Shown here: positions 1 through 64,000 of the stretch, one piece after another
Numbering within the stretch: the stretch's first letter is position 1
Layout: each line of letters opens with the position of its first letter
From: Candidatus Udaeobacter sp.
Lineage (GTDB): Bacteria > Patescibacteriota > Patescibacteriia > Magasanikbacterales > GWA2-37-8
Length of the DNA: 64,000 nt
Direction: 5' to 3'
Assembly: GCA_035473115.1 (NCBI GenBank)
Contig: DATION010000006.1
Span: forward strand, 521 to 64,520
Translations under genes and position numbers: made by a program
The notes under the pieces: generated by a model
What the model was told of the DNA's origin: nothing
Database searches by the model: none
The model's input: the letters and a program-made list of their open reading frames with translations, nothing else

Positions 1-578
1 GTCAAACACGCTTGCATGATGTCGTCCACAATACTGGTCATGCCGGTTTGCGCGTGGCTCCGGCAACTCCGGATTTGGCCGGAGCAAATGTGGAGTTAGT
101 AAATGTAGAAGGCCGTGAAAGTAAATTAGCCGAAATTTTATCCGAAGTGGCCCATGCTTATGATTATGTTATTATTGATTGCCCACCGTCTTTAGGAATT
201 TTGACCCTCAATGGTTTAATTGCCGCTGACTATATTTTAATTCCCGTACAGGCTGAGTATTATGCCTTAGAAGGTTTGGGTCAGTTATTAAAAACAATTG
301 AACTGGTAAAATCAAATTTAAAACCAAACTTAAAAGTTTTGGGTGCAGTGCTGACAATGTTTGATTCACGCAATAGTTTATCCGAAGAAGTAATGAATGA
401 ATTATATAAATTTTTCCCAGACAATATTTTTCGTTCGGTAATTCCGCGCACTGTTCGTTTGGCCGAAGCACCAAGTTTTGGCCAGAGTATTTTTCATTAT
501 GATCCAAGCGGCAAAGGTTCAAAAGCTTATGAAAGATTGGGGAGAGAATTTTTAGATAGATTTGAAGCAAGTAATTAA
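1..578 (+). CDS. parA: ParA/Soj chromosome-partitioning ATPase, 5'-truncated by the window edge (frame is open back to nt 3)
   Basis: Translation matches the ParA C-terminal two-thirds (…YVIIDCPPSLG…). It lies directly upstream of parB. Confidence 0.85.
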   Translation, partial: QTRLHDVVHNTGHAGLRVAPATPDLAGANVELVNVEGRESKLAEILSEVAHAYDYVIIDCPPSLGILTLNGLIAADYILIPVQAEYYALEGLGQLLKTIELVKSNLKPNLKVLGAVLTMFDSRNSLSEEVMNELYKFFPDNIFRSVIPRTVRLAEAPSFGQSIFHYDPSGKGSKAYERLGREFLDRFEASN

Positions 579-589
579 TTAATTTTTTT

Positions 590-1435
590 ATGGCATTAGG
601 CAGAGGATTAAATGCTTTGATTTCCGGCGGAACAAAGCAGTCGCAAAATACAACTAATCATTCTTCCGGGCAAGATAATGTTTGGTATATTCCGGTTACT
701 TCAATTTCACCAAACACTCATCAGCCGCGGCAAAATTTCAGTGGTCCTGAATTAGAAGATTTGGCTGCTTCCATAAAAGAGCATGGAATTTTACAGCCGC
801 TTTTAGTTACCGAAAAAGCGGATGGCGGTTATGAGTTGATTGCCGGAGAAAGACGCTGGCGAGCTTCGCAAATGGTAGGCTTGGCAACAGTGCCGGTTTT
901 AATCAAAAAATTTGCCGATCAGCAAAAATTAGAGGTAGCTTTAATTGAAAATATTCAAAGAGAGAATTTAAATCCGATTGAAGAAGCTTTTGCTTACCAA
1001 AGATTAATGCAGGAATTTAATTTGACTCAGCAAGATGTGGCAGAAAAAGTCGGCAAAAGCCGTCCGGCTGTGGCCAATACTGTTCGTCTATTAAGTCTGC
1101 CGGAAGAAGTCAAAACCGCTTTGGTGGATAAAAGAATAAATATGAGCCAAGCCAGAGCCTTGCTCAGCCTAGATGACCAGAAGCAGCAATTAGATATGTT
1201 GTCTTCAATGCTTGGCCAGCGGATAACTGTTCGAGAATTAGAACGTGAAGTTGGCAGACAGAATCCGCAAAAAAGTCATCGCGATCCAAATCTGGCTTAT
1301 TTAGAAGATCAGTTACGAACTGCTCTGGGCACAAAAGTGGCTATTACCCAAAAAGGGAAAAGAGGCACAATAATAATTGATTATTACTCTCAGGAGGAGC
1401 TAGCAAAAATTATCAAAAAAATAATCCCGAATTAA
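590..1435 (+). CDS. parB: ParB/Spo0J partition protein
   Basis: N-terminal GLGRGLNAL, the GERRWRAS ParB box motif and an HTH region. It follows parA. Confidence 0.9.
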   Translation: MALGRGLNALISGGTKQSQNTTNHSSGQDNVWYIPVTSISPNTHQPRQNFSGPELEDLAASIKEHGILQPLLVTEKADGGYELIAGERRWRASQMVGLATVPVLIKKFADQQKLEVALIENIQRENLNPIEEAFAYQRLMQEFNLTQQDVAEKVGKSRPAVANTVRLLSLPEEVKTALVDKRINMSQARALLSLDDQKQQLDMLSSMLGQRITVRELEREVGRQNPQKSHRDPNLAYLEDQLRTALGTKVAITQKGKRGTIIIDYYSQEELAKIIKKIIPN

Positions 1436-1447
1436 CGGGATTATTTT

Positions 1448-2968
1448 TTATAAACTAGTTTTTGCCCAAGTTTTTCTCATTTTTAGTCTTTCTTTGATAT
1501 GCGATTTGGCTACATGAGTTTTGACATATTTTAACCAGTCCGGGCTGGGGCTTTTGCGGTTTTTGTCTCTTAAAATTTCTACCACATCACCGCTTTTGAG
1601 TGGCATATCCAAACTTACTAATTGATCGTTAATTTTTGCGCCAATGCATTGATTGCCGAGATCTGTATGAATATTGTAGGCAAAATCAACCGGCGTAGCA
1701 TCTTCTGGAAGATCGATCACATCACCTTGCGGAGTAAAGACAAAAATATGATTTTTAAAAAAATCAATTTTTAGTTCGTTTAGGTCTGATAGTTTTTCTA
1801 AAACATTTTTTTGAATACTGGCCAATTCTTTTGCCCAAATAATATCTTTGGCCGGCAAACGGGAGCCGCGTTCGTCATAGTGCCAATGAGCGGCAATACC
1901 ATACTCAGCTTCATTGTGCATAGTTTTGTCGCGAATTTGAAATTCAACAATCTGTCCATCCACGCAAAAAACAGTGGTATGCAGAGATTTATACCCATTT
2001 GGTTTTGGCTGGGAAATATAATCTTTAATCCCACCTTTGAGTGGCCGCCATAATTTATGGATTATGCCCAGCGCGGCATAGCAATCGGATAGATCTTCAA
2101 CAATAATTCTAATAGCCACCACATCGTGGATTTTATCAGTATTATCCCAGCCGCCTTTGCGAACAATTTTTTGGTATAAGCTGTAGAGAGCTTTTTCTCG
2201 GCCATGGACATTTAATACTTTAATATCAGATTTTTTTAATTCTTTGCTCACCAAACTCATGACGTTTTTCAGATAGGCTTGGCGTTGCGAAACCAAAGTA
2301 TTGCGCAGAGCATTAGTTTTTTCGTATTCTTTGGGGTAAATGTAGGGGAAAGACAAATCTTCCAAAAGACTTTTAAATTCACCGATACCGAGGCGGTTGG
2401 CAATGGGTGCGTAAATTTCCAAACTTTCCAAAGCAATACGGTAGCGTTTTTTTGGTGGTAAAACATCTATGGTCGATAGATTATGCACGCGATCAGCAAA
2501 TTTAATAATCATAACGCGGATGTCTTCAGCCATAGCCACAAACATTTTGCGCAGATTTTCGATATATCTTTCTACACCGCGGTATTTAAGTTTGCCCAGT
2601 TTGGTAATGCCTTTTATTATCGAAGCAATATCGGGACCAAAATTTTTTTCTATTTCTTCGATAGTAATATTTGTATCTTCCGGCACATCGTGCAATAGTG
2701 CGGCCACGATAATATTTGGGTCAATTCGCATATGCGCCAAAATCATCGCCGTGGCAACGGGGTGGATAATATATGGCTCGCCTGATTTGCGGGTTTGACC
2801 AGTGTGAGCTTTGTCAGCAAATTCGTAAGCCAACTGCACCATGTCAATATCTTTCTTACGATAATACTTTCTGATTTCCGCCATCAGGTCATTGATGTTT
2901 GGTTTTTCCGGAATTATATTTTGGTAGGGCATATGTTTGATTTTAACCCATTTGTTTGGTTTAGGCAA
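1448..2968 (-). CDS. rel: Compact RelA/SpoT-homolog (p)ppGpp synthetase/hydrolase, 506 aa (HD + synthetase + TGS; no C-terminal ACT/RRM region)
   Basis: HD motif HDVPEDT, a synthetase region (…YKSLHTTV…) and a TGS-like C-terminus. The true start may be the internal Met at MAEIRKYY. Confidence 0.85.
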   Translation of the reverse strand: MPKPNKWVKIKHMPYQNIIPEKPNINDLMAEIRKYYRKKDIDMVQLAYEFADKAHTGQTRKSGEPYIIHPVATAMILAHMRIDPNIIVAALLHDVPEDTNITIEEIEKNFGPDIASIIKGITKLGKLKYRGVERYIENLRKMFVAMAEDIRVMIIKFADRVHNLSTIDVLPPKKRYRIALESLEIYAPIANRLGIGEFKSLLEDLSFPYIYPKEYEKTNALRNTLVSQRQAYLKNVMSLVSKELKKSDIKVLNVHGREKALYSLYQKIVRKGGWDNTDKIHDVVAIRIIVEDLSDCYAALGIIHKLWRPLKGGIKDYISQPKPNGYKSLHTTVFCVDGQIVEFQIRDKTMHNEAEYGIAAHWHYDERGSRLPAKDIIWAKELASIQKNVLEKLSDLNELKIDFFKNHIFVFTPQGDVIDLPEDATPVDFAYNIHTDLGNQCIGAKINDQLVSLDMPLKSGDVVEILRDKNRKSPSPDWLKYVKTHVAKSHIKERLKMRKTWAKTSL

Positions 2969-2974
2969 ACAAAA

Positions 2975-3011
2975 AAATAAAAACAGACCGGTAAGTCCGG
3001 CCTGTTTTTTA
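2975..3011 (-). terminator. Rho-independent terminator downstream of gyrA (near-symmetric, A-run/T-run on both sides)
   Basis: Stem acagaccgg / ccggcctgt with loop taagt. On the minus strand it is followed by a tttttattttttt run. It lies 10 nt after the gyrA stop. Confidence 0.6.
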
Positions 3012-3020
3012 TCTTATTTT

Positions 3021-5486
3021 TTACATGAGTGTTACGCTGGCCACTTTGTCTCCTTCTTCTTTAAAGCGCATTAGGCGTACTCCTTGAGTGGCTCGGCCAG
3101 AGGAATTTATAGAACCAAATGGCAGGCGGATAACCTGGCCTTTAGCAGACATAATCAGCAGATCTTTTTCTTTGGCTTCAACTGCATCAACTACTTTGGC
3201 AAAAGTTAAGTTGCCGGTTTTAGCGGTAATCTCGGCGGTCTTAATGCCGCTGCCGCCGCGTCCTTGGACTTTATATTCATCCAGTTCGGTGCGTTTGCCG
3301 ACGCCGTTTTCGCCGACTGTTAAAAATGCTAAGCTTTTATTTTTTGGATCCACTATATCCATGCCAATAACTTCGTCGCCGCTCTTTAGGCGCATGCCAC
3401 GGACGCCGCTGGCTGTGCGTCCCATTTCGCGGACGTCTTTTTCTTTGAAGCGAATAGCTTGGCCTTGTTTAGTGGCAATCATAATTTCGTCTGTGCCGGC
3501 GCTAGGCTTTACCCATTCCAAATTATCGTCTGGTTTTAATTTTATGGCGATAAGTCCGCTACGGCGTACATTGGCAAAATCTTCCAAAGCAGTTTTTTTG
3601 ATATTGCCTTTGGTGGTAGTCATTACCAGGTGCTTAATACTAGAAAGATCATTCATTCCCAGTAGCGCAGTAACTTTTTCATTGGGAGCCAGCTGCAAGA
3701 AGTTTACCAAAGCTTGGCCTTTGGCAGTGCGTGAGCCTTGCGGGATATCGTAAGCCATAAGCTGGAAGACACGGCCACGATTGGTAAAGAAGAGGATATT
3801 GTCGTGAGTGTTGGTGGCAACCAAATTTTGCACGCTTTCTTCTTCTTTGGTAGTAACGCCAATTACGCCTTTGCCGCCGCGGGATTGCTGGTGGAAAGTG
3901 TCTGGTGGCAGGCGTTTAATATAGCCATCGGAAGTAACCATAATGATGGTTGCTTCGTTAGGGATAAGATCTTCGGTGGTAAATTCTTTAATGCCGCCAG
4001 CTATAATTTGGGTGCGTCTATCCTGGCCATATTTAGCTTTTATGGCTACGGTTTCGTCGGCGATGATTTTCATTATTTTACTTTTGGAGGCCAAAATAGA
4101 TTCCAGTTCTTTAATTAAAGCTTTTTTCTCTTTTAATTCGTCTTCTATTTTTTGACGTTCCAAGTTGGCCAACTGCTGCAGCTTCATTTCCAAAATAGCT
4201 ACGGCTTGTCTGTCGGTAAATTTAAATTTAGACATCAAGTTAGCTTTGGCTTCATCTTTGTCTTTGGAAGCGCGGATAGTTTTGATGATTAAATCAATTT
4301 TATCAAGCGCCATACTTAAGCCTTCCAAAATATGGGCGCGTTCTTTGGCTTTATTTAAATCAAACTCAGTGCGGCGGCGGATAATTACTTGGCGGTGTTT
4401 AATGAATTCTTCCAAAACGTTTTTTATGGTAAGAACGCGCGGCTGAATGCCATCCACCAAAGCCAGCATGTTAACGTGGAAAGTAGTTTGCAATTCGGTC
4501 ATTTGGAAAAGTTTGTTTAGAACTTTTTTTGGGTAAGCATCTTTTTTGAGGTCAATAACTACGCGTACGCCGTCTTTGTTGGATTCATCGCGTAAATCTT
4601 TGATGCCTTCAATTTTTTTCTCTTGCACCAAGTCAGCAATTTTTTCCAAAAGAGTCGCTTTATTTATGCTGTAAGGAACTTCGGTAATGACAATTTTAAA
4701 TTGATCGGATTTGCCTTCTTGGATTTCGGCTTTTGCGCGCATCACGATTCCGCCTTTACCGGTGGAGTAAGCGGCTAAAATATCTTTTTTATTATAAATA
4801 ATGCCGCCAGTAGGGAAGTCCGGGCCTTTAATTATTTCTGCTAAATCTTCAACACTTGTCTCCGGTTCTTCGATAAGTTTGGTTAAGCCATCGCAAAGTT
4901 CACTAAGATTGTGCGGAGGAATTGAGGTGGCCATACCAACCGCAATACCCACAGTGCCGTTGAGGAGTAAGTTGGGGATTTTGGCCGGCAAAACCGTAGG
5001 CTCTTCATGCGCGCCGTCGTAGTTGGGAACAAAGTTAACTGTATCTTTTTCAATATCAAAAAGCAGCTCCTCGGCCACGGCTGACAGTTTTGCTTCGGTA
5101 TAACGCATAGCCGCCGCATTGTCGCCATCCATCGAACCAAAGTTTCCTTGGCCGTGAACCAAAGGATAGCGCATGGAGAAATCTTGTGCCATACGCACCA
5201 TAGCATCGTATATAGAAGCATCACCGTGCGGATGATATTTGGCCATCACCTCACCGACCACATTGGCGGATTTGCGGAATTTGGCTGTGTGGCGCAGTCC
5301 GATACTCCACATCGCATAAAGCACGCGACGATGTACCGGTTTAAGACCATCCCGGACATCTGGTAAAGCACGAGAGACAATTACGCTCATGGCGTATTCC
5401 AAATATGATTTTTGCATTTCGTCTACCAGTGATGCCGGGGTGATTAACCCGACTTCTTGTTTTGGCATTTCTAGTTTTTCTTGCAT
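3021..5486 (-). CDS. gyrA: DNA gyrase subunit A
   Basis: 821 aa. The active-site region [10 protein letters not shown] and the GyrA N-terminal and beta-pinwheel C-terminal domains are recognisable. Confidence 0.95.
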
Positions 5487-5530
5487 ATGGCTATGAAATA
5501 TCTAAATATTGATTGGTTATTTATTTTTTT

Positions 5531-5605
5531 GTCATCCTGAACGCAGTGAAGGATCTCTGTCTTAATTGCTGAACGAGAGGGATTCTTCGCTTTGCTCAGA
5601 ATGAC
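5531..5605. repeat. MITE-like palindromic repeat, copy 1 (short variant) with gtcatcc…gaatgac termini
   Basis: Imperfect inverted repeat gtcatcctgaacg…gaaggatc / gggattc…ctcagaatgac. It shares termini and internal gagggat/gaaggat blocks with copies at 6839-6937 and 60449-60532. Confidence 0.5.
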
Positions 5606-5607
5606 AA

Positions 5608-5970
5608 TTATTTTGTCGTGGTGTTTGTTGAAAAGCTGGAGGATGTTGGAGTGGTGGTCGTGGAAATAACTATCGTCGAAGTTGTGCTTGATTCGGAATT
5701 AATTTGAGCAATAATTGTGTTCAGCATGTTTTTAATCTGCAGTTTTGTCTGTTCTGTTTTTATTTTTGATTTTTCATCATTAAATAATGTTTCCCAATCA
5801 TTCTGGCTGTTTTTGATAAGTTTGTTCTCTGGAGTTTTTGACCATTTAAATGAGGAAAGGCTGATGCTGGTGGCCCAAGCCCAGAGAACTAGTATGATAC
5901 TGCCGGTAACCCCCACACCAATCCAAAGCCACATTCTTGCTTTTGGATTTTCTTGGTATGCCTTAGGCAT
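5608..5970 (-). CDS. Hypothetical small membrane-anchored protein with a Ser/Thr-rich C-terminus
   Basis: 120-aa ORF with one N-terminal TM helix and a low-complexity S/T tail. It lies 4 nt downstream of the MBL-fold gene, so it is probably co-transcribed. Confidence 0.4.
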   Translation of the reverse strand: MPKAYQENPKARMWLWIGVGVTGSIILVLWAWATSISLSSFKWSKTPENKLIKNSQNDWETLFNDEKSKIKTEQTKLQIKNMLNTIIAQINSESSTTSTIVISTTTTPTSSSFSTNTTTK

Positions 5971-5974
5971 AAAA

Positions 5975-6589
5975 TTATTCTTTTTCTAAAACAATTAGTT
6001 TGGTTTCTTCTTGCGGCAAATCTTTTTTCTTAATGATTACTTTCTTTTCTCCAGTTTCCGGTTTTAAGCCCATCTCTTTGATGAAAGCGGCGATTGGCGC
6101 GGCGTCTGGGTCGGTATCGCACTTATAGGCCATTGGGATTATGACGCGCGGTTCTAGTTCTGTGGCCAAAGCGGCTGCGTCTTTAGCGCTTAAGTAATTT
6201 GGTCCGCCACCAACTGGAATAAAAAGAATATCCGGAGTAAGGATTTTTTCCATTTCCGAATTTTCTAATGGTTTTTTTAGTCTGCCCAAAAAGACTAGGT
6301 TCAAACTTTCGCCGTTTAGTTTGTAAATTACGCTTCCTTCTGAGTTTGGCATAGCGTAAATCATGACATTTTTTACTTCTACTTCGCCCAAAGAGTCCAA
6401 AACAAAAGGATCTTGAGAAAGCGTGGCGGCATTTTCTTGTCCGGCGGAAAACAAGGCTATATCCGGGCTAAAACTACGCGGAAATTCGCCAGTTTTTGGT
6501 TTGTAGCCGTCTAAAATAATGGTAACGTCTTTATCTAAATTTTTGGTTTGCAGTTTGATGCAGGTCTGTCCCAGCCAGCTGATATGCAT
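5975..6589 (-). CDS. MBL-fold metal-dependent hydrolase (UPF0173-like)
   Basis: An MHISWLGQTCIKL…type N-terminus and conserved MBL-fold spacing. The ORF is open to 6619, but the Met at 6589 matches the family start. Confidence 0.65.
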   Translation of the reverse strand: MHISWLGQTCIKLQTKNLDKDVTIILDGYKPKTGEFPRSFSPDIALFSAGQENAATLSQDPFVLDSLGEVEVKNVMIYAMPNSEGSVIYKLNGESLNLVFLGRLKKPLENSEMEKILTPDILFIPVGGGPNYLSAKDAAALATELEPRVIIPMAYKCDTDPDAAPIAAFIKEMGLKPETGEKKVIIKKKDLPQEETKLIVLEKE

Positions 6590-6838
6590 AAAGTTAAAGG
6601 TTATTTTTAATGAAATCACCGCCTAATTTAGGGGTGAAATACTGCTTGAAATATAAGAATATTTTATCAGTTTATTTAGAATAGCGCAAGAGGAAAATTA
6701 GATAAAAAGTTGCTGTCCGATCAGATATAAGTTGAATAAGTTTGCTTAGAGATTAATATTGACAAACCGCCCTAAATCAGTCATTATACTCCCATAAGAA
6801 CCGAGAAATCGGGGATTTTGCGTTTTTACGCAACAATT

Positions 6839-6937
6839 GTCATTCCGAATCCCCGTAGTGGATGAGGAATCTATACCTTAAATGAATAGATCCCTCGTCA
6901 CCCGTCCTTCGCGAAGAGCGGGTTCGCTCGGGATGAC
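6839..6937. repeat. MITE-like palindromic repeat, copy 2 (full-length, reverse orientation relative to copy 3)
   Basis: gtcattccgaatcc … gaggaatctat … atagatccctcgt … ctcgggatgac. Its reverse complement aligns block-for-block with 60449-60532. Confidence 0.55.
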
Positions 6938-6950
6938 AAAATAAAAGTAT

Positions 6951-8843
6951 ATGTCATTATTTAAACTTCACTCAAAATTCAAGCCTGCTGGCGATCAGCC
7001 TCAGGCAATAGAAAAGCTGGTTAATGGCCTCAAAAAAGGTGATCATTATCAGACCTTACTTGGTGTTACCGGTTCAGGTAAGACTTTTTCGGTTGCCAAT
7101 ATTATTACCCAGTTCAATAAGCCGGTTTTGGTAATGGCGCCAAATAAAGCTTTGGCCGCGCAATTATATCGTGAATACAAAAATTTCTTTCCGGAAAATT
7201 CCGTAAATTATTTTGTGTCTTATTATGATTACTACCAGCCCGAAGCTTACATGCCAACCAGTGATACCTATATAGAAAAGGAATCGATGATCAATGAAGA
7301 GATAGATCGTTTGCGTCATCAGGCCACGAGCGCTTTGATGTCACGTAAAGATGTAATTATTGTGGCTTCGGTTTCTTGTATTTATAACTTGGGCGTACCG
7401 GCAAATTATTTTGAATCAGCTCTGCATTTATCTGTCGGCCAGCCAATTGTCCGTGGTGATTTGATGCGCCAACTGGTAAAAATTCAGTTTGCTCGAACTC
7501 CAGGCGCGCTGGAAAGAGGTAAATTCCGTTTGCGCGGAGATATGTTTGAAATTATGCCGGCTTCGGAAAAAATAGCTTACCGGATAGAAATTAAAGATCA
7601 AAAAATTTTTGAAATAAATGTGATTGATGTTTTGACCAGAACCGTAAAAGAAAAATTAAATGAAGCGATTATTTTTCCGGTTAAGCATTTTATTTCTTCC
7701 GAACCGCAAATGAAAGAAGCTTTGAAAGAAATAAAACAAGAATTAAAAGAACGTCTGGCTTATTTTAAGAAAAAAGAATTATATTTGGAAGCCGAAAGAC
7801 TGGAGCGCCGCACCAAATATGATTTGGAAATGTTAAAGACTCTGGGGTTTTGTCATGGCATCGAAAATTACTCTCGGCACTTGGCTGGCAAATTGGCCGG
7901 AGAAGCGCCTGATACTTTGTTGTCTTATTTTCCATGGAAAGATGGCCCCAACGGGACAAGCAAGCCGGATTTTTTGACTATTATGGATGAGTCGCATATT
8001 GGTTTACCGCAAGTGCGCGGTATGTATGCGGGTGATCAAAGCCGCAAACAAATTTTGTCTCAATATGGCTGGCGCTTGCCTTCGGCTCTAGATAATAGGC
8101 CGTTGCGGTTTGATGAATTTGAACAGCGAGTTGGCCAGGTGATTTTTACTTCGGCCACTCCCGGAGATTTTGAGATGACTCATTCGTCTACCATTGCTGA
8201 GCAGGTCATTCGCCCTACTGGACTAATTGATCCGCCGATTGAGGTACGGCCGGTGTTTGATAAAAAAACTAACAAAGGCCAAGTGGATAATCTGATGAAA
8301 GAGATTGATAAAGTGGTGAAAAATAACGAAAGAGCGATTGTGAATGTGTTGACCAAAAAAATGGCTGAAGAATTAAATGAATTTTTATTGCAGAAAAATT
8401 ACCAAGTAAATTATCTGCATTCAGATATTAAAACTTTGCAGCGCACCGAGATTTTAACTGATTTTCGGCGCGGTAAATTTAATGTTTTAATTGGCGTTAA
8501 TTTATTGCGTGAAGGTTTGGATCTGCCGGAAGTTACTTTTGTAGCCATTATGGATGCGGATCGAGAAGGATTTTTGCGCAGTGAAGAATCACTGATGCAG
8601 ACTATGGGTCGCGCGGCGCGTAATGTGCAGGGCAAAGTTGTTTTGTACGCTGATACAATTACCGGTTCCATGAAACGAGCTATGGCTGAAGTTGAGCGCC
8701 GGAGAGCCAAGCAGTTGGCTTATAATAAAGAGCATGGCATAACTCCGCAAACCACGCATAAAGCGATTGAAGAATTTTTGGATATTCCTGAGCCTGAAGA
8801 TAAAAAAGAGGTTAAAAATAAAAGACCAAAAAGAAATAAATAA
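6951..8843 (+). CDS. uvrB: Excinuclease ABC subunit B
   Basis: 630 aa. Walker A GVTGSGKT, helicase motifs and a UvrB C-terminal UVR domain. Confidence 0.95.
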   Translation: MSLFKLHSKFKPAGDQPQAIEKLVNGLKKGDHYQTLLGVTGSGKTFSVANIITQFNKPVLVMAPNKALAAQLYREYKNFFPENSVNYFVSYYDYYQPEAYMPTSDTYIEKESMINEEIDRLRHQATSALMSRKDVIIVASVSCIYNLGVPANYFESALHLSVGQPIVRGDLMRQLVKIQFARTPGALERGKFRLRGDMFEIMPASEKIAYRIEIKDQKIFEINVIDVLTRTVKEKLNEAIIFPVKHFISSEPQMKEALKEIKQELKERLAYFKKKELYLEAERLERRTKYDLEMLKTLGFCHGIENYSRHLAGKLAGEAPDTLLSYFPWKDGPNGTSKPDFLTIMDESHIGLPQVRGMYAGDQSRKQILSQYGWRLPSALDNRPLRFDEFEQRVGQVIFTSATPGDFEMTHSSTIAEQVIRPTGLIDPPIEVRPVFDKKTNKGQVDNLMKEIDKVVKNNERAIVNVLTKKMAEELNEFLLQKNYQVNYLHSDIKTLQRTEILTDFRRGKFNVLIGVNLLREGLDLPEVTFVAIMDADREGFLRSEESLMQTMGRAARNVQGKVVLYADTITGSMKRAMAEVERRRAKQLAYNKEHGITPQTTHKAIEEFLDIPEPEDKKEVKNKRPKRNK

Positions 8844-8858
8844 TAATTAATTTGTTCT

Positions 8859-8892
8859 TTAAAAAAACAATACGCTGTCTGGGTAGACAGCG
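8859..8892 (-). terminator. Hairpin plus T-run (on minus strand) terminating the receiver-domain gene
   Basis: Stem cgctgtct / agacagcg with loop gggt. On the minus strand it is followed by tattgttttttt. A second GC hairpin gcgcctgtgggcgc lies at about 8904-8917. Confidence 0.55.
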
Positions 8893-8958
8893 AGGTCCGT
8901 TTGAGCGCCTGTGGGCGCTGGAGGTGGAACCTTTGCCAAAAGAGCTGTGTTTTGAGAT

Positions 8959-9366
8959 TTAGTATACACCAATGGGCGGTAGACCGAGCAATTCAAGCAA
9001 TATGTCAGGCAGAGTATCCTTTCTGGACTCGTGACTGCATCCCGCTTTTCTCAAGGCCCTGTTTGATTCCGGCAGGATAGATACAGCGATAATTATCCCG
9101 CCGAATCCACTCTGTCGTATCTCTCGCACGAGAGGTGGGGTATTGGCTGGGCCTGAACCCAGCGTGCCGTCCATTACGATTGCTGCCCAGTCGGAATGTG
9201 CTCGGAATGTAGTTCTGGCTTCATCCAAGGTGAATGCGGAGAACAACCTTAGTTTGGCTCCTAACTCTCCGTGCCAGCCGATCTGGATATGCTTATCATC
9301 CTCAACCAAGAGGACTTTAGGAAGGTTCACTTCATCCTCAGTCAGGAGGATTTTAGACAGTGTCAT
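8959..9366 (-). CDS. Orphan single-domain response-regulator receiver (CheY-like)
   Basis: KVLLVEDD acidic pocket, a candidate phospho-Asp in AIVMDG, and conserved S and K positions downstream. There is an AGGAG SD 8 nt before the ATG. The region is visibly GC-enriched versus the flanks. Confidence 0.6.
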   Translation of the reverse strand: MTLSKILLTEDEVNLPKVLLVEDDKHIQIGWHGELGAKLRLFSAFTLDEARTTFRAHSDWAAIVMDGTLGSGPANTPPLVREIRQSGFGGIIIAVSILPESNRALRKAGCSHESRKDTLPDILLELLGLPPIGVY

Positions 9367-9467
9367 GTTTTAACTCCTGAAAAGGTTGGTATTTAAACTA
9401 GCGTATAAAATCTTTAAAGTCAATGCTAAATATAGAAAAAATAATATATAAATTAAGTATTAGGTAT

Positions 9468-12047
9468 ATGGAAGACAAAATAATAATCAAAGGAGCCAGA
9501 GTGCACAATTTAAAAAATGTTTCTTTGGAAATTCCCAAAAATAAAATGACAGTTTTTACCGGCGTATCCGGCAGTGGCAAGTCGTCGCTGGCTTTTGATA
9601 CTATTTTTGCCGAAGGCCAGCGCCGCTACATTGAATCTTTGTCGCCATATGCGCGGCAGTTTTTGGGCCAAATGGAACGGGCCGATGTGGATGAAATTAC
9701 TGGTCTGTCTCCGGCCATTGCCATTGGCCAGAAAGCTCTCAGTCATAATCCGCGCTCGATTGTGGGTACGCTCACCGAAATTTATGATTATCTGCGCGTG
9801 CTGTATGCGCGTTTGGGTGAAGTGTATTGTCCAACTGATGGCACCAAGATCGAAAAACTTTCTCCGGAAGAAATAGTTGATATTATTATTGGCATGGGCG
9901 CGGATTTAAAAGAAAAATTTGTGACAATTTTATCGCCGGTAGTGCGCGGCCGTAAAGGCGAGTATTATCAGATGCTGTATGACTTTTTAAATGAAGGCTA
10001 TGATCAGGCGCGCGTGGACGGAAAATTAATTTCTTTGCATGATCGAATCGAACTGTCTCGGTATAAAGTTCATAACATAGATATTGTAATGGATAGAGTA
10101 ATGATTAGCGATGAAACTCGTTTGTTTGAAGCGGTTGAAAATGCTTTGGCGCATAGCAAAGGGTTGGCCTCGGTAATTTTTCGCGAAGATAAGAAAGATG
10201 AACGCGCCAGATTATTTTCCAGTAATTGGTCTTGTCCGACTGATGGTTTTTCTTTTCCCGAAATTGAACCGCGCCTGTTTTCATTTAATAGTCCGGCCGG
10301 AGCCTGTGTAGCTTGCGGCGGCTTGGGGAAAACCGATATGTTTTCCAAAGTTATCTGTCCGGATTGCCAAGGAAAAAGATTAAAGCCGGAAGCCTTATCG
10401 GTAAGAATAAAAAATAAAAATATCTATGAAGTTTGCGCTTTGACGATAGAAGAAGCCCATGAATTTTTTAAAGATTATGAAAAAAATTTAAATGAACGCC
10501 AGCATTTAATTGCTCATAATGTGGTTAAAGAAATAAATGACCGCCTAAAGTTTTTATTGGAGGTTGGTCTTGATTATATTACTTTGATTCGTGAGGCGGA
10601 AACATTATCCGGTGGGGAAGCGCAGCGCATTCGTTTAGCTTCGCAGATTGGTTCGCATCTTTCTAATACATTATATGTTTTGGATGAGCCAACCATTGGT
10701 TTGCATGAACGTGATACGGAAAGATTGGTAAAAACTTTAAAATCTTTGCGTGATGAAAATAATACGGTGATTATTGTGGAGCATGATGAACGGACAATTA
10801 AAGAATCTGATTATTTGATTGATTTGGGGCCAATGGCAGGTGAGTTGGGCGGGGAAGTTGTTTTTGCTGATGATGCGCGGCCTATAATTGCGGATGCAGA
10901 AAAAAAATTATTAACTTTAAAACGAAAAGAAGCTGTGGTATCTGCTAAAGCCGAAAAAGCAAAACCAGTTTTTGATAATGGCAGATCACTTACCCTTAAA
11001 TATCTGACTGGAGAAAATAAAATTGAAGTGCCACAAAAGCGCCGTTGGAAAGAAACAGAAGAAATTTCTATCGTTGGCGCGCGAGCCAATAATTTAAAAA
11101 ATATTAATGTAAAAATTCCGTTGCGCAAGCTGGTCTGTATTTCCGGTGTGTCGGGCGGTGGCAAATCTTCGCTTTTGTATGATGTGCTTTATGAAAATAT
11201 TGTGCGGATAAAAAGCCGTTATAAAAAATTGGAAGATGTGGCCAAAATTACCGGTACGGAATATGTAGACAAGGCGATTATCGTTGATCAATCGCCAATT
11301 GGCCGTACACCAAGGTCTAATCCGGCAACTTACACCGGTATTTTTACGCCGATTCGTGATTTTTATGCCAGTTTGGAAGAATCCAGAATGCGCGGTTATA
11401 CGCATTCTCGGTTTTCTTTTAATGTGGCTGGCGGCCGCTGCGAAGCTTGTGAAGGCGCAGGCTTTAATGTGATTGAAATGCATTTTATGCCCGAAGTGGA
11501 AGTGCCGTGTGAAGTCTGTCATGGTAAAAGATTCAGTCGTGAAACTCTGCAAGTGAAACATAAAAATAAAAATATTAGCGATGTCTTGGAAATGACGGTC
11601 AATGAAGCCGTGAAGTTTTTTGAAAATATTTATTTGATTACTGATAAATTAAAAGTGTTGCAGGAAGTTGGTCTGGGTTACTTGCGTTTGGGTCAAAGCG
11701 CCACCACGCTTTCTGGCGGCGAGGCGCAGCGTATTAAATTAGCCAGAGAACTTACTGGTCCGCTGGGCAAGAAGACTTTGTATCTTTTGGATGAGCCAAC
11801 AGTTGGTTTGCATTACCATGATATTGAAATGCTATTAAAAGTTTTGAATAAATTGGTAGATAAAGGTAATTCGATTGTGGTAATTGAGCATAATTTGCAT
11901 ATTATAAAATGCGCGGATTATGTGATTGATATGGGGCCCGAAGGTGGAGCTAAAGGCGGAACCGTAGTGGCCAAAGGCACGCCCGAAGAAGTGGCGGATA
12001 ATCCAAATTCTTATACAGGCATGTATTTAAAAGAGTATTTGGATTAA
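9468..12047 (+). CDS. uvrA: Excinuclease ABC subunit A (compact, about 859 aa)
   Basis: N-terminus [17 protein letters not shown], two ABC ATPase modules (GVSGSGKSS twice), zinc-finger cysteines and LSGGE signatures. The ORF is open from 9423, but the homologous start is Met 9468. Confidence 0.93.
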
Positions 12048-12089
12048 AATAAGTGTATAAATATCTGTCCATCACATGTTATCCTTCAT

Positions 12090-12545
12090 ATGAAAAAAAC
12101 TATTATTTCATCTCTAGCCGCGCTATTTTTTGTGGGATTAGTAATTGTAATTTTACAAAATCGTCGGCCATCCGCGCCTTTGAGTTCGCTTGACTTGACC
12201 AGTCCGCAACCCGGATTAGTTGTTGATACGCCAAAAGTAAATGCTTTGGTATCTTCGCCGCTAATTGTATCTGGGTATGTGGAAGGCAAAAACAGTTGGG
12301 GTGGATTTGAAGGCCAAGCGGGAACAGTCAAGTTGGTTGATAGTAATGGAAAATTTTTGGCAATGGATGTTTTAAAAGCGACAACTGATTGGACAAAACG
12401 GCCGACCAGTTTTACTGCCAGTTTAAATTTTGCTGCGCCGCAAACTACCAATGGCGCGCTAGTTTTTAGAAATGAAAATCCAACTGGCAATCCGGAGTTT
12501 GATCGAGAGTTTCGTTTATTAGTTAAATTTAAATGGGATGAATAA
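12090..12545 (+). CDS. Hypothetical secreted/membrane-anchored protein, possible Ig-like (Gmad2-type) domain
   Basis: N-terminal hydrophobic anchor followed by a beta-rich region (LIVSGYVEG…GTVKLVDSNGKFL). It overlaps the uvrC start by 8 nt. Confidence 0.4.
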   Translation: MKKTIISSLAALFFVGLVIVILQNRRPSAPLSSLDLTSPQPGLVVDTPKVNALVSSPLIVSGYVEGKNSWGGFEGQAGTVKLVDSNGKFLAMDVLKATTDWTKRPTSFTASLNFAAPQTTNGALVFRNENPTGNPEFDREFRLLVKFKWDE

Positions 12546-13704
12546 CTTACAAGAATCTGTAAAAGAATTTCCTTTATCTCCGGGAGTCTATATTTGGCGA
12601 GATAAAAATAATAAGCCGCTCTATGTTGGCCGGGCCACTTCTTTGCGTCGGCGAGTTTTACAATATTTCCGCAAAGATATTGATCCGCGCATCGGCGAGA
12701 TGGTGAGTTTGGCTAGTAAAGTTGAGCACCATCAAACGGCTAGTGTTTTGGAAGCGATTATTTTGGAAGCCAATTTAATAAAAAAATATTGGCCAAAGTA
12801 TAATGTTAAAGATAAAGATAATCGTTCATTTATTTATATTGTTTTTGCCAAAACTGATTTTCCTAAGCCGATCATTGTTCGGGGTAGGGAGTTAGAAAGT
12901 TTCCCTAAATCATCAGCACGGATTTTTGGTCCATACCAAAGTTTAACTTTAGTTCGCAATGCTTTAAAAATTATTCGGCGAATTTTTCCATATAGCACTT
13001 GTTTGCCAACTGGGAAGGCTTGTTTTGAACACCAAGTCGGTTTATGTCCGGGAGTTTGTGTGGGCGCGATAAGCAAACAAGATTATCAGAAAAATATTAA
13101 TAATATAATTTTACTTTTAAAAGGCGAAAAAAATCGGTTGTTAAAAAAACTAACTAAAGAAAACCCGGCAGCTGCTTTGGCTCTAAAACATTTTCAAGAT
13201 GTTACTTTAATTTCTCGGGAAGAATTTGAAGCCGGAGAGCAGAAGTTTAATCGCATTGAAGGTTATGATATTTCGCATTTTGCTGGCAAGGAAGTTTATG
13301 GTTCAATGGTCGTATTTACCAATGGCCAGCCGGACAAAAGCCAGTATCGGTTATTTAAAATAAAAACAGTGACCAATAATGATTTAGATGCTTTAAAAGA
13401 AATGATGGAACGCCGGTTAAAACATACAGAATGGCCAACACCAGATCTGATTTTGATTGATGGCGGCAAGCCGCAGATTGATTATTTAAGCAAAACGATG
13501 GTTGATTTTCAGGTTAAGTTTCCTTTCTTGGGACTCTCAAAGTTAAATGGTGATCATTTGGTATATCCTTCAGGAACAAAAAATGTGTTCAAGGACTTGG
13601 CGCTAACAATTAAAAGAACTCTGCAGGCTGTACGCGATGAAGCGCATCGTTTTGCCAATCGCGGCCGCAGCCGACGCTATAACTTGGATAATTTTGGCAG
13701 ATAA
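12538..13704 (+). CDS. uvrC: Excinuclease ABC subunit C, compact form (GIY-YIG + RNase H-like endonuclease domain; no C-terminal HhH pair)
   Basis: GIY-YIG motif (GVYIWRD…LYVGRA) and the UvrC endonuclease region (EGYDISHFAG…YRLFKIK…LILIDGGKPQ…DEAHRF). 388 aa versus about 600 aa typically. Confidence 0.85.
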   Translation: MNNLQESVKEFPLSPGVYIWRDKNNKPLYVGRATSLRRRVLQYFRKDIDPRIGEMVSLASKVEHHQTASVLEAIILEANLIKKYWPKYNVKDKDNRSFIYIVFAKTDFPKPIIVRGRELESFPKSSARIFGPYQSLTLVRNALKIIRRIFPYSTCLPTGKACFEHQVGLCPGVCVGAISKQDYQKNINNIILLLKGEKNRLLKKLTKENPAAALALKHFQDVTLISREEFEAGEQKFNRIEGYDISHFAGKEVYGSMVVFTNGQPDKSQYRLFKIKTVTNNDLDALKEMMERRLKHTEWPTPDLILIDGGKPQIDYLSKTMVDFQVKFPFLGLSKLNGDHLVYPSGTKNVFKDLALTIKRTLQAVRDEAHRFANRGRSRRYNLDNFGR

Positions 13705-13720
13705 AATGACGGCTGTTAGC

Positions 13721-13749
13721 TTGACTTTTGGAGTGGGGAGTGGTATAAG
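13721..13749 (+). promoter_or_regulatory. Sigma70-type promoter TTGACT-N17-(TGg)TATAAG
   Basis: TTGACT at 13721-13726 and TATAAG at 13744-13749 with 17-nt spacing and an upstream TGg. It is followed by an AGGAGG SD at 13757-13762. Confidence 0.5.
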
Positions 13750-13768
13750 TCAAGCAAGGAGGTTCAGG

Positions 13769-13873
13769 ATGAATAGGAAGGAAAAAATAGCTGTTGCTGT
13801 TTTGGTAATCATCGCAGCACCACTCGCTGTTTTTGTAGCTGGTGTTGCTTTGGCGACCTGTGGTGGTCTTTAA
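13769..13873 (+). CDS. 34-aa hydrophobic small membrane peptide (type I toxin-like architecture)
   Basis: ATG 6 nt after a perfect AGGAGG. The peptide is MNRKEKIAVAVLVIIAAPLAVFVAGVALATCGGL, a basic N-terminus followed by one TM helix. The annotated 78-aa ORF 13637-13873 is its upstream extension. Confidence 0.4.
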   Translation: MNRKEKIAVAVLVIIAAPLAVFVAGVALATCGGL

Positions 13874-13915
13874 TAAGCCACAAGTTGCTTTAGTTAGTTG
13901 TTCTTTTCGTCGTCG

Positions 13916-13957
13916 TCTCTGTTGTCGCTTCGGTGGCTTCAGAGATTTTGTTTTTTT
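13916..13957 (+). terminator. Hairpin + T-run after the small peptide gene
   Basis: tctctg … cagaga stem followed by ttttgttttttt. Confidence 0.45.
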
Positions 13958-13966
13958 ATTTAATCA

Positions 13967-13995
13967 TTGACTTTTTACTCGTAAAATAGTATAAG
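13967..13995 (+). promoter_or_regulatory. Second copy of the TTGACT-N17-TATAAG promoter
   Basis: TTGACT at 13967-13972 and TATAAG at 13990-13995. An AGAGGAG SD at 14024-14030 precedes the ATG at 14041. Confidence 0.5.
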
Positions 13996-14040
13996 TGAGC
14001 TACCAAGGTTTTTGATCAAACAAAGAGGAGTTCTTTGAAT

Positions 14041-14370
14041 ATGGAAGATCTGATTTTCCGGCTTATCTTTTGTCTCTGGAGAGCCAGCAGTAAGACACTA
14101 TCGATAGTTACGCTGGAAGGATGGCGTTTTCGTCGATGGGAAAAAAATCATCCTTCGCTTGAAGCTCTGCAAGCCCGGGAGCGTAGGTTGCAGGAGTTGC
14201 ACAGCCTAAATGAAATAGATATAGAGGCTATAAAGGAGCGTTGGCCTCTAGGTACGCCCCCTACAGTGGAGCTTACCAGTAGGCTTGTCAGGAGAGGAAA
14301 CATCAGCAAAGAGTTATTAAAACTCAGACAAGCCATCGAGAGAAAGAGGTCATGGCAAAGATTAGTTTAG
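14041..14370 (+). CDS. Hypothetical Arg/Glu-rich 109-aa protein
   Basis: ORF with a good SD. It is predicted helical and charged (…EALQARERRLQELHSLNEIDIEAIKERW…) with no recognisable family. Its G+C is higher than the flanks. The listed ORF starts at a TTG at 14035, which is too close to the SD. Confidence 0.45.
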   Translation: MEDLIFRLIFCLWRASSKTLSIVTLEGWRFRRWEKNHPSLEALQARERRLQELHSLNEIDIEAIKERWPLGTPPTVELTSRLVRRGNISKELLKLRQAIERKRSWQRLV

Positions 14371-14460
14371 TCGTTCGTTCATTGTTTTGTCGCCGTCACC
14401 GGAGAGGTCTCTGGGGGCGGTTGTTGTTTTTTTATTTAGATTTTCTAAAAACAATTTTTA

Positions 14461-15432
14461 GTGTACAATATATATTGTATGTTAAATATTTATAATCCCA
14501 ATAATCATGACGGTGATAAAACAGTTCCGATTCTAAAAAACGGAGCGGTAAATCATCCGGCTGGTGTGGATTTTACAAAATACGAAGATCCAAATAAAGA
14601 ATTTACTTCCCAGGAATTAAAATGGGGTTTTTGGTATGTAAAAAATAAAGCTTTTTTAAATAAATTTTTATTAATTATTTTAATTGGTATAAATGCGGTT
14701 TTAGTTTTTTTTAGTTTATGGCGATGGGGGAGTTATTTTTTAGATTGGCAGAACTCTCGGCAGACCGAAGCTAACTTGGCGGCCGGAGTCAATTATACCG
14801 GTCTGCAAGCTCATTTTAGCGCTCAGCCAATTCAGGCGGTAAATACGCAAATTTTCCCTAGCCGATCAAATAAGTATGACGCCGTGGCGGAGCTGATAAA
14901 CCCTAATAGCCGGTTTTTGGCAACGTTCAATTATTATTTTATTATTGATGGTGAAAAAACTCCGCTGCAAAAAACTTTTTTATTGCCCGGAGAAAATAGG
15001 TTGGTTACCTATTTGGGCATAAAAAATGGTACTGGCGGTACGCCAACAATTGTTTTAGAGAATATTGAGTATCAGCGCATTTCAGCTCATGAAGTTCCGG
15101 ATGCTGTTAGTTGGCAAGCTTATAGATTAAATTTTAAAGTTAGCGATTTTGTCTTTCTAAAATCTTTGGCTCAAGAAGGAATTAATACCGATGCTATTCA
15201 ATTTAAGCTTACTAATGCCAGTCCGTATAATTACGCGGCGCCGGATTTTTATGTAGCGCTTATGCAAAATGGACAGATGGTTGGTGTTTTGCCTCTTCAT
15301 CTGGATTCAATAAAATCTTTAGAGACAAAAGATATTGATCTGCGCTATTTTTTTGGCAATTTAAACATAAGCGAAATTGCGCTTTATCCGATTATCAATG
15401 TGTATGATAAAGGAGCCTACTTAGCTCCCTAG
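14461..15432 (+). CDS. Hypothetical single-pass membrane protein with a large extracytoplasmic domain
   Basis: 323-aa ORF with a TM segment FLLIILIGINAVLVFFSLW. It sits immediately upstream of the SEDS-family gene. No family recognised. Confidence 0.45.
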   Translation: MYNIYCMLNIYNPNNHDGDKTVPILKNGAVNHPAGVDFTKYEDPNKEFTSQELKWGFWYVKNKAFLNKFLLIILIGINAVLVFFSLWRWGSYFLDWQNSRQTEANLAAGVNYTGLQAHFSAQPIQAVNTQIFPSRSNKYDAVAELINPNSRFLATFNYYFIIDGEKTPLQKTFLLPGENRLVTYLGIKNGTGGTPTIVLENIEYQRISAHEVPDAVSWQAYRLNFKVSDFVFLKSLAQEGINTDAIQFKLTNASPYNYAAPDFYVALMQNGQMVGVLPLHLDSIKSLETKDIDLRYFFGNLNISEIALYPIINVYDKGAYLAP

Positions 15433-15447
15433 AACCACAGTTAATGT

Positions 15448-16542
15448 ATGTTAAGTTTTAATAAACTTTCACCGCGCAGTTTTGATTGGCCTCTTTTTAC
15501 GGCCGTTATTTTATTGGTTATGATGGGGATGGCCGCAGTTTATAGCGTTGACCTGTCTCGCGGCTCAGATCTGTTTTATTTTAAAAAACAGCTTTTGGCT
15601 TTGAGTATTGGCCTATTTTTTTTATTTGCAGCCGGATTAAGCCAGCATACTCTTTGGCGTTACTTGGCGAAGTGGTGGTATCTGTTTTCTTTATTATTAA
15701 TGGTTTCAGTTTTAGTTTTTGGAGCAACTATCCGTGGCACTAAAGGCTGGTTTTCTTTGGCCGGATTTTCTTTCCAGCCGGTAGAGATGGCCAAGATCGG
15801 TCTGATTTTAATGATTGCTTATATAATTTCTCGTTTTGGCCGCAGGTTTGATCATCCTTTATTTTTTTTCGGTTCGGGATTTTTTAGTTTTTTGCTTTTA
15901 ATTTTAACTATGTTGCAGCCGGATTTAGGTTCGGCGGTACTTTTGGGAATCATTTGGCTCGGTATGATTTGGGCGGTAGGGGCGCGGCGATTATATTTAG
16001 TCTTGTTGGCGATCGCAGTAGTAACTTTAGCAATCATCGGTTGGTTTTTTTTCTTAAAAGATTATCAAAAAGACCGTCTGGCTAATTTTATTAATCCGAG
16101 CCGGGATCCTTGGGTTAGCGGTTATAATGTCAATCAGTCAATTATCGCAGTTGGAGCGGGTAAAGTATTAGGCCGTGGTTTAGGTTTTGGTTCGCAGAGT
16201 CAGCTGCGGTTTTTGCCCGAAGCGCAAACCGATTTTATTTTTTCAGTTATTGGCGAAGAATTGGGTTTGGTGGGAGTGATAACTATGTTGGCTTTATTTG
16301 GGATACTGTTTTGGCGATTGCTGCTGATAATTCAAAAGTCAGATGACGATTTTGTGGCAGCCACGGCTACCGGTATTTTAGTTCTGTTTTTTTCTCAGCT
16401 GTTTATAAATGTTGGAGCCAATCTTGGTATTTTACCTGTTACCGGAGTTACCTTGCCATTTGTCAGTTATGGTGGGTCTTCTTTGATTATAAATCTGCTG
16501 CTGGTGGGTATCCTAGAAAGTATGATGATAAGGCGGTATTAG
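15448..16542 (+). CDS. SEDS-family peptidoglycan glycosyltransferase (FtsW/RodA/SpoVE)
   Basis: Multi-TM protein. It carries the conserved GYNVNQSIIAVGAG…GLGFGSQ…FLPEAQTDFIFSVIGEELG block. Confidence 0.9.
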   Translation: MLSFNKLSPRSFDWPLFTAVILLVMMGMAAVYSVDLSRGSDLFYFKKQLLALSIGLFFLFAAGLSQHTLWRYLAKWWYLFSLLLMVSVLVFGATIRGTKGWFSLAGFSFQPVEMAKIGLILMIAYIISRFGRRFDHPLFFFGSGFFSFLLLILTMLQPDLGSAVLLGIIWLGMIWAVGARRLYLVLLAIAVVTLAIIGWFFFLKDYQKDRLANFINPSRDPWVSGYNVNQSIIAVGAGKVLGRGLGFGSQSQLRFLPEAQTDFIFSVIGEELGLVGVITMLALFGILFWRLLLIIQKSDDDFVAATATGILVLFFSQLFINVGANLGILPVTGVTLPFVSYGGSSLIINLLLVGILESMMIRRY

Positions 16543-16592
16543 GTATTGACAAAATCCGCAAAATAATTTAGTATTAGTCCATAGAAAAATAT

Positions 16593-16961
16593 ATGTTGCC
16601 AAATGACAAAAAATCAGATTCTTGGCGAAAAACTCTAAAGTTGATCAGCCACTGTCCGATTTGTGGCCATGATTATAAGTCAAAATCAAGCAAACTATTT
16701 ATAAACGAGAGCGAGGCCAGATTTGTTCATTTTACCTGCGATCACTGTCAAAGCAACTTTATGGCTATGGTCATGATGCTGCCCAAAGGTATGAGTACGG
16801 TAGGAATGGTGACAGATTTAAGTTTAAAAGACGTTGAAAAATTATATAAATTATCGCCAATTACGGTAGATGAAGCGATAGAAGGACACAAAATTTTTAA
16901 TAATCCGGATTTTATCAGCGCTCTCAAGCGCAATCCCGAATCGGCGGGGACAAATTACTAA
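16593..16961 (+). CDS. Hypothetical zinc-ribbon protein
   Basis: CPICGH…CDHCQS. The CxxC…CxxC pair suggests a zinc ribbon. Upstream promoter TTGACA-N17-TAGTAT. Confidence 0.45.
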   Translation: MLPNDKKSDSWRKTLKLISHCPICGHDYKSKSSKLFINESEARFVHFTCDHCQSNFMAMVMMLPKGMSTVGMVTDLSLKDVEKLYKLSPITVDEAIEGHKIFNNPDFISALKRNPESAGTNY

Positions 16962-16973
16962 CATTATTATTGT

Positions 16974-17678
16974 ATGACATTCAAAATTGTAGCGGCTACC
17001 AGAACAGAAAAAGGAGAAAAAATTAGAACCAAGACTGCTCTTCCAGCCGTAGTTTACGGTATGGGCGGACCGGCCGCTTCCGTAACTTTGAATTACGAAG
17101 ATTTTGCCAAGCTTTATGAACAAGCCGGTGAAGCTAGTTTGATCGATTTATTTTTGGGAGACAAAGCTGACGGCAAAGTTTTGATTCAAGACATTGCTTA
17201 TGATCCGGTTTCTGATCGTATGGTGCATGTTGATTTGCGCCGCATTGATATGAACAAAGAAATGACTGCGACTGTAGAGTTAAGATTTACCGGCGAATCA
17301 CCAGTTATTAAAGCTCAAGGTGGTACTTTAATGCGCAATCTTGAATCTGTAGAAGTAAAATGTTTGCCAAAAGATCTTGTTTCTCACATTGATGTTGATT
17401 TAAATGTGTTAAATACCTTTGATGACGTTATTAAAATTAAGAATTTGACTGTTCCAGCTGGAATCACTATTACCAGTCCTCATGCCGAAGACTTGGTAGC
17501 CAAAGCTACCGCCGCTTTGACTGAAGAAGAAATCAAAGCTATGGAAGCAGCTTCTGCTCCAGTTGATTTGAGCAAGATTGAAACAGCTGGCAAGAAGAAA
17601 GAAGAAGCTGAAGAAGGCGCCGAAGAAGGCAAGCCTGCAGCTGCTGAAAAGGAAGAGAAGAAAGAAGAAAAGAAATAA
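16974..17678 (+). CDS. rplY: Ribosomal protein L25/general stress protein Ctc with a long Lys/Glu/Ala-rich C-terminal tail
   Basis: N-terminal KIVAATRTEKGEKIRTKTALPAVVYG… matches the L25/Ctc fold. The C-terminal 40 aa are a low-complexity acidic/basic tail. Confidence 0.85.
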   Translation: MTFKIVAATRTEKGEKIRTKTALPAVVYGMGGPAASVTLNYEDFAKLYEQAGEASLIDLFLGDKADGKVLIQDIAYDPVSDRMVHVDLRRIDMNKEMTATVELRFTGESPVIKAQGGTLMRNLESVEVKCLPKDLVSHIDVDLNVLNTFDDVIKIKNLTVPAGITITSPHAEDLVAKATAALTEEEIKAMEAASAPVDLSKIETAGKKKEEAEEGAEEGKPAAAEKEEKKEEKK

Positions 17679-17691
17679 TTATAAAAAAATA

Positions 17692-17723
17692 AAACACTCC
17701 AATATCGGAGTGTTTTATTTTTT
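17692..17723 (+). terminator. Rho-independent terminator after rplY
   Basis: Stem aaacactcc / ggagtgttt with loop aatatc, followed by ttattttttag. Confidence 0.7.
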
Positions 17724-17750
17724 AGTTAAATTTTGGTATAGTATAAGGGT

Positions 17751-18800
17751 ATGTTACGTAAGTATTGGCCGCCGATTATTATTTTAACTTTAATTTCCCT
17801 GACTGCAATTACGGGGTTATTTTTTTATTTTTATCCATCGCAAGAATTATTGCGCGCCGCGGAAAATAACGAATCAGTTTCAGTTTCTGCGGCCAAATAT
17901 TTAAATCCTTTGGATGGCACGCCAGTTAAAACAAAAGCGGATTCCGTAGTGCAAGTTGTAGGAATAATGATAGATAACCATCCCGACGCGCGTCCCGAAT
18001 CAGGAGTTTCTAAAGCCAAAATAGTTTATGAAGTGCCGGTTGAGGGTGGCATTACTCGCTACTTTGCTATCTTTGATAGTAAGCAGGTTGTGTCAGAAGT
18101 CGGGCCGGTGCGTAGCGCTCGATCTTATTTTTTGGATTGGCTGCAAGAGTACGGCAATGGATTGTATTTGCATTCTGGCGGTTCACCGGAAGCTTTGAAT
18201 TTAATTAAATCTAGGAAAATTTTTGATGCCAATGAATTTTTCTGGGGGGAGTACTACTGGCGAAGCCAAGATAGAGAAGCGCCGCATAATTTGTATACTA
18301 GCAGTGATAATTGGCAGAAAATTATTAATCAATACGGGAGTACCAGTTCATTATTTACCGCGTATAAAGCTTGGAAATACGCTCGTACGGTTGGAGAGAC
18401 AGCCGCAACTTCCAGTTTATTAACAATTCCTTATGATCAGTATTACACAGTGACCTGGAATTATAACTCTAAAGAATTAAATTATAGCCGCAGCCGTAAT
18501 GATAAAAAAGAGATTGATAAAGACGTAACGCCAGTCACCGCTCGAAATATTTTGGTGCAAATAACTAAAGTTGCAGATATTGCTAATGATGACAAAGGCC
18601 GTAAAGCGCTGGTTACAGTCGGCAGCGGTGACGCCATAATTTTAAAAAAAGGCGCGGTTATTTATGGAACTTGGAAAAAAAGTTCTCTTGCCAGCCGCAC
18701 TCGGTTTTACACTAAAGATAACAAAGAAGTAGTTTTGGTGCCGGGTAATACTTGGGTGCAGGTGGTGCCGAGCGATGTGAATGTAGAGGTGTCTCGCTAA
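17751..18800 (+). CDS. Probable DUF3048-family (YerB-like) secreted/membrane-anchored protein
   Basis: N-terminal anchor, then a region (MIDNHPDARPESG…YEVPVEGGITRYFAIF) typical of the DUF3048 family. The promoter TGgTATAGT ends about 8 nt before the ATG, so the mRNA may be leaderless. Confidence 0.5.
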   Translation: MLRKYWPPIIILTLISLTAITGLFFYFYPSQELLRAAENNESVSVSAAKYLNPLDGTPVKTKADSVVQVVGIMIDNHPDARPESGVSKAKIVYEVPVEGGITRYFAIFDSKQVVSEVGPVRSARSYFLDWLQEYGNGLYLHSGGSPEALNLIKSRKIFDANEFFWGEYYWRSQDREAPHNLYTSSDNWQKIINQYGSTSSLFTAYKAWKYARTVGETAATSSLLTIPYDQYYTVTWNYNSKELNYSRSRNDKKEIDKDVTPVTARNILVQITKVADIANDDKGRKALVTVGSGDAIILKKGAVIYGTWKKSSLASRTRFYTKDNKEVVLVPGNTWVQVVPSDVNVEVSR

Positions 18801-18804
18801 TTTT

Positions 18805-19683
18805 TTAGTTTATTATTTTTACCAATCGATCTAGCCCAGCCAGATCTTTTTTAATTTCTATATTAGAATCAGGAAGATATTGTTTTATTATTTTTATAAT
18901 TTCCTCAGATTGCGATGGGTCAATCTCTAAAAATATGCTGGCAGATATTTGAGCAAGTTTAATTTGTTGTAATAATTCTTCATAAAGAGCCAAGCCGTTA
19001 TTTTTTGCCACCAGAGCATTTTTTGGTTCACGCCAGATTGATGGTTCGGTTTGAAATTGTTTTTCGGTAAGATAGGGGAGGTTGGCAGTGATAATAATTT
19101 CTGAATCAGAGGCAGTTGATTTTATAGTTTGAATAATTGGTCGCAATAAATTTCCTTGATAAAAATTTATATCAGTACTATGGTTTTTTGCATTCTTTCT
19201 GGCAATTTTTAAAGCTTCTTTAGAAATATCAATGGCAATTGTGTTTATGTTTTTATTAACTAGTGTTTTTCTGATTGAAATCGGAATACAGCCGCTGCCA
19301 GTGCCAACATCAATTAGTATTATTTTTTTATCAATTTTATTAATTTCCGCAATCGCTTTGTCAACCATAATTTCTGTGTCTGGGCGAGGGATAAGCGTAT
19401 ATTTATTTACAGAAAAATCCAGTCCATAAAATTCTTTATGTTTTATAATGGCGGCCACCGAGTAGCCGTGTTTTCTTTGGCAGGTAAAATAAACTAGCTT
19501 AAAATATTGGAATAAAGACAGTTTGTGTTCAGGACGAGCGAAAATAAAAGATTTATCTTTATGTAAAATTTCAGCTAGAAAAATTTCCAATTCTCTTGGA
19601 TCTAAATCCTTAAATTTAATTAAAATATCTTTAATTCTTTTCATATATGTACAATTTGTACGTTCCGGAAATACGCGCTGCAA
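18805..19683 (-). CDS. prmC: Release-factor glutamine N5-methyltransferase (HemK/PrmC-like)
   Basis: SAM motif IDVGTGSGCI and an NLPY variant of the NPPY motif (IITANLPYL). It lies in the prfA transcription unit. Confidence 0.7.
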   Translation of the reverse strand: MQRVFPERTNCTYMKRIKDILIKFKDLDPRELEIFLAEILHKDKSFIFARPEHKLSLFQYFKLVYFTCQRKHGYSVAAIIKHKEFYGLDFSVNKYTLIPRPDTEIMVDKAIAEINKIDKKIILIDVGTGSGCIPISIRKTLVNKNINTIAIDISKEALKIARKNAKNHSTDINFYQGNLLRPIIQTIKSTASDSEIIITANLPYLTEKQFQTEPSIWREPKNALVAKNNGLALYEELLQQIKLAQISASIFLEIDPSQSEEIIKIIKQYLPDSNIEIKKDLAGLDRLVKIIN

Positions 19684-21094
19684 TCGGAGGCTGTTTTAAT
19701 TTCCAGCCATGTTCGATAAATAAATCACTTAGCTTGGTGGTGTTGGGAATTTCATTTTGCAGCAAAGCAACTATTGAGTAATTGTCCATTTTACTAGCTG
19801 CATACCAATTATCTTTTTCTTCGGCAGAGAGCTGTATAGGCGCTATATAATTTTTTTTGATCAGCATTTCGTCCCAACTCATATCTTTGTAGAAAACCAA
19901 AGTTTTGGCATTTTTGGCTACCGTTGGATTTAGATAATAGTCAATTTGGTTTTTTAAAGTCATTGAATTGTAGACAAAGACAAATTTATCACTGGTTTCA
20001 TATTGTTTAAATACTGCTTCGTTTTTTTGCCAGTCAGTAATAGGCAGAGTGTCTCGTAAAATATATAAACCAGTCAAGCAAGCGCAGGTGATTAAAGCGG
20101 CTGCCAGCCAATTTTTTACACAGCCAGAAAGAGAGTAAGAGATAGCCATAACCATCAAAGGCAAAATAGCTATGATAAATTTTATATTCCAAACTCGCAA
20201 GCCCAAAGAAAGGATAATTGGGACAAAAATTAAGATCATTAAAAATAAAAGGTTAGCAGATTTAGTTTTATATAGTTTATGTAAGATGAGTAAACCAGCA
20301 AAAAAAACCAGAATTAAGCCGTAAAAAATCGGCAATTGTCCAATCAGTAAATTGAGCAAGGGGCTAACAGCCTGGTTAAATGTGTGGCTAAGATTGAGAA
20401 ACCAGGCTTGACCCAGATTATTGTTTCTTTTTATATATAACGAAGCAAGTATCCAGCTTCCGCCCAAAATAAAAGGAATTAAATTGTATTTTATCCAGTT
20501 GAAAACGGCTGATTTTCCTTTAAAGATAGCTAGAGCCAGAAATTGTCCAGTTAAAAATAATAACGAACTGAGATGAGAAAAAATTAACAAGCCATTTATA
20601 ATAGCGCCCAGTGCTTTGGTTTTAGGCGGAGTATCATTTGAGAAAAATTGCTTATAAATAATAAAAGTAGATAAAATCGCCAGGAGCATTAAGAAAGAAT
20701 AAACTCTGGCCGTGGCTGACCAAAAAATATTGTAGGGATGAATAGCTAAATAAAAAGCCGCCAGGAGAGCGGGTTTTTCAGTAAAAATTTCTTTGCCAAG
20801 TTTATAGATAAAATATATCGAAGCGGTTCCGGCCAAAACGCTTGGTAATCGGGCAAATAATTCATTGGCCGGAAAAATAAAAAACCAAATTTTTAAGATT
20901 AACAGATGTAGCGGTGGGTTGGTTTCCCATAGCCAGTAGATTAACCCTTGAGGCCAAGCTTTTTGGCTATAAATAAAATTGAACATTTCATCATCCCAGA
21001 AATTGCCATATTTAAACACTGCGGCCAAACGTAAAATTAAGCCTAATAAAATTATCAAGCCTAACAGAATATATTTTTTGTTGACAAATTTCAT
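19631..21094 (-). CDS. Polytopic membrane glycosyltransferase, GT39/ArnT-like (dolichyl-phosphate-mannose-protein mannosyltransferase fold)
   Basis: About 11 predicted TM helices with a C-terminal soluble domain. Its N-terminal region resembles the PMT/ArnT family. It overlaps prmC by 53 nt. Confidence 0.5.
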   Translation of the reverse strand: MKFVNKKYILLGLIILLGLILRLAAVFKYGNFWDDEMFNFIYSQKAWPQGLIYWLWETNPPLHLLILKIWFFIFPANELFARLPSVLAGTASIYFIYKLGKEIFTEKPALLAAFYLAIHPYNIFWSATARVYSFLMLLAILSTFIIYKQFFSNDTPPKTKALGAIINGLLIFSHLSSLLFLTGQFLALAIFKGKSAVFNWIKYNLIPFILGGSWILASLYIKRNNNLGQAWFLNLSHTFNQAVSPLLNLLIGQLPIFYGLILVFFAGLLILHKLYKTKSANLLFLMILIFVPIILSLGLRVWNIKFIIAILPLMVMAISYSLSGCVKNWLAAALITCACLTGLYILRDTLPITDWQKNEAVFKQYETSDKFVFVYNSMTLKNQIDYYLNPTVAKNAKTLVFYKDMSWDEMLIKKNYIAPIQLSAEEKDNWYAASKMDNYSIVALLQNEIPNTTKLSDLFIEHGWKLKQPPIAARISGTYKLYIYEKN

Positions 21095-21115
21095 GGAAGA
21101 AATTTACAGGCAAGT

Positions 21116-22201
21116 TTATTCGTCGTCTTCGGTTTCAGCACCGCTGTAATCAAGGCCGGCATAATCGGCTGCTCGAACAGCGGTAATAATGGCGTCTAAA
21201 TCGCCGTCAATAATTCTAGGGATACTGTTCCAACTTTGATGAATACGATGATCAGTGATTCGATCTTGAGGAAAATTATAAGTACGAATTTTTTCACTAC
21301 GATCGCCGCTGCCAATTTGGGCGCGTCTTTTTTCGGTAAGAGTGGCCATCTTTTTTTCTCGGTCAGCCGCGTAGATGCGAGAACGTAAAACAGCCATGGC
21401 TTTTTCTTTGTTGGCAGTCTGCGACCGTTCATCTTGGCATTGCACCATTATACCGGTCGGGATATGGATAATTCTGACGGCTGAATAAGTGGTGTTGACA
21501 CTTTGTCCGCCCGCGCCGCCCGAACAAAAAGTATCAATGCGCAGATCTTTTGGTTCGATTTTAATTTCTGTTTCTTCAATTTCCGGCAGAACAGCCACAG
21601 TGATAGTAGAGGTATGAATCCGTCCAGCTTTTTCGGTGTCAGGCACTCTTTGTACACGATGTACGCCCATCTCGTATTTTAAATCCTTGTAAACATTTTT
21701 GCCTTTGATAGAAAAAATAACTTCTTTAAAACCGCCGATGCCAATGCGGTTGGCATCCAAAATACTGGTTTTCCATTTTTTGCTTTCGGCGTAGCGAGTA
21801 TACATGCGGTAGAGTTCAGCGGCAAATAGGGCCGATTCATCGCCGCCCACGCCAGCGCGGATTTCTACGATCACATCTTTTTTATCAAATGGGTCCTGTG
21901 GACGAGTCATTTCGTCCAGTTCTTTTTCCAGGTTTATTTTTTTTGTTTCCAAATCTGGCAGTTCTGCAACAGCCATTTCTTTTAGCTGAGCATCTTCTTC
22001 TTGATTTATCATTGACTGGGTATCAGTAATATTATTTTCTATCGCAGCTAGTTCTTTAATTTTTTCAACTGTTGATTTTAATTCAGTATATTCTTGAGAA
22101 ATTTCTTTTATTTTTTTGGGATCATTAAGTACAGCCGGATTCTGCAGATCGGTTTCTAGATTGGCAAATTTAATTTGTATTTCTTTGTATTTGTTATTCA
22201 T
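21116..22201 (-). CDS. prfA: Peptide chain release factor 1
   Basis: GGQ motif ([12 protein letters not shown]) and a PxT-type tripeptide region ([14 protein letters not shown]), which points to RF1 rather than RF2. Confidence 0.92.
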
Positions 22202-22245
22202 AAGCCTGGCTGTCTTTCATTAATAGAGTGAGGTTGGAAGTTTTA

Positions 22246-22290
22246 ATAAAAAACAGACTCAACACCAATATATTGTAGTCTGTTTTTTAA
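22246..22290 (-). terminator. Symmetric rho-independent terminator after rpmE
   Basis: aacagact … agtctgtt stem with A-run and T-run flanks. It lies 12 nt downstream of the rpmE stop on the minus strand. Confidence 0.6.
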
Positions 22291-22301
22291 ATTTATCAAA
22301 G

Positions 22302-22598
22302 CTAAGCCTTCTTGGCAGCAGCTTTTTTGGCGGTCTTTTTGGCAGCTACAGCCGCTTTCTTGGCTTTTTGGCCTTTGCGGGCTGCGGCAGCGGAAGTTTT
22401 TTTGTCGGAACGTTCTTGGAATTTTTCTACGCGGCGAGCAGTATCAACAAATTTTTGTTTGCCGGTATAAAAAGGATGGCACTTATTGCAAAGTTCCACG
22501 CGGATAGTTTTCATGGTGCTGCCAGTGGTAAAAGTGTTGCCGCAGGCGCAGGTAACTTCCGTGTCATTATGATATTCAGGGTGAATTTTTTTCTGCAT
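22302..22598 (-). CDS. rpmE: Ribosomal protein L31 with a long Lys/Ala-rich C-terminal extension
   Basis: [10 protein letters not shown]…CxC…[11 protein letters not shown]31 zinc-binding core, then a roughly 35-aa AAKKA-type tail. Promoter TTGACA-N17-TATAGT on the minus strand at about 22610-22638. Confidence 0.85.
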
Positions 22599-22786
22599 AA
22601 AATTAAAGAATTTTTATTTAAGTAAGAGAACTATAGCATTATTATTGCCGACTGTCAATATCAAGGATCTATTTTAAGGCATTTTAAAACCCGCTTTTGG
22701 CGGGTTGGTGGGTTCACGTTGGCCATTCTTTAGCCATTACTGAGCTTACTTGCCTCTTAAAAGAGCCTGGTTAACCGTTTCGCACC

Positions 22787-23053
22787 TTATCCGATTAGGT
22801 GGAGCGGTCGGGTAGTGGTCAGGCCGCCTTCATAAGCCAGCCTGTTCATAGCTTGGTGGAAGGCTCTGGCCCACGCTTTGCTTTCGATGGATTGTCCCGG
22901 TGCAGCCCGGTCGGCTGCTATTTCTGCAACCTCGATAAGCGCGTTTCGAGCTTTTATATATTCACAATTGTGAGGCGGTCTTTGCCTAATTATTTCTGGA
23001 ATATCAAATCCAGAGTCATACTTTCCTTCGACGCACGCACATTTTGTGGTCAT
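22787..23053 (-). CDS. Hypothetical 88-aa Cys-containing protein (island gene 1)
   Basis: ATG at 23053 is preceded by AGGAGA 7 nt upstream. The 149-aa annotated ORF is a 5' extension that runs through the promoter region. No family recognised. G+C is about 50%. Confidence 0.45.
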   Translation of the reverse strand: MTTKCACVEGKYDSGFDIPEIIRQRPPHNCEYIKARNALIEVAEIAADRAAPGQSIESKAWARAFHQAMNRLAYEGGLTTTRPLHLIG

Positions 23054-23081
23054 TTTTTTCTCCTGGTTAAAAACCAGATAC

Positions 23082-23110
23082 TTTATACATTGAGTGTTAA
23101 CTATTGTCAA
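23082..23110 (-). promoter_or_regulatory. Minus-strand sigma70 promoter TTGACA-N17-TATAAA for island gene 1
   Basis: -35 is the reverse complement of 23105-23110 and -10 is the reverse complement of 23082-23087, 17 nt apart. A perfect palindrome ctggttaaaaaccag sits at 23063-23077 in the leader. Confidence 0.5.
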
Positions 23111-23117
23111 GGAGAAC

Positions 23118-23146
23118 TTGACAAATCTTGGTTTTTGTGGTATATT
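23118..23146 (+). promoter_or_regulatory. Consensus sigma70 promoter TTGACA-N17-(TGg)TATATT for the hyper-acidic gene
   Basis: TTGACA at 23118-23123 and TATATT at 23141-23146 with a TGg extension. The two divergent -35 boxes form a perfect inverted repeat TTGTCAA-ggagaac-TTGACAA (23104-23124). A roughly 135-nt leader ends in an AGGAGG SD at 23276-23281. Confidence 0.6.
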
Positions 23147-23287
23147 GGTTTGTTGCCTTTTGCAGCCAACAACTGTAGAATAAGCAATACTTCCTAAGGT
23201 TCGGGTGATTTTTACCCGGATTAAAGGATGTGACAATCAACAAAAAACAACGCGGCAGTAAAACGCGATCAACCCAGGAGGAATCAA

Positions 23288-23920
23288 ATGGCAACGAATC
23301 AGGCGCTGAACGTACTGGACCTGGACACCGATGTCCCCGCGGATCCCACGGTTGGGATGAGCGACGCAGAAGTTCTGGAGGGATGGGATGCCCTGCTCGC
23401 CGGTCTGCCCAATGGTGGTGCAGTGGAGCAGTCCGAGGCCGCGGCCACGACGACCAACTCGCTCGATCCCGGCCACGAAGCGGCGCCGAACGATCCCCTC
23501 GAGCTCCAGTTCGAGATCGATGACCAGGTCATGCTCATCGGACCCGTCACGGCCGATGAGCAGCCCAGCGACCACAGCGTCGTCATGGCCAACCCGCCCA
23601 CCGTGGACGAGGAGTGGCCGGCCATCGACAAGCTCGATGTCGTGGCTGCCACTAATCCGGCCGACCCGAACGACGCGGACGAGTTCGGCGGAGACACCAA
23701 GGAGATCGAGCTCCCCCAGTTCCCGGACAGCGCGACCGAGCCGTCGGCTGATGGTGATGGTCAGGCCCCCACCGATCTGGATGCCGACCCCAACTACGCC
23801 GAGTTCGAGGTCGAGGGTCTGGTCCTCGACGAGGACGATCGGCCGCTGATGACCAGCGGTACCATCGTCGACGCCGCGACCCCGTCGTCCCACGACGACC
23901 AGCTGCGCTGCACGGACTGA
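23288..23920 (+). CDS. Hyper-acidic, Pro/Asp/Glu-rich 210-aa protein encoded by a high-GC ORF (island gene 2)
   Basis: ATG 6 nt after AGGAGG. Very high third-position G/C in this frame. Roughly a quarter of residues are Asp/Glu and there are only about 4 Lys/Arg. The overlapping long ORFs on other frames are GC-shadow artefacts. Confidence 0.55.
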   Translation: MATNQALNVLDLDTDVPADPTVGMSDAEVLEGWDALLAGLPNGGAVEQSEAAATTTNSLDPGHEAAPNDPLELQFEIDDQVMLIGPVTADEQPSDHSVVMANPPTVDEEWPAIDKLDVVAATNPADPNDADEFGGDTKEIELPQFPDSATEPSADGDGQAPTDLDADPNYAEFEVEGLVLDEDDRPLMTSGTIVDAATPSSHDDQLRCTD

Positions 23921-23963
23921 CGCAAGTCAATCACGCGCGGCAGCCAGCCGTCACAGCAGTACA

Positions 23964-24013
23964 CCTCGCCCTGACCAGGGAACAGCTCTGGTCACGGCGA
24001 GGCTTTTGTTTTT
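23964..24013 (+). terminator. Strong rho-independent terminator after the acidic gene
   Basis: 15-bp stem cctcgccctgaccag / ctggtcacggcgagg with one mismatch and loop ggaacagct, followed by cttttgttttt. Confidence 0.7.
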
Positions 24014-24103
24014 ATATAAAAAAATTGAACCCCGCTATGCCGTAGCATGCGGGGGCAGATGGTTTCAGACTTACCAGTGGTCATGAAAATGTTGTGCTTT
24101 GTC

Positions 24104-24490
24104 TTATTTTAAGACGGAAACTGGTAGATTTTGGGTAGAGAGGTGCGCCAGCCAGTCTTTGATCCCAACTAGGAAGGATTCAACAGCTTTCAGGCTATCT
24201 GTGCTATTATTATCCTCTTTGAGATTAACAAAGTTGACATGGCCCATATCCAGCTCTCTTGCTGGCATGATGCCAATCCTGACTTTTATTTTTAGCGTTC
24301 TCCACTGGGCATCAGTGTTTTCGATCTCTCCTTTGATTTCCCACTGTGGAGTGAGTGGAATGAAAAATGTGAAGTAGCCATTTTTATTGGCTTCGTAGCG
24401 ACGGGAGCACCGGGGAAAGAGCTTGAGCAGAAGCTCTTTGAGTATTCTGCAGTTTTCTACTACGATTTTTCGTTCATGATCATCCAGCAT
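24104..24490 (-). CDS. Hypothetical 128-aa protein (island gene 3), convergent with the acidic gene
   Basis: ATG at 24490 with an AGGAAG SD 7 nt upstream. Minus-strand promoter TTGACT-N16-TAGTAT at about 24570-24600. No family recognised. Confidence 0.5.
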   Translation of the reverse strand: MLDDHERKIVVENCRILKELLLKLFPRCSRRYEANKNGYFTFFIPLTPQWEIKGEIENTDAQWRTLKIKVRIGIMPARELDMGHVNFVNLKEDNNSTDSLKAVESFLVGIKDWLAHLSTQNLPVSVLK

Positions 24491-24627
24491 GGTTTTACTT
24501 CCTAAGTGTGGTTTGGCCAAACCTGTTGTGCGTGTGTGTTGGTATGGCCAATACTAGCAGTTTTAAGGGAAAAGTCAATGTATTATCTGGTTTAGTAGTA
24601 AAGGTAAGATAAATTAGCATCTAACTC

Positions 24628-24656
24628 TTGACTATTTTCTATTACCCTTGTATACT
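24628..24656 (+). promoter_or_regulatory. rpsB promoter TTGACT-N17-TATACT
   Basis: Hexamers at 24628-24633 and 24651-24656. An AGGAGG SD precedes the rpsB ATG. Confidence 0.5.
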
Positions 24657-24747
24657 TGTTTTATCTTAATTTAATCTCTCGCTAGCCAACTTTTTCCTCC
24701 CTACGGACCATTCCGGGGCAAGGCTAGGAGGCAATAATAAGGAAAAT

Positions 24748-25530
24748 ATGAGTAAAATGCCAACACTGTTGGAAATGTTAAAGGCCGGAGTTCACTTTGG
24801 CCATCAGAAATCACGCTGGCACCCCAAGATGGAACAGTACATCTTCGGTGTCCGTAACGGAGTCCACATTATCGATTTGGAAAAAACTCAGGTTCAGCTT
24901 GAGAAAGCTCTGGATTATGTAAAGAATTTGGCAAGCAAAGGCCAAGTTATTTTGTTTGTGGGAACAAAACGTCAAGCTAGAGAAATTACCAAGGCTGCAG
25001 CTGTTAGCTGTGAAATGCCATATCTGGTAGAACGCTGGATCGGCGGATTACTAACTAATTTTGATGAAGTTAAACGCCGTTTGAAAAAATATCATAATTT
25101 AAAAGAACAATTTGCTACCGGTGAAATTGAAAAATATACCAAGAAAGAACAGGTAACAATGAAGAAGCAATTAGAAAAATTAGATAAATATTTAATCGGT
25201 TTGACAGCTTTGGATAGAATGCCAGATGCTTTATTTATCGCTGATATGCGTACCGAAAAAACCGCTTTAGCTGAAGCAGAAAGAACTGAAATTCCAACTG
25301 TGGCTATCTCTGATACTAATGTTAATCCGGAGAAAGTTAATTATGCTATTCCGGCCAACGACGATGCTGTTAATTCTATAAAATTAGTCACTGATTTGGT
25401 TGCTGAAGCTATTAATGAAGGCCGCAAAGAATTTGAAAAGAAAAAATTAGAACGCGCTAAAGAAGAACCAGTAAAGCGCGACGCTGTAAAAGTAGAAAGA
25501 CGAGCTCTTAAAAAAGATGAATCAGTTTAA
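24748..25530 (+). CDS. rpsB: Ribosomal protein S2
   Basis: MLKAGVHFGHQKSRWHPKM… canonical S2 N-terminus. Confidence 0.95.
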   Translation: MSKMPTLLEMLKAGVHFGHQKSRWHPKMEQYIFGVRNGVHIIDLEKTQVQLEKALDYVKNLASKGQVILFVGTKRQAREITKAAAVSCEMPYLVERWIGGLLTNFDEVKRRLKKYHNLKEQFATGEIEKYTKKEQVTMKKQLEKLDKYLIGLTALDRMPDALFIADMRTEKTALAEAERTEIPTVAISDTNVNPEKVNYAIPANDDAVNSIKLVTDLVAEAINEGRKEFEKKKLERAKEEPVKRDAVKVERRALKKDESV

Positions 25531-25616
25531 GGTTTAGATTGCTTAAACTATTAATCAAATTCGGCCTTGCATGGCACATAGTGTCACTTGGCCTGATTTC
25601 TCTAAAATAAAATCAT

Positions 25617-26489
25617 ATGTCTATAAGCACATCAGACGTAGCCAAACTAAGATCAATGACTGGCGCCGGTATGATGGATTGCAAAAAAGCTTTGGATGAA
25701 GCCGAAGGCGATCTGGAAAAAGCCGGAGAAATACTTCGTAAAAAAGGTATTGTTAAAGCTGCTAAACGTTCGGATAAGGTGGCAGCCGAAGGTACTACCA
25801 GAGTAAAAACAGATGGCAATGACGCCGTAATTTTGGAAGTTAATTCCGAAACTGATTTTGTGGCCGAGAATGCTGACTTCAAAAATCTGGTAACTGAAAT
25901 TGTGGATGCTTGTTTGGAAAAAGAACCAAAAGATATGCCAGCTGCTTTGGCCGAAAATGTCGGTGGGCAAACTTTACAAGAACGCTTAAATAATTTAACT
26001 CTTACCATCGGTGAAAAAATTTCTTTCCGCCGTTTTGTCTTAGTCAAAAAAGAATCAGGCGACGCTTTTGGTGCTTATTCTCATTTGGGCGGCAAAATTT
26101 CTGTCTTAATTTTGCTCAAAAATTCTGCTAACAAAGATTTAGCTCGCGATATTGCGATGCATGCAGCTGCCTCAAATCCAAAATATGTCAGCCGCGACCA
26201 GGTGCCAGCTGAAGTTGTAGAAAAAGAAAAAGAAATTTATACCGAGCAGCTTAAACAACAAGGCAAACCAGAAGCAGCCATAGCCAATATCTTAAAAGGA
26301 AAATTAGATAAATTCTATAGTGAAATTTGTCTGTTGGAACAGCCTTTCATTAAAGATGAAGAAAAAACCATTCAAAAATTATTGGGAGAAAATGTCAGCA
26401 TTGCCAGAATGGAAAGATTTGAATTGGGTGCGGGCTTAACAAAAGAAGCGACGGATTTTGCCGCTGAAGTAGAAGCACAGTTGAAATAA
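25617..26489 (+). CDS. tsf: Elongation factor Ts
   Basis: UBA-like N-terminus (VAKLRSMTGAGMMDCKKAL) and EF-Ts dimerisation domains. rpsB-tsf gene order. Confidence 0.95.
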   Translation: MSISTSDVAKLRSMTGAGMMDCKKALDEAEGDLEKAGEILRKKGIVKAAKRSDKVAAEGTTRVKTDGNDAVILEVNSETDFVAENADFKNLVTEIVDACLEKEPKDMPAALAENVGGQTLQERLNNLTLTIGEKISFRRFVLVKKESGDAFGAYSHLGGKISVLILLKNSANKDLARDIAMHAAASNPKYVSRDQVPAEVVEKEKEIYTEQLKQQGKPEAAIANILKGKLDKFYSEICLLEQPFIKDEEKTIQKLLGENVSIARMERFELGAGLTKEATDFAAEVEAQLK

Positions 26490-26509
26490 ATTCTTAAAAA
26501 ATAAAACAG

Positions 26510-26544
26510 AGAATGACAGTTAAAGCTGTCATTTTTTGTTTTTA
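26510..26544 (+). terminator. Rho-independent terminator after tsf
   Basis: atgacag / ctgtcat stem with loop ttaaag, followed by tttttgttttt. Confidence 0.65.
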
Positions 26545-26603
26545 TTAGAGCTTTACTTATAGGTAAATTTAATGTAAAGTATGTCTGTTCACAGTAATTT
26601 TCT

Positions 26604-27827
26604 ATGATCAAATTAGTTGTTCAAAAACAGAGAATTGGTCCGATTCTTGGCCGTCACCCATGGGTGTTTTCGGGCGCGCTCAAACAGATTCCCGAAGGCT
26701 TGAAAAGCGGTGAAGCTGTAGTCTTGGTTAATGAGCAGCAAGAATTTTTGGCCCAAGGCTATTTTAATTCTTATTCACAAATTGCTGTACGGCTGTGGAG
26801 CTGGGATGAAAAAGAAACAATTGATGATAAATTTTTTGAGAAAAAAATCAGCCAGGCCTATGAAGTTAGGAAAAACTTTATTGCCAGCCCCAAAGGGGCC
26901 CCTTCGGGGCAAACTGATTCATATCGTTTAGTGCACAGCGAAAATGATTTATTGCCCGGACTTATTATTGATAAGTATGCCGATTATTTGGTTTTGCAAT
27001 TTCATACTCCGGGAATAGAATTTTGGAAAGAAAAAATTGTTAAAGCTTTGGTCAAAATAATTAAACCGGAAGGTATTTATGAAAGATCCGATGTGCGTGA
27101 TAGAAATCGCATGCCAAAAGATGTGGAAGCGTCGGTTAAAGAAAATACTTCAGGATTATTATACGGTAAAGTCCCTGAGAGAATAAAAATCTCCGAAAAC
27201 GGCTTTAAATTTTGGGTAGATGTAATTGGCGGCCAGAAAACCGGTTTCTTTCTGGATCAAAGAGATAAGCGTCAAGCTTTAACCAAATATGCCGAAGGAA
27301 AAAATGTTTTAAACTGTTTTTCTTATTCCGGAGGGTTTAGCGTTTATGCTTTGGGCGCTGGGGCCAAACATGTGATAAGCGTCGATTCTTCGCAGAGTGC
27401 CTTAGAATTAGCCGAAGAAAATGTAAAGTTAAATAAATTAGATTTAAAAAAATGCGAGTTTATTTGCGGCGATGTCAAGCAATATTTGTTTGAGGCGCAG
27501 CAAACTAAACCTGATTTGGATATTATTATTCTCGATCCGCCCGCTTTTGTAAAAGATAGACACAAAGTACAAGAAGGTTTGATGGGTTATAAAAAAATAA
27601 ATGAAGCCGCTCTGCGTTTACTGCCATCTGACGGTGTATTGGTCTCGGCGTCTTGTTCGGCACACGTGTCTTTATCCGACTTCTGTTATATGCTGTCCGA
27701 GTCAGCTGGCCGAGCGCGCCAGACTCTGCAGGTTTTGGAAACGTATACCCATGGTATGGACCATCCGGAATTAGTGGCTTTTACCGAGGGGGAATACTTA
27801 AAATGTCTGTTTGCCAGAGTGATTTAA
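26604..27827 (+). CDS. RlmI-like 23S rRNA m5C methyltransferase (PUA + class I SAM MTase)
   Basis: N-terminal PUA-like region. SAM-binding block VLNCFSYSGGFSV and the DIIILDPPAF motif. Confidence 0.8.
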   Translation: MIKLVVQKQRIGPILGRHPWVFSGALKQIPEGLKSGEAVVLVNEQQEFLAQGYFNSYSQIAVRLWSWDEKETIDDKFFEKKISQAYEVRKNFIASPKGAPSGQTDSYRLVHSENDLLPGLIIDKYADYLVLQFHTPGIEFWKEKIVKALVKIIKPEGIYERSDVRDRNRMPKDVEASVKENTSGLLYGKVPERIKISENGFKFWVDVIGGQKTGFFLDQRDKRQALTKYAEGKNVLNCFSYSGGFSVYALGAGAKHVISVDSSQSALELAEENVKLNKLDLKKCEFICGDVKQYLFEAQQTKPDLDIIILDPPAFVKDRHKVQEGLMGYKKINEAALRLLPSDGVLVSASCSAHVSLSDFCYMLSESAGRARQTLQVLETYTHGMDHPELVAFTEGEYLKCLFARVI

Positions 27828-27861
27828 AAAAGCTATAATAAATTATTCTTTTCTATAACAT

Positions 27862-28176
27862 ATGAATAAAAAATTATTGGCTCATTCAGCCGGACATGCG
27901 TTCTTGGCTTTTGCCTACATTGTTGGTATAGCTTCGTTTTTTCATTTTGGAGTAAAAAAAGTATTTGGCAATGTGCCGGAATTTTTTGCTCCTGTCATAA
28001 TGCTGCTCTTGTTGGTTTTATCAGCAGCGATAATGGCAATTTTAATTTTTGGTAGACCGGTTTTGTTGTATTTGGATAATCAAAAGAAAGATGCGTTAAC
28101 AATGTTATTTTATACTGTTGGTTGTTTGGCTGCTATTTTTGTTATTACCATAGCATCTGTTTTAATAATTTATTAA
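27862..28176 (+). CDS. Hypothetical small integral membrane protein (3 TM)
   Basis: 104-aa hydrophobic ORF between rlmI and gap. Confidence 0.4.
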   Translation: MNKKLLAHSAGHAFLAFAYIVGIASFFHFGVKKVFGNVPEFFAPVIMLLLLVLSAAIMAILIFGRPVLLYLDNQKKDALTMLFYTVGCLAAIFVITIASVLIIY

Positions 28177-28198
28177 TTTTTAGATTTATTCAACTCGT

Positions 28199-29197
28199 AT
28201 GAATATTGCTATTAACGGTTTCGGCAGAATTGGCCGCCAAGCTTTCAAAGTCGCTTTTGGCCGCAAGAAAATAAATATCGTTGGTATTAATGATTTAACT
28301 GACACCAAAACTTTGGCGCATTTATTAAAATACGACACAGCTTATGGTAAATACGAAAAAGAAGTCAGTTTTGATGAAAAGAATTTAATTGTTGATGGCC
28401 ATAAGATTCCCGTATTTGCCGAAAAAGATCCAAGCCTGCTGCCTTGGGAAAAGTTAAAAGTAGATATTGTTTTGGAATGTACTGGAAGATTTACCAACAA
28501 AGAAGGTGCCGAATTGCACCTTAAAGCGGGAGCAAAAAAAGTTGTGATTAGCGCTCCAGCCAAAGGCGCAGGCGTGCCAACCTTTGTGCGCGCGGTAAAT
28601 TGTGCTAAATGCCACAAAGAAGAATCTTTGGTAATTAATAACGCCTCTTGCACCACCAACAGCATTGGTCCAGTGATGGCTGTGCTAAACGAAAAGTTTG
28701 GTATAGAAAAAGCAATGATGACCACTGCTCACGGTTATACCGCTGACCAGAATCTGCAGGATGCTCCGCATAAAGATCTGCGCCGCGCTCGCGCCGCTGC
28801 CGAAAACATTGTGCCAACTACCACTGGCGCAGCTATTGCTACCACCGAAGTTATCCCGGAATTAATAGGAGTTTTTGATGGTTTGTCTTTGCGCGTGCCA
28901 GTGCCGACAGTTTCGGTGTCAGACATGACAGTTTTACTAAAGAAAAATGTGACTAAAGAAGAGATAAACCAGGCGATGATTGAGGCGTCAAAGACAGAAA
29001 GATTTATGGGTGTGCTGGCTACGACCGACGAAGAATTAGTATCATCGGATTTTATTGGCAATACTCATTCAGCAATTGTGGATTTGAAGTTAACCAATGT
29101 GGTTGGAGGAAATTTGGTAAAAGTAGTTGCTTGGTATGATAATGAAACTGGTTATGCGAATCGGTTGATAGAAATTGCGGAATTATATACTTCTTAA
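28199..29197 (+). CDS. gap: Glyceraldehyde-3-phosphate dehydrogenase
   Basis: NGFGRIGR Rossmann motif and active-site ASCTTNS. Confidence 0.95.
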   Translation: MNIAINGFGRIGRQAFKVAFGRKKINIVGINDLTDTKTLAHLLKYDTAYGKYEKEVSFDEKNLIVDGHKIPVFAEKDPSLLPWEKLKVDIVLECTGRFTNKEGAELHLKAGAKKVVISAPAKGAGVPTFVRAVNCAKCHKEESLVINNASCTTNSIGPVMAVLNEKFGIEKAMMTTAHGYTADQNLQDAPHKDLRRARAAAENIVPTTTGAAIATTEVIPELIGVFDGLSLRVPVPTVSVSDMTVLLKKNVTKEEINQAMIEASKTERFMGVLATTDEELVSSDFIGNTHSAIVDLKLTNVVGGNLVKVVAWYDNETGYANRLIEIAELYTS

Positions 29198-29210
29198 AAT
29201 ATAAATTATT

Positions 29211-30602
29211 ATGCGTCTGCTAACAACTGAAACAGTAAATAAGGTAGGGGAGGAAGTTTTGCTTAAAGGCTGGGTAAATGCTCGCCGTAATATGGGTAAG
29301 ATAGTTTTTTTGGATTTGCGCGATCGTGAAGGAATAGTGCAGGTCGTGGGTGTGCCAAGTGAGCTCGACGAATCTGCCAACGAAACTTTGAAAGAAGTTC
29401 GTCCGGAATGGGTTTTGCAGATTAAAGGCCTGGTAAAAGAACGCGGTGAAAAACAAAAAAATCCAGATATGCCAACTGGCACAATCGAAATTTTGATGAA
29501 AGAATTAGTTGTCTTGAATAAAGCGGAAACTCCACCGTTTGAAATTGATAAAGATACCAAAGGAATTAATGAAGAGTTGCGCCTTAAGTACCGCTATTTG
29601 GATTTGCGTTCAGAGAGAATGCAAAAAAATATTCGCATGCGTGACAGAATAATTACTTTTTTTAGAGAGTACATGCACAAGAATAGTTTTGTGGAAATTG
29701 AAACGCCAATTTTGATGAAAGGAACTCCGGAAGGATCACGTGAATATATTGTTCCTTCCCGTTTGCATTCAGGAAAATTTTACGTTTTGCCGCAATCACC
29801 GCAGCAATTTAAACAACTTTGTATGGTAGCGGGATTTGAAAGATATTTTCAAATTGCCAGATGTTTCCGCGATGAAGATCAGCGCGGTGATCGTCAGCCA
29901 GAGTTTACTCAGCTGGATTTTGAGATGTCTTTTGTTACCCAAGAAGATGTTTTGCAATATACCGAAGCCATGTTTATTGAATTTGTGACCAAGTTATTTC
30001 CTGAAAAAAAGATTACCTCCACTCCGTTTCCACGTTTGACTTATGCGGAATGTCTGGAGAAGTATAATGGTGATAAACCAGATTTGCGTCAGGATAAAAA
30101 TGATCCAAATGAGCTGGCGTTTGCTTGGGTTTTGGATTTTCCGATGTTTGAAAAAGATGAAGAAGGCAATATCGCAGCCAAGCATCATCCATTTTGTTCT
30201 ATTAAAGAAGAAGATAAAGAAAAATTCATGCGCGGCGAGGATTTGATGTCCATTCGCGCCAATGCCTATGATTTAGTTTTGAATGGTTATGAACTTTCTT
30301 CTGGCAGTATTCGTATCCACGAAAGAGAGCTGCAAAAAAGAATTTTTGATTTATTGAAAATTAGCGAAGAAGAACAGCAAGAAAGATTTGGCCATATGTT
30401 AGAGGCGTTTACTTTCGGCGCTCCGCCGCATGGTGGGTTTGCACCGGGTATAGATAGAATTGCGATGTTAATGGCTGGAGAGCCTAATATTCGTGAGGTA
30501 ATCGCTTATCCTAAGACAGGCGACGCCAGAGATCTGATGATGGGCGCGCCTACGCCAATGCCGGCAAAATCCCTCAAGGATGTACACATAAAAATAGATT
30601 AG
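29211..30602 (+). CDS. aspS: Aspartyl-tRNA synthetase, short archaeal/non-discriminating type (no GAD insertion)
   Basis: Class II motifs FRDEDQRGDRQPEFTQLD and GGFAPGIDRIAMLM. 463 aa. Confidence 0.9.
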   Translation: MRLLTTETVNKVGEEVLLKGWVNARRNMGKIVFLDLRDREGIVQVVGVPSELDESANETLKEVRPEWVLQIKGLVKERGEKQKNPDMPTGTIEILMKELVVLNKAETPPFEIDKDTKGINEELRLKYRYLDLRSERMQKNIRMRDRIITFFREYMHKNSFVEIETPILMKGTPEGSREYIVPSRLHSGKFYVLPQSPQQFKQLCMVAGFERYFQIARCFRDEDQRGDRQPEFTQLDFEMSFVTQEDVLQYTEAMFIEFVTKLFPEKKITSTPFPRLTYAECLEKYNGDKPDLRQDKNDPNELAFAWVLDFPMFEKDEEGNIAAKHHPFCSIKEEDKEKFMRGEDLMSIRANAYDLVLNGYELSSGSIRIHERELQKRIFDLLKISEEEQQERFGHMLEAFTFGAPPHGGFAPGIDRIAMLMAGEPNIREVIAYPKTGDARDLMMGAPTPMPAKSLKDVHIKID

Positions 30603-30606
30603 TTTC

Positions 30607-31311
30607 ATGTCCACAGAATTAAAATTAGAAAAATTTGAAGGCCCTTTGGATTTATTGCTGCAGCTGGTTGATCAGGAAAAGTTAAGCATAACCGAAATTG
30701 CTTTGGCCAAAGTTACTGAGCAGTTTTTTTCTTATCTGGATAAATTGGAAGAGAATCGTTCCGAAGAATTGGCAGATTTTTTGACAGTGGCTGTTCGTTT
30801 GGTATATTTAAAGTCCCATCATTTATTGCAATACGCTTTGCCCAAAGAAGAAGACACTGGACCGGGGTTGGCTGATCAGTTAAAATTATATAAACAGTAC
30901 GTTGACGCTAGCAAAACGGTAAATAATTTGTGGGGAGAAAACAAAGTTGCTTACGGCCGAACTGAACCGCCTGTAAAAAATGAAGAATTTACTTTGCCTA
31001 TCAACGCTGCCGCAGATAATCTGCATAAATCAATGGTTTTTTTGGTTAACCGTTTAAAGCCTTTGGAGCCATTGCCAAAAGTTACCATTGATCATTCTAT
31101 TTCGGTAAAGCAGAAAATAGATTCTATCAGACATTTGCTAAAGAACGGACGGGAATTAAGCTTTAATAATTTGTTGGCAGCGGCGCAAAATAAAACCGAG
31201 ATCATAGTCAGTTTTTTGGCTATTCTAGAACTGGTCAAAGAAAAATCAATCAATTTTAAACAAACAAATTCGTTTGCCGATTTATTAGTAACTAAAAATT
31301 TACATGTCTAA
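30607..31311 (+). CDS. scpA: Segregation and condensation protein A
   Basis: FEGPLDLLLQLV N-terminal motif. Overlaps scpB. Confidence 0.85.
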   Translation: MSTELKLEKFEGPLDLLLQLVDQEKLSITEIALAKVTEQFFSYLDKLEENRSEELADFLTVAVRLVYLKSHHLLQYALPKEEDTGPGLADQLKLYKQYVDASKTVNNLWGENKVAYGRTEPPVKNEEFTLPINAAADNLHKSMVFLVNRLKPLEPLPKVTIDHSISVKQKIDSIRHLLKNGRELSFNNLLAAAQNKTEIIVSFLAILELVKEKSINFKQTNSFADLLVTKNLHV

Positions 31312-31840
31312 TCAATCCAAAATTGAATCCGTTTTATTTGTCGCTTCCAAACCGCTCTTAACCAAAAAAATAGCGGCGGCTTTAAAAATTAGCGATCAAG
31401 AAGTTTTGGCAGATTTAAAAAATTTACAGTTAAAATATAATAACCCGGATTCGGGCATAGCGATTTTGCAAAACGGTGATGAATGGCAGATGGTGGCCAG
31501 CGCCGAAAATACAGATGTTTCGGAAAATTTTTTAAAGTCAGAAGTCTCCGGAGAGTTAACTAAGCCCCAGTTGGAAACTTTGACCGTAGTTTCTTATTGC
31601 GGACCGATAACCAAGCCGGAACTGGATCAAATCAGAGGGGTTAACTGCGGTTTAATTTTGCGCAATTTAATGCTGCGCGGGCTGGTCAAAGAAACCGAAG
31701 ATGATGGGCATATTTTGCCTGTGTACGAAATTACTATGGACTATTTGAGACATTTAGGTTTAAATAGTCTGACTGAATTGCCGAATTATGCAGAGTTGCA
31801 TAATCATCCTTACATTGCCGGTTTGGCTAAAGAAGAGTAG
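31304..31840 (+). CDS. scpB: Segregation and condensation protein B
   Basis: IESVLFVASKPL motif and winged-helix repeats. Confidence 0.85.
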   Translation: MSNQSKIESVLFVASKPLLTKKIAAALKISDQEVLADLKNLQLKYNNPDSGIAILQNGDEWQMVASAENTDVSENFLKSEVSGELTKPQLETLTVVSYCGPITKPELDQIRGVNCGLILRNLMLRGLVKETEDDGHILPVYEITMDYLRHLGLNSLTELPNYAELHNHPYIAGLAKEE

Positions 31841-31854
31841 ATCCTTAAATACTT

Positions 31855-32865
31855 ATGTCAAATAAACTTGCAGATTTTTTATCATCTTTCGGCATAATGT
31901 TGGCCGGAGTTTTTTTATTATTTTTTTCTTCAGTTTATTTTGCTTCCGGCAGCAGTCCGTCTTTTTCTCAATTTCCCAAAAGCGCTAAAAGAAATCCGGT
32001 TGGTGGTGATATTAGCTTAACCAATTTACCGGCCAGCAAGCCGGCAGTTCCTTTGGCTAAAGACAAAGATGATTTTTCCGGTTCCAGCACAGCGGCATCG
32101 GCTATTGTGGTTGATACCAAAACAAAAACTGTTTTATTTAGCAAAAATACCAGTGAAGTGCGTCCGCTGGCCAGCATTACCAAACTTATGACGGCAATGG
32201 TGTTGTTGGACTTGCCTGTCAATTGGGCTTCAACAACTGTCGTTACCGATGAAGACATAGAAGGGGATCATCATATTAATGCCGGAGAAAAGTTTACTCT
32301 GGATGACTTGTGGCATGTGGCTTTAATCGGCTCATCCAATTCGGCAATTAATGCTTTGGTGAGAAATAGCGGTGTGAGCAAAGAGAAATTTGTTGATTTG
32401 ATGAATGAAAAAGCCAAAGAGCTAAGATTGTCTTCAGTTCGTTTTGATGAACCAACTGGTTTATCTGATAAAAACATGGCTAATGTTTTGGACACGTCCA
32501 AGTTGCTGATAGATGCCTTAAAGTTTGATAAAATTTATACTACCGTTCAGACCGGAGAATATTATGCCCATCCGTTAAATAGCGATAAGGCCCGAAGAAT
32601 TTGGACAACAAATTGGCTGTTGACCAATTGGGTGCCTAATAATTTTAAAGTGGAAAATATTGCCGGCAAGACAGGCTATATCGAAGATTCAGGCTATAAT
32701 TTTGCCGTTAGTTTAAGCAATGAAAAAAAACATAATATCTCAGTAGTGGTTTTTGGCGCGGCCACTAACGAAGCTAGATTTAGCGAAGCGCGTGATTTGG
32801 CAGATTGGGTTTTTGGGCATTATTTATGGCCGGATGATGCGGGGTATAATGGATTAACCGAGTAA
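31855..32865 (+). CDS. D-alanyl-D-alanine carboxypeptidase (S11 family, PBP5/6-like)
   Basis: SxxK (ASITK), SxN (GSSNS) and KTG (AGKTGY) motifs. N-terminal membrane anchor. Confidence 0.75.
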   Translation: MSNKLADFLSSFGIMLAGVFLLFFSSVYFASGSSPSFSQFPKSAKRNPVGGDISLTNLPASKPAVPLAKDKDDFSGSSTAASAIVVDTKTKTVLFSKNTSEVRPLASITKLMTAMVLLDLPVNWASTTVVTDEDIEGDHHINAGEKFTLDDLWHVALIGSSNSAINALVRNSGVSKEKFVDLMNEKAKELRLSSVRFDEPTGLSDKNMANVLDTSKLLIDALKFDKIYTTVQTGEYYAHPLNSDKARRIWTTNWLLTNWVPNNFKVENIAGKTGYIEDSGYNFAVSLSNEKKHNISVVVFGAATNEARFSEARDLADWVFGHYLWPDDAGYNGLTE

Positions 32866-32934
32866 TTAGAAATTTCTCTTCTACAAATTTAAAAAAAGTA
32901 GTATAATATAACTTATACTACTTTTTTAATTAAA

Positions 32935-34101
32935 ATGAGTTTAAAATCAATCGAACAAGTCAAAAATTTAGCCAACAAAAACGTGCTGGTACGCGCAGAT
33001 TTTAATGTCCCTGTAAAAGGCGGCAAGGTTTTGGATAATTATAAAATAAAAAAAAGTTTAGCCACTATTAAATTTTTAATGGAAAAACGCGCCAAAGTTA
33101 TTTTGGTCAGTCATTTGGGGCGGCCAAGTGGAATAGATAGAAAATTGAGTTTAAAACCAATTGCTGATGAGTTGGGCAAATTTTTACAAAAAAATATTAA
33201 ACTTTTGAATGTTTTAGATCTAAAAAAAGCAAAAACACAAATTGATAGTTTGCTGCCAAGCTCGGTGGTCCTGCTGGAAAATATTCGCTTTGTCAAAGGA
33301 GAAGAAGCTAATTCAGATAAATTGGCCAAAGATTTAGCTGGCTTGGCTGATATATTTGTTTTGGATGGTTTTGGAGTCGCTCATCGGACTGCCGCTTCGG
33401 TAACCGGCGTGGCCAAACATTTGCCGGCCTATGCGGGATTATTGCTCAAAGAAGAAATAGATGGCTTAAACCGGGCTCTCAAAAAACCTAAAAAACCATT
33501 CACAGTGGTGCTTGGCGGAGCAAAAATGGAAACCAAAATTCCGGTATTAAAAAATTTATTAAAAAAAGCCAATTATATTTTGGTCGGCGGCGGAATATTA
33601 AACACCTACCTTTGGGCCAAAGGCCATAAAATCGGCGGATCATTGGTTGATAAAAAATTAAAAAAAGAAGCCTTGCGTTATTGCGGGAAGCGAAAAGTTA
33701 TTCTGCCAGTGGATGTTATCGTTGGCACCAAAGATGGCAAGCTGGCCAAAGCGGTTGATATTAAAAATATCAATATTAAGAATAAAAATTTGGCGATTTT
33801 TGATATTGGTCCAAAAACAATCAAACTATTTTCTACTTATATCAAAAAATCTCAGACTTTAATTTGGAACGGAGCCATGGGTTATTTTGAACAGCACCCA
33901 TATCAGTACGGCACTTACTCAATAGCGCGGCTAGTAGCTTCTCGTTCTCAAGGCAAAGCCTTTGGCATAACTGGTGGCGGCGAAACAATAGAGGTTTTAA
34001 AAAAGCTGCATTTGATCGCGGATATTGATTTGGCTTCAACTGGAGGCGGATCTATGCTAGAATACTTAAGCGGCAAGAAATTGCCTGGATTAGAAATATA
34101 A
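32935..34101 (+). CDS. pgk: Phosphoglycerate kinase
   Basis: RADFNVP N-terminal motif. Full-length PGK. Confidence 0.95.
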   Translation: MSLKSIEQVKNLANKNVLVRADFNVPVKGGKVLDNYKIKKSLATIKFLMEKRAKVILVSHLGRPSGIDRKLSLKPIADELGKFLQKNIKLLNVLDLKKAKTQIDSLLPSSVVLLENIRFVKGEEANSDKLAKDLAGLADIFVLDGFGVAHRTAASVTGVAKHLPAYAGLLLKEEIDGLNRALKKPKKPFTVVLGGAKMETKIPVLKNLLKKANYILVGGGILNTYLWAKGHKIGGSLVDKKLKKEALRYCGKRKVILPVDVIVGTKDGKLAKAVDIKNINIKNKNLAIFDIGPKTIKLFSTYIKKSQTLIWNGAMGYFEQHPYQYGTYSIARLVASRSQGKAFGITGGGETIEVLKKLHLIADIDLASTGGGSMLEYLSGKKLPGLEI

Positions 34102-34160
34102 AATATTAATTAATAATTGAACTGTTTGGTTTTCTCCAAATAGTTCAGGAGGATTCAAAT

Positions 34161-35012
34161 ATGCCAACACCAATGGGCGGCAACAAACAGGAGCCGATGT
34201 CGGAAAAAATGGGATTAAATTCGTGCTGCAGCACAGGAAGCTGCTGGCACCATCGTCACTTTGGAAAAAAATTAATAATGACCTTTATAGGTATTTTTTT
34301 AGCTTATGGAATAGTTTTCTTGGGAACACTTATCCATAACAACATGAAAAAGTACGCTTTTATCGGCAAAGCGGACCGCGGTGAAAGAACAGTGACAGTG
34401 GCCGGTGTCGGTAGAGTAAATGGCAAAAATGATATTGCTGTGACAACTATGGGTTATTCTAATACTGACAAAGATGTGGCTAAAGCTCAAACCGAGAACA
34501 AGAGAGTGATGGATCAAATTTTTACCGAATTAAAGAAAATGAACGTTGATGCCAAAGATTTACAGAGTAATTACTCTATTTATCCTGATTATAATTATAC
34601 TCAGGATAAGGGCCAGCAATTAAACGGCTATCGAGTTAGCAATAGCTTGACTATTAAAATTAGAGATCTAAGCAAGATTAGCGACGTGTTATCTTTGGCC
34701 GGTAAATATGGCGCCACCGAAGTTAATGGTTTAAATTTTACTATTGATGATCCGGAAAATTTGAAATCCCAAGCGCGCGACAAAGCTTTGTTGGATGCCA
34801 AGACAAAAGCTGAGCATTTAGCTAATGTATTGGGCTTGCGTTTAGGCGGAGTGATTACTTATAATGAATATGAAAACGGCACTCCCGATATCTATCAGCC
34901 GCAAATGATGAAAACTATGGGTGATGGTATGGGTGGTGGCGGACCGGCAGCAGTTTCTGAGGGTAGCAGAGATGTTTATATGAACGTGAATGTTACTTAC
35001 GAATTATTGTAA
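34161..35012 (+). CDS. SIMPL-domain (DUF541) membrane-anchored protein with a Cys/His-rich N-terminal segment
   Basis: The C-terminal two-thirds match the SIMPL fold (…NGYRVSNSLTIKIRDLSKISDVL…GLNFTIDDPE…). N-terminal CCSTGSCWHHRHF followed by a TM helix. Confidence 0.7.
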   Translation: MPTPMGGNKQEPMSEKMGLNSCCSTGSCWHHRHFGKKLIMTFIGIFLAYGIVFLGTLIHNNMKKYAFIGKADRGERTVTVAGVGRVNGKNDIAVTTMGYSNTDKDVAKAQTENKRVMDQIFTELKKMNVDAKDLQSNYSIYPDYNYTQDKGQQLNGYRVSNSLTIKIRDLSKISDVLSLAGKYGATEVNGLNFTIDDPENLKSQARDKALLDAKTKAEHLANVLGLRLGGVITYNEYENGTPDIYQPQMMKTMGDGMGGGGPAAVSEGSRDVYMNVNVTYELL

Positions 35013-35112
35013 TAAACCTTGTTTGTATTTTAGACTAAAAACAAAACAAAAAGGAGCTAAAAAAGCTCTTTTTTGTTAGGAAATGGTATGGTATAATGGC
35101 ATTGTGTTTTAA

Positions 35113-36372
<1,260 letters not shown>

Positions 36373-36394
36373 AATTTATAGTTTTCTATCGTTT

Positions 36395-37948
36395 ATGCAA
36401 AAAAAATTAAAAACTACAGCTTTTATCATAGTAGATGGTTGGGGGGTTGGGAATCCCAAAGATCCGGGCAATCCAATTACGCCCAAAAGCGCGCCAAATT
36501 ATTTTGCGATGATAAAAAAATATCCTAATTCTCAATTAGAAGCCAGCGGAGAAAGTGTGGGGTTATTTAAAGGTGAAGCAGGAAATAGTGAAGCTGGCCA
36601 CTTAAATTTAGGCGCTGGTCGGGTAGTCAAACAAGATGCGCTTTATATTTCCGATGCGATCAAAGATGGCACGTTTTTTAAAAATAATGCCTTTCGTCAA
36701 GCTCTGCACCATGTAAAAAAATATGACACAGCCGTTCATTTAATGGGCCTATTATCAAATCATAACAGCGCTCATTCTTGCCCGGAACATTTATTTGCTT
36801 TGTTGGACTTATTTCATCAGGAAAAAATAAGAAAAGTTTATTTGCATCTTTTTACCGATGGCCGAGATTCAGGGCAATTTCAAGCGCATAAACATTTTCG
36901 TCTGTTGCAAAAGTTTTTTCATGGCAACGAAAGAATAGCTACAGTAATGGGGCGGTTTTATGGAATGGATAGAAATAAAAATTGGGATCGCACAAAAAAA
37001 GCTTATGAAGCAATGGTTCTGGGAAAAGGCTGCGCGGCAACCAGCGTCGAAGATGCTTTAAGAAATTCTTATGATAATGGCGATACTGATGAATTTACTT
37101 GTCCGACTGTGATTGTCGAAAACAATCGTCCCGTAGCTACTATTAAAGACAACGACGCAATTTTCTTTTTTAATTTACGCAGTGATCGCGCCCGACAATT
37201 AACCAAAGCTTTTGTGCAACCGGATTTTGAAAAGCTTAATCCGGGAGCGTTTGCGCGTCCACAGCATCCAAAAAATACTCGTTTTGTGGCTTTAACTGAC
37301 TTTGGTCCGGATTTGCCCGGAGTGCTGACCGCTTTTCCTAGCCGCGATGTTAATAAAAGTTTGGTGCAAGTTTTATGCCCAAGAAAACAATTATACTTAG
37401 CTGAATCGGAAAAATTTGCCCATATTACGTACTTTTTTAATGGCGGCTATGCGCAGCATTTCTGTGATGAAAAATGGGTAAAGATTGATTCACCGTATGT
37501 AAAAAATTATGAAGACAGACCGGAGATGAGTGCTAAATTATTGGCTGATTATGTTATTAAGGCGATTGAGTCCGGTGAATATGATTTTATTGCGATGAAT
37601 TTTGCTAATATGGATATGGTGGGGCATACTGGTAATTTTAAGGCCGGTCAAAAAGCTGTCAGTGTAGTGGATAGCGAAATCGGCCGCATAGTTAAAGCTT
37701 TGGAAAAAAATGGCGGTCAGGGCGTTATTACGGCCGATCACGGCAATATCGAAGAAATGATAGACTTAGAAAACGGCGAACCGGACACCGAACATTCTAT
37801 CAATCCGGTGCCATTTATTATTGTAAATAGCCAAATTAAAACTCCGCGCAAATTACCCAACGGCAAGCTGGCTAATGTGGCGCCGACAGTTCTAAAGATG
37901 ATGGGCATTGCCAAACCAAAAGAGATGACTGCCAAGAGTTTAATTTAG
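36395..37948 (+). CDS. gpmI: 2,3-bisphosphoglycerate-independent phosphoglycerate mutase, copy 1
   Basis: IVDGWG N-terminus, an NSEAGHLNLGAGR metal site and a C-terminal ADHGN motif. Confidence 0.9.
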   Translation: MQKKLKTTAFIIVDGWGVGNPKDPGNPITPKSAPNYFAMIKKYPNSQLEASGESVGLFKGEAGNSEAGHLNLGAGRVVKQDALYISDAIKDGTFFKNNAFRQALHHVKKYDTAVHLMGLLSNHNSAHSCPEHLFALLDLFHQEKIRKVYLHLFTDGRDSGQFQAHKHFRLLQKFFHGNERIATVMGRFYGMDRNKNWDRTKKAYEAMVLGKGCAATSVEDALRNSYDNGDTDEFTCPTVIVENNRPVATIKDNDAIFFFNLRSDRARQLTKAFVQPDFEKLNPGAFARPQHPKNTRFVALTDFGPDLPGVLTAFPSRDVNKSLVQVLCPRKQLYLAESEKFAHITYFFNGGYAQHFCDEKWVKIDSPYVKNYEDRPEMSAKLLADYVIKAIESGEYDFIAMNFANMDMVGHTGNFKAGQKAVSVVDSEIGRIVKALEKNGGQGVITADHGNIEEMIDLENGEPDTEHSINPVPFIIVNSQIKTPRKLPNGKLANVAPTVLKMMGIAKPKEMTAKSLI

Positions 37949-37962
37949 TCTGTAAGTTTTTT

Positions 37963-39540
37963 ATGAAACATAAACCAGTTGTGCTAGCTATATTGGACGG
38001 CTGGGGAATAGCGCCGGCAGCTGATGGGAATGCTATTACTAAAGCGCAAACTCCAAATTTTGCAAAGTTTATTAAAAATTATCCAGTCATGACTGTGCAC
38101 GCTTCGGGAAACGAAGTTGGTTTGTTGTTCGGAGAAATGGGTAATTCCGAAGTCGGCCACTTAAATATCGGCGCGGGCAGAGTTTACTACCAAAGCTGCC
38201 CGAGAATAAATCAAGAAATAACTAGCGGATCTTTTTTTAAGAACCCGGCATTTTTGGCTGCTGTGGCTAAAGTCAAAAAAAATAATTCCAAACTGCATCT
38301 GGTTGGTTTGATCGGCTCCGGAAATGTGCATGCCAGCAGTGCGCATCTTTACGCTTTGCTTGATTTGTGTAAAAAAGAAAAATTAACTAAAAATGTTTTT
38401 GTGCATGCCATATTAGACGGCCGTGATTCTTTGTATAATTCGGGTAAAGAATTTGTTTTGGAACTAGAAAAAAAAATGTCCGAATTAAAGATAGGCAAAA
38501 TCGCCACTTTATCCGGCCGATATTTTGCCATGGATCGTGATAATCGTTGGGATAGATGTGAGAAAGCTTATCGGGCTATAGCCGAAGGCAAAGCCGACAG
38601 ATATGGCGAAGACCCGATTAAAGTAATTGATGAGTCGTATGAACAAAAAAATTATGATGAAGAATTTACCCCGACTGTTTTAACTTCTAAAAACAAACCG
38701 GTGGCTACCGTAGAAAATGGCGATGCAGTTATCTTTTTTAATTTTCGGCCAGACCGAGCCCGTGAACTGACTCAAGCTTTTGTGGTTCCGTCTTTTAATA
38801 AATTTTCTAAAACATATTTGGACGATCTGTTTTTTGTTACCATGGCGGAGTACGAAAAAGAATTGCCGGTTATGGTGGCATTTCCGCCGATAATCGTTCA
38901 TAATTGTTTGGCCGAAGTTATCAGTAAAGCCGGTTTAAAACAGGTTCATATCGCGGAAACGGAAAAATACGCCCATGTTACATTTTTTTTGAATGGCACT
39001 TTAGAGGATCCATTTCCGGGAGAAGACAGAGTACTTATTCCATCGCCAAAAGTTTCCAGTTATGATCAAAAGCCCGAAATGTCAGCTTTGGAAATTCTTA
39101 AAGAAGTGACTAAAGCGATTGAAAGTGACAAGTATGATTTTATAGTTTTAAATTTGGCTAATGCTGATATGGTCGGGCATACCGGAGTTTTACCGGCCGG
39201 AATCAAAGCTTGTGAAGTGGTTGATAAATGTTTAGGCGAAATTTCTGAACGGGCTTTGGCTAGGGGAGGAGCTCTGGTTATTACCGCCGATCATGGCAAT
39301 GCCGAAGAAATGACCAATCTGCAAACCGGAGCGATAGATAAAGAACACTCCACTAATCCGGTGCCGCTAGTTATTATTGCTAAAGAATTTATGGGTCAAG
39401 CCGGACCATCAGGAGATGCGCCGGAAGGAGATTTGAGTCTATTGCATCCGGTGGGAGTATTGGCAGATGTGGCGCCGACAGTTTTAAAATTGCTAGAAGT
39501 GCCGCAGCCGGAAGATATGACTGGCAAGCCGTTAATTTAA
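37963..39540 (+). CDS. gpmI: 2,3-bisphosphoglycerate-independent phosphoglycerate mutase, copy 2 (tandem paralog)
   Basis: ILDGWG, NSEVGHLNIGAGR and ADHGN. Collinear with copy 1, but diverged. Confidence 0.9.
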   Translation: MKHKPVVLAILDGWGIAPAADGNAITKAQTPNFAKFIKNYPVMTVHASGNEVGLLFGEMGNSEVGHLNIGAGRVYYQSCPRINQEITSGSFFKNPAFLAAVAKVKKNNSKLHLVGLIGSGNVHASSAHLYALLDLCKKEKLTKNVFVHAILDGRDSLYNSGKEFVLELEKKMSELKIGKIATLSGRYFAMDRDNRWDRCEKAYRAIAEGKADRYGEDPIKVIDESYEQKNYDEEFTPTVLTSKNKPVATVENGDAVIFFNFRPDRARELTQAFVVPSFNKFSKTYLDDLFFVTMAEYEKELPVMVAFPPIIVHNCLAEVISKAGLKQVHIAETEKYAHVTFFLNGTLEDPFPGEDRVLIPSPKVSSYDQKPEMSALEILKEVTKAIESDKYDFIVLNLANADMVGHTGVLPAGIKACEVVDKCLGEISERALARGGALVITADHGNAEEMTNLQTGAIDKEHSTNPVPLVIIAKEFMGQAGPSGDAPEGDLSLLHPVGVLADVAPTVLKLLEVPQPEDMTGKPLI

Positions 39541-40685
39541 ATTTTCCCGCCTAAGATTTTTTTAATTTTTTCGACTACTTCTAATTCCACTTCTTTAAGA
39601 GTTTTATTGGCAATAACAAATGAGGCTGTTTTTTTATTTCCTTCAGCCTGAAAAGATTGGAGCAGAACTTTGGCATCGCGCTGTTTGTCGGCAGACAAAA
39701 AGCCATGGACTTTATTTTCTCCGGCAGTGTTTTCGTATAACAAAAGAATTACTTTTGCTTCCGGTGAATTGCTGGCTAGTTCGTCTATCAGTTCTTTTAA
39801 TTCTTCTTCGGTAGCTCCGGTTCGAGAGAAATCTTCGCGGGTAATGCTAGTCCATACCAGTCCAACGCTTGGTTCACTTTCCATGTGAGTCAAAGCTTCG
39901 CCCCAGATTTTAAGCGAGGAAATAGATTTAGTTCGATAAAGATGTTTAACTATCTTTTCTCTGTCCGCGCCCAAGTTCATCAGTTCACTGGCAGTATTAA
40001 GAGTGTGGGGAGTAACATTGGTAGTTTTAAAGCTTTGAGTTTGACTAATCATGCCGGCGAGCAGTGCGGTGGCAATTTCGGCATCAATATGAAATGGCGA
40101 AATTTGTTTGACAGTTTTATAAATAATTTCCGAAACTGAAGTGGCGGTAATTTCGACAAAGTTTACTTGGCCAAAATGTTCATTGCCCGGGTGATTATCA
40201 AAGTTAACGATTGGAACTTTATAAAACAGGTCAGTATTGTTAAAAAATATTTTTCCCAAAGATTCCAGGTCTTGAGCATTGATAGTCATTACTAAATCAT
40301 ATTTTAAACTGGATTGAGCAGTGCGCAGTTCATTTTTGGTAATGACGCCTTGTTTGGGAGTTAAATAAATGGAGAGCCAGTTGTCTTTAATGTCGTAGCT
40401 TAGAGTATCAATTTTTACATTGGTAACATCAACTTTTAAAATAAATTTTTGCAGATGAGAGATTTGCGGCTGAATTTCTTCCGGAGACACGATAAATTTT
40501 AAATTTTTCGGTAAAATAAAATTATCGGCAATAATGTCGACTTGCTTGTTTTGTTTTTCCAGCCACTTTTTCCAAGCCACAGCTCCGCAGATGGAGTCTG
40601 TATTTTGGGTTGAGTTTAAAACCAACAAAATATGTCGGCTTTTTTCTAAAAGTTGGCTCAATTGTTGAGTCTCATTTAAAGACAT
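39537..40685 (-). CDS. DHH-family phosphoesterase (NrnA-like paralog without a clear DHHA1 GGGH motif)
   Basis: DHH motif region (…FDNHPGNEHF…) and overall NrnA-like length. Diverged C-terminus. Confidence 0.55.
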   Translation of the reverse strand: MSLNETQQLSQLLEKSRHILLVLNSTQNTDSICGAVAWKKWLEKQNKQVDIIADNFILPKNLKFIVSPEEIQPQISHLQKFILKVDVTNVKIDTLSYDIKDNWLSIYLTPKQGVITKNELRTAQSSLKYDLVMTINAQDLESLGKIFFNNTDLFYKVPIVNFDNHPGNEHFGQVNFVEITATSVSEIIYKTVKQISPFHIDAEIATALLAGMISQTQSFKTTNVTPHTLNTASELMNLGADREKIVKHLYRTKSISSLKIWGEALTHMESEPSVGLVWTSITREDFSRTGATEEELKELIDELASNSPEAKVILLLYENTAGENKVHGFLSADKQRDAKVLLQSFQAEGNKKTASFVIANKTLKEVELEVVEKIKKILGGKI

Positions 40686-40825
40686 AATTTGGCTATATTT
40701 GGGTCAAATCTTAGAACAGGTCATCTTACCAGCAATCTGATTTCTTGTCAACAGGCAAAAATAGGGCTTAAAATTTGATTTTTTTGCCTTATTTCAGTAA
40801 AATATATGAATTATTAGACCTTAAT

Positions 40826-43465
40826 ATGAAAGAGTTGCCAAAGGCCTACGAGCCGAAAAATTACGAAGATAATATCTATAAAAAATGGGAAGAATCAGGG
40901 CTTTTTAACCCTGATGTTTGCGTTAAGAAAGGCTTTACTGAGCCCAAAGCCAATTATTTTTCCATTGTTTTGCCACCCCCAAATGTTACCGGGACTTTGC
41001 ATTTGGGACACGCTGCTAGGTTGGCTACTGAAGACTTAATGGTTCGGTATCATCGGATGAAAGGTGATAAGACTTTATGGTTACCAGGCACTGACCATGC
41101 AGCGGTGGCTACTCAGGCCAAGGTAGAAAAGATTTTGATGGAAAAAGAAGGCAAAACAAAATATAGTTTAGGTCGGGAAGAATTTTTAAGAAGAATAGAA
41201 AAATTTGCCCAAGATAGTCATGATACTATAATTAATCAATGTAAAAAAATGGGCGCTTCGCTGGATTGGTCGCGCGAAGCTTATACTTTTGATTCCGAAA
41301 GAAATTTGGCCGTGCGGACCGTATTTAAACAAATGTATGATGACGGTTTGATTTACCGTGGTTACCGGGTAGTTAATTGGTCAGTCAAAGGCCAGTCAAC
41401 TGCCAGCGATGATGAGTTAGTTTATGTAGAACGCCCAGGAAAATTATATTATTTTAAATATTCCAAAGATTTTCCGATTACTATTGCTACTACTCGTCCA
41501 GAAACAAAGCTGGGTGATACAGCCGTGGCAGTTAATCCAAAAGACAAGAAATATAAAAAATATATTGGCCAGGAATTTACCGTAGATGTTGGTGCTGCTC
41601 AGCCCCTAAAAATAAAAATTATTGCCGATGAAAATGTTGAGTCTGGTTTTGGTACCGGCGCTCTTGGAGTAACTCCGGCTCATAGCGCCATTGACTTTGA
41701 GATGTATCAAAAACAAAAAGTAGCTGGTAATGAAATTGGTTTAGTTCAGGTTATTGGCGAAGATGGCAAAATGACTGCTGTAACTGGCAAAGATTATGTT
41801 GGTCTGACAGTTTTGGAAGCACGAGAAAAGTTTGTTGATTATTTAAGAAAAAATAATTTATTGGAAAAAGAAGAGGACACAGTACAAAACGTGGCTACTT
41901 CAGATCGTTTTGGTGATGTGATTGAGCCGCTACCAAAAACTCAATGGTTTGTTGATGTGAACAAAGAATTTGTCATCAAAGAAAATAAGTTAGGGATTAA
42001 AAAAGGCAGCAAAGTAACTCTTAAGAAATTAATGCAGCATGTTGTCAAAGAAAAAGGTATCCAAATTATCCCAGACAGATTTGAAAAAACCTATTTTCAT
42101 TGGATAGATAATTTGCGCGACTGGTGTATCAGCCGTCAGATTTGGTATGGTCATCAGATTCCGGTTTGGTATAAAAATGATGAAGTATATTGTGGTGTAG
42201 AGGCGCCAAAAGAAGATGGTTGGGTTCAAGACCCGGACACTCTAGACACCTGGTTTTCTTCTGGCCTATGGACTTTTTCTACTCTTGGCTGGCCAAATAA
42301 AGAAGAATGGGCCAAAGAAAATATTTTCCATCCAATTTCGGTTATGGAGACAGCTTATGATATCTTGTTTTTTTGGGTTGCCAGAATGATACTTATGACC
42401 ACATATGTTTTGGGCGAGGTTCCTTTTAAAACTGTTTATCTGTCTGGTTTGGTGCGTGATGAGCAAGGGCGAAAAATGAGTAAGTCCTTAGGAAATATTA
42501 TTGATCCACTAGATATGATTAATAAATACGGTACAGATGCTACTCGTTTGTCTTTGCTGCTAGGCAATACGCCAGGCAATGACGCAAAGCTCTCCGAAGA
42601 GAAAATTGCTGGCTTTAGAAATTTTACCAACAAGTTGTGGAATATTTCTCGGTTTATGCTTTTGAATATTGATGAGCCGAAGATGGATGTTGAGAAGCCG
42701 GAGGCAAAGACTTTAGCGGATGAATGGATTTTGTATAAAATTGAAATAGTGGCAGCTCAAACAGAAGCAAATTTATGTAAGTTTAACTTTTCATTGGCGG
42801 GTGAACAGCTTCGTGATTTTACTTGGGGCGATTTAGCTGACTGGTATTTGGAGATTGCCAAAGTAGAGGGTGGTAAATCAGAAATTTTAAATTATATTTT
42901 AAATATTATTCTAAAATTATGGCATCCGTATATGCCATTTGTTACTGAAGCAATTTGGCAGGAAGTTTATGGGGAAGATAAAACATTGATGGTTCAGGAA
43001 TTTCCGAATGAAAGTATTGGAATTGTGCCAAGCGAAGTAGGTTTATTCGAAGGATTTGTTATTGGGGTTATAACAAGCATTCGTTCTTTGCGTGCAGAAT
43101 ATAAAATTGAACCTGCAAAAAAGATTGGTGCTAAGGTTAATGTGGGTAGTAAAGAAGAATTATTAAAAAATAATGCAGAAATTATCAAAGCTTTAGCTCG
43201 ATTAGATAAATTAGAGTTTGTGCAATCTGGCGCAGAGATTTCTTTAGATTTAGCCGGAGCAGTTGATAGTGAAAAAGAAAAACCAAGATTAGAAAAAGAA
43301 ATCCAAGAAATTAAAAAATACGTCGGTGGTTTAGAAAATAAACTTTCCAATAAAGAGTTTGTACAGAACGCTCCGAAAGAAGTAGTAGAAAAAGAAAAAA
43401 CTAAATTAAACGAAGCCAAAGCTAAATTAGAAAAATTAGAAGAGCAGCTTGCTAATTTAAAATAA
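40826..43465 (+). CDS. valS: Valyl-tRNA synthetase
   Basis: HIGH-type PPNVTGTLHLGH and KMSKS. Coiled-coil C-terminus. The ORF is open from 40775, but the homologous start is MKELPKAY at 40826. Confidence 0.93.
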   Translation: MKELPKAYEPKNYEDNIYKKWEESGLFNPDVCVKKGFTEPKANYFSIVLPPPNVTGTLHLGHAARLATEDLMVRYHRMKGDKTLWLPGTDHAAVATQAKVEKILMEKEGKTKYSLGREEFLRRIEKFAQDSHDTIINQCKKMGASLDWSREAYTFDSERNLAVRTVFKQMYDDGLIYRGYRVVNWSVKGQSTASDDELVYVERPGKLYYFKYSKDFPITIATTRPETKLGDTAVAVNPKDKKYKKYIGQEFTVDVGAAQPLKIKIIADENVESGFGTGALGVTPAHSAIDFEMYQKQKVAGNEIGLVQVIGEDGKMTAVTGKDYVGLTVLEAREKFVDYLRKNNLLEKEEDTVQNVATSDRFGDVIEPLPKTQWFVDVNKEFVIKENKLGIKKGSKVTLKKLMQHVVKEKGIQIIPDRFEKTYFHWIDNLRDWCISRQIWYGHQIPVWYKNDEVYCGVEAPKEDGWVQDPDTLDTWFSSGLWTFSTLGWPNKEEWAKENIFHPISVMETAYDILFFWVARMILMTTYVLGEVPFKTVYLSGLVRDEQGRKMSKSLGNIIDPLDMINKYGTDATRLSLLLGNTPGNDAKLSEEKIAGFRNFTNKLWNISRFMLLNIDEPKMDVEKPEAKTLADEWILYKIEIVAAQTEANLCKFNFSLAGEQLRDFTWGDLADWYLEIAKVEGGKSEILNYILNIILKLWHPYMPFVTEAIWQEVYGEDKTLMVQEFPNESIGIVPSEVGLFEGFVIGVITSIRSLRAEYKIEPAKKIGAKVNVGSKEELLKNNAEIIKALARLDKLEFVQSGAEISLDLAGAVDSEKEKPRLEKEIQEIKKYVGGLENKLSNKEFVQNAPKEVVEKEKTKLNEAKAKLEKLEEQLANLK

Positions 43466-43470
43466 ATTAT

Positions 43471-44655
43471 ATGCCAGTAAATACCGATTTACAAAAAATA
43501 GAAGAGTTATTAAGCCGGGGAGTAGAAAATATTTACCCCAAGGCAGATTTTTTGCGGGCACAGTTAAAATCCGGCAAACAATTAACTCTATATACTGGTT
43601 ATGATCCAACCGCACCGACTTTGCATATTGGCCATGGCATTACCATGCTTAAGCTGCGCCAATTTCAGCAATTAGGACATAAAGTTATTATGCTGATTGG
43701 TGATTTTACCGGCATGATTGGCGACCCGACTGATAAGACTTCAGCCAGACAAAAATTAACCCGCAAACAAGTTTTAGAAAATTGCAAGAATTATAAAAAA
43801 CAAGCGGCTACAATTTTGGATTTTGCAGGAAAAAATCCAGTTGAAGTAAAGTTTAACAGCAAGTGGTTGGCTAAGATGAGTTTTGCGGATGTGGTGGAAC
43901 TAGCTTCACATTTTACGGTACAAAGAATGATGGAGCGGGACATGTTCCAAAATAGAGTTAAAGAAGAAAAACCAATTTATCTCCACGAATTCTTGTACCC
44001 GCTCATGCAAGGCTACGACAGTGTGGCTATGGATGTGGATGGTGAAGTTGGCGGTAATGACCAGACATTTAACATGTTGGCTGGTCGAGATTTAATGAAA
44101 GATTTAAAGAATAAAGAAAAATTTGTTTTGACTACCAAGCTTCTGGTTGATGCTTCTGGCAAAAAAATGGGTAAGACCGAAGGTAATATGGTCGCTTTTT
44201 CTGATACGCCGGAAGATATGTTTGGCAAAGTTATGAGCTGGACTGATGGTATGATAGAAAATGGTTTTGTTTTATGTACAACTTTGCCAGTTGTTGAAAT
44301 AGAAAAATTCTTAAAAGAAACATCAAGTCCTCGTGATCAAAAACTGCGATTGGCTTTTGAGATTGTTAGAACGTTTTTGGGAGAAAAAGAGGCAAAGAAA
44401 GCTCAAGAAAATTTTATCAAAACATTTTCTAAAAAAGAAACTCCGGACGAAATTCCAGAATTAAAACCAAGCGCCACTGATATTATTACAGTTTTGGTAG
44501 AAGCCAATATTTGCAAAAGTAAATCTGAAGTTCGGCAAGTAATTGCCCAAGGCGGAGTGAAAATTAATGATAAAAAAGTAGAATCAATTGAAGAAAAAGT
44601 AAAAACAGGTGATATTGTGCAGAAGGGCAGCCGGTTTTTTGTGAAGATAAAATAA
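43471..44655 (+). CDS. tyrS: Tyrosyl-tRNA synthetase
   Basis: PTLHIGHG (HIGH), KMGKT (KMSKS variant) and a C-terminal S4 domain. Confidence 0.92.
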   Translation: MPVNTDLQKIEELLSRGVENIYPKADFLRAQLKSGKQLTLYTGYDPTAPTLHIGHGITMLKLRQFQQLGHKVIMLIGDFTGMIGDPTDKTSARQKLTRKQVLENCKNYKKQAATILDFAGKNPVEVKFNSKWLAKMSFADVVELASHFTVQRMMERDMFQNRVKEEKPIYLHEFLYPLMQGYDSVAMDVDGEVGGNDQTFNMLAGRDLMKDLKNKEKFVLTTKLLVDASGKKMGKTEGNMVAFSDTPEDMFGKVMSWTDGMIENGFVLCTTLPVVEIEKFLKETSSPRDQKLRLAFEIVRTFLGEKEAKKAQENFIKTFSKKETPDEIPELKPSATDIITVLVEANICKSKSEVRQVIAQGGVKINDKKVESIEEKVKTGDIVQKGSRFFVKIK

Positions 44656-44659
44656 CCTG

Positions 44660-44705
44660 TTGGTACTTTTTGACGCCAAAAAGTACCAAAAAGCGTTGGG
44701 GCGTC
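44660..44705. other. Nested AT-rich 12-bp hairpin plus GC clamp downstream of tyrS
   Basis: ttggtacttttt-gacgcc-aaaaagtaccaa is a perfect 12-bp stem. The loop gacgcc can also pair with ggcgtc 22 nt downstream. There is no canonical T-run. Confidence 0.4.
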
Positions 44706-44797
44706 AAAACTCGCCTTATAAATAAATTTGGTTCTGCAGATGTGTTAGCTCAAACATTGCCGCCCCAAACCCCAGATACAAGTAGTAAGTTTTAAAT

Positions 44798-46498
44798 ATG
44801 ACAAGTAAAACAAAACAGAACATAATTGAATTGCTGCACAAAGCCGGTGTGCAGGGCGAAGTAGAATTAACCGTTCCACCAAATCCGGAAATGGGGGACT
44901 TTGCTTTTGCTTGTTTTAATATCGCTAAGGAATTTAAAGTTAATCCAAAAGAAGCTGCTGAGCAGCTAAAATTAAAATTGCAAGATAAAAAGTTAAATTC
45001 AGTCGAAAAAATAGAAGTAGCCGGGCCGTATCTAAATTTTTATTTAAAAACATCCACATTAGCCAAGTCAGTTTTGAGTGAAATAAAAAAACAAGGAAAA
45101 AAATATGGTAGTAATAAATCTGGCAAAGGCAAAAAGGTTTTGATTGAATATCCGTCGAACAATACTCATAAAGAATTTCATATTGGTCATTTCCGCAATG
45201 TTTGCATTGGTAATACGTTAGTTCAGCTTTATGAGACTAATGGCTTTAAAGTTTTTCCGGTAAATTATCTTAACGATTTTGGCAATCATGTGGCCAAATG
45301 TTTATGGGGTCTGAATAAATTTCACGCTAATGAAAAGCCGCCAGCCAACAAGCAAAAATGGCTGGGAGATATTTATGCCGAAGCAAGCCAGCAGGTAAGA
45401 GACAATCCTGATTTTGGTAAAGAAGTGGCGCAAGTGCAGAAGAAGCTAGAAGAACATGATGCCGAACTCTGGCCTTTGTTTATGCAAACCAGACAATGGA
45501 GCATAGAAAAATTTACAGAAATATTTAAACAGCTGGCAGTAAAACATGTGGCGGTATTTTACGAAAAAGATTTGAAAGGCAAAGGCCAAAAAATTATTGA
45601 TGAACTTTTACAGAAAGGCATTGCTCAAGTGGGGGAAGGCGGAGCGATTATAATTGATTTGAGTAAATATAATCTAGATGTGGCATTGCTGCGCAAATCA
45701 AACGGCGCTGGTTTATATTTAACCAGTGATTTGCCTCTGGCCATGGCTAAATTTAAAAAATTTAAAGTTAATGAAAGTATTGTCGTAACCGGCATAGAGC
45801 AGAATTTTTATTTTAAACAGTTGTATAAAATTTTAGAAATAATCGGCTTCAAAAATAAACTAACTCACATTGGTTATGGTTTGGTGAATCTAAAAGAAGG
45901 CAAGATGTCTTCCCGATTAGGCAATGTAATTTTATATGAAGATCTATACACCGAAGTTTTTGAAAAATTAAAAACTGAATCAAAAGAGAGGCACACGGAT
46001 TGGAGTGAGAAAAAAATAAATGAAACTGCGCAGGTTTTGGCAATGGCTGCTCTAAAATTTGATATGTTAAAACATGAAGCGGCCAAAAATATTACTTTTG
46101 ATACCAAAGAAGCCACAGCCTTTGAAGGTTTTACCGGACCGTATATTTTGTATGTTATTGCCAGAATCAACAGCATGTTGGCCAAAGCCAAAGGTAAAAT
46201 TAAAAAATCAACCAGCCATGACCTGTTAGATAAACCGGAAGAAAAGCAGCTGTTATTATTTTTAGCTCGCTACGAAGAAGTAGTGTCCGAAGCTTTGCAG
46301 GAGTATAATCCGTCAACCATTACTCGCTACTGTTTTGATCTGGCGCAGAAATTTAATATGTTTTATAACAAACATAATGTGTTAAACGCCGAGAATCAAG
46401 ATTTGATTGGCGCCAGACTGCAGTTATGCGGGGCGGTAAAAAATGTTTTAGAAAATTCTTTGCATCTGCTTACCATTGATACGGTAAAAGAGATGTAG
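44798..46498 (+). CDS. argS: Arginyl-tRNA synthetase
   Basis: N-terminal Arg_tRNA_synt_N-like domain, HIGH region FHIGHFRN and a DALR anticodon-binding C-terminus. Confidence 0.92.
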   Translation: MTSKTKQNIIELLHKAGVQGEVELTVPPNPEMGDFAFACFNIAKEFKVNPKEAAEQLKLKLQDKKLNSVEKIEVAGPYLNFYLKTSTLAKSVLSEIKKQGKKYGSNKSGKGKKVLIEYPSNNTHKEFHIGHFRNVCIGNTLVQLYETNGFKVFPVNYLNDFGNHVAKCLWGLNKFHANEKPPANKQKWLGDIYAEASQQVRDNPDFGKEVAQVQKKLEEHDAELWPLFMQTRQWSIEKFTEIFKQLAVKHVAVFYEKDLKGKGQKIIDELLQKGIAQVGEGGAIIIDLSKYNLDVALLRKSNGAGLYLTSDLPLAMAKFKKFKVNESIVVTGIEQNFYFKQLYKILEIIGFKNKLTHIGYGLVNLKEGKMSSRLGNVILYEDLYTEVFEKLKTESKERHTDWSEKKINETAQVLAMAALKFDMLKHEAAKNITFDTKEATAFEGFTGPYILYVIARINSMLAKAKGKIKKSTSHDLLDKPEEKQLLLFLARYEEVVSEALQEYNPSTITRYCFDLAQKFNMFYNKHNVLNAENQDLIGARLQLCGAVKNVLENSLHLLTIDTVKEM

Positions 46499-46554
46499 TA
46501 TAATATTATTACCATTTACAAATTGTATTTTAAATTATCCTAAGCATTACGAAT

Positions 46555-47028
46555 ATGATTTTTCAAAGAAGCGCTCCGAAAGTTATTGAAGAAGAAAATG
46601 ATCAAATTAATAATCAATCGCAGCAGCATTCTCAGGATGAAGTAGAAACAGTAGTTGGTCCTTCTGTTAGTGTGGAAGGGGATTTTGCTTCCGAAGGAAA
46701 TATTATAGTTAAAGGAACTGTCTCGGGCAGTGTTTTTACCAGCAAACATTTGGCCGTTGAAGTCGGTGCCAAGATTGTGGCCAACATTCGAGCTGGCAGT
46801 GCCACTATTGCTGGTGAAGTAAAAGGCAATATAAAATTAAAAGGATCTTTGGAACTTCTGGCTACTGCTAAAGTTTTGGGAGATATCGAAGTTAAAGATT
46901 TAAGAGTTGAATCCGGCGCTCTGTTATATGGTAAGGTTGTAATGCTAGGCATGGATCTGAGTGAAAAACCTATTAAAACAAAAACCTTCAAAAAAACCGA
47001 AGAAGCAGCTCCGCAATTTGTCGGCTAA
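46555..47028 (+). CDS. Bactofilin (polymer-forming cytoskeletal protein)
   Basis: Repeating beta-helical G-x-V/I motif series (VEGDFASEGNIIVKGTVSGSV…) typical of the DUF583/bactofilin family. Confidence 0.75.
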   Translation: MIFQRSAPKVIEEENDQINNQSQQHSQDEVETVVGPSVSVEGDFASEGNIIVKGTVSGSVFTSKHLAVEVGAKIVANIRAGSATIAGEVKGNIKLKGSLELLATAKVLGDIEVKDLRVESGALLYGKVVMLGMDLSEKPIKTKTFKKTEEAAPQFVG

Positions 47029-47056
47029 TTAAAAATCAGTCAGATACATTTTCGGT

Positions 47057-47821
47057 ATGTATGTGTACATCTATGACAATTTTTTACGTCAAAAAAACTT
47101 TCTTCCTATCATTCGTTCAATGGAGGTCGTTCTTACCGATTACGGCATAGCTGGCAAGATTTTACGCTTGCAAAATTATACCGACTCCAAAGCTGTCATT
47201 GAAGATGAGATTAAGCGCGGCGCCAAAACAGTTGTGGTAGTAGGTAATGACGCCACTTTTGGCCAAATACTTTCCCGCAGCGCAAACTGCGACTGTACTT
47301 TTGGTTTTTTACCGGTTGGCCCAAACAATACCATTGCCGAGGTTTTAGGTATTCCAATCGGAGTAGAAGCTTGCACGGTTTTGTCGCGTCGCCGTAAAGA
47401 ATTTTTGGATGTGGGTTGGATGAATAACCGATATTTTGTTTCTCAGCTGCGCGTGATGCCGTCCAAGCTGGAAGTTGTTTATGATGAAAGATTTAAAGTA
47501 ACTACTGCCGATAAAATGGAAGTTATAATCTGTAATTTGCAGCCATTTTTTTGGAAAAGAGATAAAAAAGATAAAGAACAGCGGGTGGTTCATCCGCAAG
47601 ACGGCAAGCTGGAAGGCTTTATTCGTCCATTGACAAAAAGCGGTTGGTGGGGATATAAATACGAAGAGCCAAGCATATTTCCTTTTGAAGAAATGACCAT
47701 TACCGGGAAAGAAGCTTTTGCGGTTGAGGCAGATGGTAAATTAACCAAAGAAATAAAATTAAAAATTAAATTAGCTCATAGCAAATTAGAAATGATTGTG
47801 GGCAGAGATCGTAAGTTTTAG
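47057..47821 (+). CDS. DAGK_cat-family lipid kinase (YegS/BmrU-like)
   Basis: VVVVGNDATFGQIL aligns with the GGDGT motif and FLPVGPNNTIAEVLGIP with the substrate loop. N-terminus resembles the family start. Confidence 0.6.
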   Translation: MYVYIYDNFLRQKNFLPIIRSMEVVLTDYGIAGKILRLQNYTDSKAVIEDEIKRGAKTVVVVGNDATFGQILSRSANCDCTFGFLPVGPNNTIAEVLGIPIGVEACTVLSRRRKEFLDVGWMNNRYFVSQLRVMPSKLEVVYDERFKVTTADKMEVIICNLQPFFWKRDKKDKEQRVVHPQDGKLEGFIRPLTKSGWWGYKYEEPSIFPFEEMTITGKEAFAVEADGKLTKEIKLKIKLAHSKLEMIVGRDRKF

Positions 47822-47827
47822 CAATAA

Positions 47828-47912
47828 GCCCAGGTGGCGGAATTGGTAGACGCACTACCTTGAGGTGGTAGCGCCGCAAGGCGTGGAGGTTCGAGTCCTC
47901 TCTTGGGCACCA
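47828..47912 (+). tRNA. tRNA-Leu (anticodon GAG), class II with long variable arm, CCA encoded
   Basis: GCCCAGG acceptor stem, D-loop AATTGGTAGA, anticodon stem-loop CTACC-TTGAGGT-GGTAG, long variable arm, T-loop GGTTCGAGTCC, 3' CTTGGGC-A-CCA. Confidence 0.85.
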
Positions 47913-47934
47913 ATGGAATCTTAATAATATTTTT

Positions 47935-49017
47935 ATGCCGGAAAGATTTAATGACGGTCCGCCTTCTGAGCGTGGGCCAGTTGAACCTAAAAGAATAATA
48001 AGGTTTGCTGACTTGCTTCCGGCAGAGATAGAATCAGATAAAGCTTCTTCCAAGGTGAATAGAGCACCGCGCTTTATTTTTGAATACGTGCCAACAGAAG
48101 TGCAAACTGAAGGCGCTCTAGTAACTCCGGAAGTAAATGTCCAAGAAAATTTTGAGGTAGAGACAACTCGTTTTAACGGAGGTGCATTTATTAGAATGCC
48201 ATCGGCATTGGATAGCAGCAGCAAGTCATTGCTAAAAAATTGTCAGGACGCTGGGGCTTTACATTTAGGTAAGGACGGAAAAATGATTAATTTTGCTATG
48301 GGTGATGGTGTTAGCCAAAGCATGAACGGAAAAGCTGCTGCCGAGATGGCAACATCGGTTGCTTTAGAAGAGTTAGTAGCCACAGCTGGCATTGCTCATA
48401 ATAATTTGACAATGAGAAGTTTAATCCAAAAAGTGGAGCAAAGAATGCAAGCTGGTGATTTGGATGCTTTAAAAGAGCAATGGGCTCAGGATATTTTGAT
48501 TAATAAGAATATCTCTCCAGGTATTTTACGCAGTGCTTTGTTGGCAGATCTGGGTTATCAAGAAAATAATGGTGTGTTAGAAAAAACTAAAGCTCCAGCT
48601 AAGGATAAAAAATTAGGGTCAACAACTTTAATGGTCGGGCAATTAGAAAATAATCATTTAAAATTAGCTTATTCTAGTGACGGTGGTTTTATCGTTGTTA
48701 ACAGCAAAGGAGTTAAGATGTTTAGCGGTCAACATGCGATTATAAAATCGCCTCCTCAATTAAGGCTGGCAGGTGATAAAATTGATATAAACGCAATTCA
48801 GTATACAGATATAGAACTAGATAAAGGCGATAAGGTTTTGGTGTATAGCGATGGTTTGTATCATACAAAAAAAGGCGGCGAGGTAAGTTCTGAGGCACGA
48901 GCAAAACAAGTTGCTGACTTGGTTAAACAAGGCAATGCCGTAGAACAGATCGCTAAAACTTTAATGCAAGACGCTGCCGGTATGGACGATATCGAAGTTT
49001 TGGCTTTTGAGTATTAA
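47935..49017 (+). CDS. PP2C-family Ser/Thr protein phosphatase-like protein with an approximately 100-aa N-terminal extension
   Basis: PP2C signature blocks: AMGDGVSQ (the metal-binding DG.GG region), GSTTLMV, VYSDGLY and GMDDIEVLAF. Confidence 0.55.
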   Translation: MPERFNDGPPSERGPVEPKRIIRFADLLPAEIESDKASSKVNRAPRFIFEYVPTEVQTEGALVTPEVNVQENFEVETTRFNGGAFIRMPSALDSSSKSLLKNCQDAGALHLGKDGKMINFAMGDGVSQSMNGKAAAEMATSVALEELVATAGIAHNNLTMRSLIQKVEQRMQAGDLDALKEQWAQDILINKNISPGILRSALLADLGYQENNGVLEKTKAPAKDKKLGSTTLMVGQLENNHLKLAYSSDGGFIVVNSKGVKMFSGQHAIIKSPPQLRLAGDKIDINAIQYTDIELDKGDKVLVYSDGLYHTKKGGEVSSEARAKQVADLVKQGNAVEQIAKTLMQDAAGMDDIEVLAFEY

Positions 49018-49047
49018 TTTTTTTAAACAGGTTTTTAAAATAACATT

Positions 49048-49821
49048 ATGCTTTCCAGATCAATCTTAGTTTTTGTAAGCGTTATGGTATTTAGCGTATC
49101 TAGTTTTTTGTTTAAATTTTTTCATATCTCAAATCAGAATTTTATTTCTCCGTATAATGTTTCGACCAGTTCTAACACCAATTCCGCAAATAATGCCGAT
49201 AAATCTGCCAGCACTTCGATAAAATTGGTAGGCACGTTAGCTTGTCTGCCGCACAAAGATTTGAGCGGTCCGCAAACTATGGAATGCGCTATCGGACTTA
49301 AAGATAACAGCGGCAGATATTTTTTTCTAGATTATAGTCAGGCAGAAAAAAATAGCAGCTTTATTTCTACTGGCATGGCCGTTGAAGTTATTGGCACGCT
49401 TAAACCTGTCTCTGATTCCAGATATCAAAACGATGGCATAATTTTTGTCTCCAAAATAGTTAAAATAATGCCAACAGAAAATCCAGCCATCAAAACAATT
49501 ACTACTGGCGCCGGTGGCATAGAGGGTTCAGTTTGGTTGGGTCCAGTCTGTCCGGTAGAAAAAAATCCGCCGGATCCAACTTGTGCCAATCGTCCATATA
49601 GAACTAGTTTGGCTGTCACAACCGTAGAAGGAAAATTAGTTAAAAATTTTAGTTCCGATATGAATGGGCAGTTTAAAGTTAACGTGCCTCCGGGTAAATA
49701 TGCGATTCGTTATGCTGATACTGCTAAAAAATACCCGATTTGCGGCACTAGCGATGTGATTAGCGTGGAGAGTAACAGTTTTGCCGAAGTTAATGTTTTT
49801 TGTGACACTGGGATAAGATAA
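49048..49821 (+). CDS. Hypothetical secreted protein with a C-terminal beta-sandwich-like region
   Basis: N-terminal signal/anchor, a low-complexity S/T/N linker and a Cys-containing C-terminal domain. No family recognised. Confidence 0.45.
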   Translation: MLSRSILVFVSVMVFSVSSFLFKFFHISNQNFISPYNVSTSSNTNSANNADKSASTSIKLVGTLACLPHKDLSGPQTMECAIGLKDNSGRYFFLDYSQAEKNSSFISTGMAVEVIGTLKPVSDSRYQNDGIIFVSKIVKIMPTENPAIKTITTGAGGIEGSVWLGPVCPVEKNPPDPTCANRPYRTSLAVTTVEGKLVKNFSSDMNGQFKVNVPPGKYAIRYADTAKKYPICGTSDVISVESNSFAEVNVFCDTGIR

Positions 49822-49841
49822 ATAATCAAATATAAACGAAG

Positions 49842-49876
49842 GAAAGGCGAGAAAGTTTTCGCCTTTCTTTTTTTTA
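49842..49876 (+). terminator. Rho-independent terminator
   Basis: gaaaggcga / tcgcctttc stem with loop gaaagttt, followed by ttttttttt. Confidence 0.65.
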
Positions 49877-49920
49877 TCTAAAATGGTAAAATTTAAGTGT
49901 AAATTAAGCTAATTTTTAAT

Positions 49921-50163
49921 ATGCGGTATTTTATCGGAATTATCTTGGTGGCAATTGGTATTTTGTTGGTCCTAAAAACCGAATGGTTTATTGAAAATTT
50001 TGGCACTAATGCTTGGGCGGAAGAACACTTTGGTTTCAATGGCGGCACTCGCTTGATGTATAAATTGGTAGGGATCGCTTTTATCTTTTTTGGATTTTTG
50101 GCAATTACCAATCTAATCGGCGGTTTTTTGTCCGGCACCATCGGTAAAATATTTATTCGTTAG
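49921..50163 (+). CDS. Hypothetical small membrane protein (2 TM)
   Basis: 80-aa hydrophobic ORF. Confidence 0.35.
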   Translation: MRYFIGIILVAIGILLVLKTEWFIENFGTNAWAEEHFGFNGGTRLMYKLVGIAFIFFGFLAITNLIGGFLSGTIGKIFIR

Positions 50164-50164
50164 T

Positions 50165-50713
50165 ATGTTTCATTCCGGCACAGCTTTAATTGACCCCTAT
50201 AAAATTTTTGCCAGAATTTCTTTATCCGAAGGAAAAAGAGTTGCTGACTTGGGCTGCGGCCGAACCGGCCATTTTGTTTTTCCGGCGGTAAAAATAGTCG
50301 GCGAAAAAGGCGTAGTCTATGCGGTAGATGTGGTGAAAAATATTTTAGACAGCATTAAAAGCACAGCGCGAACCGGCGGCCATGATAATGTGCAGACTGT
50401 TTGGTCGGACATAGAGGTTTTTGGCAAAACGCCAATACCGGACAATTCTCTTGACGCCTGCTTTTGTATTAATGTACTATTTCAACTAAAGAATAAAGCC
50501 GGCGCTATTAAAGAAGCGGCACGGATGCTAAAACCAGGCGGTTATTTGGTGGTAGTAGATTGGGCTAAAAAATTGGGTGGTTTAGGCCCTTCGCCGGAGT
50601 CGATGCTAAAACCGGAGGATTTATTAAAATTGGCAGCTCAAGAAAATTTAAAATTTGTTGATAAAATTTTACCAGGAGAATATCATTATTCATTAATCTT
50701 TGAAAAGACTTAG
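50165..50713 (+). CDS. Class I SAM-dependent methyltransferase
   Basis: Motif I VADLGCGRTGH and the post-motif LKPGGYLVVVDW. Confidence 0.75.
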   Translation: MFHSGTALIDPYKIFARISLSEGKRVADLGCGRTGHFVFPAVKIVGEKGVVYAVDVVKNILDSIKSTARTGGHDNVQTVWSDIEVFGKTPIPDNSLDACFCINVLFQLKNKAGAIKEAARMLKPGGYLVVVDWAKKLGGLGPSPESMLKPEDLLKLAAQENLKFVDKILPGEYHYSLIFEKT

Positions 50714-51119
50714 TATGTCTATAAGCAATTTGTTTCATCTGGATTATTGGTTGGCTCAGCCTTTTACAGCTCGAGGTTTAACACTTTGGATTTTAGTTGG
50801 CGGGTTTTTAGTTTTGGTAATGGCTGGCTTAGTTTTTAAAATTTTATCTCAGTATCAACAGCAAAAAGCGCAAAAATCACTTTTAAGCAGACTAGGAAGT
50901 TTTGGCATTACTATGGGATTTTTGGGATTAGTATGGATGTTTTTTCGCCAAGAAAGAGCGGTAATTTTGGCTTGGCGTTTCTGGATTCTGTTGTGGTTGA
51001 TTGGCGGTATAGTTTGGCTTTATCGTTTGTTATATTATGCTCTAAAAAGAATTCCGGAAATCAAAGCTGAAGAAATTAAGCGTGCTAATCTGGAAAAGTA
51101 TCTTCCTAAAAAAAATTAA
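50700..51119 (+). CDS. Hypothetical integral membrane protein
   Basis: 139-aa ORF with 3-4 TM segments. Overlaps the upstream methyltransferase by 14 nt. Confidence 0.4.
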   Translation: MKRLSMSISNLFHLDYWLAQPFTARGLTLWILVGGFLVLVMAGLVFKILSQYQQQKAQKSLLSRLGSFGITMGFLGLVWMFFRQERAVILAWRFWILLWLIGGIVWLYRLLYYALKRIPEIKAEEIKRANLEKYLPKKN

Positions 51120-51143
51120 TCTGTGTCTAGAAGGAGTAAAAAC

Positions 51144-51476
51144 TTGGGCGATTGGGGAGAAGAGCAAGCCTGTAAGTTTTTAGCCAGGCATGGATTTAGA
51201 GTTATTGAACGCAACTATCATACCACCATGGGTGAAATTGATATTATCGCTGTTAAGGCCGATGATTATTATTTTATTGAAGTAAAAACCAGGAGAGGCA
51301 GTGAATTTGCCAATGACGACGCCATTACCTATTTTAAGAAATGGCGGATGAACCGAGCCGTTAAAGCTTATTGTTATACTCGAAATATTGGCGATAAATC
51401 TATTATTTTGGCCGGGTTGATTTTGGAAGTGAAGAAACTGGCAGGTAAGGTAAGCTTTCGGTTTTGCGTTATTTAA
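51144..51476 (+). CDS. YraN-family (UPF0102) endonuclease-like protein
   Basis: GDWGEEQACKFLARHGFRVIERNY…EIDIIA…FIEVKTRRG matches UPF0102. Probable TTG start at 51144 with an AGGAG SD 7 nt upstream. The annotated GTG at 51123 would lie inside the SD. Confidence 0.7.
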   Translation: MGDWGEEQACKFLARHGFRVIERNYHTTMGEIDIIAVKADDYYFIEVKTRRGSEFANDDAITYFKKWRMNRAVKAYCYTRNIGDKSIILAGLILEVKKLAGKVSFRFCVI

Positions 51477-51481
51477 CAGGG

Positions 51482-51510
51482 TTGACTTTTTTCGTTTATT
51501 GTATTATAGT
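51482..51510 (+). promoter_or_regulatory. ndk promoter TTGACT-N17-TATAGT
   Basis: Hexamers at 51482-51487 and 51505-51510. Confidence 0.5.
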
Positions 51511-51538
51511 GAAGCCAGTTAATTAAACTATTAAAAAT

Positions 51539-52141
51539 ATGGCCCATCCTTCCAAAGAAACAACTTTTGTGATGATTAAACCGGACGGCGTGCAGCGCGG
51601 CCTGGTTGGTGAGATCTTAAAACGAATTGAACGAGTTGGCTTAAAAATCGTCGCTTTAAAAATGCTTGTCCCTACCGAAGATCAATGCTGGACACATTAC
51701 AATAAAGACGAAGCTTGGTTTTTAAAAAAAGGAGAGCGAACTATCAATGATCGTCAAGCTGCCGGCTTACCGGTAGATAAACCAGCTATAGAATACGGCA
51801 AAGATATTATCCGTGCTCTAGTGAAATTTATGACTTCCGGACCGGTGGTGGCGATGGTTTTGTCTGGTAATCAATCTGTGGGAATTGTAACTAAGTTAGT
51901 TGGCGGCACTGAACCTTTGACTTCCGATGTTGGCACAATTCGCGGCGATTACACCTTGGATTCTTATGAACTTTCCAGTATAGATGAAAGAGCTGTACGC
52001 AACCTGATTCATTGCTCCGACAAGCCCGAAGAAGCGCAGCGGGAAATGAAAATTTGGTTTAAACCGGAAGAAATGATCAGCTACCGACAATTAAACGAAG
52101 AAATTTTGTACGATGTGAACTTAGATGGAATTTTGGAATAA
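51539..52141 (+). CDS. ndk: Nucleoside diphosphate kinase with an approximately 50-aa internal insertion
   Basis: TFVMIKPDGVQRGLVGEI N-terminus and an NxxHxSD-like active-site region (NLIHCSD). 200 aa versus about 140 aa typically. Confidence 0.85.
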   Translation: MAHPSKETTFVMIKPDGVQRGLVGEILKRIERVGLKIVALKMLVPTEDQCWTHYNKDEAWFLKKGERTINDRQAAGLPVDKPAIEYGKDIIRALVKFMTSGPVVAMVLSGNQSVGIVTKLVGGTEPLTSDVGTIRGDYTLDSYELSSIDERAVRNLIHCSDKPEEAQREMKIWFKPEEMISYRQLNEEILYDVNLDGILE

Positions 52142-52151
52142 AAAATACTTT

Positions 52152-52184
52152 AAAAAACAGTCCCAAATCGGGGCTGTTTTTTTG
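52152..52184 (+). terminator. Rho-independent terminator after ndk
   Basis: cagtccc / ggggctg stem (one G-U pair), followed by tttttttg. Confidence 0.6.
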
Positions 52185-52233
52185 TTTGAAAACCAGGTTT
52201 ATTTGATGTACAATAGGTGTGTTATAAATCCTT

Positions 52234-53964
52234 ATGCGATCAAAAAAAGAAGAGAGTAATCAAATCCGGGTTGTTTCGGTTATCGTGTTGTTAATGGCTC
52301 TGGTAATTATTGCCAGACTTTTTGTTTTACAGGTTGTGGAACGAAAGTATTATTCAGCTTTAGCTCTGGATAAACATGAAATATACAGACAGATTTTTCC
52401 GCATCGAGGTAATATCTTTTTTCAAGACACCCGAGATAAAAAACAAGAATATCCGGCAGCGGTAAATCGTGAGTATTATCTTTTGTATGCCGTACCGCGA
52501 GATATTCCATCCGCTCAAGTTGTGTCTACGACTAATTTTTTGGCTGGTATTTTGAATTATACGCCGGAAGAAAAAGATGTTTTGCTGGCTAAACTTTCCA
52601 AGAGCAGCGATCCGTATGAACCAATAGCCAAAAAAATATCTGATGAAATTAAAAGTAAAATTGAGTCAGCTCATTTGGTCGGTATAAGTACTATTGGTCA
52701 GGAGTTTAGATATTATCCCGAAGGCAACTTGGCGGCCAATGTTTTGGGCTTCACAGCTCAAAATGAAACAGGCGCTTTATCCGGCCGTTATGGCATTGAA
52801 GGTTTTTGGGATAAAATTTTAACTGGTAAGAGCGGATTTTTGGCAGGTGAAAAGAGCGCTTTGGGAAGTTTGATACCGTTGGCTGATCGGACTTTAAAAG
52901 ATGCTGAAGATGGTTCTGATTTAGTTTTGACTATAGACAGAAATTTACAATATAAATCTTGCGAGTATCTGCGAGCCGGTTATGAAAAGTATCAAGCCAA
53001 AAGCGCGGCTTTAATTTTGATGGATCCAAAAACGGGCGCAGTTTTATCGATGTGCAGTTTGCCGGATTTTGATCCCAATAATTATTCTAATGCTCCGGAT
53101 GTATCGGTATATAATAATACCGCTGTTTTTAACGCTTATGAACCAGGGTCGGTTTTTAAGTCAATCATTATGGCAGCTGGATTGGATTTAGGACTAGTTA
53201 GTCCGTTTAGCACTTATATTGATACCGGTGAAAGAATTATTAATGGACATAAAATTCATAATGCTTTAAATAAAAAATATGGGCTGTCGACCATGACCAA
53301 TGTCTTGGAGTCATCTATTAATACCGGTATGATCTGGGTCGAGGAAAAAATGAGTCATAGCCGGTTTAAAGATTATGCGGATAAATTTGGTTTTGGCAAA
53401 AAAACCGGAGTTGGCTTGGATACTGAAGTGGCCGGAGATATTTCATCTCTTAGCAAGCCGGCTGATATTTACTATGCCAATGGTTCGTTTGGGCAGGGAT
53501 TTACAGCCACGCCTTTGCAGCTGGTTACGGCCTATGCTGCTTTGGCTAATGGCGGCGAAATGCCAAAGCCATATATTGTCGATGAAATTCGCCACCCTAA
53601 CGGACAGATTGAAAAAACTGAGCCGCAAACAGAGGTTGTAATTTCTCCAAATACTGATAAACTAATTACGGCTATGCTTATTTCCGTAATCGAACACGGC
53701 CATAGCCAGACTGAAAAATTGCCCAATTACTATATAGCCGGCAAGACCGGTACGGCGCAGATTGCTAGCCGAGGAGAATACGCGGCAGACGATACTAACC
53801 ATACGTTTATTGGTTATTTCCCGGCAACCAACCCAAAACTTGTCTTGCTCGTGAAATATGAATCTCCGCAAGCCAATTGGGCGGAATCAACGGCCGCGCC
53901 GGTATTTAAAGAAGTTGCTAAATTTTCTTTGGATTATTACGGAATTCCGGGAGATAAAAATTAG
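52234..53964 (+). CDS. Class B penicillin-binding protein (PBP2/FtsI transpeptidase)
   Basis: N-terminal TM anchor, SxxK (SVFK), SxN and KTG (AGKTGTAQ) motifs. Confidence 0.85.
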   Translation: MRSKKEESNQIRVVSVIVLLMALVIIARLFVLQVVERKYYSALALDKHEIYRQIFPHRGNIFFQDTRDKKQEYPAAVNREYYLLYAVPRDIPSAQVVSTTNFLAGILNYTPEEKDVLLAKLSKSSDPYEPIAKKISDEIKSKIESAHLVGISTIGQEFRYYPEGNLAANVLGFTAQNETGALSGRYGIEGFWDKILTGKSGFLAGEKSALGSLIPLADRTLKDAEDGSDLVLTIDRNLQYKSCEYLRAGYEKYQAKSAALILMDPKTGAVLSMCSLPDFDPNNYSNAPDVSVYNNTAVFNAYEPGSVFKSIIMAAGLDLGLVSPFSTYIDTGERIINGHKIHNALNKKYGLSTMTNVLESSINTGMIWVEEKMSHSRFKDYADKFGFGKKTGVGLDTEVAGDISSLSKPADIYYANGSFGQGFTATPLQLVTAYAALANGGEMPKPYIVDEIRHPNGQIEKTEPQTEVVISPNTDKLITAMLISVIEHGHSQTEKLPNYYIAGKTGTAQIASRGEYAADDTNHTFIGYFPATNPKLVLLVKYESPQANWAESTAAPVFKEVAKFSLDYYGIPGDKN

Positions 53965-53984
53965 TTAATGCTGTTTCAAATCAT

Positions 53985-55283
53985 ATGCTTAAATCATTAT
54001 TACATTATTGGCTCAGATTTTTTTCTAAAAAAATATTAAATAAATACAAGCCGGACGTTGTCGGTATTACCGGTTCAATTGGCAAAACTTCTTCCAAAGA
54101 AGCCATTGCGGCCGTATTAGAAAAAAAATTTACCGTTCGTCGCAGCGTAAAAAATTATAACAATGAGATCGGTTTGCCGCTGACTATTATCGGCATAGAT
54201 AAATCTCCGGGCAGATCTATTTTTGGCTGGCTGGCCGTATTTATGAAGGCTAAGAGATTAATTTTTCAACGAGAGAAAAATTATCCGGAAATTTTAGTTT
54301 TAGAAATGGGCGCTGACAAACCAGGGGATATCGAATATTTAACCGAGTTGGCTCCGTGCAAAGTGGGCGTGCTGACTTTTATTTCCCACGCCCATACCGA
54401 GTTTTTTAAGACAATTAAAAAAATCGCTCAGGAAAAAAGAATTATAATTTCTCATCTTAAACAGGATGGATTTGCCGTTTTGAATTTTGATAATGATTTA
54501 GTAATGCAAAATGCTGGCGCCACCAAAGCGGAAACAATTACGTACGGACTCAAAGAAGGCGCTGACTTGCGAGCGACCGATATTAATATTTTAAAAGACG
54601 AGCAGACCGGCTGGCCGCTGGGGTTAAATTTTAAAGTTTTATACAAAGGCAGTGTGGTGCCGGTTTTTTTGCCGGGAGTAATTGCTAAGCCGGCAATCTC
54701 GGCCGCTTTGGCCGGTTTGGCGGTCGGCGTTATTTTTGGCATCAATTTGGTAGAGGGAGCCCAAGCTTTAAGCAGTTTGGAAGGTTTGCCTGGGCGCATG
54801 CGTTTGCTGCCGGGAATCAAGAAGACTTTGATAATCGATGACAGTTATGCTTCTAGTCCGGAGGCGGCCAAGTCATCTATAGAAACACTTGGTCAGTTTG
54901 TGGTCAAAGAGGGAGCGGAGCGTTATGTAGTTTTGGGCGATATGTTAGAGCTTGGTCCGGAAACAGAAAATGCTCATCGGGAAGTTGGCTTTAAGGTTGC
55001 CGAAATGGGTATAGATTATCTAATTACTGTTGGTGAAGCGGCCAAATATATTGCTCAAGCTGCCCAAGAAGCTGGTTTGGCGGAACATAGAATCGCTTCA
55101 TTTGCCAGCAGTGGCGAAGCCGGTAAATTTTTGCAAGAAAAACTAAAAGAAGGCGACGTGGCTCTTATCAAAGGCTCTCAAGGTTTGCGAATGGAAAGAG
55201 CAGTTAAAGAAGTTATGGCCGAACCGCTGCTGGCCGAAAAATTATTAGCTAGGCAAGATAAGATTTGGTTAAGTAAAGTTTAA
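53985..55283 (+). CDS. murF: UDP-MurNAc-tripeptide--D-Ala-D-Ala ligase (Mur ligase family)
   Basis: ATP-binding GITGSIGKTSSKE and the Mur ligase middle and C-terminal domains. Adjacent to the PBP gene. Confidence 0.8.
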   Translation: MLKSLLHYWLRFFSKKILNKYKPDVVGITGSIGKTSSKEAIAAVLEKKFTVRRSVKNYNNEIGLPLTIIGIDKSPGRSIFGWLAVFMKAKRLIFQREKNYPEILVLEMGADKPGDIEYLTELAPCKVGVLTFISHAHTEFFKTIKKIAQEKRIIISHLKQDGFAVLNFDNDLVMQNAGATKAETITYGLKEGADLRATDINILKDEQTGWPLGLNFKVLYKGSVVPVFLPGVIAKPAISAALAGLAVGVIFGINLVEGAQALSSLEGLPGRMRLLPGIKKTLIIDDSYASSPEAAKSSIETLGQFVVKEGAERYVVLGDMLELGPETENAHREVGFKVAEMGIDYLITVGEAAKYIAQAAQEAGLAEHRIASFASSGEAGKFLQEKLKEGDVALIKGSQGLRMERAVKEVMAEPLLAEKLLARQDKIWLSKV

Positions 55284-55287
55284 TTTT

Positions 55288-56196
55288 ATGCCTGAATTGC
55301 CAGAAGTAGAAACAATCCGTCGCGATTTAGCCAAAGTTTTGATTGGTAAAAAAATTACCGCTATTGAGATTATAAACAAAAGCCCGGTTAAAGACGGTGC
55401 GGAGCGATTTAAAAAAATTTTATTGAATAAAAAAATAAAACAGATTGAACGGATCGGGAAATTAATGATGTTTGATTTGACTGATGGCCAACGCCGCAGC
55501 GAGTCCACGCCTCGCGGCGGGGGAAATTTTTTATTGGTTCATCTTAAAATGACTGGCCAGCTGATTTATCGGCATGGCCATACGGTTATCGAGGGTGGGC
55601 ATAATTTGCCGGTATTTAAAGAAAATGATTTGCCTACCAAGTATACTTGGGTAGCTTGGAAATTTAATGATGGTTCTGATCTGTATTTTAATGACATGCG
55701 CAAGTTTGGTTATTTAAAAATTGTTGATAAAAAAGCCAAAGAAAAAATTGTGGCCAAATATGGTATTGAGCCTTTGACAAAAAATTTTACTTTAACTAAC
55801 TTTAAAAAAGTTTTAGCCAAAAGAAAAACATCAATAAAATCGGTCTTATTAAATCAAGCGCTAGTAGCCGGGATCGGCAATATTTACGCGGATGAAATCT
55901 GTTTCGCAGCGGGACTACGTCCGGACAGTTCGGTAGCCAAGTTGGCAGAAGCGGAAATAAAAAAAGTGTTTATTGCCAGCAGTGCCATTATCAAAAAAGC
56001 CATTGAGCACAAAGGCACCACCTTTAAAGATTATGTGAACGCTCATGGCGGCAAAGGAAATTTTTCGGATTACCTCAAAGTTTATAAGCGAGTCGGTAAA
56101 AAATGTTTGCGCTGTAAAGAAGGCGTTATCACTAGTAAAAAGATTGCCGGTCGAACTTCGCACTATTGTCCTGTTTGTCAAAAAGTGATAAATTAG
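55288..56196 (+). CDS. mutM: Formamidopyrimidine-DNA glycosylase
   Basis: MPELPEVE catalytic N-terminus, an H2TH region and a C-terminal CxxC…CxxC zinc finger. Contains a short insertion (QRRSESTPRGGGN). Confidence 0.9.
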   Translation: MPELPEVETIRRDLAKVLIGKKITAIEIINKSPVKDGAERFKKILLNKKIKQIERIGKLMMFDLTDGQRRSESTPRGGGNFLLVHLKMTGQLIYRHGHTVIEGGHNLPVFKENDLPTKYTWVAWKFNDGSDLYFNDMRKFGYLKIVDKKAKEKIVAKYGIEPLTKNFTLTNFKKVLAKRKTSIKSVLLNQALVAGIGNIYADEICFAAGLRPDSSVAKLAEAEIKKVFIASSAIIKKAIEHKGTTFKDYVNAHGGKGNFSDYLKVYKRVGKKCLRCKEGVITSKKIAGRTSHYCPVCQKVIN

Positions 56197-56207
56197 AGAA
56201 GTGGCCA

Positions 56208-56285
56208 GAATGAATAATGATTTTTTTGTGCCAAAACCCCGCTGTGGCGGGGCGTAATTGTCACTGCAAAAATCATTATTCATTC
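56208..56285. promoter_or_regulatory. Composite inverted repeat upstream of sodA: 18-bp AT-rich arms with Fur/PerR-box-like half-sites flanking a GC hairpin
   Basis: gaatgaataatgattttt (56208-56225) is the perfect reverse complement of aaaaatcattattcattc (56268-56285). The inner stem ccccgc/gcgggg is at 56237-56252. Arms contain ATAATGAT / ATCATTAT. Confidence 0.4.
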
Positions 56286-56336
56286 CATTGATTATTTAGA
56301 GATAATTAAGAACATTTGATTATTTTTTAACTTATT

Positions 56337-56924
56337 TTGCGTATGAAATTTGAATTGCCAAAATTGGAGTATAAGTATGACGCTTTGGAGCCGTATATTG
56401 ATGCCAAAACAATGGAGATACACCATAGCAAACATCATCAGGCCTATTTGGATAAATTTAACGCTGTTTTGGAAAAGAACCCGCAACTTAAACTTGATAG
56501 AGCCGAAGATATTTTGGTTCATTTAAACAATTTAGAAGTTAGCGAAGATGACAGAAAAGTTTTAAGAAATCATGGCGGCGGTTTTGTGAACCACGATTTT
56601 TTTTGGAAGTTAATGGGTCCGGAAAAAGATTTAGACAATAGTTTGATTGCCGATATAATCAAGACCTTTGGTTCGATAGAAGATTTTAAGACTAAATTTA
56701 GCGCGGCAGCGGTTGGCCAATTTGGTAGCGGCTGGGCTTGGCTGGTTCAGGATGAAAATAAAATGTTAAAAATTTACTCTTTGCCTAACCAAGATTCCCC
56801 GCTAACTTTGGGGCACCGCCCAATATTGGGTCTAGATGTTTGGGAGCATGCCTATTATCTTAAATACCAAAATAAACGAGCCGAATATATAGAAAACTGG
56901 TGGAAGGTATTGAAATCAATTTAA
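56337..56924 (+). CDS. sodA: Fe/Mn superoxide dismutase
   Basis: HHSKHHQAY and DVWEHAYY metal-ligand motifs. Confidence 0.93.
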   Translation: MRMKFELPKLEYKYDALEPYIDAKTMEIHHSKHHQAYLDKFNAVLEKNPQLKLDRAEDILVHLNNLEVSEDDRKVLRNHGGGFVNHDFFWKLMGPEKDLDNSLIADIIKTFGSIEDFKTKFSAAAVGQFGSGWAWLVQDENKMLKIYSLPNQDSPLTLGHRPILGLDVWEHAYYLKYQNKRAEYIENWWKVLKSI

Positions 56925-56981
56925 TTAGTCTCTGAAAAATTTTACTTAGTTATTAGCGATTAAATCAGCACTGTTTTATTT

Positions 56982-57416
56982 ATGAGCCAGCAAGGAAAAG
57001 AATTTTTTTTACCTTTAGAAACACCGGATGATGGCTCTGGGTTTTCTTTGTTCTCGTCTTTAAAAAATCAAGCCGGTGAACATGTGCCCGAAGGTCAGCT
57101 GGCTGTGGATGTTTCGCAGACCGAAGACGAACTTGTGGTGGTGGCGGCCATGGCTGGCACACCCGCGGAAAAAATTGAACTGCATCTCCATAATGATCTG
57201 CTTACTATTCGCGGTGAAAGAACCTCACCCGTAGAAGCGGCTGAGCATTTCTATCAGGAATGCTATTGGGGAAAATTTTCTCGAAGCATAATTTTGCCGG
57301 TAGATGTAAAAACCGAGATGGTCCAAGCACAATATAAAAATGGTGTGCTGATAATTAGACTGCCAAAAGCCAGTCAAAATAACAGCAATATCCCAATTAT
57401 GGTAATTGAAGAATAA
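56982..57416 (+). CDS. Hsp20/alpha-crystallin small heat-shock protein
   Basis: Alpha-crystallin domain with the C-terminal I-x-I-like motif (…GVLIIRLPK…). Confidence 0.85.
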   Translation: MSQQGKEFFLPLETPDDGSGFSLFSSLKNQAGEHVPEGQLAVDVSQTEDELVVVAAMAGTPAEKIELHLHNDLLTIRGERTSPVEAAEHFYQECYWGKFSRSIILPVDVKTEMVQAQYKNGVLIIRLPKASQNNSNIPIMVIEE

Positions 57417-59385
57417 TATGTCTTTGGATGAATTAAAAAGTTTAAATTTAGCAGAACCTAAAACGTATCGGAAAAGGAATTTTTTGATTGGTCTGGGAAT
57501 TTTTTTGGCAGCGCTAATTTTGGCCAACGCGGGGGCTTGGGCTTATTATAATTTTTATAAAGATAAGATTATTCCCGGAGTTTATGTTGGCCAGCATTCC
57601 TTAGAAGGCATGACTTTTATTCAAGCGAAAGATTTTATCGAAAATTTTAATAATCGTTTGGCCAAAGAAAGCTTGGGTTTTAATTTTATTGTGCCGGCAA
57701 AATATGATGAATCTGGCGTGCCAAGTTCTACGGATGGTTCTAAAACCGAAAATTTTAAACTCACCACTATATCTGCCGATGATAGTTCGGTTGAGTTGGT
57801 AAAAGTAAACAGCGAAACTTCAGCTGCTAAACTGGTGGCAATTGGCAAATCCGGCGGATTTTGGCAAAAATTATGGCAACCATTATATATCCGCTTAATT
57901 TCTCCACAGCAAGTTTCGGCCGATGTAGTTGTAGAAGATCGATTTATAAGCAATCTGCAAAATTATTTATTGCCGTTTAGCGACCAGCCTCATAATGCCA
58001 ATATTAAAATAACCGGCTTAACACCTTTGGCCTATACCATAGTACCTGAGCACGAAGGAACGATGTTTGATTATGATAGATTAAAAAATGATTTGTTAAA
58101 TAATCTGGCCGGCATGTCTCTGGCGCCAATTAAAGTTTATAATAAAAATTTTAAACCAGATGTTTTTGTTCCCGATCTTGATTCGGTAATTAAAAAATTA
58201 CCTGATATTTTAAATTACGGAGATCTATCTTTAAATTATATTGATCCGCAGACAAAAGTCAGGCGCGATTGGAGTATTGGTTCGGCTATTTATCGCAGCT
58301 GGTTTGAAGTAAGGCGTGAAGATGGCAATCCGGTTTTGGCTCTTAACCGAGAAAAAGTGGCAGCTTATCTTGATGGATTAAGGCCGTTTATTGATATGCC
58401 AACCCAAGACGCAAAATTTGTGATGGAAAATAATCGGGTAAAAGAATTCCAGGCTAGCCAAACGGGCTTAAGACTCGATGCTGATAAAACTTTTGCTGAC
58501 TTAGACACTGTTTTTCGTCAGCGAAATTTTAATCCGGCCGAAGTGTCTAAGACTGTTACCGTATCAGTTGATATTGTGAAGCCAAATGTGGCTATGGCTG
58601 ATGCTAATAATTTGGGCATAATGGATGTTATGGGAGTTGGCTACTCAACATTTAAAGACAGTCATACTAATAGAATAAAAAATATTGCTAACGCGGTAAA
58701 ACGATTAAATGGAATTCTGATTCAGCCCGGAGAAGAATTTTCGGCTAATAAATACGCCGGCCCATATATTGCCGAAGAAGGTTTTTTGCCGGAGATGGTA
58801 ATAAAAGGTGATGAAATAAAACCGGAAGTGGGCGGCGGTATGTGCCAAATTGGTACGACTTTATTTAGGATGGCGATGAATTCTGGCATGCCAATTACTG
58901 AACGCAGGAATCACTCTTTGGTAGTAGGTTATTATGCCGACCCTATAAATGGCAATCCGGGCACAGATGCTACTTTATATGAACCGAGCGTTGATTTTAA
59001 GTTTAAAAATGATACCGGTGGCTATCTGCTTTTGCAAACCAATATAGACTACGCTAAACAGCAATTAACTTTTACTTTGTGGGGAAAGAGTGATGGTCGT
59101 TCCGGTTCGTACACCCATCCGGTAGTAAATAAATGGATACCGGCCGGCGACCAAAAAGATATTGTTGTTCCGCCTAATAATGAATTAAAAGCGGGGGAGA
59201 CAAAATGCCAAGGCGCGTTCCGCGGCGCAGTTACCTCATTTACTTACACCAGATTTACTTCTTCCAGCCAAAAAATTGAACAGGTCTTTGATAGTTATTA
59301 TCGGCCATTATCAAAGATTTGTATGACAGCAGCCACTACAACTTCCGGTTTAGGGATCCCTCTGGATTTAGGTGAAGGTCAGTAA
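57406..59385 (+). CDS. VanW-domain protein with N-terminal TM anchor
   Basis: C-terminal VanW block (…GEEFSANKYAG…GGGMCQIGTTLFRMAMNSG…). The start may be Met 57418. Confidence 0.75.
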   Translation: MKNNMSLDELKSLNLAEPKTYRKRNFLIGLGIFLAALILANAGAWAYYNFYKDKIIPGVYVGQHSLEGMTFIQAKDFIENFNNRLAKESLGFNFIVPAKYDESGVPSSTDGSKTENFKLTTISADDSSVELVKVNSETSAAKLVAIGKSGGFWQKLWQPLYIRLISPQQVSADVVVEDRFISNLQNYLLPFSDQPHNANIKITGLTPLAYTIVPEHEGTMFDYDRLKNDLLNNLAGMSLAPIKVYNKNFKPDVFVPDLDSVIKKLPDILNYGDLSLNYIDPQTKVRRDWSIGSAIYRSWFEVRREDGNPVLALNREKVAAYLDGLRPFIDMPTQDAKFVMENNRVKEFQASQTGLRLDADKTFADLDTVFRQRNFNPAEVSKTVTVSVDIVKPNVAMADANNLGIMDVMGVGYSTFKDSHTNRIKNIANAVKRLNGILIQPGEEFSANKYAGPYIAEEGFLPEMVIKGDEIKPEVGGGMCQIGTTLFRMAMNSGMPITERRNHSLVVGYYADPINGNPGTDATLYEPSVDFKFKNDTGGYLLLQTNIDYAKQQLTFTLWGKSDGRSGSYTHPVVNKWIPAGDQKDIVVPPNNELKAGETKCQGAFRGAVTSFTYTRFTSSSQKIEQVFDSYYRPLSKICMTAATTTSGLGIPLDLGEGQ

Positions 59386-59418
59386 AAACAACACACCCTC
59401 CGACTTGCGTCGGAGGGT
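59383..59418 (-). terminator. Perfect 11-bp hairpin with T-run on the minus strand (terminator of the minus-strand non-coding transcript; also 3' of vanW)
   Basis: caccctccgac-ttgc-gtcggagggtg. On the minus strand it is followed by tgttgtttttac. Confidence 0.5.
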
Positions 59419-59675
59419 GGTTAATTTATGTTGAGGGAAGTAAACTTCCCTCCAAAACCGCACCCAAGAAGATGTGTTAAAGAAGAAAACGAGCCGAAGC
59501 CGGTTGTTCCCTCTAACACACCTCCATGCTTGTCGTGGATACGGGACGCTGATTACCTGTAGATAACCAACGTTCCATATCCATTTCATGCCTGAACTAT
59601 CTTTTCAGAGTTATTCTCTAAGTGTGTTTATTGCCCGATATTTATCTGACTTGATTTATCTGTTACTTTAGGCAA
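59392..59675 (-). ncRNA. Candidate approximately 280-nt non-coding transcript (unknown class) bounded by a consensus promoter and an intrinsic terminator
   Basis: Minus-strand promoter TTGACA-N17-TACAAT (59681-59709) and terminator (59383-59418) bracket 385 bp between convergent vanW and clpP. No credible ORF. Internal hairpin gagggaag-ttta-cttccctc. Confidence 0.35.
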
Positions 59676-59680
59676 CTGCG

Positions 59681-59709
59681 AATTGTATCATATTCCCATA
59701 AGTTTGTCA
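59681..59709 (-). promoter_or_regulatory. Minus-strand sigma70 promoter TTGACA-N17-TACAAT
   Basis: -35 is the reverse complement of 59704-59709 and -10 is the reverse complement of 59681-59686. Confidence 0.45.
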
Positions 59710-59763
59710 AGGGATAAGTGGAGATACCTGGTTATTTTTGGCTAAGATAAGCTAAATTTTTTA

Positions 59764-59803
59764 TATCAAAAAATCCCGCCATAAACGGGATTTTTTGTTT
59801 TTA
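59764..59803 (-). terminator. Bidirectional rho-independent terminator downstream of clpP
   Basis: atcccg-ccataaa-cgggat stem with A-run and T-run on both sides. Confidence 0.7.
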
Positions 59804-59813
59804 TTTATAAATC

Positions 59814-60416
59814 TTATTTCTTTTCAATCACTTTATCAATCAGGCCATACTTTAGCGATTCTTGCGCAGTCATGAAATTATCCCGGTCAGTATCTTTTTC
59901 TATCTGGGCTAAAGGTTTGCCCGTATGCTTGGCCATAATTTGATTAAGCCGTTCTTTGATCTTTAAAATACGTTCAGCACGGATTTTGATATCGCTGGCT
60001 TGGCCTTCCATACCGCCCATTACTTGGTGAATCATAATTTCGGAATTAGGCAAGGCAAAGCGTTTGCCTTTAGCGCCGGCTGATAAAAGAAAGGCGCCCA
60101 TGCTTGCTGCCATGCCGACACAGATAGTGCTGACATCAGGCTTGATGTGTTGCATAGTGTCGTAGATAGCCAAACCGGCTGTTACTGATCCGCCAGGGGA
60201 ATTGATATATAATTTGATATCTTTTTCCGGGTTTTGGTTTTCCAAAAATAACATTTGGGCAATAATGACATTGGCGACATTGTCGTCGACAGCTGTGCCC
60301 AAAAATATGATTCGGTCTTGGAGCAGGCGAGAGTAGATATCATAAGCACGTTCGCCATAGCTGGTTTTTTCGATGACAGTGGGAATAAGGTATTGGGAGG
60401 TGATTTTGTCTGACAT
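59814..60416 (-). CDS. clpP: ATP-dependent Clp protease proteolytic subunit
   Basis: Ser-His-Asp triad context ([10 protein letters not shown]…HQ…D). 200 aa. Confidence 0.95.
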
Positions 60417-60448
60417 ATTGAATTATAGTTTTAATTAATTTTTTAGTT

Positions 60449-60532
60449 GTCATCCCGAGTGAGGCCGTAGCCGACGAGGGATCTATGTTGTTTGAATAGA
60501 TTCCTCACCTCATGCTGAGGATTCGGAATGAC
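60449..60532. repeat. MITE-like palindromic repeat, copy 3
   Basis: gtcatcccgag … acgagggatctat … tagattcctca … ggattcggaatgac. Block-for-block match to the reverse complement of 6839-6937. Confidence 0.55.
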
Positions 60533-60548
60533 AAAACAATCGTAGCAC

Positions 60549-61577
60549 TTATTTTTCGCTTTGTAAATTGATTATTTTTTCGACTACGCTTTCAATTGTG
60601 CCGTCTGTAGTGAACCCGGCTGCTTTTTTATGTCCGCCGCCGCCCATCTTTTTGGCTAAGGCCGAAACATCAATTTCATCGCTGGTTGTTCTAAAGCTGC
60701 CTTTAATTTTACCGTCGGCTGTTTCTTTTATAAATAAAGATATTTTGGCGCCATCAAGCTTGTTTAGGAAATTGGATATTCCTTCTACTTCTTCGTCGCT
60801 TATTCCATATTGAAGCAGATCTTTAATTGTTAGGTAAGTATAAGCCATATCTGAATTTTCTTTTTTATGCAGTCTGCTTAGAATTAGTCCCCATAACTTA
60901 AGAATAGCAATAGATTTGTTCTGTACCAAAGAATGGTGAATAACTGTCCAGTTGGCTCCCAGACGAAGCAGATCGCTGGCGGCGGTGAGCGATGTGTAAG
61001 AAGTGGCCGAGTTAGAAAAATTATCTGTATCAGTGATCAGTCCCGTTAAAAGAGCCGTGGCCATGGTGCGAGTAATATAAATGTTGTTGAATTTAAAAAA
61101 ATTATAGACAACTTCGGTGGTGGAAGAAGCGTTTGGTATTACCATATTTAAGTGTCCATATTTTTCGTTGGTAGCATGATGGTCTATATTTACAAGTGTT
61201 GCCGGATGGTCTTTGATTATTTCCGCTATGCCGGCAAAACGCAGATCACCGCAATCTAGAACGGTAATCACTTCGCTTTCTAAAAATGTAGCTGGGTCAA
61301 AGCTTACTAGATGAATATTATTAAGGAAGCCGAATTTTTCCGGCACAGGGCTTAGGCAAAAATTTTTAACTTCTTTTTTTAGATTTCGTAAATACTCGGC
61401 AAAAGCCATAGCTGCCCCTAAAGTGTCGCCATCCGGATTGGGATGCGAAACCAGCGTTATTTTATTAACGCTTTGCAGGTGGTTATGAATTTGTTGAGCT
61501 GTTCTTTGCATTTTGGTTATTTTAAGGTAACGGACAATTATATATTTATTGTTCAGTTCTGTCAAGGAGTGTGCCAT
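60549..61577 (-). CDS. nrnA: Bifunctional oligoribonuclease/pAp phosphatase NrnA (DHH-DHHA1)
   Basis: DHH motifs HPNPDGD and DHH(A), DHHA1 GGGGH. The probable true start is Met 61511 (MQRTAQQ…). Confidence 0.8.
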   Translation of the reverse strand: MAHSLTELNNKYIIVRYLKITKMQRTAQQIHNHLQSVNKITLVSHPNPDGDTLGAAMAFAEYLRNLKKEVKNFCLSPVPEKFGFLNNIHLVSFDPATFLESEVITVLDCGDLRFAGIAEIIKDHPATLVNIDHHATNEKYGHLNMVIPNASSTTEVVYNFFKFNNIYITRTMATALLTGLITDTDNFSNSATSYTSLTAASDLLRLGANWTVIHHSLVQNKSIAILKLWGLILSRLHKKENSDMAYTYLTIKDLLQYGISDEEVEGISNFLNKLDGAKISLFIKETADGKIKGSFRTTSDEIDVSALAKKMGGGGHKKAAGFTTDGTIESVVEKIINLQSEK

Positions 61578-61666
61578 TGTTCGCTTTTTAGCGAAAAATT
61601 TTGTAAAATTTGGATTTTATGGTATATTGAAATCCATAAAATTAGGCTTCAAAAGTCCGGTTATTT

Positions 61667-64000
61667 ATGTATTTAAAGCGTCTGGAAATTAAAGGATTTA
61701 AGTCTTTTGCCGAAAAAACGGTTTTGGATTTTTTGCCATACAAAAATAACCGCTATAGCATTACGGCTGTGGTTGGTCCAAACGGTTCTGGTAAATCTAA
61801 TATTTCCGATGCCGTGCGCTGGGTAATGGGTGAACAGAGCCTGAAGACTTTACGCGGCAAAAAAAATGAAGATGTAATCTTTAGCGGCTCGGAAGCCAAA
61901 GGCCAATTAAGCGCCGCCGAAGTGACTATGGTTTTGGATAACAGTAATCCGACCATGATGCAGGATTATCCGGAAATTACAGTTGGCCGCCGTTTGTATC
62001 GTTCCGGAGAAGGCGAGTATTTAATAAATAATAATCCGGTGCGATTGCTGGATGTGCATCTGCTGTTGGCCCAAGCCCAGTTTGCTCAGCATTCATACAG
62101 TGTGGTGGGGCAGGGAACAATTGATAAGCTTCTGACCGTTAGTCCGGCTGAGCGCAAAGATTTTTTGGATGAAGCTTCGGGTATTAAAGAATTTCAAATT
62201 AAACAGCATCAGGCCGAGCTTAAGTTTGCCCGTACGGTAGAAAACGTCACTCAAGCCGAAAGATTGGTAGAAGAAGTTGAGCCGCGTTTAAAAATTTTGG
62301 CGCGCCAGGTAAAAAAATTAGAGCAGCGTCAAGAAGTAGAAATTCAGTTGCGAGAAAATCAAGAACAATATTATGCTTCGGTTTATTTAACCAATAAATT
62401 AGAATTAGATAAATTAAATTCGGTTTTGACTGGCGTCGATGCTGATTATCGCAGCGCGTTTAAAGAATTAGAAGAAGTACAAACCGAACTGTCGGCTTTG
62501 GCTCATGATTCGGCTGAAAAAGAAGAAGAAAATAAAATGTCTGATAAAGACAGTCAAGTTATTGCCCAGCATAGAAAAGATCTAGAACAGATTTCCAAAG
62601 AAAAAACCAATGCCCAGTTAAAAATATTTTCTTTAGAGAAACAGATTTTTCAAGATCAATCCGAACAAAACTATCGCCAGATCAGCGGTCTGTTTGCGGC
62701 TCAAGCTGTTTTAGAAAATAAAGATAAGTTTGGTACGGTGCATGGTCTGGTGGCCGAGTTGGGAGAAGTGGAAGAAAAATATCAGTTGGCGCTGGAAGTG
62801 GCAGCCGGGTCTTATCTGTCAGCCATAGTTGTGGCCGATGATAACGTGGCCAAATCGGCGATTGAATTTTTGCGCAATAACCGTTTGGGTTTTGCCACTT
62901 TTTTGCCGGTAAATAAAATTAATCCCAGACCGGCCGAACAGGGAATAGATAAAATTTTAGCAATGCCGGGCGTAGTTGGTTTGGCGGCGGAAATTGTTAA
63001 GCACGAAGCTAAATTTGCTAATATTTTTTCTTTTGTTTTTGGACAAACAATAGTGGTGGAAGATTTGGCAGTAGCACAAAAAATCGGTATCGGCCGAGCG
63101 CGGATGGTAACTTTGGCCGGAGATATGGTAGAAAAAACCGGCGTGATGAAAGGCGGCTATAAACAGATTAAAAAAGACGGCTTGAAATTTTCGGCGCATT
63201 TATCTTGGAGCAAAGATAGACTGGCTGAATATCAAGAACAGATAAATATAGAAAAAGAAAAAATTATCCAATTAGACTCTCGCTACGAAGCTGCCAAAGA
63301 AAAAGTTTTAGAATTAGAATCAAAAAGAGAAGCGGCTAATTCCAAAACAAAACTGCTCAAAGCCTTTTCATTGCAAGAAACAATGCAGAAAAAGCAGAGT
63401 TTGGTAAACGAAGTTTTGGCCAGAAGAAATGATTTAAAAATTCAGACTGCCAGACTGGAAACAAGACGTGATTCTTTAGCCGAAGAAATTACTGCCGAAT
63501 TAAATTCGAACATAGAAGCGATATTGGAACGCAAACCGACTGTTGTCGGAACGGATAAACTGGCAGATATAATGAGTGAAATTCAAAAATTAAAATATCA
63601 ACTTAGTTTGATTGGCGGCATTGATCAAGAAGTGGTGGCTGAGTATGAACAAACTAAAGAAAGATTTGATTTTCTTTCAACGCAAATTGCCGATTTACGC
63701 GCCGCTATGGCAGATTTGGAAAAGATGATTGTGGAGCTTGATGAAATAATGAAGAAGAAACGCGCTGCTGCCTTTAAAAAAATTAGAAAAGAATTTGATC
63801 GTTATGTAAAAATATTATTTGGCGGCGGTAATGGTGATATTCACGAAATTTATGGTGAACAAAAAGAAGAGGACGAAGCGGTAGAAAATGCAGGCAATGT
63901 TGAAGGCGAAGAACCAGTTCAAGAACAACCAAGAAGCAAAGATAAAGTTCTAACCGGCATAGATGTATCTATAAATCCGCCGAATAAAAAAATTAAAAAT
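61667..64000 (+). CDS. smc: Chromosome segregation protein SMC, 3'-truncated by the window edge
   Basis: N-terminal Walker A GPNGSGKSN, a long coiled coil and a hinge (…GTVHGLVAELGEVEEKYQLALEVAAG…). Upstream extended -10 TGgTATATT at about 61619-61627. Confidence 0.9.
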   Translation, partial: MYLKRLEIKGFKSFAEKTVLDFLPYKNNRYSITAVVGPNGSGKSNISDAVRWVMGEQSLKTLRGKKNEDVIFSGSEAKGQLSAAEVTMVLDNSNPTMMQDYPEITVGRRLYRSGEGEYLINNNPVRLLDVHLLLAQAQFAQHSYSVVGQGTIDKLLTVSPAERKDFLDEASGIKEFQIKQHQAELKFARTVENVTQAERLVEEVEPRLKILARQVKKLEQRQEVEIQLRENQEQYYASVYLTNKLELDKLNSVLTGVDADYRSAFKELEEVQTELSALAHDSAEKEEENKMSDKDSQVIAQHRKDLEQISKEKTNAQLKIFSLEKQIFQDQSEQNYRQISGLFAAQAVLENKDKFGTVHGLVAELGEVEEKYQLALEVAAGSYLSAIVVADDNVAKSAIEFLRNNRLGFATFLPVNKINPRPAEQGIDKILAMPGVVGLAAEIVKHEAKFANIFSFVFGQTIVVEDLAVAQKIGIGRARMVTLAGDMVEKTGVMKGGYKQIKKDGLKFSAHLSWSKDRLAEYQEQINIEKEKIIQLDSRYEAAKEKVLELESKREAANSKTKLLKAFSLQETMQKKQSLVNEVLARRNDLKIQTARLETRRDSLAEEITAELNSNIEAILERKPTVVGTDKLADIMSEIQKLKYQLSLIGGIDQEVVAEYEQTKERFDFLSTQIADLRAAMADLEKMIVELDEIMKKKRAAAFKKIRKEFDRYVKILFGGGNGDIHEIYGEQKEEDEAVENAGNVEGEEPVQEQPRSKDKVLTGIDVSINPPNKKIKN

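Follow-up and report, generated by a model that had tools for sequence, protein, structure and literature searches.

Three short inverted repeats lie just upstream of gyrA, uvrB and clpP in a bacterial contig, and it has to be asked what kind of element they are and what could recognize them. The stretch analysed (the window, 64 kb in full) is part of a 130.5-kb contig with about 40% G+C. An MBL protein identical to that of the window (P0121) is labelled 'Candidatus Udaeobacter sp.' (Verrucomicrobiota) at NCBI; gene content, G+C content and every close relative indicate Candidatus Magasanikbacteria or other Patescibacteria, so that a mis-binned or mislabelled contig is probable. We consider each copy to be, with a probability of roughly 0.78, an ORF-less head-to-head pair of DNA hairpin motifs of the SRM or CGTC/TGTC-tagged REP kind. 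Part of this explanation, and held with the same confidence, is that the copies represent the gene-less form of a unit in which two such arms enclose an ssn gene. The kind as such is already known (2013, 2025); new is a variant in sequence and structure that falls outside the published motif and occurs in a CPR genome.

Three copies in the window and their relatives elsewhere

The sequence TGTCATYCYGA has six exact matches in the 64-kb window, and these form three inverted pairs (5530/5606, 6838/6938 and 60448/60533) with the exact termini TGTCATYCYGA…TCRGRATGACA and a unit size of 77–101 bp. With one-mismatch matches included, nine occurrences stand against 2.5 expected, a number reached by none of 100 shuffles. 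The original prediction of three intergenic copies with mutually inverted termini therefore holds, with true ends one base outside those it gave. Of the internal blocks that it had described, GAGGRATCTAT and ATAGATYCCTC were found in copies 2 and 3, and alignment agrees with its view that copy 2 is the reverse complement of copy 3. It had also placed the copies just upstream of gene starts, and the distance to the downstream start codon is indeed 43 nt for gyrA, 12 nt for uvrB and 31 nt for clpP. Copy 1 begins 1 nt and copy 3 15 nt after the preceding stop codon on the same strand, and copy 2 probably lies in the 5' UTR of uvrB. According to Pfam, the neighbouring genes are gyrA, a conserved 120-aa ORF, an MBL-fold hydrolase, uvrB, clpP and a DHH/DHHA1 protein. 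The copies are composed as follows (numbers with L denote loci outside the window).

5530–5606, no strand: copy 1, complete head-to-head dimer of 77 bp with exact termini; orthologues present in L209 and L211, the site being empty in L206–L208
Neighbours of copy 1 (Pfam): stop of the conserved 120-aa ORF (5608–5970, minus) and start of gyrA (5486, minus)
5530–5557, plus: forward motif of copy 1 with TGTC tag, ATCCT/AGGAT stem, GA..GA, AC-GCA-GT mini-hairpin and CTC tail; from covariation, the DNA fold giving the 5-bp stem weakly
5558–5578, no strand: variable centre of copy 1, diverged from the L209 orthologue, the arms being 51/52 identical
5579–5606, minus: forward motif of copy 1 with TGTC, ATTCT/AGAAT, GA, GC-AAA-GC and GA; exact fold predicted as DNA, and covariation
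6838–6938, no strand: copy 2, complete dimer of 101 bp with exact termini
Setting of copy 2: divergent region between the MBL-fold hydrolase gene (5975–6619, minus) and uvrB (6951, plus), with a promoter-like site at 6759–6787 upstream of the copy
6838–6873, plus: forward motif of copy 2 with TGTC, ATTCC/GGAAT, GA, an enlarged inner hairpin ATCC..GGAT and GA; from the DNA fold and within-arm type agreement
6874–6886, no strand: centre of copy 2, the loop of a central stem TCTAT/ATAGA; from RNA folding of the units and the central-stem test
6887–6938, minus: forward motif of copy 2 with TGTC and ATCCC/GGGAT, its 33-nt insert forming a hairpin of its own (ACCCGCTCTTCGCGAAGGACGGGT); from sequence and from RNA and DNA folds
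60448–60533, no strand: copy 3, complete dimer of 86 bp with exact termini; one Logan contig from the same sample terminates within it
Neighbours of copy 3 (Pfam): stop of the DHH/DHHA1 gene (60549, minus) and start of clpP (60416, minus)
60448–60485, plus: forward motif of copy 3 with TGTC, ATCCC/GGGAT and GA..GA around an inner hairpin GGC-CGTA-GCC; from the DNA fold and within-arm type agreement
60486–60496, no strand: centre of copy 3, the loop of a central stem TCTAT/ATAGA; from RNA folding of the units and the central-stem test
60497–60533, minus: forward motif of copy 3 with TGTC, ATTCC/GGAAT and an inner hairpin CCTCA..TGAGG that dominates the DNA fold

Two further observations were made in the window. 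Between copy 3 and clpP (60417–60447) the clpP ATG is preceded at 5 nt by a perfect TATAAT and lacks anything like a Shine-Dalgarno sequence, and the starts of gyrA and uvrB are likewise without obvious ribosome-binding sites; these three genes may use leaderless or non-SD initiation. The segments 37724–37947 and 39277–39539, which lie 1.55 kb apart and are about 71% identical, look like tandem paralogous genes.

The original prediction named a lack of further copies as the result that would speak against it. Large numbers were found elsewhere. When one genome per species was scanned for the pattern of the termini with a gap of 50–80 nt, this yielded at least 120 genome loci from about ten phyla with the same termini and interior blocks, compared with about 17 chance matches estimated for the whole genome collection under uniform base composition. 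Bacteroidota, Acidobacteriota, Chloroflexota, Gemmatimonadota, Firmicutes and Proteobacteria are among the matches listed, as are Verrucomicrobiota, Planctomycetota, Ignavibacteria and Patescibacteria. Nearly all of the 132 elements from these loci share the interior TGTC-ATYCY-GA-GCGNAGC-GA-RGRAT-CT, a variable centre and AG-ATYCY-TC-GCTNCGC-TC-RGRAT-GACA. Another 78 carriers were found among the viral contigs of IMG/VR, and in 198 loci the arms occur as left-right pairs nearly throughout; a blastn search of plasmids and phages with the consensus element gave no match at E ≤ 1e-3. The repeat is thus a dispersed family and not an operator specific to three loci, as had been proposed. Whole elements also occur in tandem, with a period of about 135 nt in Pedobacter nototheniae (L079, 3513–4125) and of about 88 nt at the end of an IMG/VR contig (L150, 8545–8970); L087 (3237–4838) contains a further array. 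Logan short-read contigs of the same or related samples stop inside elements (the ends of L205, corresponding to window position ~60455, L210 and L212), as would be expected of multi-copy repeats; the elements fragment the assemblies of these genomes.

The relatives of the host allow the history of copy 1 to be followed. It is absent from the closest relatives (L206–L208; MBL identity 90% and 87%), where the flank can be aligned up to the gyrA start. Orthologous copies stand directly after the stop codon in the more distant L209 and L211 (MBL identity 84% and 78%). Read from these alignments, whole units are gained or lost cleanly in the lineage of the window, in agreement with the earlier view of an inserted or deleted unit. 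In L211 (3508–3581; a Patescibacteria relative, GCA_964496095.1) the copy 1 orthologue contains a nested second dimer, TGTCATTCCCGCCAAAGCGGGAATCCAG…CTGGATTCCCAATCAAGTTGGGAATGACA, which closely resembles the Neisseria repeat NTS; hence two SRM types are present in one CPR genome, one inserted in the loop of the other.

Fold of the element

The conserved fold consists of three hairpins. Each arm has an unpaired TGTC tag, a 5-bp stem ATYCY/RGRAT, tandem G·A, a GCGNAGC mini-hairpin and a CTN tail, and the element comprises two such arms inverted around a short copy-specific central stem-loop. As the two motifs are inverted, one forward motif is located at the 5' end of each DNA strand.

When the hairpin .....(((((..((...))..)))))... 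was imposed on 71 distinct canonical arms, 95.6% of the cells were paired, compared with 13–50% for slid-partner controls. Double changes were found in 76 cells versus 28.9±4.3 in shuffles, and none of 500 shuffles equalled the observed value. The main covarying pairs are 8:24 (CG/UA, 39/29), 10:22 (UA/CG, 44/27) and 13:19 (GC/AU, 47/17), whereas the first stem pairs after TGTC are A6:T26 (AU in 61/71) and T7:A25 (UA in all 71). The tag itself is invariant in the collected arms, which is partly imposed by the search pattern; the covarying stem follows it in all of them.

The original prediction had the whole unit fold into one long imperfect hairpin. At two variable positions in 109 parsed elements, agreement within the arm amounted to 106/109 and 104/109 compared with about 66 between the arms. 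Among the 45 elements with unlike arm types, Y/R agreement was 42/45 and 40/45 within the arm and 1–3/45 between arms. Covariation therefore runs within the arms and not between them, and this test rules out a single long hairpin. The sequence of the central stem varies by copy (146 distinct starts among 208) yet stays complementary, with 4.8 uninterrupted pairs versus 2.5 with swapped partners.

At the apex GCGNAGC all four N occur, flanked by 5'-GA/5'-GA steps, and a covarying variant AC-GNA-GT is also present. The same sequence, d(GCGNAGC), is described in the abstract of PMC13037366 as an extraordinarily stable DNA mini-hairpin; there it is a biophysical motif, and that abstract gives no biological role in repeats. 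Nearest-neighbour folding of six arms as DNA gave −1.6 to −9.2 kcal/mol with a model that does not account for sheared G·A pairs or GNA loops; five of the six z-scores were not significant, and the proposed fold was recovered in four arms, the other two folding otherwise. It is thus covariation that makes the case for the arm hairpins, single-arm DNA folding being weak and not significant by itself.

GIY-YIG genes between repeat arms

A gene associated with the repeat came to light on a viral contig. There, in L188, a GIY-YIG ORF separates an arm from the complete short element that comes after it; altogether L188, L199 and L200 contain an arm, a GIY-YIG ORF of about 100 aa and a second arm within 420–500 bp. 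The full unit in L199 (2920–3353) and L200 (2917–3338) consists of TGTCATTCTGAGCGAAGCGAAGAATCTCTCTG, about 55 nt, the ORF and then CAGAGAGATTCTTCGCTTCGCTCAGAATGACA. L199 and L200 come from two related genomes, and in both the unit adjoins an RNase E/G gene. L293 is syntenic to L200 and has no unit; this comparison with an empty site is uninformative because the intergenic region is entirely different.

The GIY-YIG protein of L188 has 3,597 homologues, all of PF01541; NCBIfam assigned no family to the GIY-YIG proteins. Hexapeptides encoded by the arms were found at the ends of 57 of the best 120 of these 3,597 homologues (N-terminal VILSEAKNL…, C-terminal …QRDSSLRSE-stop), and the stop codon of the gene is the TGA within the terminal ATGACA. 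We inspected 80 metagenomic homologue loci (50–84% identity): a forward terminus is present at most 250 nt upstream in 40 and a reverse terminus downstream in 39, so that a correctly oriented terminus within 250 nt occurs on one or both sides in 51 loci and on both in 28, where by our own estimate about 0.04 loci would be expected by chance. The published SRM motif is nearby in just two of the 80. The arm type described here also flanks ssn genes on a Planktothrix plasmid and on a Spirosoma plasmid; L202 and L203 are examples of arm-flanked ssn loci. In L202 (Planktothrix agardhii plasmid NZ_LR882964.1, 17347–20616) the arm-flanked ssn lies between a type IIL MmeI restriction-modification gene and DISARM drmA, which is a defence-island context. 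The literature searched for GIY-YIG with COG2827/YhbQ or with MITE contained nothing relevant, and the arm sequence strings retrieved primers only.

This arrangement resembles that of ssnA in Neisseria. NTS (CGTCATTCCCGCGMAVGCGGGAATCYRG) and related SRM hairpins flank ssnA, a single-domain GIY-YIG gene of 94 aa; SsnA binds this hairpin in its single-stranded form and cleaves immediately upstream, whereas dsDNA, RNA and the reverse strand are not acted on (PMC11893778). Cutting has been shown there for the Neisseria and Wolbachia pairs only. SRMs were found near 71% of ssn homologues and on both sides of 42% (PMC11893778). Our GIY-YIG protein is 48% identical (E 7e-17) to an N. gonorrhoeae gene embedded in canonical NTS repeats. 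From this identity and the arm-flanked ssn genes it follows that the window repeats belong functionally with SRMs and CGTC-tagged REPs.

The arms agree with the definition of SRMs in several respects. They are hairpin-forming inverted repeats of the 20–50-nt class, as judged by stem covariation, their unpaired tag conforms to HGTC upstream of the hairpin and gives it orientation, and by homology and flanking counts they enclose Ssn (cd10448-type, single-domain GIY-YIG) genes, often on both sides. Like SRM/NTS, they are short hairpins with an unpaired (C/T)GTC tag and a stem starting with AT, present in hundreds of intergenic copies and on both sides of a single-domain GIY-YIG gene of about 94–110 aa. 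They differ in architecture: five Watson-Crick pairs, tandem G·A and a 2-bp GNA mini-hairpin take the place of the continuous 8-bp stem and 4-nt loop of SRM/NTS. Moreover, unlike SRM/NTS, the copies described here almost always are head-to-head pairs with a central stem, and unlike the characterized SRM hosts, the host is a Patescibacteria (CPR) genome with no ssn seen in the ~71 kb examined. The published SRM sequence, HGTCWYN(0-2)YYVSBRHN(0-5)WNVSBRGN(0-2)RNCYNB, matches the canonical NTS, none of 621 arms and nothing in the window. The published search motif therefore misses a large cross-phylum subfamily, and the 71% association of ssn with SRMs is probably an underestimate.

A close relation also exists to the CGTC-tagged REP superfamily, which includes Neisseria dRS3 and Rickettsia RPE-4/RPE-6. 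According to Di Nocera et al. 2013 (PMC3733652), the tag is 'changed to TGTC in many repeats', the first stem pairs are A-T, the repeats are mostly head-to-head dimers, and they are 'apparently lacking a dedicated transposase'. The arms found here have an unpaired tag of the CGTC/TGTC/CCTC type and an A-T stem start, and they are mostly arranged as head-to-head dimers without a transposase gene. As in the repeats of that paper, the tail is short and unpaired and the copies are intergenic, near gene ends. Its families have 8–9-bp stems and 4–5-nt loops, a comparison by description only; the arm stem here reaches nine stacked positions only when both G·A steps are counted, the loop (GNA) has 3 nt, and many arms carry longer inserts. 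Peptides derived from the arms are absent from the intragenic REP lists in the supplement of PMC3733652.

Competing explanations and possible function

By homology with the Neisseria and Wolbachia enzymes, an Ssn enzyme would act on these copies in this genome. Once replication, repair or DNA uptake exposes a single strand, its 5'-terminal forward motif would fold; a cognate Ssn nuclease would bind the folded motif and make a nick a few bases to the 5' side of the TGTC tag, leaving duplex DNA, RNA and the reverse strand uncut. The repeats would spread and disappear as whole units with no target-site duplication. Candidate single-stranded oligonucleotides for Ssn homologues are the following arm sequences.

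Arm sequence: TGTCATYCYGAGCGNAGCGARGRATCTC
Arm sequence in two-part form: NNNNNNNNN-TGTCATCCTGAGCGAAGCGAAGGATCTC

A more far-reaching reading, which we put forward only tentatively, takes the 420–435-bp arm-ssn-arm units to be autonomous mobile elements of a new type and the gene-less dimers, those of the window included, to be miniature derivatives whose shape an active enzyme preserves in this CPR lineage. A GIY-YIG nuclease of about 100 aa would replace the transposase, and movement would proceed via hairpin-folded ssDNA and leave no target-site duplication. This reading is suggested by the compact units with a stop codon in the terminal arm, by their spread over phyla and viral contigs, by a dimer cleanly present or absent among close relatives, and by how strongly the arms are constrained. 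Chenal et al. 2025 (PMC11893778) likened the NTS-ssnA-NTS layout to an insertion sequence, as a hypothesis only.

Among the alternatives to the reading as gene-less pairs of Ssn-associated motifs, the one that survives best is that the copies are inert fossils of such repeats, the nuclease having gone from the genome and deletion being slow. An HMM of Ssn proteins found no ssn gene in the 64-kb window and 7 kb of extensions (L204/L205), ~71 kb in all, and the loss of copy 1 from the closest relatives would also agree with this. The arm loops of copies 2 and 3 are non-canonical, enlarged and irregular, and both may for this reason be poor Ssn substrates. On the other hand, when the window is compared with L209, 51/52 arm positions of copy 1 agree, whereas identity in the neighbouring gene is 77% overall (56% at third codon positions) and the centre of the element has diverged, so the arms are strongly constrained, by selection or by ongoing homogenisation. 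Compensatory changes within the arm are the rule, and an ssn gene is present in 81% of the genomes that contain more than 200 SRMs (PMC11893778). Overall, we regard inert fossils as unlikely, with enough in their favour to be taken seriously.

Much less probable is that the copies are cis-acting RNA elements (attenuator, terminator, mRNA stabiliser or RNase site) regulating gyrA, uvrB and clpP; the original prediction had proposed an attenuator or RNase target. Each of the three stands 12–43 nt before a start codon, and they share one orientation in that transcription would read the ATTCY-type arm first in every case (minus strand for copies 1 and 3, plus strand for copy 2). Whole units fold stably as RNA (z-scores of −3.1 to −5.7, both strands), and REPs in general are often transcribed and located near gene ends (PMC3733652). 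However, one orientation in three of three copies has a chance of 1 in 4, and nothing can be concluded from it. In the window, Rfam returned only a tRNA above the gathering threshold, the elements giving chance-level miRNA hits with E above 1, and it had no hits on the elements in 18 loci of other phyla at gathering and permissive thresholds. No T-tract follows the copies in a promoter and terminator scan of the window or in the flanks of other elements. Furthermore, the same element stands beside unrelated genes in many phyla, and gyrA of the closest relatives does without it. GNA loops and G·A steps are features of DNA hairpins according to the abstract of PMC13037366, and the Neisseria partner protein acts on ssDNA and does not bind RNA (PMC11893778). 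The proposed attenuator or RNase-target role is thus not supported, and an RNA-level side effect, conceivable above all for copy 2, finds no support either.

Very improbable, too, are REPINs, i.e. REP doublets mobilised by RAYT, an IS200/IS605-like HUH tyrosine transposase. The likeness is considerable: REPINs (Bertels and Rainey 2011, PMC3116915) likewise have two short inverted hairpins and a spacer, cause no target-site duplication, lie between genes near gene ends, are non-autonomous and persist in lineages. Their tag is GTAG and their partner the HUH tyrosine transposase (PMC3116915), whereas the repeats described here have TGTC, and the gene between their arms encodes a GIY-YIG nuclease (51/80 loci). 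In all-against-all ORF clustering around at least 120 loci no other linked gene recurs, the maximum being 8 of the 120 listed loci, and no transposase is linked to the repeats. A GTAG tag with a repeat-flanked RAYT gene was not found, and Di Nocera et al. (PMC3733652) found that CGTC-type repeats flank no RAYT. In addition, REPIN families are lineage-specific, whereas our repeat keeps nearly the same arm sequence across phyla.

The original prediction had called the copies MITE-like, and this stands in the loose sense that they are the ORF-less counterpart of gene-carrying units. The check for target-site duplications that it had proposed came out negative for 2–9 bp in 134 elements: direct repeats of at least 4 bp occur in none of them and flanking repeats of 2–3 bp are at control level. 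In these copies the palindrome is extended symmetrically by T or C at position −1 and A or G at position +1, and complementarity beyond these Y/R positions is limited to a handful of longer stems. That they are classical MITEs, deletion derivatives of a DDE-transposase IS with TIRs TGTCAT…ATGACA, would agree with their inverted TG…CA ends and their presence/absence polymorphism but is hardly tenable given the absence of target-site duplications in 134 copies and of an associated transposase around at least 120 loci, with 'inverted repeats' that are themselves covarying hairpins and a centre that varies by copy instead of being common to them.

A palindrome that is very common 'junk' in metagenomes, where it breaks assemblies and gives rise to spurious peptides such as …RFFASLRMT, is hereby tied to the recently discovered Ssn ssDNA nucleases. 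Each pair of Ssn and motif is a potential new site-specific ssDNA nuclease for biotechnology, and the recognition hairpin that the subfamily described here offers, with its tandem G·A step and GNA mini-hairpin, is well defined. Patescibacteria depend on DNA uptake. In a genome of this group, a system that cuts ssDNA at marked sites, be it incoming or in replication, could affect recombination and the stability of the genome.

Follow-up and report, generated by a model that had tools for sequence, protein, structure and literature searches.

A gene for a predicted stand-alone CheY-like receiver in a variable slot between uvrB and uvrA

On the strand opposite to uvrB and uvrA, and between the two, a 64,000-nt stretch of DNA (the window) from a Magasanikbacteria-like member of the Patescibacteria carries a real and fairly ordinary accessory gene whose product is identified as a receiver domain by family profile and fold model. 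Our preferred reading, which we hold with moderate confidence, is that the gene encodes a functional single-domain response regulator and is an independent accessory gene in a uvrB-uvrA slot that has been refilled repeatedly, by the mechanism set out below. What the window gains is mainly that the gene is now annotated correctly and that its evolutionary setting is clearer; no novel type of system emerges. Histidine kinases are very scarce in Patescibacteria (CPR), and little is understood of how these bacteria sense their surroundings. Recognition of the receiver family, which comprises at least 677 clusters with an intact pocket, gives these minimal genomes further candidates for signalling proteins, and the uvrB-uvrA slot provides a compact, comparable example of small-gene exchange without recognisable mobile elements.

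Position and expression signals of the receiver gene

The initial annotation had placed a 135-aa antisense ORF between the two repair genes. One long ORF antisense to both is found there, with the sequence as quoted and with its coordinates refined to 8959-9366:

8959..9366, minus strand: receiver CDS, 135 aa, stand-alone (ORF list; family search, fold model and profile)
6951..8843, plus strand: uvrB, convergent with the receiver gene
9468..12047, plus strand: uvrA, divergent from the receiver gene, starting at the conserved ATGGAAGACAAA

The true start of uvrA is the ATG at 9468 and not 9423; ATGGAAGACAAA is kept in eight relatives. The gene had also been credited with its own Shine-Dalgarno sequence and with an intrinsic terminator facing uvrB, and both were recovered together with a candidate promoter:

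9418..9423, minus strand: predicted -35-like box TTGACT (consensus match)
9395..9400, minus strand: predicted -10-like box TAGTTT (assigned from the consensus)
9374..9378, minus strand: Shine-Dalgarno sequence AGGAG, 7 nt 5' of the ATG (read from the sequence)
8857..8892, minus strand: intrinsic terminator, hairpin 8892-8873 and T-run (predicted from sequence and folding)

The promoter-like element upstream of the gene, TTGACT-N17-TAGTTT (9423-9395, minus strand), is a consensus match only. TTGACW-N16-18-TAnnnT is also found upstream of rpsB, ndk, valS and other genes of the window; the element is a predicted promoter of the host type. Counterparts of the -10 box in related genomes, whose loci are given here by L numbers, read TAGTGT (L017) and TAGCCT (L091), and the ATTGACTT box likewise lies upstream of the cargo filling the same junction in L008, L014, L017, L058 and L091. 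At the other end of the gene the terminator hairpin (8892-8873, minus strand) has 8 bp including 5 GC pairs and is followed by TATTGTTTTT; the 3' region folds better than shuffled sequences (z = -4.9). The reading frame is open throughout and the promoter, Shine-Dalgarno and terminator signals are intact, and by these predicted signals the ORF is a complete, independent, monocistronic transcription unit. An identical receiver gene is present on an overlapping contig in the Logan assembly of SRR9656165. A reading of the receiver region as non-coding RNA was rejected, the Rfam match in the window being one tRNA located elsewhere.

Receiver family, fold and active site

On its own the receiver protein has no match in Pfam or NCBIfam, with E values of up to 10 admitted, and a single-sequence search of the PDB returned only a spurious match (E = 0.28). 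When 1.84 billion representatives (clusters at 50% identity) were searched exhaustively with phmmer, at least 677 clusters were retrieved at E <= 1e-3; they form a family in which most members are stand-alone proteins of 114-125 aa that match query residues 14-129. The closest members are 43-47% identical to the window receiver. All family loci examined lie on Patescibacteria or Patescibacteria-like contigs, and the single member for which a source name was found is labelled 'hypothetical protein'. The receiver subfamily is divergent and largely unannotated.

Conservation was determined from an alignment of 96 family members. E/D22 is conserved in 100%, D23 in 98%, D66 in 95% (91/96), S96 in 92% and K116 in 98%; G109 (100%) and C110 (98%) are further near-invariant positions. 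The window receiver retains all near-invariant residues including the active-site quintet E22, D23, D66, S96 and K116, and is without two cysteines that are common in the family (C68 replaced by T, C114 by S). Pfam Response_reg was matched by 81 of the 96 members at E <= 1 with a best value of 6e-9. The gathering score of this model (PF00072) is 30.2 bits; relatives from the slot reach 14-17 and most individually scored members stay below the threshold. When the family profile was compared with the PDB, 212 distinct solved-chain sequences were matched at E <= 1 (lowest E 1.3e-12), the best 60 of which are almost all receiver domains of response regulators or histidine kinases, and the Asp, Ser and Lys of the family fall in register with those of the solved receivers.

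An AlphaFold2 model computed with the family alignment as input was very confident (pLDDT 94.9, pTM 0.87) and showed (βα)5 topology, with strands (E) and helices (H) in the order E17-21, H25-35, E40-44, H47-56, E60-66 in the first half and H77-85, E91-95, H99-108, E112-114, H116-126 in the second. In a Foldseek search of the PDB each of the best 50 matches was a receiver domain or a chain that contains one, with a target-normalised TM of about 0.75. The predicted domain and phospho-acceptor are located as follows:

8980..9327, minus strand: receiver (βα)5 domain, residues 14-129 (AlphaFold2, Foldseek)
9169..9171, minus strand: D66 codon (predicted phospho-acceptor, end of β3; aligned with the phospho-Asp of solved receivers)

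Since the family profile, the (βα)5 model and the active-site residues in register agree, the window protein is identified, on its predicted fold, as a stand-alone CheY-like receiver. The identity proposed in the initial annotation is thereby borne out, including the fold for which it had asked a structure prediction. With 135 aa, of which residues 14-129 make up the fold, the protein has no output domain and is a single-domain protein.

Single-domain regulators of the PF00072 type such as CheY, Spo0F, DivK and CpdR share with it the (βα)5 fold, a length of about 120 aa and the lack of an output domain, as well as the acidic pair after β1, the Asp after β3, the Ser/Thr after β4 and the Lys after β5. 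It differs from this type in several respects. The window protein and three other slot members that were scanned stay below the Pfam gathering threshold; the β5 motif of the family is a near-invariant A-G-C-x-H in place of G-A-x-D-Y/F; the β3-α3 loop is longer and carries the motif N-T-x-P-L; and no linked kinase or chemotaxis genes occur in the contexts examined. An aromatic switch residue in β5 (Y106 of CheY) and a Lys-Pro in the β5-α5 loop are typical of receivers, although not universal. The family has neither a conserved aromatic switch residue nor a Pro after the Lys: in the window receiver the two positions are E113 and D117, and both vary across the family.

The best structural matches are OmpR/PhoB-type receivers, namely 6ont (Francisella 1452), 3nns (DrrB), 8fk2 (VicR) and 1nxo (S. 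pneumoniae RR02/YycF homologue), with TM values of 0.73-0.78 (target-normalised) and an rmsd of 2.6-3.0 Å. They rank among the top matches of the family profile too (E 1e-12 to 1e-10), at a sequence identity of only 15-25%. In contrast to these proteins, which have DNA-binding output domains and cognate kinases, the window receiver has no output domain and no kinase was seen nearby. Weak matches to cREC_REC (PF20274) and OKR_DC_1_N (PF03709) were obtained for 5 and 24 of the 96 members, respectively. These are weaker and rarer than the matches to Response_reg, the window protein matches neither model, and there is no cyclic-phosphate or decarboxylase context around the family.

The uvrB-uvrA junction in related genomes

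A search with UvrB yielded 80 Patescibacteria loci, the nearest of which carry the labels Parcubacteria group or Candidatus Magasanikbacteria and show 79-92% UvrB identity; a genome scan with a Gmad2-like neighbour protein as query found no relatives. Among the 69 Patescibacteria loci that have uvrB followed by uvrA, the two genes are about adjacent (about <=150 nt) in 29, and because of this their adjacency is plausibly ancestral. The junction was compared among the 12 closest relatives. Its content differs widely:

L012, L015, L016, L018: empty junction of 8-20 nt
L010, L013: short junction of 93 nt and 189 nt, respectively
L008, L009, L014/L088: small antisense ORFs that are unrelated, each with a ATTGACTT box and a Shine-Dalgarno sequence of its own
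L017, L058, L091/L092: receiver-subfamily genes (two in L017, one together with an unrelated ORF in L058, one in L091/L092)

The gene is thus no host-like fixture of all relatives. It is absent from the closest ones, L008 (UvrB 92% identical) and L010 (89%), and four junctions measure just 8-20 nt, which identifies the junction as a variable slot that takes up small genes. We considered whether the gaps in L008, L009, L014 and L058 hold decayed receiver genes and found this unsupported, as HMM, blastn and tblastx comparisons found no similarity beyond the hairpin block described below. Since different members of the subfamily fill the slot in L017, L058 and L091/L092, the receiver subfamily looks like a long-standing associate of the junction and not like a one-off foreign insertion. 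The initial annotation had spoken of repeated acquisition of small regulatory cargo into housekeeping operons. The idea of an acquired small signalling gene is broadly right, but the other cargo is not recognisably regulatory, and GC content alone does not date the event.

Variable content between conserved flanks is also known from genomic islets between core genes, hot spots of the flexible genome that are exchanged through homologous recombination, which differ in content among close relatives, have atypical composition and carry no integrase. The uvrB-uvrA slot differs from these in being very small (1-2 genes), in repeatedly housing one receiver subfamily and in splitting a repair pair that is adjacent in 29 of the 69 Patescibacteria loci.

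Base composition and origin of the window copy

The initial annotation described the G+C content of the gene as higher than that of either neighbour, and comparison of GC and codon usage confirmed this. The receiver ORF has a GC content of 0.502 against a mean of 0.394 in the 53 other ORFs (z = 4.0; whole window 39.6%) and a GC3 of 0.522 against 0.355 (z = 3.7). Its synonymous-codon log-likelihood (z = -8.1) is the most atypical of all 54 ORFs, and only 1.6% of 408-nt windows reach a GC content as high. Amino-acid composition accounts for about half of the excess, with 0.449 expected under host codon usage and 0.506 observed. The ORF is compositionally foreign. Slot cargo is GC-rich relative to the host in every filled locus. 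High GC is no proof of recent arrival because REC1, a receiver gene found in the slot of L017 and L058 and inherited vertically, retains a GC3 of about 0.56 at a host GC of 0.42.

REC1 of L017 and L058 served as a measure of how fast such genes diverge. The two proteins are 83.5% identical with a dS of 0.70 (uvrB dS 0.90) and a dN/dS of 0.13, and this slot relative of the window gene is clearly vertically inherited and under purifying selection. By dN the REC1 orthologues diverge about two times faster than uvrB (values for uvrB from a codon alignment). At this rate an identity of about 75% would be expected between the receivers of the window and L091; the observed value is 40%, with a dN of 0.58 compared to 0.08 for uvrB. 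On the simplest reading of these values, the slot receivers are not related by orthologous descent; either they were replaced repeatedly, or different lineages retained different old paralogues. As the window copy belongs to the family without being an orthologue and has foreign codon usage, it most likely entered by recombination.

A less probable but serious alternative is that the gene is an ancient resident: an ancestral receiver or paralogue array at the junction would have been kept or lost differently in different lineages while evolving fast. One subfamily does occupy the same slot in four lineages, each time in antisense orientation and divergent from uvrA, and arrays exist, with two copies in L017 and three nearby in L005. 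The window and the REC2 unit of L017 have the terminator block and the TTGACT box in common, and the vertical descent of REC1 between L017 and L058 shows high GC persisting in vertical copies. Against this, the slot receivers are only 34-41% identical to each other while non-syntenic family members come closer to the window receiver (43-46%), and no cluster of slot receivers forms in a neighbour-joining tree. An ancient resident would also have to be reconciled with a codon usage more atypical than that of any other ORF of the window (z = -8), with the two closest relatives that have no receiver and with unrelated cargo in L008, L009, L014 and L058 that has kept no residual receiver similarity. 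We therefore favor replacement over differential loss.

How the gene would have been replaced was approached by looking for transfer vehicles. No tRNA was found near the receiver gene in the Rfam scan of the window, and around the gene there was no convincing target-site duplication, only weak AT-rich inverted repeats. An integron cassette was rejected, the RYYYAAC/GTTRRRY cores being absent from both strands of 8844-8960 and an integrase being absent from the window. A defence or phage origin was found to be unsupported: PADLOC gave no defence-system match for the receiver family, no receiver homologue was found by tblastn against phages and plasmids or by a single-protein scan of viral contigs, and in PHROGs some family members weakly match phrog_731 and two other PHROGs, all of unknown function. 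Of the marks of an acquired islet, atypical composition and absence in the closest relatives were found, a vehicle or donor was not. The most economical route for the proposed replacement would be exchange by homologous recombination within the conserved flanking genes, uvrB on one side and uvrA on the other.

A conserved hairpin block downstream of uvrB

The terminator of the receiver gene is part of a larger conserved element:

8851..8943, strand not assigned: conserved two-hairpin block, common to relatives with different cargo

The shared stretch after uvrB measures about 80-90 nt. Aligned lengths of 49-94 nt in L009, L014, L058 and L017 show 77-89% identity to the block, which is also present in L088; in L017 and L058 it lies in the middle of the gap. 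Its 30-nt core, GACGCTGTCTGGGTAGACAGCGAGGYCCGT, is invariant even though uvrB dS exceeds 0.9 between these species. Substitutions in the block are few and, in the RNA of the plus strand, result in G·U pairs. We rejected a dispersed repeat or MITE, as the block is single-copy, with no second copy within the window, and its only exact metagenome match is the same uvrB-uvrA locus. At every locus that has it the block terminates the antisense cargo, so it belongs to the slot itself and was not brought in along with the receiver gene. By its sequence it may be a terminator or a putative protein-binding site. The core contains CTGT-N8-ACAG, the sole such site in the 64 kb, with a match in 22 of 100 shuffles.

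Proposed mode of action and alternatives

The initial annotation had noted that no histidine kinase occurs anywhere in the 64 kb. None was found, neither as HisKA, HATPase_c or Hpt among 29 other window ORFs scanned with Pfam nor by EnvZ tblastn and motif scans of the whole window, but the observation carries no information. The average density in CPR bacteria is 0.29 histidine kinases per 100 genes, and these enzymes are missing altogether from 19% of CPR MAGs (PMC10805038). Because the about 55 genes of the window would at this density hold about 0.16 kinases, their absence says little. The remaining ORFs of the window are recognisable housekeeping genes as judged from N-terminal sequences. 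In about 10 distinct neighbourhoods of family members we found no kinase, Hpt or conserved partner gene; elsewhere members of the family adjoin DNA polymerase X (L006, L093) or sit near mfd-dprA-topA (L089).

According to our preferred reading, the slot would have opened in an ancestrally contiguous uvrB-uvrA pair, and its content would have been replaced repeatedly in Magasanikbacteria-like lineages. The receiver gene would be transcribed from its own predicted sigma-70-type promoter, divergently from uvrA, and the transcript would stop at the conserved hairpin terminator before running antisense into uvrB. D66 would receive its phosphate from a histidine kinase or phosphotransferase that is not linked to the gene, or from a small phosphodonor such as acetyl phosphate. 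Mg2+ would be bound by the acidic residues E22 and D23, S96 and K116 would transmit the change, and the phosphorylated domain would exert its effect on a protein that it binds, or would serve as a shuttle or sink for phosphate. The protein would most likely be a phosphorylatable regulator that acts through protein-protein contact.

The position between two excision repair genes raises the question of a link to repair, in which the receiver modulates UvrA/UvrB or is co-regulated with uvrA via the shared divergent promoter region. Such a link would explain why the receiver family recurs at the uvrB-uvrA junction, always divergent from uvrA, and would fit the members beside DNA polymerase X and near mfd-dprA-topA as well as the CTGT-N8-ACAG site in the invariant core of the hairpin block. 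We nevertheless consider it improbable. uvrB and uvrA are intact without a receiver in most close relatives, other contexts of the family are unrelated to repair and the slot takes unrelated genes as well. The frequency of the CTGT-N8-ACAG site in shuffled sequences is considerable, any palindromic hairpin would give it, and no LexA or other regulator was identified. We see an equally slim chance for a dedicated expression slot, in which kinase-unlinked receivers are swapped repeatedly between the divergent promoter and the hairpin block and are tied to excision repair. If true, this would constitute a DNA-damage-linked signalling module in organisms almost without two-component systems.

It is just as doubtful that the protein is a pseudo-receiver, a decaying hitchhiking remnant no longer signalling by phosphorylation: it has no single-sequence Pfam match, no close orthologues, a degenerate N-terminal duplication and T and S in place of two family cysteines, and the L005 paralogues have lost pocket residues (acceptor D changed to E, no Lys), but its full-length open frame, intact expression signals, complete set of near-invariant residues and very confident structure model, together with the purifying selection on the slot-resident relative REC1, argue for a functional protein.

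N-terminal tandem duplication

The N-terminus had been described as carrying a degenerate duplicate of the acidic-pocket motif. The duplication is real and was traced to the DNA level, where it is a 36-nt tandem duplication:

9331..9366, minus strand: copy 1, codons 1-12, MTLSKILLTEDE, a degenerate tail outside the fold
9295..9330, minus strand: copy 2, codons 13-24, VNLPKVLLVEDD, with the ancestral start position (GTG), β1 and E22/D23

The copies match in 26 of 36 nt, start codon included (ATG versus GTG), and form the strongest self-match with a 36-nt period in the whole 64 kb. They were detected by direct comparison and a repeat search and were missed by Tandem Repeats Finder. A second acidic pocket is not present. 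Homologues begin at query residues 14-17, that is at copy 2 (P0002 starts with MPLPKVLLVED), and residues 1-13 lie outside the βα core of the AlphaFold2 model with a pLDDT of about 75; the 12-residue tail is therefore a by-product of the tandem duplication of the 5' end of the gene. The GTG of copy 2 is preceded by GAGGA, and translation may start from there.

Conserved hairpins and the start of uvrA

Downstream of uvrB, at the end of the slot that holds the antisense receiver gene, lies a block of two hairpins whose 30-nt core is invariant across species with a uvrB synonymous divergence above 0.9. We located the block in the window and at five further loci.

Positions of the two-hairpin block
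window 8851-8943
L009 5560-5655
L014 8012-8105
L058 8462-8555
L017 ~8570-8620
L088 984-1013

The core encloses a CTGT-N8-ACAG motif, the sole such site in the window. Substitutions in the block are one-sided and pairing is kept on the plus-strand RNA only. The block may have a role beyond that of a terminator.

The long uvrA ORF has its first position at 9423 and the conserved start ATGGAAGACAAA, common to eight relatives, is found at 9468. A start at this position is consistent with the public uvrA gene call of 859 aa, 15 residues fewer than the long ORF. Codons 1-15 of the latter (9423-9467) are probably untranslated promoter region.

Cysteine and histidine residues of the receiver family

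In the family alignment, numbered after the window protein, Cys110 is present in 98% of members, Cys at D+2 (residue 68) in 68% and Cys114 in 42%, while residue 112 is His or Tyr in many members. Only C110 and H112 of this pattern are kept in the window receiver. In the family, residues at these four positions might form an element close to the phospho-acceptor pocket that responds to redox state or to metals.

Neighborhoods of related receivers

On another Patescibacteria-like contig (L005) three members of the subfamily occur within 4 kb. Two of the three have lost pocket residues, the acceptor Asp being replaced by Glu and Ser and Lys being absent; these two are likely pseudo-receivers. The receivers of L006/L007, L093/L094 and L089 adjoin DNA polymerase X (PHP/HHH domains) or lie a few genes from mfd, dprA and topA, and an association of the subfamily with DNA-repair neighborhoods is possible.

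Receiver family members at other loci
L005 4878-5231
L005 6645-6998
L005 8001-8372
L006/L007 1670-2053
L093/L094 2576-2959
L089 8001-8351

Other features of the window

Two further small orphan ORFs were noticed in regions 13966-14370 and 24104-24579, neither with a Pfam match. Both are preceded 5' by a -35-like box, ATTGACTT, identical to that at the receiver gene. The same box also occurs at an island of 65-67% GC (23250-24000; genome 39.6% GC) between an rpmE-like ORF (22302-22598, -) and rpsB (24748, +). Neither an Rfam match for the island nor a Pfam match for its (-) ORF was obtained.

Orphan ORFs and GC island
14035/14041-14370, +, small orphan ORF, about 109-111 aa
24104-24520, -, small orphan ORF, 138 aa
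23288-23920, +, longest (+) ORF of the island, 210 aa, acidic, low-complexity
23237-23893, -, longest (-) ORF of the island, 218 aa
23924-23931, -, ATTGACTT box at the island

Besides the receiver, the signaling genes of the window include a RelA/SpoT-family enzyme and a phosphatase.

Other signaling genes
1448-2968, -, RelA/SpoT-family (p)ppGpp synthetase/hydrolase (HD_4, RelA_SpoT and TGS domains)
47935-49017, +, PP2C/SpoIIE-type phosphatase

Follow-up and report, generated by a model that had tools for sequence, protein, structure and literature searches.

Two adjacent small genes with paralogous expression signals, probably derived from an old tandem duplication, in the gap downstream of uvrC of a Magasanikbacteria-like genome

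The hypervariable gap between uvrC and cell-envelope genes (for a 323-aa membrane protein and FtsW/RodA) in a Magasanikbacteria-like genome of the Patescibacteria (CPR) probably holds two adjacent, independently transcribed small genes that arose by an old tandem duplication followed by a deletion in the first unit. The window, that is the whole stretch of 64,000 nt analysed, includes as neighbours of this slot uvrA, a gene for a Gmad2-domain protein, uvrC, the gene for the 323-aa membrane protein (p323), ftsW, and the genes for a zinc-ribbon protein and ribosomal protein L25. Over 6,330 nt spanning the region, an independent Logan assembly (L081) agrees with the window at every position. SRR9656165 is the read set from which the sequence of the window was reassembled.

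The slot is bounded upstream by uvrC (12538-13704, plus strand), which encodes a 388-aa protein with GIY-YIG and RNase H-like endonuclease domains and has no terminator of its own ahead of the first unit. The downstream boundary is the promoter and leader of the p323 gene (14441-14478, plus strand; TTTTCTAAAAACAATTTTTAGTGTACAAT...), which is 95% identical to that of L098, the closest relative; the databases contain no relative above 75% identity in the 323-aa protein. A sequence-only reading of this DNA had described two tandem mini-cassettes in the slot, and the sequence features it listed are present where it had placed them, apart from small corrections to ORF1 and to the Shine-Dalgarno site of ORF2 (SD2).

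Each unit includes a promoter, a Shine-Dalgarno site, a short ORF (34 aa in unit 1 and 109 aa in unit 2), a stable hairpin and an identical 15-nt tail, TTGTTTTTTTATTTA. The G+C content inside the units is 0.44-0.50, against ~0.29-0.40 nearby, in agreement with the earlier reading. Promoter 1 (13721-13749, plus strand) comprises TTGACT, a 17-nt spacer and TATAAG with TGG just before it; promoter 2 (13967-13995, plus strand) has the same hexamers and spacer length and is followed by a leader that runs to 14040. The pattern TTGACT-N17-TATAAG has only these two matches on both strands of the 64 kb, where shuffled sequences lead to an expectation of 0, and the two promoters are identical in this respect, as claimed. 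Their identity reaches slightly past the hexamers, giving TTGACTTTT (9 nt) and GTATAAGT (8 nt) in common. Since the other promoter-like sites in the window combine TTGACA or TTGATA with TATAAT or TATATT, both unit promoters share deviations from the local consensus. Each matches the sigma-70 consensus (TTGACA and TATAAT, 16-18 nt apart) at 9/12 positions and is predicted to be of sigma-70 type, though both were rejected by a generic promoter scanner that demands T at position 6 of the -10 element. The position and sequence of the unit promoters are conserved in relatives. Promoter 1 is orthologous to promoter 1 of L098 (29/34 nt identical). Promoter 2 with its leader is orthologous to promoter 2 of L098 and paralogous to promoter 1 of the same relative, and it also resembles the promoter and leader of the single cassettes of two further relatives, L095 and L004.

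ORF1 (13769-13873, plus strand) is preceded by AAGGAGG (13756-13762, plus strand), located 6 nt before its ATG and at or adjoining the expected transcription start, such that the leader of unit 1, as judged from the position of the -10 element, would measure only ~13 nt. The product, MNRKEKIAVAVLVIIAAPLAVFVAGVALATCGGL, is predicted to be a single-pass, N-in membrane peptide of 34 aa with a basic N-terminus, one transmembrane (TM) helix (maximum Kyte-Doolittle hydrophobicity over 19 residues, 2.8) and a C-terminal Cys-Gly-Gly-Leu (CGGL). The codon score of ORF1 is gene-like (0.25) and its GC3 is low (0.29). A 31-aa homologue is encoded at the same position in L098; the peptide pair gives a global z of 4.1, and identities at the three codon positions are 52/58/29%. 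The 3' UTR of unit 1 is ~75 nt long. The RNA of this unit folds far better than shuffled sequences (z -5.0), partly owing to the terminator.

ORF2 (14041-14370, plus strand) is preceded by AGAGGAG (SD2, 14024-14030, plus strand), 10 nt before its ATG. This spacing is rather long, and translation might instead begin at a TTG at 14035. The motif AGGAGTTCTTT at SD2 is common to the leaders of L004 and L095. ORF2 encodes an orphan of 109 aa with pI 10.8, and its positional counterpart in L098 is an ORF of 107 aa; orthology of the two is based on position and on a weak co-linear score, which was reached by 4/2000 shuffles, and the codon positions are 35/47/31% identical. Its codon score (-0.12) is lower than that of any window of 109 codons taken from real genes, and its GC3 is 0.46; as no homologue is detectable either, its translation is regarded as putative. 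An ORF on the plus strand as long as 111 codons, the length of the TTG-start version, occurred in 15/5000 simulations. A word-index search for homologues of the 109-aa protein, an exhaustive phmmer search against 1.84 billion representatives and a profile built with the L098 counterpart returned only the protein itself, the positional counterpart or repeat-protein noise; the phmmer search gave the protein itself and two repeat-protein matches. Single-sequence AlphaFold modelling gave an all-helical fold, with a pLDDT of 74.8 for the best model and 44-60 for the other four, and Foldseek comparison of the model with the PDB returned no match with E <1. The product of ORF2 is predicted to be a basic, all-helical protein and may be what remains of a membrane-anchored protein, either in decay or put to a new use.

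Searches of Pfam, PHROGs, PADLOC and PDB folds gave no significant match for ORF1 or ORF2. With Rfam 15, only a tRNA elsewhere in the window reached the gathering score, and the best E value within 13500-14700 was at least 1.7, far below threshold. RNase P, 6S, SRP and tmRNA genes were also considered as identities for the units, and were rejected as Rfam (gathering and permissive settings) and ARAGORN gave nothing in the region.

Both units end in a hairpin followed by a T-rich tract (UUUGUUUUUUUAUUU and UUGUUGUUUUUUUAUUU), the arrangement of intrinsic (Rho-independent) terminators. The hairpin of terminator 1 (13915-13946, plus strand; GTCTCTG..UUCG..CAGAGAU) has a predicted stability of -17.4 kcal/mol (z -6.3), and its U-tract (13947-13962, plus strand) holds the first copy of the 15-nt repeat (13948-13962). 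The hairpin of terminator 2 (14392-14421, plus strand; CGCCGUC.CCGGAG....CUCUGG.GGCGG) has -19.0 kcal/mol (z -3.0), and the second copy of the repeat (14424-14438) lies in its U-tract (14422-14438, plus strand). Hairpins and similar 3' ends, as reported earlier for both units, are present, down to an identical 15-mer; a generic terminator scanner missed both hairpins because of their internal loops. A near-copy of the tail at 45080 on the minus strand falls within coding sequence and was set aside as irrelevant. The hairpin of terminator 1 is the orthologue of a slot hairpin conserved in at least nine of the relatives examined. This hairpin has a 12-bp stem, is conserved in 9 sequences with variation by one-sided changes only, and, in the form GTCTCTG...CAGAGAC, is confined to this slot among 98 sequences (761 kb). 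The hairpin of terminator 2 belongs to the type seen in the two terminators of L098.

Within the window, the likeness between the units consists of identical blocks of 9, 8 and 15 nt, which are promoter-like or terminator-like strings of low information. Self-comparison thus extends beyond the promoter hexamers to these blocks and not further: when the tail is left out, the best local alignment between the units is matched by 41/1000 shuffles and is not significant. The duplicated expression scaffold proposed in the earlier reading is supported instead by the relatives, above all L098.

The slot of L098 has the same two-unit layout: promoter 1 (TTGACTTTTT..GTGGTATAAGT), the gene for the 31-aa peptide homologue, which is located downstream of another ORF within its unit, promoter 2, the 107-aa ORF, and tails ending in TTGTTTTTTTATTTA. 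Promoter 2 of the window with its leader aligned over ~70 nt with promoter 1 and leader of L098, including GTATAAGT(G/C)AGCTAC, with z 7.3, and with promoter 2 of L098 with z 8.3, both values being inflated by anchored motifs common to all slot promoters, for which the baseline z is ~4.7-5. Terminators 1 and 2 of L098 share 25 identical nt (E 2e-10), and terminator 2 of the window matches terminator 1 of L098 at 27/29 nt. The 99-aa and 107-aa proteins of L098 are co-linear (global z 3.6). The resemblance of promoter 1 of L098 to promoter 2 of the window over ~70 nt and the 25 nt shared by the L098 terminators indicate, as judged from this one close relative, that the scaffold was duplicated before the two lineages split. 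The flanking genes of the window and L098 are 78-87% identical in nucleotide sequence, with only 51-56% identity at fourfold-degenerate sites, so that the two-unit layout, being older than this split, does not qualify as recently duplicated as the sequence-only reading had suggested. The scaffold modules are 75-95% identical between the two genomes. Promoters, leaders and terminators have diverged less than neutral sites, whereas the ORFs show random-level identity or are non-homologous, in keeping with the earlier view that these are not ordinary conserved core genes. The regulatory scaffold thus appears to be under purifying selection, and the ORFs appear to change at least as fast as neutral sequence or to be remodelled by indels.

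In every Magasanikbacteria-like relative that has uvrC, the gene for the 323-aa membrane protein and ftsW in this order, the gap contains one self-contained unit or two, and the description of the units as inserted after uvrC is accordingly not upheld. The scaffold motifs of the slot are the promoter TTGACTTTT-N14-GTATAAGT, the leader motif AATCTCAACAAGGAG, the hairpin GTCTCTGTYRCC...GGCAGAGAC, and GGGGCGGYTRTTGTTTTTTTATTTA. From genome to genome, ORFs that lack homology to each other are found between the same promoter and leader on one side and the same hairpin on the other, namely those for a family of two-TM proteins, a 189-aa Cys-rich lipoprotein, a 142-aa soluble protein and a 59-aa acidic protein. 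A module is common to the C-terminus of one slot protein of 91 aa (L086_91) and the N-terminus of the 142-aa protein (L100_142). The GC3 of slot ORFs is raised relative to the flanks. A tblastn search with the relatives' slot proteins against all frames of the window slot revealed no hidden frameshifted homologue, and a literature search for such slots in Patescibacteria returned nothing.

As read from the sequence, each unit would begin with a sigma-70-type promoter and a Shine-Dalgarno site and close, after its short ORF, with an intrinsic terminator; terminator 1 would also halt read-through from uvrA-uvrC, and terminator 2 would insulate the downstream promoter. The ancestral state would be a single cassette as in relatives, with a promoter, a AATCTCAACAAGGAG-type leader, a gene for a small membrane protein and a GTCTCTG hairpin terminator. 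This cassette would have been duplicated in tandem in the common ancestor of the present genome and L098, and the window lineage would then have lost ~375 nt of unit 1, including the leader and the ORF of a 99-aa paralogue, after which promoter 1 would drive the 34-aa membrane peptide gene directly. The cargo of the two units does differ, as the earlier reading stated, and such a deletion accounts for the difference better than the swap it envisaged. The near-identical terminator tails probably reflect common descent, constraint and/or gene conversion.

Import of the units is unlikely. In that case one or both would have integrated into the terminator tail with duplication of 15 nt, or they would have passed from genome to genome through recombination in the promoter and terminator that they have in common, and the perfect 15-nt direct repeat flanking unit 2, the non-homologous ORFs under the same signals in different genomes and the raised GC3 of slot ORFs are all compatible with this. 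However, no integrase, recombinase or transposase is present within ~4 kb, terminal inverted repeats bracketing the units were not found, tblastn against phages and plasmids gave no useful matches, and neither the 64-kb window nor the 761 kb of related loci contains a further copy of the scaffold, which leaves the proposed mobility of the element unsupported. As the two-unit layout is common to L098, there has been no recent insertion, and indels within the slot together with re-use of modules (the 375-nt indel and the module of L086_91 and L100_142) explain the change of cargo without import. It is just as improbable that the units lack common descent and are two unrelated small genes, each of which happens to combine a promoter close to consensus with a T-rich tail at its terminator. 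Promoters and tails are indeed low-information signals prone to convergence, and only short blocks match within the window while the rest is not significant; yet both promoters deviate in the same manner (TTGACT rather than TTGACA, and TATAAG rather than TATAAT or TATATT), and the cross-genome paralogy covers ~70 nt of promoter and leader and 25-29 nt of terminator.

Two further alternatives concern the function of the units. Unit 1 might resemble a type I toxin-antitoxin locus, in which the 34-aa peptide would be a membrane toxin with translation limited by a structured mRNA. Its peptide is hydrophobic and, with 34 aa, a single TM helix and a basic N-terminus, has the size and form usual for such toxins, its RNA is strongly folded (z -5.0) with a long 3' UTR (~75 nt), and its promoter is predicted to be strong and its own. 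The minus strand of 13700-14440, however, contains no promoter-like site, hence there is no sign of an antisense RNA; the predicted fold leaves the Shine-Dalgarno site unpaired, no Pfam, PADLOC or Rfam family is matched, and the peptide gene of L098 sits 3' of another ORF in its unit. This assignment is rather less probable than either of the preceding ones. The least probable is that one or both units specify a structured non-coding RNA and not a protein, a proposal compatible with the raised G+C content in an AT-rich genome, the strongly structured RNA of unit 1, and the atypical codons of ORF2 and its lack of homologues. It is opposed by the lack of an Rfam match even at E ≤10, by the RNA of unit 2, which is no more stable than shuffled sequences (z -1.2), by the low chance of an ORF of 111 codons (15/5000) and by the Shine-Dalgarno sites of both ORFs; in addition, the stretch enclosed by promoter and terminator shows no conservation with L098, contrary to what a conserved RNA structure would lead one to expect. 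An old tandem duplication followed by deletion in unit 1 is thus the preferred explanation.

A broader proposal, to be taken as speculative, is that the gap after uvrC is, in this Magasanikbacteria clade, a standing expression slot, the scaffold of which is under purifying selection and occasionally duplicated while the ORFs inside (two-TM, lipoprotein, soluble, 34-aa peptide) are continually replaced or born. The slot would then be a natural hotspot, within a reduced genome of symbiont type, at which small genes turn over or arise de novo, with products perhaps under diversifying selection at the cell envelope. If true, this would be a small natural case in which regulatory DNA has outlasted the genes expressed from it, with promoter, leader and terminator kept across species at a neutral divergence of ~1 substitution per site and ORFs unrecognisable, deleted or replaced. 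Patescibacteria have many small orphan membrane proteins that await characterisation, and the locus may be of use in studies of small-protein evolution and gene birth in this group. It also offers candidate native promoter and terminator parts for Patescibacteria, for which, to our knowledge, almost no genetic tools are available.

The locus reveals no new kind of mobile element or system. Integron cassettes likewise are short tandem modules with differing cargo and a hairpin-forming end, and an integron array includes a tyrosine recombinase (IntI) with attI and promoterless cassettes ending in attC. Here, in contrast, the units have their own promoters, there are only two of them at a fixed locus, no integrase or attI is present, and the U-tracts that follow the hairpins identify these as terminators. 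Neither an integron cassette array nor an IS or MITE is recognisable, the 15-nt direct repeat at unit 2 notwithstanding. Type I toxin-antitoxin systems (Fst, TisB and Hok-type) share with unit 1 a small hydrophobic single-TM peptide, a stable structured mRNA and a promoter of its own, but not the antisense RNA promoter, the sequestration of the Shine-Dalgarno site or a family match. An ordinary monocistronic unit has the same four elements in the same order and spacing as both units, and the terminator hairpin is conserved in relatives, whereas here the -10 element ends in G (TATAAG), the leader of unit 1 is extremely short, and the regulatory parts are conserved but the coding parts are not. 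Tandem duplication with divergence, deletion or conversion is matched by the head-to-tail units and by their paralogous promoter-leader and terminator modules, and the 25-nt tract of L098 fits conversion; the difference is that the coding parts are no longer alike and that one copy appears to have lost its main ORF and to express the small ORF downstream. Finally, like hypervariable genomic islets, the slot has a fixed position, between uvrC and p323-ftsW, variable content and orphan ORFs of atypical composition, but it contains no mobility genes and keeps its promoter, leader and terminator while the ORF changes.

Units 1 and 2 (13705-14440) were found to share the architecture that the sequence-only reading had described, with promoter, Shine-Dalgarno site, ORF, hairpin and tail all present in each. 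The two promoters, at 13721-13749 and 13967-13995 on the forward strand, have the sequence TTGACT-N17-TATAAG, which occurs nowhere else in the 64-kb window (2 matches, 0 expected), and their identity reaches slightly past the hexamers in the common strings TTGACTTTT and GTATAAGT. As the remaining promoter-like sites of the window combine TTGACA or TTGATA with TATAAT or TATATT, promoters 1 and 2 deviate alike from the local consensus. ORF1 (34 codons, 13769-13873, forward strand) starts with an ATG at 13769, 6 nt after AAGGAGG, and is followed by the terminator 1 hairpin at 13915-13946 (-17.4 kcal/mol, z -6.3). ORF2 (109 codons, 14041-14370, same strand) starts with an ATG at 14041, 10 nt after AGAGGAG, and precedes the terminator 2 hairpin at 14392-14421 (-19.0 kcal/mol, z -3.0). 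The T-tract behind each hairpin holds an identical copy of the 15-mer TTGTTTTTTTATTTA. The G+C content of the units, 0.44-0.50, is above that of the surroundings, as had been noted, and an independent assembly of the region (L081) is identical to the window across 6.3 kb. No significant likeness was detected between the two units within the window beyond the short shared blocks, and the best local alignment with the tail left out was equalled by 41 of 1000 shuffles. By the refuting test that the sequence-only reading had set for itself, the self-alignment came close to hexamers only.

Upstream of the units lie uvrA, a gene for a Gmad2-domain protein and a short uvrC, and downstream p323 (conserved 323-aa membrane protein), FtsW/RodA, a zinc-ribbon protein and ribosomal protein L25; no recombinase or transposase gene was found near the units. 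UvrC (12538-13704) is 388 aa long with GIY-YIG, UvrC_M and RNase H-like endonuclease domains and without the C-terminal helix-hairpin-helix region, a short form (386-390 aa) common to all close relatives. The sequences closest to it (73-80%) are from Magasanikbacteria and other Patescibacteria MAGs, and close relatives of uvrC, p323 and ftsW all belong to such MAGs. The NCBI entry for p323 (14479-15432, VLK22_03510) is labelled 'Candidatus Udaeobacter sp.' (Verrucomicrobiota), and the contig was probably binned or labelled wrongly. An imperfect 19-nt palindrome (14453-14490, 79% complementary, no spacer) covers the -10 region and start codon of p323, and may be an operator; the p323 promoter and leader around it are 95% identical between the window and its closest relative, L098.

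Relatives were gathered via UvrC, via p323 in metagenomes, and via p323 homologues and their contigs. In all those with the order uvrC then p323, the gap, here called the slot, measures 0.36-1.2 kb and holds one (L004, L099, L096, L087, L100) or two (L095, L101, L102, L085, L098) self-contained units, so that the units had not been inserted after uvrC in the window genome specifically. The first unit has three near-constant parts: a promoter directly 3' of the uvrC stop codon, nearly always cTTGACc...TGGTATAAAt, a leader nearly always of the type AAAATCTCAACAAGGAG, and a terminator that is nearly always the hairpin GTCTCTGTYRCC...GGCAGAGAC followed by T7. This hairpin, whose 12-bp stem varies by one-sided changes only, is confined to the slot among 98 sequences (761 kb in total), and in the window its orthologue is terminator 1. 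Not every relative has uvrC linked to p323: in L084 (1440-1560) a different gene, on the opposite strand, precedes p323, and a short tandem repeat of CGGACTT is present there. In L087 the stretch from the slot terminator to the start of p323 contains an AT-rich repeat array of the TTCGAAAT type (935-1090). L099 (2690-2720) and L086 (190-220) have GGGGCTCCTTTRGGAGGAGGAA in common in their slot-gene leaders, and this sequence could form a hairpin sequestering the Shine-Dalgarno site.

Homology does not extend to all the ORFs enclosed by leader and hairpin. Six loci (L004, L095, L099, L096, L085, L086) encode a family of 66-131 aa proteins with at least two TM helices and a basic RRYRL-like segment (pairwise E as low as 6e-11); other products are a 189-aa Cys-rich lipoprotein (L085), a 142-aa soluble protein (L100) and a 59-aa acidic protein (L087). 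None of the slot proteins of the relatives matched any known family. GC3 of the slot ORFs is 0.39-0.61 (window, L098, L004, L095) versus 0.26-0.38 in flanking core genes, with ORF1 (0.29) as the exception. The last 25 aa of the L086 91-aa protein (221-496) are 76% identical to the first 25 aa of the L100 142-aa protein (2358-2786), and this common module, INWEG.K..LGWKG..EDLKR.KLP, indicates ORF remodelling inside the slot by deletion and read-on.

The two-unit layout of the window is found alike in L098, whose p323 is 75% identical. Promoter 1 of L098, TTGACTTTTT...GTGGTATAAGT, matches window promoter 1 at 29 of 34 nt. It is followed by a 99-aa basic helical ORF absent from the window, the difference being an indel of about 375 nt (L098 1926-2300) that starts right behind the -10/start region; at its N-terminus the 99-aa protein is similar to the unit 2 protein. 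Behind this ORF, a Shine-Dalgarno site precedes the gene for a 31-aa hydrophobic peptide, MKVIKKVASVAVTALIVLAVVGAMLLPCTGW, and the unit closes with terminator 1. This peptide is homologous to the 34-aa peptide of the window (z 4.1 in a global alignment, reached by 0 of 2000 shuffles; identities of the two genes 52/58/29% by codon position). Unit 2 of L098 consists of a weaker promoter, TTTACTTTTTT...GGTAAAAGT, the leader AAAGGAGCTCTTTGATATG, a 107-aa ORF and terminator 2, and TTGTTTTTTTATTTA ends all four terminators of the two genomes.

Between window and L098, nucleotide identity is 78-87% in the flanking genes and 51-56% at fourfold-degenerate sites, the latter corresponding to about one substitution per neutral site. 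Promoter 1 (75%), the terminator 2 module (81%, with a stretch of 25-29 nt at 92-93%) and the p323 promoter (95%) exceed the fourfold-site level, and the regulatory parts are thus constrained. Identity in ORF2 is at the random level (35/47/31% at the three codon positions, 24% in amino acids); by this comparison its sequence either changes at the neutral rate or faster, or has been remodelled by indels, or has been replaced.

Support for a duplicated scaffold came from comparison with L098. Window promoter 2 with its leader aligned to L098 promoter 2 with z 8.3 and nearly as well to L098 promoter 1 (z 7.3, including GTATAAGT(G/C)AGCTAC over the expected transcription start). It also resembled the single-cassette promoter and leader of L095 (z 6.6) and L004 (z 6.0), all these scores being inflated by motifs present in all slot promoters (baseline about 4.7-5). 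A tract of 25 nt is identical in the two L098 terminators, 27 of 29 nt agree between window terminator 2 and L098 terminator 1, and the 99-aa protein of L098 is co-linear with the 107-aa one, their N-termini being similar (z 3.6). The simplest history, drawn from these two genomes and outgroups, would have three steps. A single ancestral cassette would have been duplicated in tandem before the window/L098 split; the window lineage would later have lost the unit 1 leader and the 99-aa paralogue, so that the small peptide gene would now be transcribed from promoter 1; and the terminators would have been partly homogenised, window terminator 1 keeping the older GTCTCTG hairpin and L098 terminator 1 apparently converted to the terminator 2 type.

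ORF1 has gene-like codon usage (score 0.25), a strong Shine-Dalgarno site, a clear TM helix in its product and a positional homologue in L098, and probably encodes a real small membrane peptide. Such a peptide would also fit a type I toxin, as would the highly structured unit 1 mRNA (z -5.0), but no antisense promoter was found and the Shine-Dalgarno site is unsequestered in the predicted fold. ORF2 is the best of the six frames, and a plus-strand ORF of its length (111 codons from a TTG start) appeared in 15 of 5000 simulated sequences. Its codon score of -0.12 is below all 109-codon windows of real genes and barely over the off-frame maximum (GC3 0.46), and arginines break its hydrophobic stretch where the L098 counterpart has an N-terminal TM helix. 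Searches of 5.8 billion clustered and 1.84 billion representative proteins found no homologue. AlphaFold, run on the single sequence, predicted an all-helical structure (pLDDT 74.8 for the best of five models) for which a fold search gave no significant match. ORF2 is probably a translated orphan, fast-evolving or decaying. A reading of the units as non-coding RNA is supported neither by Rfam, nor by the folding of unit 2, nor by conservation.

A mobile element, as the sequence-only reading had suggested, or a cassette-exchange element would account for the 15-nt direct repeat on either side of unit 2 and for cargo that is non-homologous between genomes. Against it, no nearby recombinase, no inverted termini, no extra copies in the window or in 761 kb of related loci, and no phage or plasmid links were found, and remodelling within the slot is directly visible, as in the 375-nt indel and the L086/L100 module. 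The layout shared with L098 likewise speaks against exchange. The element is probably not mobile, and the duplication is not recent. The units are not core genes, as had been proposed; they are probably two small monocistronic genes from an old tandem duplication, ordinary in kind, and the modestly interesting property of the slot is that its expression scaffold is conserved while the coding content turns over.

Follow-up and report, generated by a model that had tools for sequence, protein, structure and literature searches.

The gap between the divergent rpmE and rpsB genes of the uncultured, ultra-small CPR bacterium studied here is probably an insertion hotspot occupied by a mosaic of units of different ages, the second and third of which have been inherited. 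Within the window (the whole 64-kb stretch of DNA that was analysed), positions 22660-24625 would represent lineage-specific accessory genes lodged in a single dispensable site flanked by the -35 boxes of rpmE(-prfA) and rpsB(-tsf). The mosaic would comprise three self-contained units, each with a promoter, Shine-Dalgarno sequence (SD), ORF and terminator, so that the flanking essential operons are left undisturbed. Unit 1, orf88, would have its origin in a gene family that occurs in high-GC phage early regions and would be nested between the -35 boxes of an older promoter pair; unit 2, orf210, would encode an acidic, probably disordered polyanion; and unit 3, orf128, a protein with the generic, protein-binding kind of alpha/beta sandwich. 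The last two units would already have been present in the common ancestor shared with the closest known relative (genome L082), and since then their proteins appear to have changed at 10-25 times the rate of their neighbours.

Genomes of CPR/Patescibacteria are tiny and tightly packed, and where and how new genes enter them is little known. The locus would constitute a precise, repeatedly used gene entry point, a few bases that separate the -35 boxes of essential ribosomal-protein operons, and the set of relatives lets turnover at the rpmE-rpsB gap be measured. It also yields three uncharacterised small protein families, one of which ties CPR genomes to a high-GC phage gene pool.

Organization of the locus

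The features of the insert and its edges are the following (window coordinates).

22630-22658, minus strand: rpmE promoter (left edge of the insert), TTGACA-17-TATAGT with TG; orthologous to the L082 rpmE promoter
22682-22706, minus strand: intrinsic terminator of orf88, AACCCGC-loop-GCGGGTT then a T-run (fold -12.2 kcal/mol)
22787-23053, minus strand: orf88, ORF of 88 aa, GC 0.50
23082-23146, no single strand: predicted bidirectional promoter, -35 boxes back to back, serving orf88 leftwards and orf210 rightwards
23153-23287, plus strand: 5' leader of orf210, ~135 nt, GC 0.42, with a central hairpin at ~23196-23228 and the SD AGGAGG at 23276-23281
23288-23920, plus strand: orf210, ORF of 210 aa, GC 0.66
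23964-24013, plus strand: intrinsic terminator of orf210 (fold -31.7 kcal/mol), then TTTTGTTTTT (T-run); the GC-rich block ends there
24016-24056, minus strand: intrinsic terminator of orf128 (fold -18.8 kcal/mol), 86% identical to L082 6731-6773
24104-24490, minus strand: orf128, ORF of 128 aa, GC 0.43
24551-24578, minus strand: orf128 promoter, TTGACT-16-TAGTAT with TG, 9/12 matches (promoter scan)
24628-24747, plus strand: rpsB promoter and conserved rpsB leader (promoter scan, alignment); right edge of the insert

The three ORFs were recovered as the sequence-only reading had given them (orf88, with 3 Cys, and orf128 on the minus strand, orf210 on the plus strand), and its statement that each gene has its own promoter, SD and terminator was borne out by promoter scanning or reading and by the folds. 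The orf210 promoter, TTGACA-17-TATATT with TG upstream, scores 11/12 matches in the promoter scan; that of orf88, TTGACA-17-TATAAA, was read by eye from the sequence, having been overlooked by the scanner because its last base is A. The -10 boxes lie at 23141-23146 (orf210, TATATT) and 23087..23082 (orf88, TATAAA). The SDs are AGGAGG, 6 nt upstream of the ATG, for orf210, AGGAAG for orf128 and AGGAG for orf88.

The -35 boxes of the two divergent promoters form the arrangement TTGTCAAG-N5-CTTGACAA at 23104-23124. Its interpretation as an operator palindrome or repressor site was rejected, the two halves being the -35 boxes of rpmE and of the orf210 orthologue g120 in L082, where the same bidirectional element serves these two genes. 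The rpmE and rpsB promoters of a further relative, L002, show the same back-to-back design, and a bidirectional promoter appears to be the simpler reading of 23104-23124. DNA homology to both L082 and L002 stops at the rpmE promoter, and alignment places both limits of the insert inside the interval that separates the -35 boxes of the divergent promoters of rpmE and rpsB. The island originally delimited at 22640-24540 is a real insert, with its limits moved to ~22660-24625 by the comparison with relatives.

Recurrent use of the rpmE-rpsB gap

In close relatives the rpmE-rpsB gap measures ~190-260 bp, confirming the segment as extra DNA. Among 66 distinct loci with the divergent rpmE-rpsB arrangement, the gap is empty (188-330 bp) in 29 and carries cargo (331-5562 bp) in 37. 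The contents of the filled gaps are mutually unrelated and consist mostly of ORFans devoid of Pfam domains. Inspection of this junction in related genomes, which the sequence-only reading had proposed, thus revealed empty gaps, other cargo and, in L082, a related module. Judged from these comparisons, the gap is a recurrent insertion/replacement hotspot of the clade.

No integrase or transposase occurs within 10 kb on either side of the insert, no direct repeats were found flanking it, and the sole tRNA of the 64-kb window is at 47828, with none at the insert. Because none of these four elements was found, we only infer the mechanism of insertion, which may have been uptake and recombination without a dedicated integrase. 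Of the traits that define genomic islands, the insert displays presence/absence at a core-flanked site and deviating composition, and lacks mobility signatures. A recent recombination tract around the island was considered and rejected; the four-fold divergence of rpmE and rpsB is low (0.28 and 0.32) owing to ribosomal-protein codon constraint, and that of the distant ribosomal protein L25 is likewise low (0.33).

Composition of the insert and coding content of orf210

Sliding-window analysis, as had been suggested, identified the island as the sole strong outlier in 64 kb: 300-bp windows average 0.396 GC (sd 0.049) and the island peaks at 0.673. Maximum-likelihood change points at 23251 and 24004 delimit a GC-rich block (23251-24003) of 66% GC versus 39.6% for the genome, or +5.6 standard deviations. 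The step begins 37 nt upstream of the orf210 ATG, in the 3' end of the leader, and stops just past the terminator stem, so that the earlier placement of the jump at the ATG was near but not exact. The composition of the orf210 promoter and leader is host-like, as had been claimed (leader GC 0.42 versus 0.396 for the genome). The ORF itself has 66.2% GC, with GC1/2/3 of 0.735/0.431/0.82 and a four-fold-site GC of 0.835. GC3 is 0.45 in orf88 and 0.48 in orf128, compared to 0.30-0.37 in the adjoining host genes. The foreign composition attributed to all three genes is therefore strong for orf210 but mild for orf88 and orf128, whose GC is only mildly raised. The description of the trio as one island did not hold, its members being unlike in composition, age and distribution.

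Several lines of evidence argue that orf210 is a genuine coding gene. Besides the GC1/2/3 periodicity, identity to g120 per codon position is 0.58/0.58/0.40, the third position being the least conserved, and the two proteins have in common the motifs DEFGGDT and Y..[FY]EV.G.V.LD.D.RPL..SGTI. Two antisense ORFs of the GC block, 218 and 133 aa long, were discarded for their atypical GC1/2/3 and lack of SD or promoter. The predicted protein has a pI of 4.05, 50 D+E versus 4 K+R, and is rich in Pro, Thr and Ala. It is probably disordered; AlphaFold2, run on the single sequence without alignment, returned a pLDDT of 44 and a pTM of 0.15, which is weak evidence of disorder. Aligned over 85 aa, the N- and C-terminal halves share 31% identity (E 0.018, in a tiny search space), which is no more than suggestive of an internal duplication. 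No relative of orf210 was found among 1.84 billion representatives, and viral, plasmid and phage searches gave no match for orf210 or orf128.

Over 184 nt, the leader and its upstream region share 72% identity with the sequence 5' of g120. The leader folds with a z-score of -4.2 in the window and -0.3 in L082, and the structure common to these two sequences is limited to a 5' stem and the central hairpin, the latter kept through compatible substitutions. The leader has no Rfam match at E <=1. A riboregulatory role of the leader is not claimed: its 5' end pairs with codons 2-5 of orf210 in the window, and this pairing is absent in L082. A leader "platform" common to the cargo of L003 and L163 was rejected, with nhmmer E values of only 0.0015 and 0.05 and the L003 hairpin located elsewhere; homology of the orf210 leader to the leaders of these two loci is uncertain.

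Comparison with the closest relative

Genome L082 carries, at the same site, orthologues of orf210 (g120) and of orf128 (P0004, its one relative), with 37-41% identity, compared to ~95% for core proteins. The dS of orf210/g120 is 1.47 versus 0.6-1.5 for core genes, and that of orf128/P0004 is saturated; dN reaches ~0.60-0.64 for these units versus 0.02-0.17 for core genes between the window and L082. All evolutionary conclusions on orf210 and orf128 refer to this one genome pair, the window and L082 being the only carriers. Profile HMMs of all three families, run against 17,773 ORFs of 171 loci, recovered no members beyond those known. Since both orf210 and orf128 have L082 orthologues at the same site, the module would predate the split of the two genomes.

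Possible maintenance of the GC-richness of orf210

One possibility, to be held tentatively, is that orf210 is an old resident gene whose synonymous GC is upheld either by selection or by a recombination hotspot at which gene conversion is GC-biased. The core four-fold sites of the window and L082 differ at 47%, with W<->S differences at 35%. A two-state amelioration model has a ceiling of ~0.6-0.72 four-fold GC, even from a 100% start, and the observed values of 0.835 (115 sites) and 0.75 (64 sites) lie above it; under this model, simple vertical inheritance with neutral amelioration would fail to explain them. Two other cargo families point in the same direction: one of 197 aa, GC-rich in both L006 and L163 (dS 0.475 versus 1.0-1.26 for core genes), and one of 91 aa, GC-rich in both of its carriers, L003 and L086. 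However, the amelioration model is crude and draws on one genome pair and few sites, the mRNA is only slightly more stably folded than shuffled sequences (z -2.6 and -1.7), and repeated replacement from a GC-rich pool would yield the same pattern. Also, W<->S changes make up roughly half of the four-fold differences that separate orf210 from g120, so the GC is not strictly fixed.

It is conceivable, if rather doubtful, that orf210 and orf128-type genes make up an undescribed, fast-evolving CPR two-protein module (disordered polyanion plus sandwich partner) residing in a promoter-gap hotspot, with GC actively maintained in an AT-rich genome, as it would also be in the 197-aa and 91-aa families. 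The maintenance would then result from selection on synonymous sites or biased conversion and would not be a relic of recent transfer. If the GC of orf210 is indeed maintained, atypical composition does not always denote recent transfer, which is the assumption beneath most island-detection methods.

Encoded proteins and possible functions

None of the three proteins yielded a meaningful score in Pfam, PHROG, PADLOC or NCBIfam, in agreement with the earlier statement that they belong to no recognised family. The orf88 protein contains a CxC...H-N-C-x-Y motif followed by helices, and is a small putative zinc-binding protein. Its 13 aligned relatives form a small family that includes phage proteins. 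Homologues in L168-L170 occur in phage early/replication modules (RecT, replication initiator, HNH), the one in L168, a contig of 68% GC, adjoining RecT, an exonuclease, a replication initiator, a resolvase and HNH; another is found in the IMG/VR contig L171. Two AT-rich contigs, L083 and L166, carry GC-raised singletons of the family, and L082 has no counterpart. From this distribution orf88 looks phage-derived, and the proposal of a phage-derived module stands for orf88 but not for orf210 and orf128, which have no viral relatives.

The predicted fold of orf128 is a sandwich of helix, five-strand sheet and helix (pLDDT 75, pTM 0.69), whose top matches are eukaryotic FP domains. Sandwiches of the FP domain (Fbxo7, PI31), PsiB, DR_1245/YbjN and T3SS-chaperone-like types share 5-15% identity with orf128, and none of these gave a profile match to it; because the fold is very common, membership in these families cannot be claimed. 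PsiB, the anti-CRISPR AcrIIA11 and T3SS chaperones were rejected as identities for orf128, which shows neither family-specific profile matches nor the structural similarity expected of them.

It had been suggested that the layout of the trio is that of a conflict module, and the trio, or the orf210/orf128 pair, could form an anti-defence, toxin-antitoxin-like or host-interaction system, such as a DNA-mimic inhibitor with its partner. We consider this unlikely. No homology of orf210, orf128 or orf88 to DNA-mimic, anti-defence, toxin or antitoxin families was detected in Pfam, PHROG, PADLOC, NCBIfam or profile searches, and the mobile-element context is absent. A type II toxin-antitoxin system was rejected on the same lack of Pfam, PADLOC and NCBIfam matches and on gene arrangement: the genes are oriented divergently or convergently and end in separate terminators, and orf210 and orf128 in particular are convergent and not co-transcribed. 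The fold matches of orf128 likewise count against a conflict module, being to a very common sandwich. The DNA mimics T7 Ocr, ArdA and DMP12/DMP19 (PMC2731889, PMC3439906, PMC3643605) are folded proteins with a DNA-like charge array. The orf210 protein resembles them in its small size, very low pI and dense Asp/Glu, but differs in having no sequence similarity to them and no confident fold: the prediction gives no Ocr- or ArdA-like structure, and no homology to these two was detected in Pfam, PHROGs, PADLOC or a PDB profile search. Speculatively, orf210 might be a polyanionic mimic or decoy directed at a basic target that binds nucleic acids, with orf128 as a partner that may bind orf210.

Origin of the GC-rich block and authenticity of the assembly

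The sequence-only reading viewed orf210 as a captured or engineered ORF under host signals and as a recent, non-ameliorated transfer, that is, a foreign high-GC ORF dropped behind a resident host promoter and leader. Such a capture would account for the sharp composition step at 23251 and 24004, for a GC3 of 0.82 resembling a high-GC donor and for the host-like composition of the promoter and leader; the combination of strong promoter, long AT-rich leader and GC-raised ORF also recurs in L003, L006 and L163. It is nonetheless highly unlikely. In L082 the homologous leader (72%) is joined to a homologous acidic ORF that is GC-rich too, indicating that the AT-rich promoter and leader were inherited with the gene. 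The GC rise starts within leader sequence that the two genomes share by homology, which leaves no clear junction. The dS of orf210/g120 (~1.5) is not below that of core genes, both orf210 and orf128 have orthologues at the L082 site, and no donor-like homologue occurs among the 1.84 billion representatives.

That the GC block is a structured non-coding RNA, with the 210-aa ORF a by-product of its GC-richness, is extremely improbable: long ORFs do occur in several frames of GC-rich DNA and the leader folds well in the window, but codon periodicity is strong, conservation relative to g120 is lowest at third codon positions and protein motifs are kept, an SD lies 6 nt 5' of the ATG, no Rfam match was obtained at E <=1, and the fold z-scores of the block are weak (-2.6 and -1.7).

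All RpsB relatives are from Patescibacteria or Magasanikbacteria, and on this evidence the host is a Magasanikbacteria-like Patescibacterium, not "Udaeobacter". The public record labels this Patescibacterium as a Verrucomicrobium ("Udaeobacter"). Exact look-up of RpmE and RpsB retrieved the source sample only, with no near-identical strains. A mis-joining of a high-GC contaminant into an AT-rich contig, to which the large composition jump and the wrong taxonomic label of the MAG could point, has a negligible likelihood and is already effectively refuted: an independent Logan assembly is identical to the window base for base over 20.6 kb, the block is framed by a matched SD and terminator in a coherent regulatory layout, L082, from a different sample (SRR22808056), has a related GC-rich gene with homologous leader at the same rpmE-rpsB site, and further relatives hold GC-raised cargo there.

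Comparison with known systems

Integron cassettes are promoterless, are bounded by attC sites and depend on the IntI integrase and attI. An integron cassette array was rejected for this locus, which has no integrase and contains genes in mixed orientations with their own promoters and simple terminator hairpins. Phage morons are autonomous promoter-gene-terminator units of deviant composition. Each gene of the trio resembles them in being flanked by a promoter and terminator of its own and in deviating in composition from the DNA around it, and orf88 alone combines these traits with phage homologues; unlike morons, the trio resides in a cellular chromosome and not in a prophage, and orf210 and orf128 have no viral relatives.

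Integration hotspots and flexible genomic islets with conserved core genes on either side are a general concept of comparative genomics. The rpmE-rpsB gap is akin to them in the polymorphism of content and presence/absence between the same two core genes, in the atypical composition and ORFan-rich nature of the cargo, and in needing no dedicated integrase. In contrast to these, the site is tiny and exact, set where the -35 boxes of two essential ribosomal-protein promoters stand back to back, its cargo consists of single small self-contained genes and not of operons or mobile elements, and the host is a CPR bacterium of roughly 1 Mb.

Organization and base composition of the insert

The three small ORFs described in the sequence-only reading were all recovered, flanked by prfA-rpmE (minus strand) on one side and rpsB-tsf (plus strand) on the other.

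Genes of the rpmE-rpsB insert
22787-23053, minus strand: orf88, ORF confirmed, GC3 0.45
23288-23920, plus strand: orf210, ORF confirmed, GC1/2/3 0.735/0.431/0.82
24104-24490, minus strand: orf128, ORF confirmed, GC3 0.48

As had been proposed, each gene has its own promoter, SD and terminator hairpin. The absence of a recognised family was also borne out, with no match of meaningful score in Pfam, PHROGs, PADLOC or NCBIfam; an Rfam scan of 22000-25000 returned nothing relevant at E of 1 or below. The orf210 product is hyper-acidic (pI 4.05; 50 D+E versus 4 K+R). Against a window mean GC of 0.396 (sd 0.049, 300-bp windows), sliding-window analysis confirmed the orf210 block, which reaches 0.67 at 23300-24000, as the sole strong outlier across 64 kb. 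The GC3 of neighbouring genes is 0.30-0.37, compared with 0.82 in orf210, and that of orf88 and orf128 is just mildly elevated. Maximum-likelihood change points fall at 23251 and 24004, so that the GC-rich block takes in the SD, ORF and terminator of orf210. The jump is a sharp step, as claimed, and starts near the ATG though not exactly at it, its onset lying 37 nt upstream.

Elsewhere in the window, a minus-strand gene (8959-9366; GC 0.51, GC3 0.53) encodes a 135-aa receiver-only protein (KVLLVEDD...) that looks CheY-like. It has its own AT-rich promoter and a GC-rich terminator, being a second GC-raised small gene with the layout of the island genes. The GC3 of an 80-aa ORF (62957-63199, minus strand) is 0.56, exceeding the mean of the window genes by over 2 SD. 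An AT-rich perfect hairpin between prfA and rpmE (22246-22290) is most likely an rpmE terminator or an attenuator before prfA; a weak microRNA-model hit that it gave on either strand was discarded as spurious.

Authenticity and host assignment

The 130,528-bp contig of the NCBI record encodes the three proteins, and so does a Logan assembly made independently from run SRR9656165 (40,533 bp), which is identical to the window along 20.6 kb. A related module occupies the same site in a contig of a different run, SRR22808056 (locus L082, the sister genome). For practical purposes, a chimera or an engineered construct is therefore ruled out. The NCBI record (HSR89439.1, HSR89441.1) is labelled 'Candidatus Udaeobacter sp.' (Verrucomicrobiota). 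The close RpsB relatives, from GTDB genomes and JGI metagenomes, are all Patescibacteria, mostly Magasanikbacteria, and the 39% GC and gene content agree with Patescibacteria (CPR). The label is likely a mis-binning or classification error.

The rpmE-rpsB gap as an insertion hotspot

The divergent arrangement prfA<-rpmE | rpsB->tsf is widely conserved. In 66 distinct loci with this arrangement, the gap measures up to 330 bp in 29 (minimum 159), 331-1000 bp in 13 and more than 1000 bp in 24 (maximum 5562), and 15 of the 37 occupied gaps hold a 300-bp window at least 0.10 above the GC of the locus. Among relatives the same gap is empty in some and filled with unrelated cargo in others. Empty gaps of ~190-220 bp occur in close relatives (L002, L005/L094, L088 and L010), and in two others (L003 and L004; RpsB 92-93%) rpsB is preceded by over 6 kb of different cargo. 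To judge by sequence, this cargo includes a 245-aa secreted protein resembling a trypsin-type protease, a 317-aa protein with a putatively Fic-like motif and a 708-aa protein that appears to be a lipoprotein and has TPR-like repeats. The gap cargo of different genomes is mutually unrelated, and no Pfam domain was detected in the ten gap proteins scanned.

Aligned with empty gaps, the window retains both the rpsB promoter and leader (24625-24747) and the rpmE promoter (22630-22658), and in L002 the two -35 boxes stand back to back with a few bases between them. The extra DNA of the window (~22660-24625) therefore lies exactly between the -35 boxes. Neither an integrase or transposase gene nor a tRNA or flanking direct repeat was found.

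The rpsB 5' leader itself (24657-24747) is near-invariant among close relatives. Its stem CUCGCUAGCC...GGCUAGGAG and an inner CCCU/GGGG helix are conserved, with compensatory changes at 7 of 17 pairs in 11 relatives. No Rfam model matches it at E of 1 or below, and a clade-specific role in S2 autoregulation is probable.

An inherited acidic-gene unit

L082 is the closest relative found (identity to the window: RpsB 95%, RpmE 96%, PrfA 94%, Tsf 89%). Word-indexed searches of 5.8 billion proteins matched orf88, orf210 and orf128 to themselves only. An exhaustive phmmer search of 1.84 billion representatives with a concatenated query returned no relative of orf210 and a single one of orf128 (P0004, 139 aa, E of 3e-11), located in the same rpmE-rpsB gap of L082 and again divergent from rpsB. 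This gap also encodes a 120-aa protein, g120 (pI 4.05; 31 D+E versus 3 K+R), with a GC of 0.58 versus 0.37 for the locus. It is 43% identical to residues 125-193 of orf210, and the motifs DEFGGDT and Y..[FY]EV.G.V.LD.D.RPL..SGTI are common to both. Over the orf210 promoter and leader (23104-23283), identity to the DNA upstream of g120 is 72%, so the AT-rich promoter and leader are part of the acidic-gene unit and were inherited together with it; the orf128 terminator region is 86% identical. A homologous promoter, leader and acidic gene at the same site in L082 contradict the proposal that a cargo ORF was recently captured and placed under host signals.

The idea of a single three-gene island is likewise contradicted by L082. 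The element TTGTCAAG-N5-CTTGACAA, palindromic in appearance, consists of two back-to-back -35 boxes, which belong to rpmE and g120 in L082 and to orf88 and orf210 in the window, where rpmE retains its orthologous promoter further left. The orf88 unit is therefore nested between the -35 boxes of an older rpmE|acidic-gene promoter pair, an insertion site of the same kind as the primary hotspot.

Profile HMMs run on 17,773 ORFs of 171 loci added no member to the acidic or the orf128 family, and searches of viral contigs, phage records and plasmids were equally negative. Between g120 and the orf128 homologue, L082 encodes another acidic protein (g183, 183 aa; 6844-7395, minus strand) whose segment 'ADQFGGVDELP' resembles DEFGGDT..E..LP of orf210/g120; the family HMM does not detect it.

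Divergence and persistent GC-richness

Divergence between the window and L082
Core genes: dN 0.02-0.17, dS 0.6-1.5, omega 0.03-0.15
orf210/g120: dN 0.64, dS 1.47, omega about 0.43
orf128/P0004: dN 0.60, dS saturated, no omega

The module dates back at least to the split of the two genomes, with its proteins changing 10-25 times faster than neighbouring ones. Identity between orf210 and g120 by codon position is 0.58/0.58/0.40; the least conserved third position, together with the GC1/2/3 periodicity, supports orf210 as truly coding in its annotated frame. That rpmE and rpsB diverge less at synonymous sites is attributed to ribosomal-protein codon constraint, because the distant L25 gene has the same value.

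At core four-fold sites (GC 0.43 in the window, 0.32 in L082), 47% of positions differ, with W<->S differences at 35%. Under a two-state amelioration model ~0.4-0.55 of an initial excess is kept per lineage, and therefore a gene resident since the split is expected to show at most 0.6-0.72 four-fold GC, even from a 100% start. The observed values are 0.835 in orf210 (115 sites) and 0.75 in g120 (64 sites). The GC rise of the window begins within the leader homologous in L082, with no visible junction.

Other cargo of the hotspot is also GC-rich. A 197-aa membrane-anchored ORFan found at the site in two loci (L006, 4761-5354; L163, 5761-6357) has a GC of 0.55-0.56 in 0.39 GC genomes, a four-fold GC of 0.61-0.64, dS of 0.475 versus 1.0-1.26 for the core and omega of 0.23. 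Upstream of it stand two back-to-back -35 boxes and a leader containing a 14-bp hairpin. Two close relatives (RpsB 93-94%), L003 (3840-4115) and L086 (1-240), share at the same hotspot an acidic GC-rich ORF of 91 aa, distinct from the orf210 family; a similar strong promoter precedes it in L003, and in L086 the contig ends within it. The GC could persist because synonymous GC is under selection, because the site is prone to recombination and undergoes GC-biased conversion, or because the genes are repeatedly replaced from a GC-rich pool. Messenger RNA structure was unconvincing as a cause (z of -2.6 and -1.7).

Phage affinity of orf88

The phmmer search recovered 13 small relatives of orf88 (37-57% identity) sharing the motif C-x-C-x-E-[GA]-R ... 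H-[DN]-C-x-Y-[IV]-x-x-R-N-x-L-I-P-x-A-E ... W-x-x-x-F-H-x-A-M-N-R-L, which looks like a putative 3Cys-1His metal site followed by helices; the family has no Pfam or PDB match. One member (P0008) is encoded on a phage contig of 68% GC, flanked by a phrog_7371 protein and a replication initiator and close to RecT, exonuclease, resolvase and HNH genes. A second phage-side relative, in an IMG/VR contig, likewise sits in a recombination/replication block. Two others (P0005 and P0006) are singletons of GC 0.62 and 0.50 amid AT-rich genes (0.38-0.48), on contigs of CPR-like appearance, one with pilin-like genes and the other with a ClpB-like neighbour. orf88 is best read as a small phage-derived gene that entered AT-rich genomes more than once. 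With low confidence, its product is predicted to be an independent phage-type small metal-binding protein.

Possible function of the acidic unit

The orf210 product, 24% D+E and Pro/Thr/Ala-rich, has a pLDDT of 44 in a single-sequence prediction, which would fit, weakly, a disordered protein. Fold-search matches of orf128 include Med17 and SPC2, all matches being at 5-15% identity; the fold is a protein-binding sandwich of a widespread type, which does not allow orf128 to be assigned to any family, and no viral structural match was found. The best functional guess, offered with low confidence, is that the orf210 polyanion would be a decoy or mimic directed at a basic target that binds nucleic acid, and that the co-inherited orf128-type protein would be its partner. 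The high dN is suggestive of an interaction that is under diversifying or relaxed selection.

Comparison with known systems

Genomic islands and horizontal transfer in Patescibacteria have been reported in general terms (PMC12455944), as has a hypervariable gene in a Gracilibacterium (PMC6851277); neither report describes the rpmE-rpsB locus or its protein families. The locus is genuinely foreign-looking and is best classed as a core-flanked accessory-gene hotspot, a known kind, filled with ORFan moron-like units. Three features raise it above the routine: the very precise insertion site between -35 boxes, the tie of orf88 to high-GC phages, and coding sequence that has stayed GC-rich in two cargo families at least and possibly in a third.
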